Positions 1 to 24,276 of a stretch of DNA of 24,276 bases are shown one piece after another. Numbering within the stretch: position 1 is the stretch's first letter; each line of letters opens with the position of its first letter. This stretch comes from a virus. Taxonomy: Duplodnaviria; Caudoviricetes. Below the pieces are notes generated by a model. It searched no databases, was not told the origin of the DNA, and was given only the letters and a program-made list of their open reading frames with translations. The position numbers and the translations under genes were made by a program. The stretch spans positions 1-24,276 of the IMG/VR virus record IMGVR_UViG_3300045000_000032. One strand, given 5' to 3'.

Positions 1-2
1 TC

Positions 3-482
3 ACCATAGGTGGTGTAACTGCAACTCAGGCCGTTTATCAAAGAGTAGGTGTGCGCGCGCATGCGATTTATTTCGCCAATGTCCCAACCGGAACGACCGC
101 CGACATCGGCGTGACGGGATACACAAACGGTTTCATCACCACAATAATCATCAACCTGGCCACGATCAAAGGTAGCGCAACGACGAGTGTTGCCGGAACG
201 AACACGACCGCTGGTTATTCGAACGGCTTGACCACCTCTCCGAGCCTCACGGTTGCGGCAAACGGTGTGATTATTATCGATGCTTACGGCGACGCGGATA
301 ACACGGGAACGCCAGTGACATCATGGACAGGCGCTACGCTAGATAAAGATCAATGGGATGGCGTTTCATTTGGCGTTGTAGGAAGCATGGCGCATTTGAC
401 AGTCTCCGCTACGGTAACAGAAACCGGAATCACGCATTCGGGCAGCCCGACGGGATGGGTGGCGGCAGGTTTCCAACCGTGA
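3..482 (+). CDS. 5'-truncated Thr/Gly-rich beta-sandwich protein (virion-associated/fibre-like hypothetical)
   Basis: Frame is open from position 3 (TIGGVTATQAVYQRVGVRAHAIYFANVPTGTTADIGVT...), so the true start is upstream of the window. Its TGA overlaps the next GTG (GTGA 479-482). Confidence 0.7.
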   Translation, partial: TIGGVTATQAVYQRVGVRAHAIYFANVPTGTTADIGVTGYTNGFITTIIINLATIKGSATTSVAGTNTTAGYSNGLTTSPSLTVAANGVIIIDAYGDADNTGTPVTSWTGATLDKDQWDGVSFGVVGSMAHLTVSATVTETGITHSGSPTGWVAAGFQP

Positions 483-3046
483 AGGTTTCTCGTACCGTTA
501 TTGCTGCGCTGCTGGTCGTCATTTCTGCGATCAGTGCGGATGCTCGCTTCCTTCGCGGCTCATCCGGCGTTCACGGCTGGAACCCGCTCCTGATCGGCGC
601 TGGCGGCCAGATCACCAATCTGGATTATCCAGCCGCGACTAGTGCGTTTCTGGTGACGACGGACACTGCCGGGGTTTTTGCGCTCGACAAGAACACCAGC
701 ACCTGGGTGGAGATTTTAACCAGCGACTCGCTGCCGTCGACCTTCAAGGGAGATGACAAATGGCTGGATGGTGCCTACGACATCCGTTCGGCACCTAGCG
801 ATCCGACCCGCTGTTATCTCGGCTACAATGTCTGGAACGGCGCCGAAAACACCGCTTATCTTCTCAAGAGCGACAACTGCAACGCGGCCGATCCCTCAAC
901 CATCACGTTCACGACCTTGCCCGCTTTCATCGCTGGGCAGTGGTCCGGAAACATCGGTCAATACAAATTCCTCGGCCCGAAGATCGGCGTCGACCCGAAC
1001 AATAAAGACGTCGCTCTAATCGGCGCGCCGTCCCCGAAACAGACGGCGACGGTGACGAGCGGCAGCGCCGTCATGTCGACGCCGGCGGCCCATTTCTTAG
1101 TCGCCAATAGCCGAGTGGTGTTCACCGGCAGTATTCCAGCCGGATTAAGTGCAGGCACATTTTACTATGTGATCGCGACCGGGCTGACCTCTACGCAGTT
1201 CGAGGTGTCGCTGACATCGGGTGGCGCGGCGGTAACTCCGTCGGCCAATGGCACCCCATCCGTTTCGGTTGCGTCGGCCTACCTGACGACGGATGGAGGT
1301 ACGACGTTCAATCCGCTTTCGAATGTTACCGCTTCGACACTGGTCGTTAACGGCGTCAATATCCCCCCGGTCGGGATCGCGTTTGACAATTCCTCGCTGC
1401 ACAATTGCGGAGCCGGAACCAATCAAACCTGCACGGTCTGGATTTGCACGCAGGGCGACGGATGCTGGCGCAGCATCACTGGCACCACGGGAACGTTCAG
1501 CAAGCAGACGACCGGCGTCGGCCCGACCAATGTAGGCCGCGCCAAGGTCGGAATTGATGGCGCGTTCTACGCGACCGAATATAACGCGAGCAAGCTGTGG
1601 CGCTTTGCATCTTCGACATGGACCGACATAAGTCCTGGCAACTGCAACAATAGCGTCGTCGTCAGCCCATTTGCGGCAGGCAACGTCGCTTCAATGTGCG
1701 CAAGCGGCGGCCTGTTTTGGACGACCAGCGGGAATACATGCGCCAATCCCGGCGCATGTAGTTGGGTTGGTACTGGCACGAGTAATCCTACTCGTGCGGC
1801 ATCGGACATTCCTTGGCTTACCGCGGGACCGGCGGCGCTCAATTATCTAAGCCTTAGTGATGCCGTCATGGACCCTTCGACGGCGGGGAAGATTTGGGGA
1901 GCGAGCGGCGTTGGCGTTTGGTACACAACCTCGACAACCGGCACGGCTTCATACACAGCCTTGAGTGCGGGCATTGCTCAGCTTGTGCTTAATAAAATTG
2001 TCTCGCCTCCGGGCGGAACTCCCGTGGCGGCCACTTGGGATCGGCCGTTCTTCAACCTCAATCCGCCCGGCAGCTACAAGACCGGCTATGGCCCGAGCTA
2101 CATCGCGACCAACAATATCTCCATGGGCTGGAGTGTCGATTGGTGCACGTCAGATCCCACGACGATCGCCGGCCTAGACACATGGTCTGAAAATCTTTCG
2201 TCTTACTCGACGACCAACGGCAGCCCAAACGATCCGTCGTCATGGACGCTCTATGCCAATCAGCCGCTTTTAGCGAACGTGAAGCCTGGCGGCGCAATCG
2301 CGTGCTCGACCCCAGACAACGTGGTTTTCTCGACTTCTAACAACGGAGATGTCTACTACAGCCAGAATGCAACCAGCGCATCTGCATCTTGGACAATGAT
2401 TGCTGCCGCCTCGTTTGGTCACGGGATGCAGCAATCAGGCGCTGGAATAGAGACCGGCTGGGGTTTTGCGGTTTATGCCAACCGCCAAGCCATCTGCGCT
2501 GATCGTGTAGCCGCCAACACGTTTTATATTAACAACTATCAGGCAGTCGGTCTTGGCGGCGGCACTTATCGAATATCGTTCCCATCCGGCGTTCTGACAA
2601 TTCAGCAAATCGTGTCCGGCGCAACGGGCATAGGAGGCGGCGCGGGCAATTCTGGGCATCTGCTTTACACGCAGGGTCAGAGCGGATCAGGGCTTTTCTA
2701 CACGACAGGCGGCTTACTCAGTTCGACCAGCTTCACGCAAATCACGGGTCCGACGAACGTCTATCAGGTAACGACCGGAGCAATTAAGCAGGGCAACGAT
2801 TATCCCAGCGTTTACATCAACGCGAAGGTAGGCAGCACTGGCGGTCCGCTAAATGACGGATACTCTATCTGGCGGTCAGATAATACAAAAGCTCAATGGG
2901 CCGCCAATGCGGTGACATGGACCGACATCGGCATTCCGCTAAAGACGATCGACCAGTTTTCCGCGATGGCTGGCGACAACAATATCTGGGGCGTGCTCTA
3001 CGCTGGAGGCAAGGGGACCGGGCCGGGATGGTACTTCACGCCGTGA
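479..3046 (+). CDS. Exported GH74 (xyloglucanase)-like beta-propeller protein, 855 aa, with an inserted phage fibre-type module
   Basis: GTG start coupled to the upstream stop. Sec-type signal peptide (MKVSRTVIAALLVVISAISADA). GH74-like N-terminus WNPLLIGAGGQIT...TTDTAGVF and second-half AATWDRPF motif. BNR/Asp-box-like YLTTDGGTTF and IWRSDN. Confidence 0.72.
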   Translation: MKVSRTVIAALLVVISAISADARFLRGSSGVHGWNPLLIGAGGQITNLDYPAATSAFLVTTDTAGVFALDKNTSTWVEILTSDSLPSTFKGDDKWLDGAYDIRSAPSDPTRCYLGYNVWNGAENTAYLLKSDNCNAADPSTITFTTLPAFIAGQWSGNIGQYKFLGPKIGVDPNNKDVALIGAPSPKQTATVTSGSAVMSTPAAHFLVANSRVVFTGSIPAGLSAGTFYYVIATGLTSTQFEVSLTSGGAAVTPSANGTPSVSVASAYLTTDGGTTFNPLSNVTASTLVVNGVNIPPVGIAFDNSSLHNCGAGTNQTCTVWICTQGDGCWRSITGTTGTFSKQTTGVGPTNVGRAKVGIDGAFYATEYNASKLWRFASSTWTDISPGNCNNSVVVSPFAAGNVASMCASGGLFWTTSGNTCANPGACSWVGTGTSNPTRAASDIPWLTAGPAALNYLSLSDAVMDPSTAGKIWGASGVGVWYTTSTTGTASYTALSAGIAQLVLNKIVSPPGGTPVAATWDRPFFNLNPPGSYKTGYGPSYIATNNISMGWSVDWCTSDPTTIAGLDTWSENLSSYSTTNGSPNDPSSWTLYANQPLLANVKPGGAIACSTPDNVVFSTSNNGDVYYSQNATSASASWTMIAAASFGHGMQQSGAGIETGWGFAVYANRQAICADRVAANTFYINNYQAVGLGGGTYRISFPSGVLTIQQIVSGATGIGGGAGNSGHLLYTQGQSGSGLFYTTGGLLSSTSFTQITGPTNVYQVTTGAIKQGNDYPSVYINAKVGSTGGPLNDGYSIWRSDNTKAQWAANAVTWTDIGIPLKTIDQFSAMAGDNNIWGVLYAGGKGTGPGWYFTP

Positions 3047-3169
3047 GGCCGGATATAGCTGCCGCAGTTTTTTAGGAAGCGGGCTCAAATCGGTGAGGGC
3101 CTGGTGTCTCACGAACAGCACCAACCCAACAAGAGCAACAAGAGCAACAAGAGCAATTAAAAGATACAT
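2939..3169 (-). CDS. Small single-TM membrane protein (76 aa)
   Basis: SD GAGGAG (3184-3179) lies 9 nt before the ATG. Hydrophobic N-terminus MYLLIALVALVALVGLVLFV followed by RH. The 3' end overlaps the GH74-like gene antisense by 108 nt. Confidence 0.55.
   Translation of the reverse strand: MYLLIALVALVALVGLVLFVRHQALTDLSPLPKKLRQLYPASRREVPSRPGPLASSVEHAPDIVVASHRGKLVDRL
3127..3156. repeat. Tandem 9-bp repeat (CAACAAGAG x3)
   Basis: Units at 3127-3135, 3136-3144 and 3145-3153. Encodes the in-frame (ALV)3 of the TM helix of the minus-strand ORF. Confidence 0.9.
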
Positions 3170-3199
3170 TGTAGGGTACTCCTCAAGACCAGTCTGAAA

Positions 3200-3322
3200 T
3201 CAATGGCAATGCCTTCGCTGCCCGTGAACGCTCGGGAGCGGAGGGGCTTCGCCAAGCCAGGCAGCCAACCCGCCAATGGCGGCTAACGTAACGACAACGC
3301 CAAGAACGAATCCAACCAGCAT
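3200..3322 (-). CDS. Small single-TM membrane peptide (40 aa; not in ORF track)
   Basis: Manual translation MLVGFVLGVVVTLAAIGGLAAWLGEAPPLPSVHGQRRHCH*. SD GGGAGG (3337-3332) lies 9 nt before the ATG. Confidence 0.6.
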   Translation of the reverse strand: MLVGFVLGVVVTLAAIGGLAAWLGEAPPLPSVHGQRRHCH

Positions 3323-3441
3323 TTTTTTCAGCCTCCCAAAAAGCCCACGCTACCCCACGTTGACTCCCCCCGCCTAGCCACCCGGCGTGAAATAATACGG
3401 CTTGACAACCGGAAGCTTTCAAGCGTGGGGCGAGCATAGGG

Positions 3442-3459
3442 GTAGGGCGATAGCCCTAC
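3442..3459. other. Perfect 7-bp hairpin GTAGGGC-GATA-GCCCTAC
   Basis: Inverted repeat in the intergenic gap between the antisense peptides and the head-tail gene. No U-tract; function unknown. Confidence 0.45.
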
Positions 3460-3503
3460 GTTGCGGGCCTCCGAATGGCCCTGAACCGAGAGATTTGCCC
3501 TAG

Positions 3504-3851
3504 ATGACCTACGCCTCCGACGTTGCCCAAGGTGCGGTCGACGATGCCTTCGCCGAGTTCGGCCGGCCGGCGAGCTATACCCCGGCGGGCGGGGGAGCTG
3601 CGGTGGTGTGCACGGTGATTGTCGATCTGCGCGGCGACGACGCGCGCCCTATCGATCATCGGCCGATGAAGGGACAGGGCTCGATCGAGGTGCGCAAGTC
3701 CGAAATTGTAGCGCCCGCAACCAGCGACACATTCGTTCCGGGCACGATCGTGAACGGCGCTTTCGTGGCGGGGCCGAAAACCTACACCGTGATGAACCGG
3801 CCGTGGGTTGACGACGAAGAGGGTCTGGTCTGGAAGATGTGGGCGGCCTGA
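3504..3851 (+). CDS. Phage head-tail joining protein (lambda FII-like)
   Basis: 115 aa. N-terminal 'DDAFAEFGRPASYTPAGG...CTVIV' and C-terminal 'D..GLVW' patterns. Position before the tail terminator. Confidence 0.78.
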   Translation: MTYASDVAQGAVDDAFAEFGRPASYTPAGGGAAVVCTVIVDLRGDDARPIDHRPMKGQGSIEVRKSEIVAPATSDTFVPGTIVNGAFVAGPKTYTVMNRPWVDDEEGLVWKMWAA

Positions 3852-3852
3852 G

Positions 3853-4326
3853 ATGTCAGCGGATTTTGCCGGCGCGCTTGCCGCCATCGTCGACAAGTTC
3901 AAGGCCGAATGGGTGATCGGCGCGGTGCCGCGCACGCGCGTCGCCGAGGTCAACAAGCCGCCGGCCGATCCCTGGCCGCCGAAGGACGGCGCGGGAAAGC
4001 TGTTGCCCTATGCGCTGATCGCGCCGCAAGGCGGCGGCGGCGACCTGATCGGTTTCGGCTCGCCGGGCAACCGGGTCTATCTTTATTCCGGGCTGATCCA
4101 CGCTCACTGTTACGAGCCGGTCGGCGATGGATCCGGCACTGCCTTCCCGCTCGCGGTTGCGGCCGGCGAAATCTTCCGCACCAGGCAGTTTTACGACACG
4201 GTCTCGCCGGGCTGCTACATCAAAAGCTATACGCCGCGGATTGACGGCGGCGGGCCGGGCGATGACGACGGCATCTGGTTCCGGGTCACGGCGACGATCC
4301 CGTTCGAATACTACCATTTGGGGTGA
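3853..4326 (+). CDS. Phage tail terminator-like protein
   Basis: ATG at 3853. 'GFGSPGNRVYLYSGLIHAHCYEPVGDG...GEIFR...WFRVTATIPFEY' resembles DUF4128/tail terminator proteins. Synteny. Confidence 0.7.
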   Translation: MSADFAGALAAIVDKFKAEWVIGAVPRTRVAEVNKPPADPWPPKDGAGKLLPYALIAPQGGGGDLIGFGSPGNRVYLYSGLIHAHCYEPVGDGSGTAFPLAVAAGEIFRTRQFYDTVSPGCYIKSYTPRIDGGGPGDDDGIWFRVTATIPFEYYHLG

Positions 4327-4333
4327 GGGCGTC

Positions 4334-4663
4334 ATGGGCAGCTTTCTCGACGCCTTCGACCGCTCCAACTTCAACCAGAGCGACGTGTTCTGGCGCAACG
4401 ACCAGAACTTCCATGTCTATGAGCAGGCCTTTCGCGCGTCGCATCCGGCGCCGGGCTCCAGCCTGGTCTGGGACACCGCCGGCGAAGAATCGCGCTTCGC
4501 GATCGGGCTGGCGAAGGCGCGAGCGCTGGATAAGGCGCGCAAGAACCTGATCCTGGCGGCCCACGCCAAGGCGGTAGAAGAGTTCGGGGCCTCGACGGCC
4601 AACCAGGTCACCCGCTCGGTCGACGGCGTCGAAGGCGCGCCGGATTCCGCGATCAAGTTGTGA
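4334..4663 (+). CDS. Putative neck/tail-completion protein, N-terminal part
   Basis: ATG at 4334 after GAGGG; 109 aa ending VDGVEGAPDSAIKL*. Possibly one gene with the next ORF. Confidence 0.55.
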   Translation: MGSFLDAFDRSNFNQSDVFWRNDQNFHVYEQAFRASHPAPGSSLVWDTAGEESRFAIGLAKARALDKARKNLILAAHAKAVEEFGASTANQVTRSVDGVEGAPDSAIKL

Positions 4664-5124
4664 GGATCGTCTACCGCGCGATCTACATGACGCAGATCGT
4701 GAGCTTCGCGCTGCAGACCTTGCGCGAGGCCTCACCGGTCGGCGCCGGCGACGATCCGCATATCGGGCTGTATCGAGCGAGCCATCTGCTCTTCATCAAC
4801 GGCCAGTCGGCCGCCGACGCGCGCGCGTGGAAGCCGGGCGATGAGGTCGAGATCTCCAACCCTGTGCCGTATTCGCGGCTGATCGAGATCGGGATTTTGA
4901 AAATGCGCGTGCCCGGCACCGATCATGTCTACCAGCACGCCGAGCAGATCGTTCGCGCGCGCTACGGCCATCAGGTCAACATCCGCTTTGCCTTCATGCC
5001 GGTGCGCTTTGCCAACCAGGCAGCAGCTGCCGGCTTTGCCCGCCGCGAGGGCAAGGACCGCGACACGCGGGCGTCGTCGCTGCAACAGCAGCCGGCGCTG
5101 ATCATCACCGCGCGCGCCGCGTAA
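4660..5124 (+). CDS. Putative neck protein (HK97 gp10-like), C-terminal part
   Basis: Motifs 'LREASPVG...GLYRASH' and 'ISNPVPYSRLIEIG' are typical of gp10-like neck proteins. GTGA overlap with the upstream ORF. Confidence 0.65.
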   Translation: MRIVYRAIYMTQIVSFALQTLREASPVGAGDDPHIGLYRASHLLFINGQSAADARAWKPGDEVEISNPVPYSRLIEIGILKMRVPGTDHVYQHAEQIVRARYGHQVNIRFAFMPVRFANQAAAAGFARREGKDRDTRASSLQQQPALIITARAA

Positions 5125-5172
5125 AGACCCATTCTTTTCAACCGCGGTTGAGCCGCAACAGGAGAGGCCGCC

Positions 5173-6408
5173 ATGACCTATCAATCCCAGTCCAATGCGC
5201 TGATGGCGTACAAGGTGCAGTCCGCCCAGGGCGTGCAGTCGAGTGGCGCCGGCGGCACCCAGCTGCGGCTTGCCGACGGCTCGGCCGGCCTCAAGATGAG
5301 CAAGGCGATCACCGAAAGCGTCGAGGTCCGCGCTGACGGCATGCGCTCGCGCGGCCGCCACGGTATCCAGAAGACCAGCGGCAGCTGGAACCATCAGGCC
5401 TCGATCGGATCCTGCGAGCCGATCCTTGAGGCCGTCGTGCGCGATACCTGGTCTGCGGCCGATCTTGCCATTACCAACGCGACCGGCACGCTCGGCATGA
5501 TCACCACCGGCGCCAACACCATCATCAACTCCGGTGATTCCTGGATCGCGCGCGGCGTCAAGGCCGGCGATGTCTGGCGCCTGACCGGGCAGACCACCTC
5601 GACCGCCAACAACGGCAAGAACCTGCGCATTACCGGCGTCACCGCCTCGACCATCACGGTGGCGGAGACGCTGATCGTCAACGCGGTCGGCTCGAACTTT
5701 ACCCTCACCCGTCCCGGCAAGAAGCTCACGCAATCCGGCATCCTGGTGCCGCGCTGGTTTACCGCGGAGGATTACGAAGGCGATATCGACGGCACCGAAG
5801 TCGCGACCGATTTCGTCTGGACCAATGCCAAAATCGCGATGTCGCCGAACGGCATTCTGATGCTCGATCCCGGCGGCATCGGCACCGGGCAATTCACCAC
5901 CTTGAACGGCGCCAGCGCGCCGCTGTTCACCTCGCCGGCGCTGAACACCGCGATCCCGCTCTCGGTGGTGGACGCCACCATCCGGCTCGGCTCGACCGAC
6001 CTGGTCGAATTGACCTTGTTCAACGTCACGCTGGATATCGGCGGCGTCGCGCCCGACACCTTCGGCTCGCAGGCGCAGAAATATTCCCCGGCGGTGTTTA
6101 CCGGGCAGATGGCGATTTCGCTGGCGATCACCGCGCTGCGCAAGGATCTCGCCTATGTCGCGAACTACGTCAACGAGGACGTGCTGTCGCTGCATTGCCT
6201 TGCGGTCGAGAATACCGCGGAGCCGAAGAACTTCCTGTCGTTCGCGCTGACCAACTTCACGCTCGGCTCGGTCGACAAGTCGGCGCTGAACCGCGCCGCG
6301 GGCCCGCGGACGCAAACCATTAACGTGCCGATCGGCCTGGTCGGCAAGGATGAATCCGGCGGCGCCTATGATGGAACGATGATCAAGTTCCAGGGTACCG
6401 GCGCCTGA
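5173..6408 (+). CDS. Phage tail tube (major tail) protein
   Basis: 411 aa with strong SD AGGAGAGG. 'QLR...GLKMSKAITESVEVRADGMRSRGRHG' tube pattern. Inserted beta module (SWIARGVKAGDVWRLTG...ANNGKNLRITGVTAST). Synteny. Confidence 0.85.
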   Translation: MTYQSQSNALMAYKVQSAQGVQSSGAGGTQLRLADGSAGLKMSKAITESVEVRADGMRSRGRHGIQKTSGSWNHQASIGSCEPILEAVVRDTWSAADLAITNATGTLGMITTGANTIINSGDSWIARGVKAGDVWRLTGQTTSTANNGKNLRITGVTASTITVAETLIVNAVGSNFTLTRPGKKLTQSGILVPRWFTAEDYEGDIDGTEVATDFVWTNAKIAMSPNGILMLDPGGIGTGQFTTLNGASAPLFTSPALNTAIPLSVVDATIRLGSTDLVELTLFNVTLDIGGVAPDTFGSQAQKYSPAVFTGQMAISLAITALRKDLAYVANYVNEDVLSLHCLAVENTAEPKNFLSFALTNFTLGSVDKSALNRAAGPRTQTINVPIGLVGKDESGGAYDGTMIKFQGTGA

Positions 6409-6448
6409 TTTTTTCTCTCTTCCTCGTTTCATCAACGGAGCTGCTCGC

Positions 6449-6658
6449 ATGACCAACCATGAACAGGCGGTGCGCGATGCCGCCGCCGCGCTCAAGACCG
6501 CGATCGCGGACGCGACGCTGGCCGGCTACCGCATCGAGTGGCCGTCGAACGCCGCGGCGCTCGACCTGATCGCGATCAGCGAGACATCCGCGGTGCAGGC
6601 CGCCGAGGCGCCTGCACAAGAGGCTGTCGTCAAGGTGCCGCCGGCACGTAACGACTGA
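6449..6658 (+). CDS. Hypothetical protein (69 aa)
   Basis: SD GGAG upstream. High-GC codon usage like neighbours. Confidence 0.7.
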   Translation: MTNHEQAVRDAAAALKTAIADATLAGYRIEWPSNAAALDLIAISETSAVQAAEAPAQEAVVKVPPARND

Positions 6659-6712
6659 CGGAAAAACCATTCCGGCGCCGCATACGCCGGAACGAGGTAG
6701 CGCGCGCTGCAC

Positions 6713-6751
6713 GGCGGGCGGTGTATCGGCACCGCCCGCTACTTTCCGATA
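6713..6751 (+). promoter_or_regulatory. Candidate H-type RNA pseudoknot abutting the chaperone SD
   Basis: Stem GGCGGGCGGTG(6713-6723)/CACCGCCCGCT(6730-6740). Loop TATCGG(6724-6729) is complementary to CCGATA(6746-6751), directly followed by AAAGGA and ATG. Confidence 0.55.
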
Positions 6752-6759
6752 AAAGGACC

Positions 6760-7233
6760 ATGACGATGACCGTTACCGCGACCGCGGCGCCCGCCGCCGA
6801 TGATTTCGATATCTCCTGCGCCGATGCCCAGGACGAAATGACCTGCGCCATCAAGCATCCGAAGACCGATAAGCCGACCACATGGGTATGGACCTTCTAT
6901 GGCCCCGCCCATCCCGTCACGGTCGATCTTGCGGCCAAGGCTTCAAAGAAGATTATAGAAGAGAATCGCCTGCACAAGCAGCAGCAGCTCAACGGCAAGA
7001 AGATCAAGATCGAGACGCAGTCGTTCGATGAATTGCGCGAAGAGAATGTCGACGGCATCGTGACGCGGACCAAGACCTTCACGCCGATCCGGATGAATGG
7101 CGAGCTGATCGAGTTCAGCCCGGAGAACGCCCGGAAACTTTTGCTCGACCGCCGCAAGAGCTGGCTGTTCAGCCAGGTGTTCGAATTCGTCCGCGCGGAC
7201 GAAAATTTTATTCCGCCCTCGGCGACGAGCTGA
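6760..7233 (+). CDS. Tail assembly chaperone (gpG analogue)
   Basis: Lies between tube and tape measure genes. ATG 6760 (or 6766) after AAGGA. Ends ...FVRADENFIPPSATS with a slippery site at ENF. Confidence 0.82.
   Translation: MTMTVTATAAPAADDFDISCADAQDEMTCAIKHPKTDKPTTWVWTFYGPAHPVTVDLAAKASKKIIEENRLHKQQQLNGKKIKIETQSFDELREENVDGIVTRTKTFTPIRMNGELIEFSPENARKLLLDRRKSWLFSQVFEFVRADENFIPPSATS
7203..7209 (+). promoter_or_regulatory. -1 programmed ribosomal frameshift heptamer A AAT TTT
   Basis: Canonical X XXY YYZ in the correct phase, 8 codons before the chaperone stop. The -1 frame is open to 7598. Confidence 0.85.
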
Positions 7234-7598
7234 GGGAATTTGCCGAGAAGACCTTCGCTCTGAACGCGGTCGACAAGGACGGCGTCACCCATCGCGAAGC
7301 GCTGGAAAAACTGATCGAGCGCACCCGGCATCCGCAGCGCCGTGCCGAGCGCGAGGCCGAACTTGAATGCCCGCCGTTCCCGCTGGCGCTGGAATATCTC
7401 TGGATCATCTTCCATCGCCTCAGCGCCCGGCGAGGATCGAACGGCTTTGCCGTCAACCCGATCACCTGGCCTGACATCGATGCCTTTGTCCGGCATTCGG
7501 GTCTGCGGCTGGCGCCGTGGGAAGTCCGCCTGATCGAGCAGCTCGACGATCTGTTCCGCGCCGAGCAAGGCAAGAAACAAGAGACCACTGAAACATGA
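7209..7598 (+). CDS. Tail assembly chaperone frameshift extension (gpT part of gpGT; not in ORF track)
   Basis: Manual translation YSALGDELREFAEKTFALNAVDKDGVTHRE...ELECPPFPLALEYLWIIFHRLSARRGSNGFAVNPITWPDIDAFVRHSGLRLAPWEVRLIEQLDDLFRAEQGKKQETTET*. No ATG of its own. Stop overlaps the tape measure ATG (ATGA). Confidence 0.85.
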   Translation, partial: YSALGDELREFAEKTFALNAVDKDGVTHREALEKLIERTRHPQRRAEREAELECPPFPLALEYLWIIFHRLSARRGSNGFAVNPITWPDIDAFVRHSGLRLAPWEVRLIEQLDDLFRAEQGKKQETTET

Positions 7599-10500
7599 GC
7601 GATGAACGCGTTGTCACTGAATTGGTGATCGATGCCGATACGTCCGGCGCCGATCGGTATTCGCAGGCGATGGACCGCGCCTCCGGTGCGTCGCAGCAGG
7701 GCGCCAGTTCGGCGGCCGGCATGACGCTGGCGGTTGCCGGCGTCGGCGCGGCCGTGATTGGCGCGCTGGCGGGGCTGCGCTCGTTCATCGATTATGTCGG
7801 CGCGCAAAGCCAGGCGCTGGTCGACATGGCCGATCACGCCCAGCTCGCCGGGATGTCGACCAAGGAATTCCAGCAGACGCTGTTCGCCGCGCGCGCCGCG
7901 GGACTGACCGAGAAGGATTTTGTCAGCGGTCTCGACAAGATCGGCGAAGATCTCACCGCTGCCGGCCGCGGCGTCAGCGATTTCGGCAAATTGTTCGAGG
8001 TCAATGGTCTTTCGATCAAGAACGCCAATGGCGAATTGAAAACCACCAAGCAGGCGCTGACCGATCTTGCCGGGCTGATGCAGAACGCCTCGCCGCAGGT
8101 GCAGCAGGCGATGGCGAAGATCGTCGGCGTCTCCGCGTCCTGGATTCCGTTCCTGCGCCAGGGCGTCGACGGCATCGAGGCGCAAAAGAAGGCCGCGGCC
8201 GATCTCGGCGTCGTCATCAGCGATGACATGATCGCCAAGGCCAAGGATTTCAACGGGCAGTGGAAGACCGCGGTCGCCACCTGGGACCTGCAGTTCAAGG
8301 CTTCGCTCGCCGGCATCATGCCGTTGCTGATCCAGATGGCGAACCTTGCCTCCACCATCCTGCAGGGCATCGGCAATGTCACCGGGTCATTTTCGCGCTG
8401 GATGACGCCGGACGAAGACAAGAACAAGAGCCAGCTCAACGACCAGATCAACGAGCTTCAGCGCCTGCGCGACATCATGGCGACGTTCGGCAACACCAAT
8501 TACCTCAAGGATATTCAGATCGCCAACCTGCAGCGGTTGCTGGGCCTGCCCGAGGGCGCCAGCCTGAAGGAAGTCGACGCGCTGATGGACAAGCTGATCC
8601 TGCTCTATGACAAGAAGCCGACCAATTTGGTCGTAACGCCGCCGGGCGGATCGACCGTGCTGCCGCCGAGCGGCAATAACGGCAAGGACCAGCTGGAGCG
8701 CGCGATCGACGTCGCGCAGCGCCACATCGCGATCACCAGAGCCGACACCGCCGCGATCGGCGAGACCGATGCCGCGCTGGCGGGCTTGCGGGTGGAAGCG
8801 GAGCTATATGCCGCAGCGGAACGCGCCGGCTTCAAGGACCTGGAGCAATTCGCGGAGAAGTTTCTCACGCTGCGCGACGACGCGGAGGCGGCAAAGAAGG
8901 AGTTCAACGAACTGAAGCTCGCCTCCGAAATCAAGTTCGCTGCCGCGACCAAGTTCCTTGATCCGGAATCGGTGCAGATCGCCCAGCAGTTGAAGGGGCT
9001 CTATCCCGATGTCGCAACCGCGCTCGACAGCGTCGAGGCTGCGCAGATCCGCGTCAACAATGCGCAAAAGGATTTTTCCGACGGGGTCAAGGAAGTCGGC
9101 AGGTCGATGCTGTCGGCGTTTCTGTCGGGCAAGAACGTCATGGACGCGATGGTGTCCTCTCTCGACAATCTGGCCAAGAAACTGTCCGACAAGGCGTTTG
9201 AAAATATCCTGGGCAGCATCCTGACCGGCGATCCGGTGCAGGCCGCGATTGGCATTGCCCAGGCCGGCGCGTCCGCGCTGATATCGGCGTTTACCGGCGA
9301 CCAGAAGGCAAAACAGGAGCTGCAGAAAGCGCAGGAGGCCTGGAAGGCGATGGCCTCCCAGGTCACCGCGTTCAACCAGGCCGCGAGGGGCTTCAGTCTT
9401 GGTCCGCTGACCAATGAACTCAATTCGCTGTATTCCAGTGTCGAAACCCTGATGCAGGCGGCGCTGAAGGCGAAAGACACTGCCGGCGCTGCGCAACTGG
9501 CGAACACCTTCAATCACGCCGTGGAACGGATCGCCCAGACCTTTGCCGAAGGCGCCAAGACGCTGACGCCGCTGCAGCAGGCGATCAAGGGCGTCAATGA
9601 CGAGGCTTCCGGCCTGATCGAGACGCTCAGCAATCTCAACTATGGCGGCGCCGCCACCACGGTCGTCAATGCGCTGCAGGGCAGGATCGATGCCCTGATC
9701 GCGCAATACCGCGACACGCTGGTCACCAGCCTCTCGACGCGATTGAATTCGGCGCAAGGCAACACCTATCTCAACGACGCCGCGGCGCTCATCAAGCAGC
9801 ATGCATCCGATCTCACCGATGCCGCCACGCTCGGCAACGATCCGGCGCTGCTGGCGCAGATCGCCGCGACCTTCCAGGCGGAGGCGCAGAAGATCGTCGA
9901 GGGCGCCGGGCTTACCGGCGACGCCTTCACAAAATTCATGGGACTGTTTCCCGACTTCACCAGCGTGGTGCACCAGGCGACCACGCAGTTCGCGGCCTCG
10001 ATCAAGTCGATCAACGACTACCTCAAAAGCCTCGAGATCGGGTCGAAGTCGATCCTCTCCCCGCAGGACCAGCTCAAGGCCGCCAACGATAATTTCAGCT
10101 CGCAGCTTGCATTGGCAAAAGGCGGCGATGCCACGGCGCTCGGCTCGATCACGCAAGTGGCGACCACGCTGCTCGACCAGGCCAAGAGTTTTTATGCCTC
10201 CGGCAGCGGCTATGCCGACGTCTACAACGCGGTTACCGCGGCGCTGCGTTCGCTCGGTTCGGGCTCAGGCTTTGCGGGCGGCGGCGTGATTCCCGGCATG
10301 GCCGGCGGCGGCATCGTCGGCAACGGGCTGTTCGGGATCGACAGCGTGCTGGCGCGCTATGCCGGCGGCGGCGCGATCGGGCTGGCCGGCGGCGAGCATG
10401 TCACGCGGGCGCCGAGCGTGACGCCGCAGACGCTCCCGGTGCTGCAACATATCAACAAGACCGGCAGCGTGCCCTCCAACGACAACGGCGCGCATTTCGC

Positions 10501-10675
10501 CGCGCTCGGCGACAAGCTTGTTCGAGCGCTGACCGGCTGCTCGCTCGGCGAGATCGGCGCCATGCGCGAGGATGCCGCGGCGCTGCGCAACGAGGTGAGG
10601 GCGCTGCGAACCGCGGTCGAGGCCAACAAGCCGAAAGCGGTGCGGCCGAACGACCGCAGCGGCGCCGCCGCATGA
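7595..10675 (+). CDS. Tail tape measure protein (1026 aa)
   Basis: Long Ala/Leu/Gln-rich helical protein directly after the chaperone pair. C-terminal 'FAGGG...GIDSV...LAGGEHV' motif. Confidence 0.92.
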   Translation: MSDERVVTELVIDADTSGADRYSQAMDRASGASQQGASSAAGMTLAVAGVGAAVIGALAGLRSFIDYVGAQSQALVDMADHAQLAGMSTKEFQQTLFAARAAGLTEKDFVSGLDKIGEDLTAAGRGVSDFGKLFEVNGLSIKNANGELKTTKQALTDLAGLMQNASPQVQQAMAKIVGVSASWIPFLRQGVDGIEAQKKAAADLGVVISDDMIAKAKDFNGQWKTAVATWDLQFKASLAGIMPLLIQMANLASTILQGIGNVTGSFSRWMTPDEDKNKSQLNDQINELQRLRDIMATFGNTNYLKDIQIANLQRLLGLPEGASLKEVDALMDKLILLYDKKPTNLVVTPPGGSTVLPPSGNNGKDQLERAIDVAQRHIAITRADTAAIGETDAALAGLRVEAELYAAAERAGFKDLEQFAEKFLTLRDDAEAAKKEFNELKLASEIKFAAATKFLDPESVQIAQQLKGLYPDVATALDSVEAAQIRVNNAQKDFSDGVKEVGRSMLSAFLSGKNVMDAMVSSLDNLAKKLSDKAFENILGSILTGDPVQAAIGIAQAGASALISAFTGDQKAKQELQKAQEAWKAMASQVTAFNQAARGFSLGPLTNELNSLYSSVETLMQAALKAKDTAGAAQLANTFNHAVERIAQTFAEGAKTLTPLQQAIKGVNDEASGLIETLSNLNYGGAATTVVNALQGRIDALIAQYRDTLVTSLSTRLNSAQGNTYLNDAAALIKQHASDLTDAATLGNDPALLAQIAATFQAEAQKIVEGAGLTGDAFTKFMGLFPDFTSVVHQATTQFAASIKSINDYLKSLEIGSKSILSPQDQLKAANDNFSSQLALAKGGDATALGSITQVATTLLDQAKSFYASGSGYADVYNAVTAALRSLGSGSGFAGGGVIPGMAGGGIVGNGLFGIDSVLARYAGGGAIGLAGGEHVTRAPSVTPQTLPVLQHINKTGSVPSNDNGAHFAALGDKLVRALTGCSLGEIGAMREDAAALRNEVRALRTAVEANKPKAVRPNDRSGAAA

Positions 10676-11064
10676 CCGCGACCACCTATCTGCGGGACAA
10701 GATCGTCGATCTCCTGACCGGCAACGCGGCCTATGTGCCGCCGGTGCTGTATCTGTCGCTGCATACCGGCGATCCGACCGTGGCCGGCTCTCACAGCCAT
10801 GAAGTCGCGGGCGGCGGTTATCTCAGGCAATCGCTCGCCGGCATCATGGGCGTAGCGGATGCCTCCGGGATTTCCGTCAACGTCTCGGTGATCACCTTCG
10901 GCCCGGCCACGGCCGACTGGGGCACCATCAATTTTCTCGGGCTCGAGGATGCCTCCAGCGCCGGCAACATGCTGCTGCCGGGCATGCCGACCATGCCGCG
11001 CACCATCACCACAGGACAGCCGTTCCAGATCCCGCCCGGCGGCTTGAAGCTGCGCCTGGCCTAA
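10672..11064 (+). CDS. Small tail protein ('YxxLHTxDP...YxR' family), paralogue 1
   Basis: LYLSLHTGDP...EVAGGGYLRQ...ITFGPATADWGTI...GNML. ATGA coupling to the tape measure gene. Confidence 0.8.
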   Translation: MTATTYLRDKIVDLLTGNAAYVPPVLYLSLHTGDPTVAGSHSHEVAGGGYLRQSLAGIMGVADASGISVNVSVITFGPATADWGTINFLGLEDASSAGNMLLPGMPTMPRTITTGQPFQIPPGGLKLRLA

Positions 11065-11084
11065 CCAAAAAGAGGAAAAGTCTC

Positions 11085-11513
11085 ATGAGCAAGTCGGACG
11101 TATCCGAAAACAATCTGTTGAAGGCGATTTTCAACGCCACCGCGATCGCCAACCTGCTCGACAATGCGGCGTCGGCGCCCAACACCAACCTGTATTTCGC
11201 GCTGCATACCGCCGATCCCGGCGAGACCGGCACACAATCCACCAACGAGTGCACCTATACCTCCTATGCCAGGGTCGCGGTGCCGCGATCGAGCCTGGGC
11301 TTTACCGTGACCGCCAATTCCGTCTCGACCGTCAACGATGTCGACTTTCCGACCGCGACCGGCGGGTCCGAGACCGCGACGCATTTTTCCGTCGGCATGC
11401 TGTCGGCCGGTGCCGGCGTGATCCTCTACAGCGGCGCGCTGGCGCCGGCGATCGTGATCGCCTCCGGCACGCCGCCGATCATCAGCAAGACCACCACCAT
11501 CACGGAAGACTGA
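11085..11513 (+). CDS. Small tail protein, paralogue 2
   Basis: LYFALHTADP...ECTYTSYARVAV...VDFPTATGGSETATHF...GVILYSGAL. SD GAGGA. Confidence 0.82.
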   Translation: MSKSDVSENNLLKAIFNATAIANLLDNAASAPNTNLYFALHTADPGETGTQSTNECTYTSYARVAVPRSSLGFTVTANSVSTVNDVDFPTATGGSETATHFSVGMLSAGAGVILYSGALAPAIVIASGTPPIISKTTTITED

Positions 11514-11520
11514 ACGCGGC

Positions 11521-11937
11521 ATGTTCAGCGCCGGGCCGTTCTCGAAATACCGCTTCAGCGAATCCAACCTCACCTACAACGTCGCGGTCGGCGCATCGGT
11601 CGGCATTGCGACGGTCACGGGGAAGGGCGGCGGCGCGGCGAAGGGAACGTCGGCCGGGCTCGCCACGGTCACCGGTCACGGCGCGCGCGGCGGCAAGGGC
11701 ACCTCGGCCGGCGCGGGTACGACCGCCGGCCACGGCTCGCGCGGCGGCATCGGCACTTCGGCCGGCGCCGCGACCATCGCGGGCAAGGGCGGACATGCGG
11801 CCAAGGGCATCGCCGCGGGCGTTGCCAGCGTCAACGGCGTCGGCTCGACCGCCTGGGACCGCATGCTGGGAGAGGCCGATGCCAAGATCGCCTATTTCGC
11901 CGAAATCGAGCCCTGGGTGTTGACGGACCGCGCATGA
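11521..11937 (+). CDS. Gly/Ala/Thr-rich repeat tail protein (138 aa)
   Basis: Four-and-a-half 18-aa repeats. ATGA overlap with the next gene. Confidence 0.72.
   Translation: MFSAGPFSKYRFSESNLTYNVAVGASVGIATVTGKGGGAAKGTSAGLATVTGHGARGGKGTSAGAGTTAGHGSRGGIGTSAGAATIAGKGGHAAKGIAAGVASVNGVGSTAWDRMLGEADAKIAYFAEIEPWVLTDRA
11602..11844 (+). repeat. Degenerate 54-bp (18-aa) coding repeat, ~4.5 units
   Basis: GIATVTGKGGGAAKGTSA / GLATVTGHGARGGKGTSA / GAGTTAGHGSRGGIGTSA / GAATIAGKGGHAAKGIAA / GVASVNGVG. Confidence 0.85.
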
Positions 11938-13526
11938 CCTATTCCGTTGTCCCGTTCAGCACGCAGGCCTTCTCGACCACCGGGCGCGACGTCCGCGTCG
12001 TTTTCGAGATGGCGTTCTCGTTCGACGTCTCGCTGAATTTCATTCTCTATGTCGCGACCACGGCGGGCTTTGCGACAAAGCCTTCGGATAGCCTGCCGAA
12101 CCAGCCGTTCCGCGGCGTGCTGCAGAGCTATTCGTTCGCGCGCTCGATCCTGCAGCACGACATCGGGCAATTCACCACCGGGACCGGCTCGCTGGTGATC
12201 GCCAATGACGATGCGCATTACGATTTCCTGCCGCAGAACTACGCGATCGACGGCCGGCCGATCAATCTTCGGGTCGGCCGCGCCGACGATCCCTATGACG
12301 CCAGCTTTCCGTTTGCGCGGCTGACCGCGACCGGGTGGAACATCGATACCGGCAACGTCTCGATCGATCTCGTGGATTATTCCTACAAGCTCGAGGTCCC
12401 GATGCAGCCGAACGTCTATGGCGGCAGCGGCGGCGCCGACGGCGGGGCTGATCTCGCGGGCAAGCGCAAGCCGATGGTGTTCGGCGCCGCGCGCGAGGTG
12501 CCGGCGGTTCTGCTGGTGCCAAGTCTTTTGATCTACCAGGTCAATGACGGATCAATCCAGGCGGTCACCTCCGTGCATGACCGCGGCGTCGCCTTGAGCG
12601 CCGGATCGAACTATGCGGACTATGCCGCGCTGGCGGCCGCGAGCATCACGGCAGGGCAATACGGCACTTGTCTGGCGCTCGGCCTGTTCAAGCTCGGCTC
12701 GGCGCCGTCGGGCACCGTCACCGCCGATGTCGCGGGCGACAATTCCGACGGCTATGTGGTGACGACGGCCGACATCGTGCGCTGGGCGCTGCGGCGGCGC
12801 ACCTCGCTGGCCGATCCCGGAGATCTCTTTGTGGCGTCCTTCAGCGACCTCAACACTGCGCAGGCGGCTCCCATCGATTACTGGATCGGGCCGCAGGATT
12901 CGCTCACGGTCGCGGCCTTTATCGCCAACATCATGGGCGGCGTCGGCGGCTGGGGCGGGCATCGGCTCGATGGCAAGTTCGCGGTGCGCATCTTCAAGGC
13001 GCCGACCGGCAACCCCGTGGCGTTCTATTCGCGCAACGACATGCTGGGCGGCGATATCAAGCGCGAGCCGCTGCCGGCGGCCTACAAGCCGCCGCCATGG
13101 CGCTGGCGCGTGCCCTATGCGCGCTGCTGGACGGTGCAGACCGATCTGGCCGGAAGCGTCTCCGCTGCGCATAAGGCCTTTGTCGCCGAGCCGTATCGGC
13201 TGGCGGAGTCCTCCAACGCCTCGGTCAAGGTCGACCACCCGTTTGCCCAGGACCGCGATCCGGTGGTGGCGTACTTCTCCAACCAGTCCGATGCCGCGGC
13301 CGAAGCGCTGCGGCGGCTCAACCTGTTCAAGGCCACCAACTCGATCTACCGCATGACATTGCCGCGCCGCGCGCTGCGGCAGGACATGGGCGACGAGATC
13401 AGGGTGACGCATCCGCGCTTCGACCTGCCGTCGGGGCGCTCGATGATCGTGGTGGAATCAAGAGCCGACATTTCCGCCGCCGGCGGCGGCGCGCTGGATT
13501 GTGTGGAGATCGCCGCCTATGGCTAA
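11934..13526 (+). CDS. Tail tip/hub protein (530 aa)
   Basis: 'YAIDGRPI', 'YGGSGGADGGADLAGKRKPMVFG', 'YQVNDG...VHDRG' and 'MGDEIRVTHPRFDL..GR' patterns of proteobacterial siphovirus tail-tip proteins. Synteny. Confidence 0.8.
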   Translation: MTYSVVPFSTQAFSTTGRDVRVVFEMAFSFDVSLNFILYVATTAGFATKPSDSLPNQPFRGVLQSYSFARSILQHDIGQFTTGTGSLVIANDDAHYDFLPQNYAIDGRPINLRVGRADDPYDASFPFARLTATGWNIDTGNVSIDLVDYSYKLEVPMQPNVYGGSGGADGGADLAGKRKPMVFGAAREVPAVLLVPSLLIYQVNDGSIQAVTSVHDRGVALSAGSNYADYAALAAASITAGQYGTCLALGLFKLGSAPSGTVTADVAGDNSDGYVVTTADIVRWALRRRTSLADPGDLFVASFSDLNTAQAAPIDYWIGPQDSLTVAAFIANIMGGVGGWGGHRLDGKFAVRIFKAPTGNPVAFYSRNDMLGGDIKREPLPAAYKPPPWRWRVPYARCWTVQTDLAGSVSAAHKAFVAEPYRLAESSNASVKVDHPFAQDRDPVVAYFSNQSDAAAEALRRLNLFKATNSIYRMTLPRRALRQDMGDEIRVTHPRFDLPSGRSMIVVESRADISAAGGGALDCVEIAAYG

Positions 13527-14301
13527 CGCCGCATTGGTGATCGACAATCTCGCCGACAGCGGCACGGTGACCGCCTCCAGCCAGGCGCTGACCATGCCGG
13601 CGGCGACCTTGCAGGATCCTCATCCCTCGAATCGCTGGCGCAGCCTGGTCAGCACGGCCTTCATCGTACTCGACAACCGCGCGTTGGTGACGGCCGACAC
13701 CTCGGCGCTGTTCGGCATGACCTGCGGCAGGAATTCAACCGTTCGCTTGCGCCGCTCCTCGCTCGACGCCTCCGGCGCCGCCGGCGACGTACTCGATACC
13801 GGCACGATCGTCAATGGCGCGGCAAGTTTTGACGTGAGCTATGGATCGTTTCTCTATCGCAGCAGCGCGCCGCAAGCCTGGCGCTACACGCGGATCGATA
13901 TCTCGGATCCCGACGCGTCCTATGTCGAGGCCGGCATCATCCTCGACGGCCTCAGCGAGGCCTTTACCTACAACTTCAATCCCGGCGGATCGATCCAGCA
14001 CATCGACCGCAGCCGGCTCGCCCAGGCCTCTTCGGGCCAGACCCTGAGCTGGGACGACAATACCTTCCGCCGGGTTGACCTCGCCTTCGACTGGGTCACC
14101 GCAGCCCAGCGCTACGGCGTGATCGAGCGGATGGACCGGGTCAAGGGCAAGCACCGCAACATTCTTCTGATGACCGACACGGCATCGAGCAACCTGCCGC
14201 GCGCTTCGCTCTACGGCCTGCTCAGCGACATCACCCCGGTCGGCTTCACGGCGTTCCCCGACATCTTTCAAAAGCAGCTTCGGCTCGACGAGAGGATCTG
14301 A
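13519..14301 (+). CDS. Tail tip/distal tail-associated protein (260 aa)
   Basis: ATG 13519 after GGAG. 'NLAD...MPAATLQDPHPSNRWRS', 'RYTRIDISDP...YVEAG'. Overlaps both neighbours. Confidence 0.75.
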   Translation: MANAALVIDNLADSGTVTASSQALTMPAATLQDPHPSNRWRSLVSTAFIVLDNRALVTADTSALFGMTCGRNSTVRLRRSSLDASGAAGDVLDTGTIVNGAASFDVSYGSFLYRSSAPQAWRYTRIDISDPDASYVEAGIILDGLSEAFTYNFNPGGSIQHIDRSRLAQASSGQTLSWDDNTFRRVDLAFDWVTAAQRYGVIERMDRVKGKHRNILLMTDTASSNLPRASLYGLLSDITPVGFTAFPDIFQKQLRLDERI

Positions 14302-15377
14302 TGGCCTTCATTCGTCCCAAAGACCGCGTGGCGGAGAAATCCACCACTGCCGGCACCGGCCCCTATGCCCTGGCGGGCGCGATCGACGCCTCCTACAACG
14401 CGTTCTCCGCCTCGATGAGCATCGGCGATACCACGATCGGCGCCATCGTCGAGCCCGGCGTTGCGTTCGCCACCGGGCTTCTGACCTACAGCGCCGCCAA
14501 CCAGATCACGCTGACCACGGCGTATGAGACCAAGGGCACGTTCGGCGCCGGCACCAAGGAAATCTTCATGGGGCTGCCGGCCTCGCGCGCGGTGTACCGC
14601 AACGGTGACCAGGCCATCGACGGCAACCTGACCCTTGGCGGCGGTTACTATTTCGATGCCCTATTCGCCTCCAGCATCGGCAATTACTACACACTTCAAG
14701 GTCAGTCCGCCGAAACCAAGATCTCGCTTGGGCCAGCGGCAGACAAGAAAACCTATTACGATGCCAACGGTCATGTATGGCGCGGTGTGGGCTCAAGCCC
14801 CTCTTTCATGCAGCTTGACTCGACCGCTCTGGCGATGTTGGTCCCGACGCGGACGCTTGCCTCAACCGCGACATCGACAGGCCTTCGCGTCCCGACCGGC
14901 GTCGCGCCGACCAGTCCCGTCGATGGCGATATCTGGAATGACGGCGCCGATGCCAAAATCCGCATCGGAAGTGTTACCTATTCGATCAAGGTCGATTATG
15001 CGACCAAGTCGGACCAGCAGGCGGCATCCTCCGCTGTCAAGACCGTTAGCCCCGCGCGGCAGGGCGATCATCCCAGCGCCGCAAAAGCTTGGGTGACTTT
15101 CGGCGGTGGAGTTGGAGGAACTATTGCGGCCAGTCACAATGTGACATCGGTAAGCCGGACAAGCGCCGGAAACTACACGATCACTTTTACGGTGCCATTC
15201 GCGACCGCTAGTTACAGTTGCGTCGTCACCACGGAAGGTAACGCCACCGCCGGCATCATAGGTCACGTCATCGTCGGCGGGCGCACCGCCGGAAGTCTTC
15301 AGGTCGAAGTGCTAAACGTCACCCCGGTCGGCGCTGATGCCACCGTCGTGCATGTTGCTTGCTATGGAGCACAATGA
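14301..15377 (+). CDS. Tail fibre / receptor-binding protein (358 aa)
   Basis: N-terminal anchor 'DRVAEKSTTAGTGPYALAGA'. Internal 'GVAPTSPVDGDIW'. C-terminal tip 'AKAWVTF...SHNVTSVSRTSAGNYTITF...Y'. Confidence 0.8.
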   Translation: MAFIRPKDRVAEKSTTAGTGPYALAGAIDASYNAFSASMSIGDTTIGAIVEPGVAFATGLLTYSAANQITLTTAYETKGTFGAGTKEIFMGLPASRAVYRNGDQAIDGNLTLGGGYYFDALFASSIGNYYTLQGQSAETKISLGPAADKKTYYDANGHVWRGVGSSPSFMQLDSTALAMLVPTRTLASTATSTGLRVPTGVAPTSPVDGDIWNDGADAKIRIGSVTYSIKVDYATKSDQQAASSAVKTVSPARQGDHPSAAKAWVTFGGGVGGTIAASHNVTSVSRTSAGNYTITFTVPFATASYSCVVTTEGNATAGIIGHVIVGGRTAGSLQVEVLNVTPVGADATVVHVACYGAQ

Positions 15378-15391
15378 CCGGGATCGGCGAT

Positions 15392-16114
15392 TCAATCGAA
15401 AATCTCAATTGAATGCGCTGATGCGGCAAAGTATAGATTATGCCGCGTCGGATGGATCGTTTCCCATACGCGAACGAACCTGAAATGCGGCGTCAGGAAT
15501 CTCCGCAGGTCAGCCGTATCCTTGAACTCGTATTCATGCAGGGCGTTGCCCTTGCGGCCGTCGGCAGCCTCCACGATCGTATAGCCGCTTAGGATGCCGT
15601 CTGGCGTGAGGCGGCTGACGATCTGCATCATGAGATTACCGATCTCAGTTTCGGTGAAATGCTCGATCGCGGCATCCCACACGATGTTGTCGAACCGGCC
15701 ATCAGGTAAGCCGTCGCGGATATCACTAAGCAGATAGGTGATGTTCGGGGCGGCGTTGTAGCGCTTGGCGTGCGGGATGGCATCACGATCGAAATCCAGC
15801 GCGATGATGGATGATGCCGCCGAGGAATAGAAGTGACGGGTATTGAAACCGTCGCCGCAACAGATCTCCAACATCTTCGATTTCGGCTTTAGCAACATCC
15901 GCGAGAACACGCCGCGCTCGACCCAAAGCCCGTTGTTCTTCGCTGAAAATTGCCAGTGCTGGTCGAGGAAATGATCGAACCATTCGGGGCGCGGATGGAA
16001 GCCCCACTGCACGGCGAATTGAGCGAAATGCGTAAATCCTGAAACCTTCCGAACGAGGAAATTCAGGCTCTTTAATGCAGAGATCAGCAACCGTCGCATA
16101 AGCCTGTTTAGCAC
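15392..16114 (-). CDS. Class I SAM-dependent methyltransferase (moron)
   Basis: Motif I MLEICCGDG, IIALDFD, FDNIVWDAAIEHF. Antisense to the late operon. Start could be GTG 16114 or ATG 16099. Confidence 0.85.
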   Translation of the reverse strand: MLNRLMRRLLISALKSLNFLVRKVSGFTHFAQFAVQWGFHPRPEWFDHFLDQHWQFSAKNNGLWVERGVFSRMLLKPKSKMLEICCGDGFNTRHFYSSAASSIIALDFDRDAIPHAKRYNAAPNITYLLSDIRDGLPDGRFDNIVWDAAIEHFTETEIGNLMMQIVSRLTPDGILSGYTIVEAADGRKGNALHEYEFKDTADLRRFLTPHFRFVRVWETIHPTRHNLYFAASAHSIEIFD

Positions 16115-16165
16115 CGCAGCCAGCGTTCGATCAACCTTCGGTCACAGTTTTCCCAAGGAGCACCC

Positions 16166-16243
16166 ATGCCCACCAACGCAGCGATAATCGCGGCGAACGC
16201 GCAGCGTTTTGCCCTTTCCCCGCTCAAAAATCAGGAGAGTTAA
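16166..16243 (+). CDS. 25-aa upstream ORF / possible gene remnant
   Basis: SD AAGGAG (16155-16160), MPTNAAIIAANAQRFALSPLKNQES*. Stop is 2 nt before the endolysin ATG. Confidence 0.4.
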   Translation: MPTNAAIIAANAQRFALSPLKNQES

Positions 16244-16245
16244 CG

Positions 16246-17016
16246 ATGAACTATTCACTGATGTGGCTGCCGCAGATATTGCGCGATGCCGGCATGGAAG
16301 TGCTCGAGCACGCCGGCTGGCAGAACCGCGGCCATGGCGACATGGGATCGGTGCTCGGCGTGCTCTGCCACCACACCTGCGGGCCGCTGCACGGCGATCT
16401 GCCCGACATCAACGTTCTGGTCGACGGCCGGCCGGACCTCGGCGGTCCGCTGTGCAACCTCGGACTCGGCCGCAGCGGCAAATATTACATGATCGCCGCC
16501 GGCAAGGGCTGGCACGCCGGACGCGGCAACTGGCAGGGCGTCACCGACGGCAACTCGCACCTGATCGGGATCGAGGCCGAAAACGCCGGCACCAACGATG
16601 CCCATGGTCACCCGACCGATCCGTGGCCCGACGTGCAGATGGACGCCTACCGGCGCGGCGTCGCCGCGATCTTGAAGCATGCCGGGGCCTCGCCCTCGAT
16701 GTGCGCCGGCCACAAGGAATATGCGCTGCCCAAGGGGCGCAAGGACGATCCGAATTTCGACATGGCCGCGTTCCGCGCCGGCGTCGCCGCCATCATGGGC
16801 AGCGTCGCGAAGCCAAAGGCGGTCACCCATCAGGGCGTCGTCAATATCGATGGTCTCAACGTGCGCTCCAACGCCGGCGCGTCCTCCACCATCGTCGGCG
16901 TGCTCGCCAAGGGCACCAAGGTTGCGGTCGCCTCCGAGATCAATAACGGCCCCACCAAATGGCTGAAGATAGCCGAGGGCTATGTCGCCGCGCGTTACGT
17001 TGACGTGGTGGTGTGA
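16246..17016 (+). CDS. Endolysin: N-acetylmuramoyl-L-alanine amidase (Amidase_2) with C-terminal SH3b domain
   Basis: Zn-amidase motifs CHHT, WHAG, IGIEAEN, GHKE...KDDP. SH3b 'LNVRSNAG..S.IVGVL.KGT.V...W.KI..GYVAARYV'. SD AGGAG. Confidence 0.92.
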   Translation: MNYSLMWLPQILRDAGMEVLEHAGWQNRGHGDMGSVLGVLCHHTCGPLHGDLPDINVLVDGRPDLGGPLCNLGLGRSGKYYMIAAGKGWHAGRGNWQGVTDGNSHLIGIEAENAGTNDAHGHPTDPWPDVQMDAYRRGVAAILKHAGASPSMCAGHKEYALPKGRKDDPNFDMAAFRAGVAAIMGSVAKPKAVTHQGVVNIDGLNVRSNAGASSTIVGVLAKGTKVAVASEINNGPTKWLKIAEGYVAARYVDVVV

Positions 17017-17402
17017 TGCAGGTTTCCGTCAACCAGCGCGAAATCTGGGCCTTCATGAAGGTCTATGCCGATCAACTGGCGGAATTGTTTCAGCCGCAAA
17101 ATTGCGTGCCGAACAGCATGGTCAACGGTCCGCTGCAGCGCCTCAACGACTTCGCCAAATTATTCGATTACGCGACGGCGCTGGCGGAAATCCCCTCTTA
17201 CAGAAAACTGGAGAAGCGCGACGTGGCAATCGACCTCACCCGGGATGAAGTCTTCAAGCTGATGCGCAGCGCCGCTCAAGAATTGGCGGCGGGACTGGAA
17301 ACTCCATATCGCATCGATACCGGCGCGGCGATCAAGCGCCTCAACGAACTTCAAGCCGTCATGCCGCCATACGTGCGGCCGTCGAACAGCGACGAAGGCT
17401 GA
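17016..17402 (+). CDS. Hypothetical protein with internal duplication
   Basis: TGATG coupling to the endolysin. Two similar helical halves. Confidence 0.7.
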   Translation: MQVSVNQREIWAFMKVYADQLAELFQPQNCVPNSMVNGPLQRLNDFAKLFDYATALAEIPSYRKLEKRDVAIDLTRDEVFKLMRSAAQELAAGLETPYRIDTGAAIKRLNELQAVMPPYVRPSNSDEG

Positions 17403-17439
17403 TATCGCGCAACTGCTTGGAAGGAAAGGTTGGCCCGTG

Positions 17440-17589
17440 ATGGCGGAAGCCTGCAAAGACCCCTGGTGGTCCTATCTCGTCGTCGGCGCGCTCATCGCCC
17501 CGATCATCGCCGGTCCCGTGCTGGCCTACTGGTTCGATAATTCGAGCTGGTTGGCGTTGTGCGGCTTCATCATCCTTTTTCTATCGTAA
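17440..17589 (+). CDS. Small two-TM membrane protein (49 aa; not in ORF track)
   Basis: MAEACKDPWWSYLVVGALIAPIIAGPVLAYWFDNSSWLALCGFIILFLS*. Purine-rich SD AAGGAAAGG. TAATG coupling to the next ORF. Confidence 0.65.
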   Translation: MAEACKDPWWSYLVVGALIAPIIAGPVLAYWFDNSSWLALCGFIILFLS

Positions 17590-17762
17590 TGCGCCGTCTC
17601 ATCGCGCTGCTTTTCGGCCGCTGTGCTGCCCATGGCCGCCGGTTTTGTCGGGGCCGCATGAAGGGCGTGCTTTGGATCGAGATCAAGCTGCGGCTCTACG
17701 CGATGACGCTTTCAATTGTGGGGCCGCCTCTCGCTGAAAAGATTTGGCGAGTGAAACACTAA
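17589..17762 (+). CDS. Basic hypothetical protein (57 aa)
   Basis: ATG overlaps the upstream TAA. MRRLIALLFGRC...KIWRVKH. Confidence 0.45.
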   Translation: MRRLIALLFGRCAAHGRRFCRGRMKGVLWIEIKLRLYAMTLSIVGPPLAEKIWRVKH

Positions 17763-17811
17763 ACCGCCGCGCGACGGCATCGCGTTAATCACCACCATTG
17801 GAGAAAGTAAA

Positions 17812-17982
17812 ATGACAGGCGAACAGGTCTGGGGTGTCGTGCGTACCATTCTGGCCGCGATCGGCGGCTGGGCGGTGACCAAGGGTTATGTGTCCACCGA
17901 TCTTCTGACCGCCATCCTCGGCGGCGCCGGCACGATCTTCGTTGCCGTATGGTCGGTGATCGCCAAGAAGCCCGCCGCCTGA
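17812..17982 (+). CDS. Putative two-TM holin (56 aa; not in ORF track)
   Basis: MTGEQVWGVVRTILAAIGGWAVTKGYVSTDLLTAILGGAGTIFVAVWSVIAKKPAA*. SD GGAG. Resembles the Pam3-gp28-type small holin pattern (R..L...GG..V.KG...WS...K). Confidence 0.8.
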   Translation: MTGEQVWGVVRTILAAIGGWAVTKGYVSTDLLTAILGGAGTIFVAVWSVIAKKPAA

Positions 17983-18203
17983 TGGCAACCGCCCTGGCGG
18001 TCCTGCAGATCGTCGCGGCGCTCGCCGGACTTCTGCGCCAGTTTCTTAACCTGAAACAAAGCGCAGATGACCGGCAGGCGGGGCGGGACGAAACGGCGAG
18101 CAAGGTCAATGCCGAAACCGTGGAGACAAAAGATGCGATGGACAATGTTGCTCGCCCTTCCGATGACGCTGTTGCTGACGGCCTGCGAACCGGGAAGTTC
18201 TGA
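17982..18203 (+). CDS. Putative i-spanin (Rz-like)
   Basis: TGATG coupling to the holin. N-terminal hydrophobic anchor plus a short helical periplasmic part. Overlapped by a lipoprotein gene. Confidence 0.65.
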   Translation: MATALAVLQIVAALAGLLRQFLNLKQSADDRQAGRDETASKVNAETVETKDAMDNVARPSDDAVADGLRTGKF

Positions 18204-18387
18204 GGTCGTCGTCAAGATCGTTTGCGCACGCATCGTCGAATACGACGCCAAGACGCAAGACCGCGCCCTGGCGGAATACAGCGCTCTCCCGGCCGGATCC
18301 GCGCTGCGGTTGTTCATCGGCGACTACAAGCAATTGCGCGACCAGATCAGGGTCTGCCGGGAGCGATCCGCTCCAGCTAAACATTGA
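18133..18387 (+). CDS. Putative o-spanin lipoprotein (Rz1-like)
   Basis: GGAG 7 nt before ATG 18133. MRWTMLLALPMTLLLTAC lipobox. Two further Cys. Starts inside the i-spanin gene in another frame. Confidence 0.75.
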   Translation: MRWTMLLALPMTLLLTACEPGSSEVVVKIVCARIVEYDAKTQDRALAEYSALPAGSALRLFIGDYKQLRDQIRVCRERSAPAKH

Positions 18388-18404
18388 GCGGGGGAATCGC
18401 TGGA

Positions 18405-18749
18405 ATGACTGATGTCGTCACATGGGGAGCCGTGGCCATTGCGATCGGCTCGCTGCTCTCCATCCTGAAGTTCTATGGATCAGCCTCCGACCGCATCGCC
18501 AAGACCGAGGCATCCGCCAAGAGTGCGAGCGAGACTGCGCAGGAAGCCAAGAAAGACGCGCATGAAGCGTCTGAAAAATTGGCCATCCTCGCGGCGTCGT
18601 TCTCGCTCTATCGCGAACAGATCGCCCGGGAATACATTCACCGCGAAGTCATGCGGGAAGTCGAAGAGCGTTTGACGCAAGCGATCGACCGGCTCGGCGA
18701 CCGGCTGGACCGCGTGCTCGAGCGCTCCGAGCGCGAACACAAAAACTAA
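18405..18749 (+). CDS. Membrane-anchored coiled-coil protein (lysis-region hypothetical)
   Basis: N-terminal TM (WGAVAIAIGSLLSILKFY) followed by heptad-rich helix 'YREQIAREY...EVEERL..AIDRLGDRLDR'. Confidence 0.78.
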   Translation: MTDVVTWGAVAIAIGSLLSILKFYGSASDRIAKTEASAKSASETAQEAKKDAHEASEKLAILAASFSLYREQIAREYIHREVMREVEERLTQAIDRLGDRLDRVLERSEREHKN

Positions 18750-18765
18750 CCAGAAAGCATCAGGC

Positions 18766-19176
18766 ATGAAAACCCGCCTTTTACTGGCGGCGCTGGCATT
18801 CGCCGGCGCTGCGAGCGTTGCCCATGCCGACAACAACCCGTTTTCCGGCGCCCGCTCGATCGAGGTGACGATGACCCGCGAGCCGGATCCGGAAACCTGC
18901 GAGGCCTCGCAATACGGCGTCGGCGACGGCTATCAGGGCCGGCGCACGGCATCGGGCGCGATCTTCAACACCTATGCGACGTCGCCCTACACGGTGGCGC
19001 ACCGGACCCGGCCGTTCGGCTCGGTCGTGACCGTGACCAATCTGAAAAACGGCAAATCGATCCGCGCCAAGGTAACCGACCGCGGGCCGTACGTAGCGGG
19101 CCGCTGCGTCGATCTCGGAAGGGCAGCGGCGAATGCGCTCGGCATGGGCGGCACCGCGCGAGTGAGCGTGCAGTGA
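18766..19176 (+). CDS. RlpA-like double-psi beta-barrel protein (lytic transglycosylase family) with signal peptide
   Basis: 'ASQYG...GRRTASGAIF...TVAHRTRPFGSVVTVTNLKNGKSI...VTDRGPYVAGRCVDL'. Signal peptide ending AHA. Confidence 0.9.
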   Translation: MKTRLLLAALAFAGAASVAHADNNPFSGARSIEVTMTREPDPETCEASQYGVGDGYQGRRTASGAIFNTYATSPYTVAHRTRPFGSVVTVTNLKNGKSIRAKVTDRGPYVAGRCVDLGRAAANALGMGGTARVSVQ

Positions 19177-19283
19177 GGCAGTGGCTCGCCTCGCTGGCGG
19201 TCACGCTGATCGCGGTCGGGGCGATCGTGCTGATGGTGGGCGTGCGCGAATGGCGGCTGTGGCAAAAGGAGAAGCGGAAGTGA
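19173..19283 (+). CDS. Small single-TM peptide (36 aa; not in ORF track)
   Basis: MRQWLASLAVTLIAVGAIVLMVGVREWRLWQKEKRK*. GTGA overlaps at both ends. Confidence 0.6.
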   Translation: MRQWLASLAVTLIAVGAIVLMVGVREWRLWQKEKRK

Positions 19284-19780
19284 CCAACATCTACAGCATC
19301 CTGATCGCGCTTGCCGTGCTCGTCACCTGCGGGCCTCTCGCGATGTACTTAGCCGATAAGGCGGGCATTCCCGACTACGGCTGCAACCCGGATCAAAAAC
19401 CGGGCTGGACGGTGCTTTACATTCTCGCGCTGCTGCCGGCGTCTCTGGCGTTCGGGTTTCTGGCGCTGATGGCGCTGGTCGGTTTCGCCAGCGGCGCGAT
19501 TGCCCACGACCACGCCCGTCCCGATCTCGACGCCTGGTTCAACCGCCTCGCCAGCGGCAAGGGTCTGTGCTGTTCGCTGGCGGATGGTGAAGCCGTCGCG
19601 GATCCCGATTGGGAATCAAAGAACGGGCATCACCGCGTTCGCCTCGGCGTCGAATGGATCGACGTTCCCGACGATGCCGTGATCACCGAGCCGAACCGGG
19701 CGGGGCGCACCATGGTGTGGCCGCTCAAGGGTTATCTCGGCACCACAATCCGCTGTTTCATGCCGGGCAGCATGACGTGA
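19280..19780 (+). CDS. Membrane-anchored/exported Cys-containing hypothetical protein (166 aa)
   Basis: SD AAGGAG, GTG 19280. Two hydrophobic segments, then 'WF..L......CCS.ADG...DW...W.DVPD.AV...PN..G...VW...IRCF.PG' domain. Confidence 0.78.
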   Translation: MTNIYSILIALAVLVTCGPLAMYLADKAGIPDYGCNPDQKPGWTVLYILALLPASLAFGFLALMALVGFASGAIAHDHARPDLDAWFNRLASGKGLCCSLADGEAVADPDWESKNGHHRVRLGVEWIDVPDDAVITEPNRAGRTMVWPLKGYLGTTIRCFMPGSMT

Positions 19781-20217
19781 GCAAGCTGCCTGTTCGCATC
19801 AAGGAGCGCCGCAAGAAGTTTTGCTATGTCGGCGTGCCGGCGGTCTTCAAACTCGCACAGGCCTGTTGGCAGATCAACCAGGCGTGGAGTCATTTGGACG
19901 GTTTCGGTTGTTACCTGGTCGGCTCCTGTCTTGAGCGGCCGGACTTTCGCGACGTCGATGTCCGCATGCTGCTCAAGGATGACGTTTTCCAACGCGAATT
20001 CCCCGATGTCGCATCCATCGACTACGCGACTTGGGAACATGATCCGAAGTGGCTGATCCTCACGGTCGCTATTTCCGAGTGGCTGCGCGCCCAAACCGGG
20101 CTGCTGATCGACTTTCAGTTCCAGCCGCAAAGCTTCGCCAACAAGCGTCATGGCGGCGCGCGTCATGCGATCGGGATGAGCTACGTCTCCAGAAGGAGCG
20201 ACAATGAAACGGACTGA
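19777..20217 (+). CDS. Minimal Pol-beta-superfamily nucleotidyltransferase-like protein (146 aa)
   Basis: GTGA coupling. YLVGS-x8-DVDVR signature and a third carboxylate in LIDFQ. Confidence 0.7.
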   Translation: MSKLPVRIKERRKKFCYVGVPAVFKLAQACWQINQAWSHLDGFGCYLVGSCLERPDFRDVDVRMLLKDDVFQREFPDVASIDYATWEHDPKWLILTVAISEWLRAQTGLLIDFQFQPQSFANKRHGGARHAIGMSYVSRRSDNETD

Positions 20218-20644
20218 TCTCAGCGAAGAAAAGAAACGCGCCATAGCCGATGCGCGATCCTCGATGAGCAGGCTGCGGTCGCGTCCATTGGTCGGACATG
20301 GCGACAGCGTAGCCACCGAAGCTGCGAACGCGATTGAGCTTCTCATCCATGAATTCAGCCAGGAAAACACAGGACTAGAAAACCCAATGCCATTGAGCGA
20401 GCGAGAGATCGGTTTCAACGAGGCCATTGATGCCGTCGCCAAATATCACGGCGACAAATCGGAAGGCTATTACAAAGCGCTACGGCTGATCGCGGATGGA
20501 ACATTTCAGGCGCGGCTGTTGAGCGAGAGCGGATTCCGGCATCGCGAGATGGCCAATGAAATTTACGGCATGCGCAAGCGCACCGCCGAAGAGATCGCGG
20601 AAAATGATCGCATTGACGCGGAAATGGACCGACGGGGAGCATGA
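20204..20644 (+). CDS. Helical hypothetical protein (146 aa)
   Basis: SD AAGGAG. Overlaps the upstream gene by 14 nt. Confidence 0.72.
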   Translation: MKRTDLSEEKKRAIADARSSMSRLRSRPLVGHGDSVATEAANAIELLIHEFSQENTGLENPMPLSEREIGFNEAIDAVAKYHGDKSEGYYKALRLIADGTFQARLLSESGFRHREMANEIYGMRKRTAEEIAENDRIDAEMDRRGA

Positions 20645-20645
20645 C

Positions 20646-20849
20646 GTGACGACGGAGACGCTGAGCACGATCCTCGCCAAGGACGAAGCCGGCGAATTCC
20701 GGCTGTGGGCCTGCCGTGGCTTGGGCAAGGGTTGCGAACGCAACCGGTACCGGCGCCAGCAAAAGCCCTGCGAAGACTGCTTCGGTCCTCTCGACGAAAA
20801 CATGACGCTTGGCCAGGTCGCGGATCTGCTCAAGCGGGGCGATGCGTAA
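20646..20849 (+). CDS. Small putative Zn-binding protein (67 aa)
   Basis: SD GGGGAG, GTG 20646. C-x6-C-x11-C-x2-C. Confidence 0.6.
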   Translation: MTTETLSTILAKDEAGEFRLWACRGLGKGCERNRYRRQQKPCEDCFGPLDENMTLGQVADLLKRGDA

Positions 20850-20903
20850 CCCTGAGTCCGCCACCGGACGGCTTCCGGCTTCTACTGTCAGAGGAGATTG
20901 GCC

Positions 20904-21158
20904 ATGGCCATTCGCTGTAAGATGCGTCTCGACAATGTGTTTCGCCAGCAATGGGGAGGCATCAAGGCCTTCTTCAGCTGCACCTACGATCAGAAGCTCG
21001 CCGACGAGGATGTGGGGTTCCAGAAGGCCACGCCGAGCGGCAATGCGGAGTATGTGATCGACAATCCCAAGGCTGCCGAACAGCTGGAGATCGGCGCTTA
21101 CTATTACGTCGACTTCCATCCCGTGCCGAAGCCGGAGCCCGCAGCAGCGGCGACGTAA
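20904..21158 (+). CDS. Small phage hypothetical protein (84 aa)
   Basis: SD GAGGAG. 'F.KATPSG....IDNP.A...G..YYVDF' motif, a pattern I recognise from phage hypotheticals. Confidence 0.82.
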   Translation: MAIRCKMRLDNVFRQQWGGIKAFFSCTYDQKLADEDVGFQKATPSGNAEYVIDNPKAAEQLEIGAYYYVDFHPVPKPEPAAAAT

Positions 21159-21259
21159 GCAAGAAACGCAAGGCTAGAAAACACCGCCGGTTGGTCCCTC
21201 CCGGTTGACGGCGGTGGGCCTCGCGCGAAGCGATCCGGAACCATCTCCTCGCGCGGGGG

Positions 21260-21299
21260 AGCCCGCAAGGCATGTCCCGCCTTGCGGGCTTTTTTGTTT
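21260..21299 (+). terminator. Intrinsic terminator ending the late/lysis transcript
   Basis: 12-bp stem AGCCCGCAAGGC/GCCTTGCGGGCT, 7-nt loop, followed by TTTTTGTTT. Confidence 0.88.
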
Positions 21300-21454
21300 C
21301 CCGCCCGGCGTGGCGGGGGCCGAAGTGCTTGAACACTTCGAACCACGGGTCAGAGTTTCAACCAGGCCCGCCCGACGTCGAAAGCGCTCATCGTCAGCCC
21401 GCCGGCCGTCACGGTACGGATCCAAGGGTTGCCAATTCGTTGAGCTGCACAAAA
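21300..21454 (+). ncRNA. Candidate structured cis-regulatory leader of the DNA methyltransferase
   Basis: Several GC-rich hairpins, two with complementary loops (TTGAA/TTCAA). See findings. Confidence 0.5.
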
Positions 21455-22303
21455 ATGACTGACGAAAGCTTTCGGGCGGTGACGCCCATCCGGCCCGCCG
21501 CGGCTTACATCGGCGGCAAGCGCAGGCTTGGCGAGCAGCTCGCCAGGCGCATCGAGGCCGTCGAGCACGATACGTATGCCGAACCGTTTGTCGGCATGGG
21601 CGGGGTGTTCTTCCGCCGTCGCTGGGCTGCCAAGCGCGAGGTGATCAACGACATCTCGCGCGACGTCGCCACGCTGTTTCGGATATTGCAGCGGCATTAT
21701 CCGCAGTTCATGGAAACGCTTAAATTCCAGATCGCCTCGCGGCGCGAGTTCGAGCGCCTGTTGGCGTCCGATCCGGACACGCTGACGGATCTGGAACGGG
21801 CAGGGCGCTTTCTCTACCTTCAGCGCCTGGCATTCGGCGGCAAAGTGGCCGGGCGAAGTTTCGGCGTCGACAGCAACGGCCCCTCGCGGTTCGATGTGAC
21901 AAAACTCGGGCCGCTGCTCGACGAGATCCACGATCGCCTCGCCGGCGTCGTGATCGAATGTCTGCCATGGGCGGACTTTGTCGAGCGCTACGATTCCCCC
22001 AAAACGTTGTTCTATCTCGATCCGCCATATTGGGGATTGGAAACCGACTACGGGGCCGGCGTCTTCACGCGCGCCGATTTCCTCCGCCTGGCGATCCGGC
22101 TGTCGTCGATCGCGGGTAGGTTCCTGCTGTCGGTCAACGATGTGCCGGAAACCCGGCAGGCCTTCGCGCGGTTTGGCATCGAAAGCGTGGCGACGCGCTA
22201 CACCATTGCTGGCGGCAAATGGTCCGACGTCGCCGAGATCATCGTCACCGGACCGTCGCCGCACGAAGCGATGCCGCCGGCGCGGGACCTGCTGTCGCTT
22301 TGA
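21455..22303 (+). CDS. DNA adenine methyltransferase (D12 class, orphan; 282 aa)
   Basis: YIGGKRRL, EPFVGMGG (motif I), VINDI, FYLDPPY (motif IV), FLLSVND. No restriction endonuclease nearby. Target site cannot be inferred. Confidence 0.93.
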   Translation: MTDESFRAVTPIRPAAAYIGGKRRLGEQLARRIEAVEHDTYAEPFVGMGGVFFRRRWAAKREVINDISRDVATLFRILQRHYPQFMETLKFQIASRREFERLLASDPDTLTDLERAGRFLYLQRLAFGGKVAGRSFGVDSNGPSRFDVTKLGPLLDEIHDRLAGVVIECLPWADFVERYDSPKTLFYLDPPYWGLETDYGAGVFTRADFLRLAIRLSSIAGRFLLSVNDVPETRQAFARFGIESVATRYTIAGGKWSDVAEIIVTGPSPHEAMPPARDLLSL

Positions 22304-22333
22304 GGACCCCGTCGTCGGCGGCGCGAAGTTTGT

Positions 22334-22355
22334 CCCGCCTCGCGGGCTTTTTATT
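22334..22355 (+). terminator. Weak intrinsic terminator after the methyltransferase
   Basis: CCCGC-CTC-GCGGG stem followed by CTTTTTATT, between convergent genes. Confidence 0.5.
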
Positions 22356-22524
22356 GTCGCGGCGCCGGCGGCGGGCCTTGCTCGATGTCGACGTCGCCGT
22401 CGTGGATATGTTCGAACACCTGGGCGAGCTCGCGCATGTCGAACCACTGCCCGCAGCCGGGGCATTTCATGTGATGATCAGCCTCGGTCTGCGAGATGCC
22501 GTCGGCGTCCCGGCCGGGTTTCAT
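22351..22524 (-). CDS. Small Zn-finger-like protein (57 aa)
   Basis: MKPGRDADG...CPGCGQWFDMRELAQVFEHIH (CxxC...HxH). ATGA coupling with the ligase stop. Confidence 0.75.
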   Translation of the reverse strand: MKPGRDADGISQTEADHHMKCPGCGQWFDMRELAQVFEHIHDGDVDIEQGPPPAPRQ

Positions 22525-23126
22525 GAGAACGTATCCTTGACCCTGTGCATCGCGGGATGCTGCCGGTTCTTGACCTTGACCCAATGATCGCAGCGGCCGG
22601 CGCGGTACTGCCGATCGGCGCGCTTGGACACCAGCCCCTCGAGGCCAAGGCCGCAGGCGGCGCGGAACAGGTCCGGCCCGATCTCGCCTTGCTCGAACGG
22701 TGCCACGAAGATGCCATCGCTGCGCCGCGCCAGCAGCCGCGCGAGATTTGTCTTTCGCATCGACAGCGGCAGTTTCCGCATATCGTTGCCGTCGCCGGCC
22801 AGCATGTCGAAGGCGTAGAGCTGCACCTCGGCATCGGCCTTGCGCGAGTGCAGGGCATTGAAGTCCGAGACGCCGTCGACGCCGAGCACCACGGCCTCGC
22901 CGTCGATGACGAACTGCGTCTGGCGGATTTTCAGCGCGGTCTCGACGATCCACGGAAAGCGCTGTGTCCAGTCGTGGCCGCCGCGCGTGATCAGCCGCAC
23001 GCGGTCACCTTCCCGCACCACCAACAGGCGGTAGCCGTCATATTTGACTTCGTGAATCCAGTCCGCGCCCGATGGAACCTGTTTCCCTGACGTGGGCAGG
23101 CATGGCTCAAATGATGGTTTTGGCAT
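22521..23126 (-). CDS. ATP-dependent DNA ligase adenylation domain (LigD/LigC-like, no OB fold; 201 aa)
   Basis: Motifs EVKYDGYR, IDGEAV, YAFDML, EGLVSK, WVKVK. Protein ends ~15 aa after motif V. Start reassigned to ATG 23126 (MPKPSFEPCLP). Confidence 0.9.
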   Translation of the reverse strand: MPKPSFEPCLPTSGKQVPSGADWIHEVKYDGYRLLVVREGDRVRLITRGGHDWTQRFPWIVETALKIRQTQFVIDGEAVVLGVDGVSDFNALHSRKADAEVQLYAFDMLAGDGNDMRKLPLSMRKTNLARLLARRSDGIFVAPFEQGEIGPDLFRAACGLGLEGLVSKRADRQYRAGRCDHWVKVKNRQHPAMHRVKDTFS

Positions 23127-23164
23127 GCCGTTTAGATAGGATTTGCCGCCGAAATTGCGAATCG

Positions 23165-23611
23165 TCAGCGGGCGCGCTGGCGCCTTGCCGGCGCCGCCGG
23201 ATCCGGCACATCGCGCGGGCGCAGCGCCACCAGGTCGGGCCGCGCCTTGTTGCGCTCGTCCCGGCACGCCTGGCAGCGCAGCGCCTTGGAAAGCGTGTGG
23301 ACGCCGCGTTCGCGCGGCCAGATCACTTCCGTCAAATCCACCAGGCTTTCGTGGCCGCAGCGGCGGCAGCGCACCTCGAGCAATTCGCGCCCCGCGGCGA
23401 TGGCCTCGGCGATCGTCGGGGAGGGCGCCGCATCGCCGCCGATGAACTGCCGCACGTTCCACTCCTCGCAGGCGAGGCGATGGGCGGCGGCATAGGCCTC
23501 CGCGACCCGGCCGGGCAGCGATGCGTGCGCCTGTTCGGCCAGGCGCAGCTCGCGGACAAAGTGGCGGCGATCGCGGCCGGACATCGGCAGCTGGATGATG
23601 CGCGGGGACAT
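23165..23611 (-). CDS. Zn-ribbon hypothetical protein
   Basis: SPTIAEAIAAG...LEVRCRRC...VDL...LRCQAC (two CxxC). Start at ATG 23611 or 23632. Confidence 0.8.
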   Translation of the reverse strand: MSPRIIQLPMSGRDRRHFVRELRLAEQAHASLPGRVAEAYAAAHRLACEEWNVRQFIGGDAAPSPTIAEAIAAGRELLEVRCRRCGHESLVDLTEVIWPRERGVHTLSKALRCQACRDERNKARPDLVALRPRDVPDPAAPARRQRAR

Positions 23612-23636
23612 GGGGCTTATATAAAGGCCCATGTCC
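23606..23636. promoter_or_regulatory. Inverted repeat around an AT-rich core; candidate operator/promoter
   Basis: GGACATGGG-gcttatataaagg-CCCATGTCC, 9-bp perfect arms, overlapping the start of the leftward gene. Confidence 0.45.
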
Positions 23637-23692
23637 TGGGTCCCGCAATGGGCATATGGAACGGACCTGGCATTAGGCCGTCATTGAAGCGG

Positions 23693-24013
23693 CTAGTAGG
23701 GAATTTTGGCAGCTTCGGAAGTTTGTCCGATCAAATGGACTTGGCGCGCTTCACCATCGATCACGTCGCCGACGTGAGAATAGCGGCGGGCCATGTTCGT
23801 TTCACTTTCACCGACCTTGGTCCACGGCTCCCCCCTCGATCCGTCATCGTTTAGAAATCCAAGCGGTTCCTGGACGCAGACGACAGTGATGATGTCAGGC
23901 GCATAGCCGCCCTCCCAATCGGCTTCCGTTACGCGATGGATGTCAGTGCCATCGCGGGTGACGAGGTCGCCGACCCTGAAGTGTCCGTCCTGGTGTCGCT
24001 CAATCTTGGTCAT
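23693..24013 (-). CDS. Hypothetical protein (106 aa)
   Basis: Protein-like composition. 'FRVGDLV' start suggests a small SH3/KOW-like barrel. Confidence 0.65.
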   Translation of the reverse strand: MTKIERHQDGHFRVGDLVTRDGTDIHRVTEADWEGGYAPDIITVVCVQEPLGFLNDDGSRGEPWTKVGESETNMARRYSHVGDVIDGEARQVHLIGQTSEAAKIPY

Positions 24014-24070
24014 ATCGCGGCTTCGTCATGCATTTTGAGGGAAAATAACGCGAACGGAGCGAAAACGCAC

Positions 24071-24133
24071 TGTGCCGGGTTTTGTGCCGGGGGAAACCGC
24101 TTCTATCGGCGGCAACTGCGGTAACTGCGGCAA
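24071..24133. repeat. Short direct repeats near the att junction (possible integrase arm/Xis sites)
   Basis: TGTGCCGGG at 24071-24079 and 24083-24091. GGYAACTGC at 24111-24119 and 24120-24128, plus a partial third copy. Confidence 0.55.
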
Positions 24134-24178
24134 GGTTCCATGCGGCCACAAATGCTAGAAGTGCCCGAAAACATTGAT

Positions 24179-24272
24179 TGGCGGAGCCGGAGGGATTCGA
24201 ACCCTCGATAGGGCTTTACAACCCTATAACGGTTTAGCAAACCGCCGCCTTCAGCCACTCGGCCACAGCTCC
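24179..24272 (-). tRNA. tRNA-Ser(GCT), intact with encoded CCA; probable prophage integration site
   Basis: Reverse complement GGAGCTGTGGCCGAGTGGCTGAAGGCGGCGGTTTGCTAAACCGTTATAGGGTTGTAAAGCCCTATCGAGGGTTCGAATCCCTCCGGCTCCGCCA: acceptor stem, GCT anticodon, long variable arm, TTCGAAT loop, G discriminator. Confidence 0.98.
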
Positions 24273-24276
24273 GTTA

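Follow-up and report, generated by a model that had tools for sequence, protein, structure and literature searches.

The stretch in front of an orphan phage DNA methyltransferase gene contains, as judged by comparison of homologous sequences, a real, conserved and covarying four-helix element. The structured RNA is very probably encoded on the minus strand and would be antisense to the leader of the methyltransferase mRNA. In combination with a predicted fold-back at the translation start site, this cis-antisense RNA is likely to silence read-through methyltransferase transcripts, a prediction in which our confidence is evenly balanced.

The window analysed here is a virus record of 24 kb (24,276 nucleotides) with an estimated completeness of ca. 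45%. Tail-like and lysis genes are followed by small ORFs, a terminator-like hairpin, the 155 nt flagged by the original prediction and a D12-class methyltransferase gene (Table 1). The enzyme belongs to the MethyltransfD12 family, with a PF02086 score above the cut-off and the DPPY motif in place. Its closest genome match among the best 80 of 244 genome loci is found in Bradyrhizobium retamae (84%). Translation starts at ATG 21455. A clear Shine-Dalgarno sequence is lacking, as had been noted before, with an anti-SD duplex of only -1.9 kcal/mol compared with -7.2 kcal/mol for the neighbouring gene. A terminator immediately ahead of the element had also been correctly described. It is not a conserved part of the cassette, since only 8 of 76 homologous loci have a T-tract ahead of the element. 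A same-strand ORF ends at most 45 nt before the element in 51 of the 76. Simple translation of the region as an N-terminal extension from ATG 21272, which had been raised as an objection to an RNA leader, does not fit: this ATG sits within the terminator loop, and only 19 of 76 loci have a methyltransferase reading frame without stop codons across the element. A candidate plus-strand promoter, TTGCCA-16-AAAAAT, was set aside because its start would fall after the ATG.

Table 1. Predicted features around the methyltransferase leader
Feature	Position	Strand	Basis or remark
Intrinsic-terminator-like hairpin (13 bp) and T-tract	21259..21299	+	Sequence; closes upstream genes
Short hairpin P0	21300..21317	+	Weakly supported; could divert GGCGGG from mirror cloverleaf in mRNA
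Predicted 92-nt cloverleaf RNA, perfect four-way junction	21312..21403	-	Unconstrained fold, covariation, strand tests
Stalk P1 of cloverleaf	21398-21403 with 21312-21317	-	Fold and covariation
Arm A	21372..21397	-	5' side repeats plus-strand sequence just before start codon
Arm B	21345..21371	-	Second hairpin of the original prediction
Arm C	21318..21344	-	First hairpin of the original prediction
-10-like hexamer TACCGT	21411..21416	-	Ends 7 nt before cloverleaf 5' end; predicted start near 21403
Predicted mRNA leader fold-back, 21384-21400 with 21426-21448	21384..21448	+	Two blocks round 6-nt bulge; ends 7 nt before ATG
D12-class N6-adenine DNA methyltransferase, orphan, 282 aa	21455..22303	+	PF02086 E 4e-21; phrog_56 E 1.5e-69; DPPY at residue 189

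Several neighbouring features were recorded alongside. Further GC-rich inverted repeats occupy 21177-21258, between the ORF at 20904-21158 and the terminator, with sub-threshold Rfam matches only. A small Cys/His ORF, an ATP-dependent ligase and a zinc-ribbon ORF (22351-23632, minus strand) converge on the methylase gene, and a ligase also adjoins this gene in phages phi2LM21 and StopSmel. The record ends with a tRNA-Ser gene (24179-24272, minus strand), a possible integration site. Upstream, a 146-aa ORF (19777-20217, plus strand) without Pfam or PHROG match carries a GS...DVD motif that resembles a nucleotidyltransferase signature.

All sequence motifs of the original prediction could be located, namely the hairpins at 21321-21340 and 21346-21370, the loop segments TTGAA (21329-21333) and TTCAA (21357-21361), GGCGGG (21312-21317) and CCCGCC at 21300-21305, 21367-21372 and 21398-21403. 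The three CCCGCC copies had been proposed as alternative partners of GGCGGG. Pairing with 21398-21403 is borne out by covariation and forms the stalk P1, while pairing with 21300-21305 (P0) is barely above control, being found in 47 of 76 loci compared with 325 of 600 swapped control pairs. The copy at 21367-21372 belongs to a helix other than P1. On the plus strand, P0 pairs include 59 G-U and 32 A-C combinations.

Taken alone, the 99-nt core of the window folds no better than shuffled sequences (z -1.5 plus, -1.2 minus), and homologues were therefore needed for significance. We collected homologous loci by methyltransferase protein (best 80 of 278 viral and best 80 of 244 genome loci, several being the same prophage in both sets). 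Four helices were found upstream of most of them, and a plus-strand model built from 17 close loci matched the same place in distant loci. Covariation was assessed in a sequence-only alignment (A4) of 56 sequences chosen for a four-way minus-strand fold; 59 had qualified and three (L053, L067 and L155) were dropped. Here, 87.6% of cells were paired and 26 of 28 pairs showed double changes. The covariation score of 0.465 compares with 0.208 for shuffled and at most 0.114 for slid alignments. A model-fitted alignment (A6) agrees with this result. Between two subgroups the junction is displaced by one base pair, as in a branch-migration step, all four helices being kept (A4 columns 11, 52, 84 and 119). 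Two other explanations were rejected. A tRNA or tRNA mimic was discarded in view of variable 3' flanks, no tRNA model match and no conserved 3' CCA, and a dispersed repeat in view of one match in four of five genomes and zero in the fifth (150 candidates scored per genome).

Strand assignment is based on several comparisons. In free folding, the minus strand gave the more stable structure for 115 of 120 distinct sequences. Within a set of 102 non-redundant sequences, a perfect junction without unpaired bases formed freely in 58 on the minus and 14 on the plus strand, with shuffles yielding 5/3060 and 4/3060, respectively. Mean fold z-scores were -2.98 (minus) and -1.92 (plus), with minus better in 86 of the 102. 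Further, paired columns of plus-model alignments contained 160 A-C but only 42 G-U combinations, and by sequence 69 of 89 had an A-C excess, 5 a G-U excess and 15 were tied. Since A-C on the plus strand corresponds to G-U on the minus strand, this excess points to minus-strand pairing. The sequences in the free-fold junction and A-C/G-U tests were not selected on the minus fold. GNRA, UUCG and CUUG tetraloops numbered 38 on the minus and 6 on the plus strand in the 76 loci, a set that, like A4, was chosen for a four-way minus fold and hence leans minus. Taken as sequence evidence, the wobble pairs, the junction and the tetraloops are selected on the minus strand. By the strand tests and covariation, the structured sequence thus lies on the strand opposite its presumed target. 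The structured leader proposed at the outset survives as a conserved RNA element that accompanies phage DNA-modification genes; its placement on the plus strand does not.

The apical loops behave differently from the stems. A kissing interaction between the two hairpin loops had been predicted, with loop-loop covariation among homologous leaders as the check. Such covariation is absent: loop complementarity is 4.07 nt for cognate and 4.10 nt for non-cognate pairs across 76 homologues, only 3 of which reach at least five Watson-Crick pairs. The 5-nt match in the window arises in 572 of 20,000 loop shuffles (2.9%), a rate in line with these 3 of 76, and is a chance match. Loop sequences recur in either orientation. 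Of 100 elements, 26 carry CGCCAA and 8 TTGGCG in the arm B loop, while 12 carry TTGGCG and 4 CGCCAA in the arm C loop; none carries both sequences together in its arm B and C loops. Such a pattern would be expected for loops that each pair with their complement on the opposite strand.

A promoter-like box precedes the predicted RNA. The 11 closest relatives were selected by visual inspection because they share a motif in the start region. In 8 of these 11, a TAnnnT box with varying middle bases ends 6-8 nt ahead of the cloverleaf (background 0.0023 per position). No canonical -35 element was found for this box. It was not found 3-11 nt before the cloverleaf in any of the other 66 loci. These carry a further upstream hairpin with minus-strand tetraloops, so their predicted RNA would be longer and start further up.

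On the mRNA side, the predicted fold-back reaches at least 5 pairs on the plus strand in 53 of 76 loci and on the minus strand in 39 of 76. The same two-block helix recurs in the 11 close relatives, two of which (L009 and L088) show matching changes, and cognate pairing is favoured in this group (-20.3 vs -18.1 kcal/mol; 6 of 10,000 permutations). A nearest-relative swap over 72 loci fails to support it (38 wins, 34 losses). Wobble pairs (36 plus, 37 minus) do not resolve its strand, and the plus strand is lower in energy in 5 of 11 and 23 of 77 loci. The predicted antisense RNA covers the anti-start segment 21384-21400 and not the start codon.

We then asked how widely the element occurs. At E ≤0.1, the minus-strand model detects the element in 71 of the 80 viral loci and 72 of the 80 genome loci (143 of 160 in total), with 54 of 55 in the seed and 89 of 105 beyond it. 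It finds no match in 17 of 160, two of these at contig ends. When 27 candidates were scored in each of 151 genomes of the class, three new matches emerged, all three opposite D12 methyltransferase leaders. For a gene-independent scan, a pattern for arm C alone was used, which returned 30 viral loci, four of them already in the homologue set; the full model recognises 28 of the 30 at E <0.02, on the opposite strand. A D12 methyltransferase gene follows next in 16 loci, com in 9 and a ParB-N6/N4 methylase gene in 2; in 3 loci the next gene is of another kind or missing. Thus 27 of 30 precede methylase or com genes. Behind the nine com genes follow Mom (2), N6/N4 methylase (2), D12 (1), a ParB-domain gene (1), ATPase/GNAT (1) and unassigned genes (2). 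By these comparisons the element is associated with the first gene of DNA-modification cassettes, whether or not com is present, and the suspected connection to Mu com-mom holds insofar as homologous loci link it to com/mom-type cassettes. It is present, unannotated, in the cultured phages StopSmel, RR1-B, phi2LM21 and POA1180, with weak matches in phiKM1 and TJ1; in KS9, S1 and MuM16-1, the model detected no element ahead of the methylase genes.

Additional copies were observed at two loci. A second full copy (L097:2376-2470) heads a com and C5-methyltransferase cassette directly behind the D12 gene, and a degenerate one (L043:1020-1120) lies before a small hydrophobic ORF, ca. 220 nt upstream of the main copy. 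Several methyltransferases at L180, L187, L189, L198 and L168-L170 begin with MES like Com proteins, which suggests that com was lost with its start region retained. A Com zinc ribbon is present at L069, in the second-copy cassette of L097 and in 9 of the 30 pattern loci. None was found in the cassette of the window by Pfam, PHROG or alignment to Com proteins. The Cys4 protein at 20646-20849 (plus strand) had been put forward as a Com-like activator. It shows no similarity to Com, yields no alignment to a Com protein and has no Pfam or PHROG match. Its conserved 65-69 aa family has 24 homologues, two from Bradyrhizobium, all unnamed or hypothetical, and the assignment was rejected.

Cis-encoded antisense RNAs with kissing loops include CopA/CopT of R1, Inc RNA/repZ of IncI plasmids, ColE1 RNA I, IS10 RNA-OUT and IS200 art200. 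As in CopA/CopT-type systems, a counter-transcript would lie over a leader, variable loops sit on covarying stems and the leader may fold back over its start region. The CGCCAA/UUGGCG loop pair is one we take to be that of CopA/CopT. The element differs from these RNAs in its perfect four-way junction, its link to DNA-modification genes and the missing Rfam match. P1/P7 C4 and P4 CI are likewise small cloverleaf-like phage antisense RNAs with recognition loops. They share the coding strand with their targets and regulate antirepressor operons, whereas the present element lies opposite its target strand and yields no Rfam C4-type match at E up to 5-10.

No Rfam family matches the element. Rfam 15 covariance models, including C4, c4-2, SAM riboswitches, ribozymes and ctRNAs, gave no match in the window, and neither did scans of three sets of 20 homologous loci, one at gathering threshold and two at E up to 5. 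The D12-methyl motif (RF02950, 64-position model), named for the same enzyme class and suggested earlier as a possible match, was rejected as it reaches at best 7.9 bits against a cut-off of 57, at 21272-21322 on the minus strand over the terminator. Searches of the openly accessible literature found no description of the element, the comparison with Weinberg 2017 (PMC5737381) extending to its main text. Two automated candidates upstream of phage MethyltransfD12/Dam genes, DNAVirus_909 (59 nt, Alphaproteobacteria) and DNAVirus_549 (85 nt), have 1-2 covarying bases and are listed at most 25 bp from the gene (PMC10690425). They might overlap with part of this leader. Apart from this possible overlap, the element is, on comparative grounds, an uncatalogued RNA family and probably a variation on cis-antisense control.

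Another close parallel is Mu com-mom, likewise a late DNA-modification cassette under tight control, with the divergent promoters momP1/momP2 known at Pmom (PMC4287176, parts consulted). In some homologous loci the element stands in front of com (PF10122), with Mom or methylase genes behind it. According to the consulted parts of PMC3299994, operons of com and adenine methyltransferase genes occur in B3, FluMu and Pnm1. The present case differs in that the window lacks com, the element stands before the first cistron and not at the start of a downstream gene, and no antisense structured RNA is described in those parts, the word 'antisense' not occurring in PMC3299994.

We propose the following sequence of events. 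The 92-nt RNA would be transcribed from the TAnnnT box, and its loops may initiate pairing with their exact complements in mRNA crossing the element. Pairing with their own mRNA complement would leave the loops free to vary and to occur in either orientation. The resulting duplex would lead to decay or silence of read-through transcripts, with the fold-back over the translation start helping, and late, strong transcription or an internal promoter may override this lock. We favour repression over activation by reasoning rather than by a direct result: com, too, is preceded by the element, expression of mom occurs late and is harmful (PMC3299994, as far as consulted), and a cassette found behind many different genes needs shielding from read-through. 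Findings that count against repression include the upstream terminator in the window, which sense transcripts would have to read through to cross the element, and the start codon lying beyond the predicted RNA.

The latter finding suits an unlikely alternative, in which the same antisense RNA binds the anti-start segment, frees the translation start and replaces Com-like activation. Blocking the element in silico raises predicted start-site accessibility in the window (0.55 to 0.68) and also in L009, L014 and L088, and a slight rise points to activation rather than repression. The mean effect is small and mixed, however (0.484 to 0.504; of 77 loci, 30 rise and 25 fall). Since com itself follows the element in 9 of 30 loci, the element does not replace Com, and a host-type promoter box would suggest expression in the lysogen, where activation would be harmful.

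It is rather improbable that the element acts in trans as a separate small RNA, transcribed from a divergent promoter and accompanying the cassette but having other targets or serving as a protein decoy in which arm A mimics the start region. The self-contained stable fold, the terminator upstream in the window, the start-region sequence repeated in arm A and the divergent promoters at Pmom would agree with such a role. The loops, however, lack conservation and turn up in inverted form, which would be difficult to reconcile with a fixed target in trans. In 51 of 76 loci an upstream ORF ends right before the element, so that sense transcripts would be expected to run across it.

A DNA-level structure or protein-binding array, such as a cruciform or operator repeats, is very unlikely. 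Loops could invert in a symmetric DNA site, and GANTC occurs around the start in 40 of 76 loci (30 wholly upstream) compared with 0-9% of coding windows, although the window itself has none. GANTC, the CcrM site, is strongly enriched in homologous loci over the 35 nt ahead of the start codon, frequently in the form TGAGTCG or TGATTCT, which is similar to the GcrA motif. Against a DNA-level origin stand the one-strand G-U bias, the RNA-type tetraloops and stems that covary rather than keep their sequence. Most improbable of all is the plus-strand kissing-loop or ligand-sensing leader switch first proposed, for although the plus strand can form a mirror four-way fold in 79 of 102 sequences and has a competing fold-back, loop-loop covariation is absent and kissing largely refuted, A-C mismatches fall on this strand, and no column of the 56-sequence alignment is invariant, unlike in ligand pockets.

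Cis-antisense repression of read-through transcripts, our preferred reading, bears on a general problem, as orphan methyltransferases and Mom-like enzymes protect the phage genome against restriction but can be harmful to the host. The phi2LM21 homologue, 64% identical to the methyltransferase of the window, was inactive when cloned in E. coli, according to the part of PMC5537653 consulted. The element is open to testing in the four cultured phages that carry it. More speculatively, and with little confidence, a widespread layer of RNA control, not recognised before, may head phage DNA-modification cassettes (D12, N6/N4 and C5 methylases, Mom). Its antisense RNA with a perfect four-way junction would use three exchangeable loops as an address code, and its promoter region would read host CcrM methylation via the enriched GANTC sites, coupling phage DNA modification to the host cell cycle. 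An uncatalogued RNA family in front of four unrelated modification enzymes would extend the com-mom paradigm.
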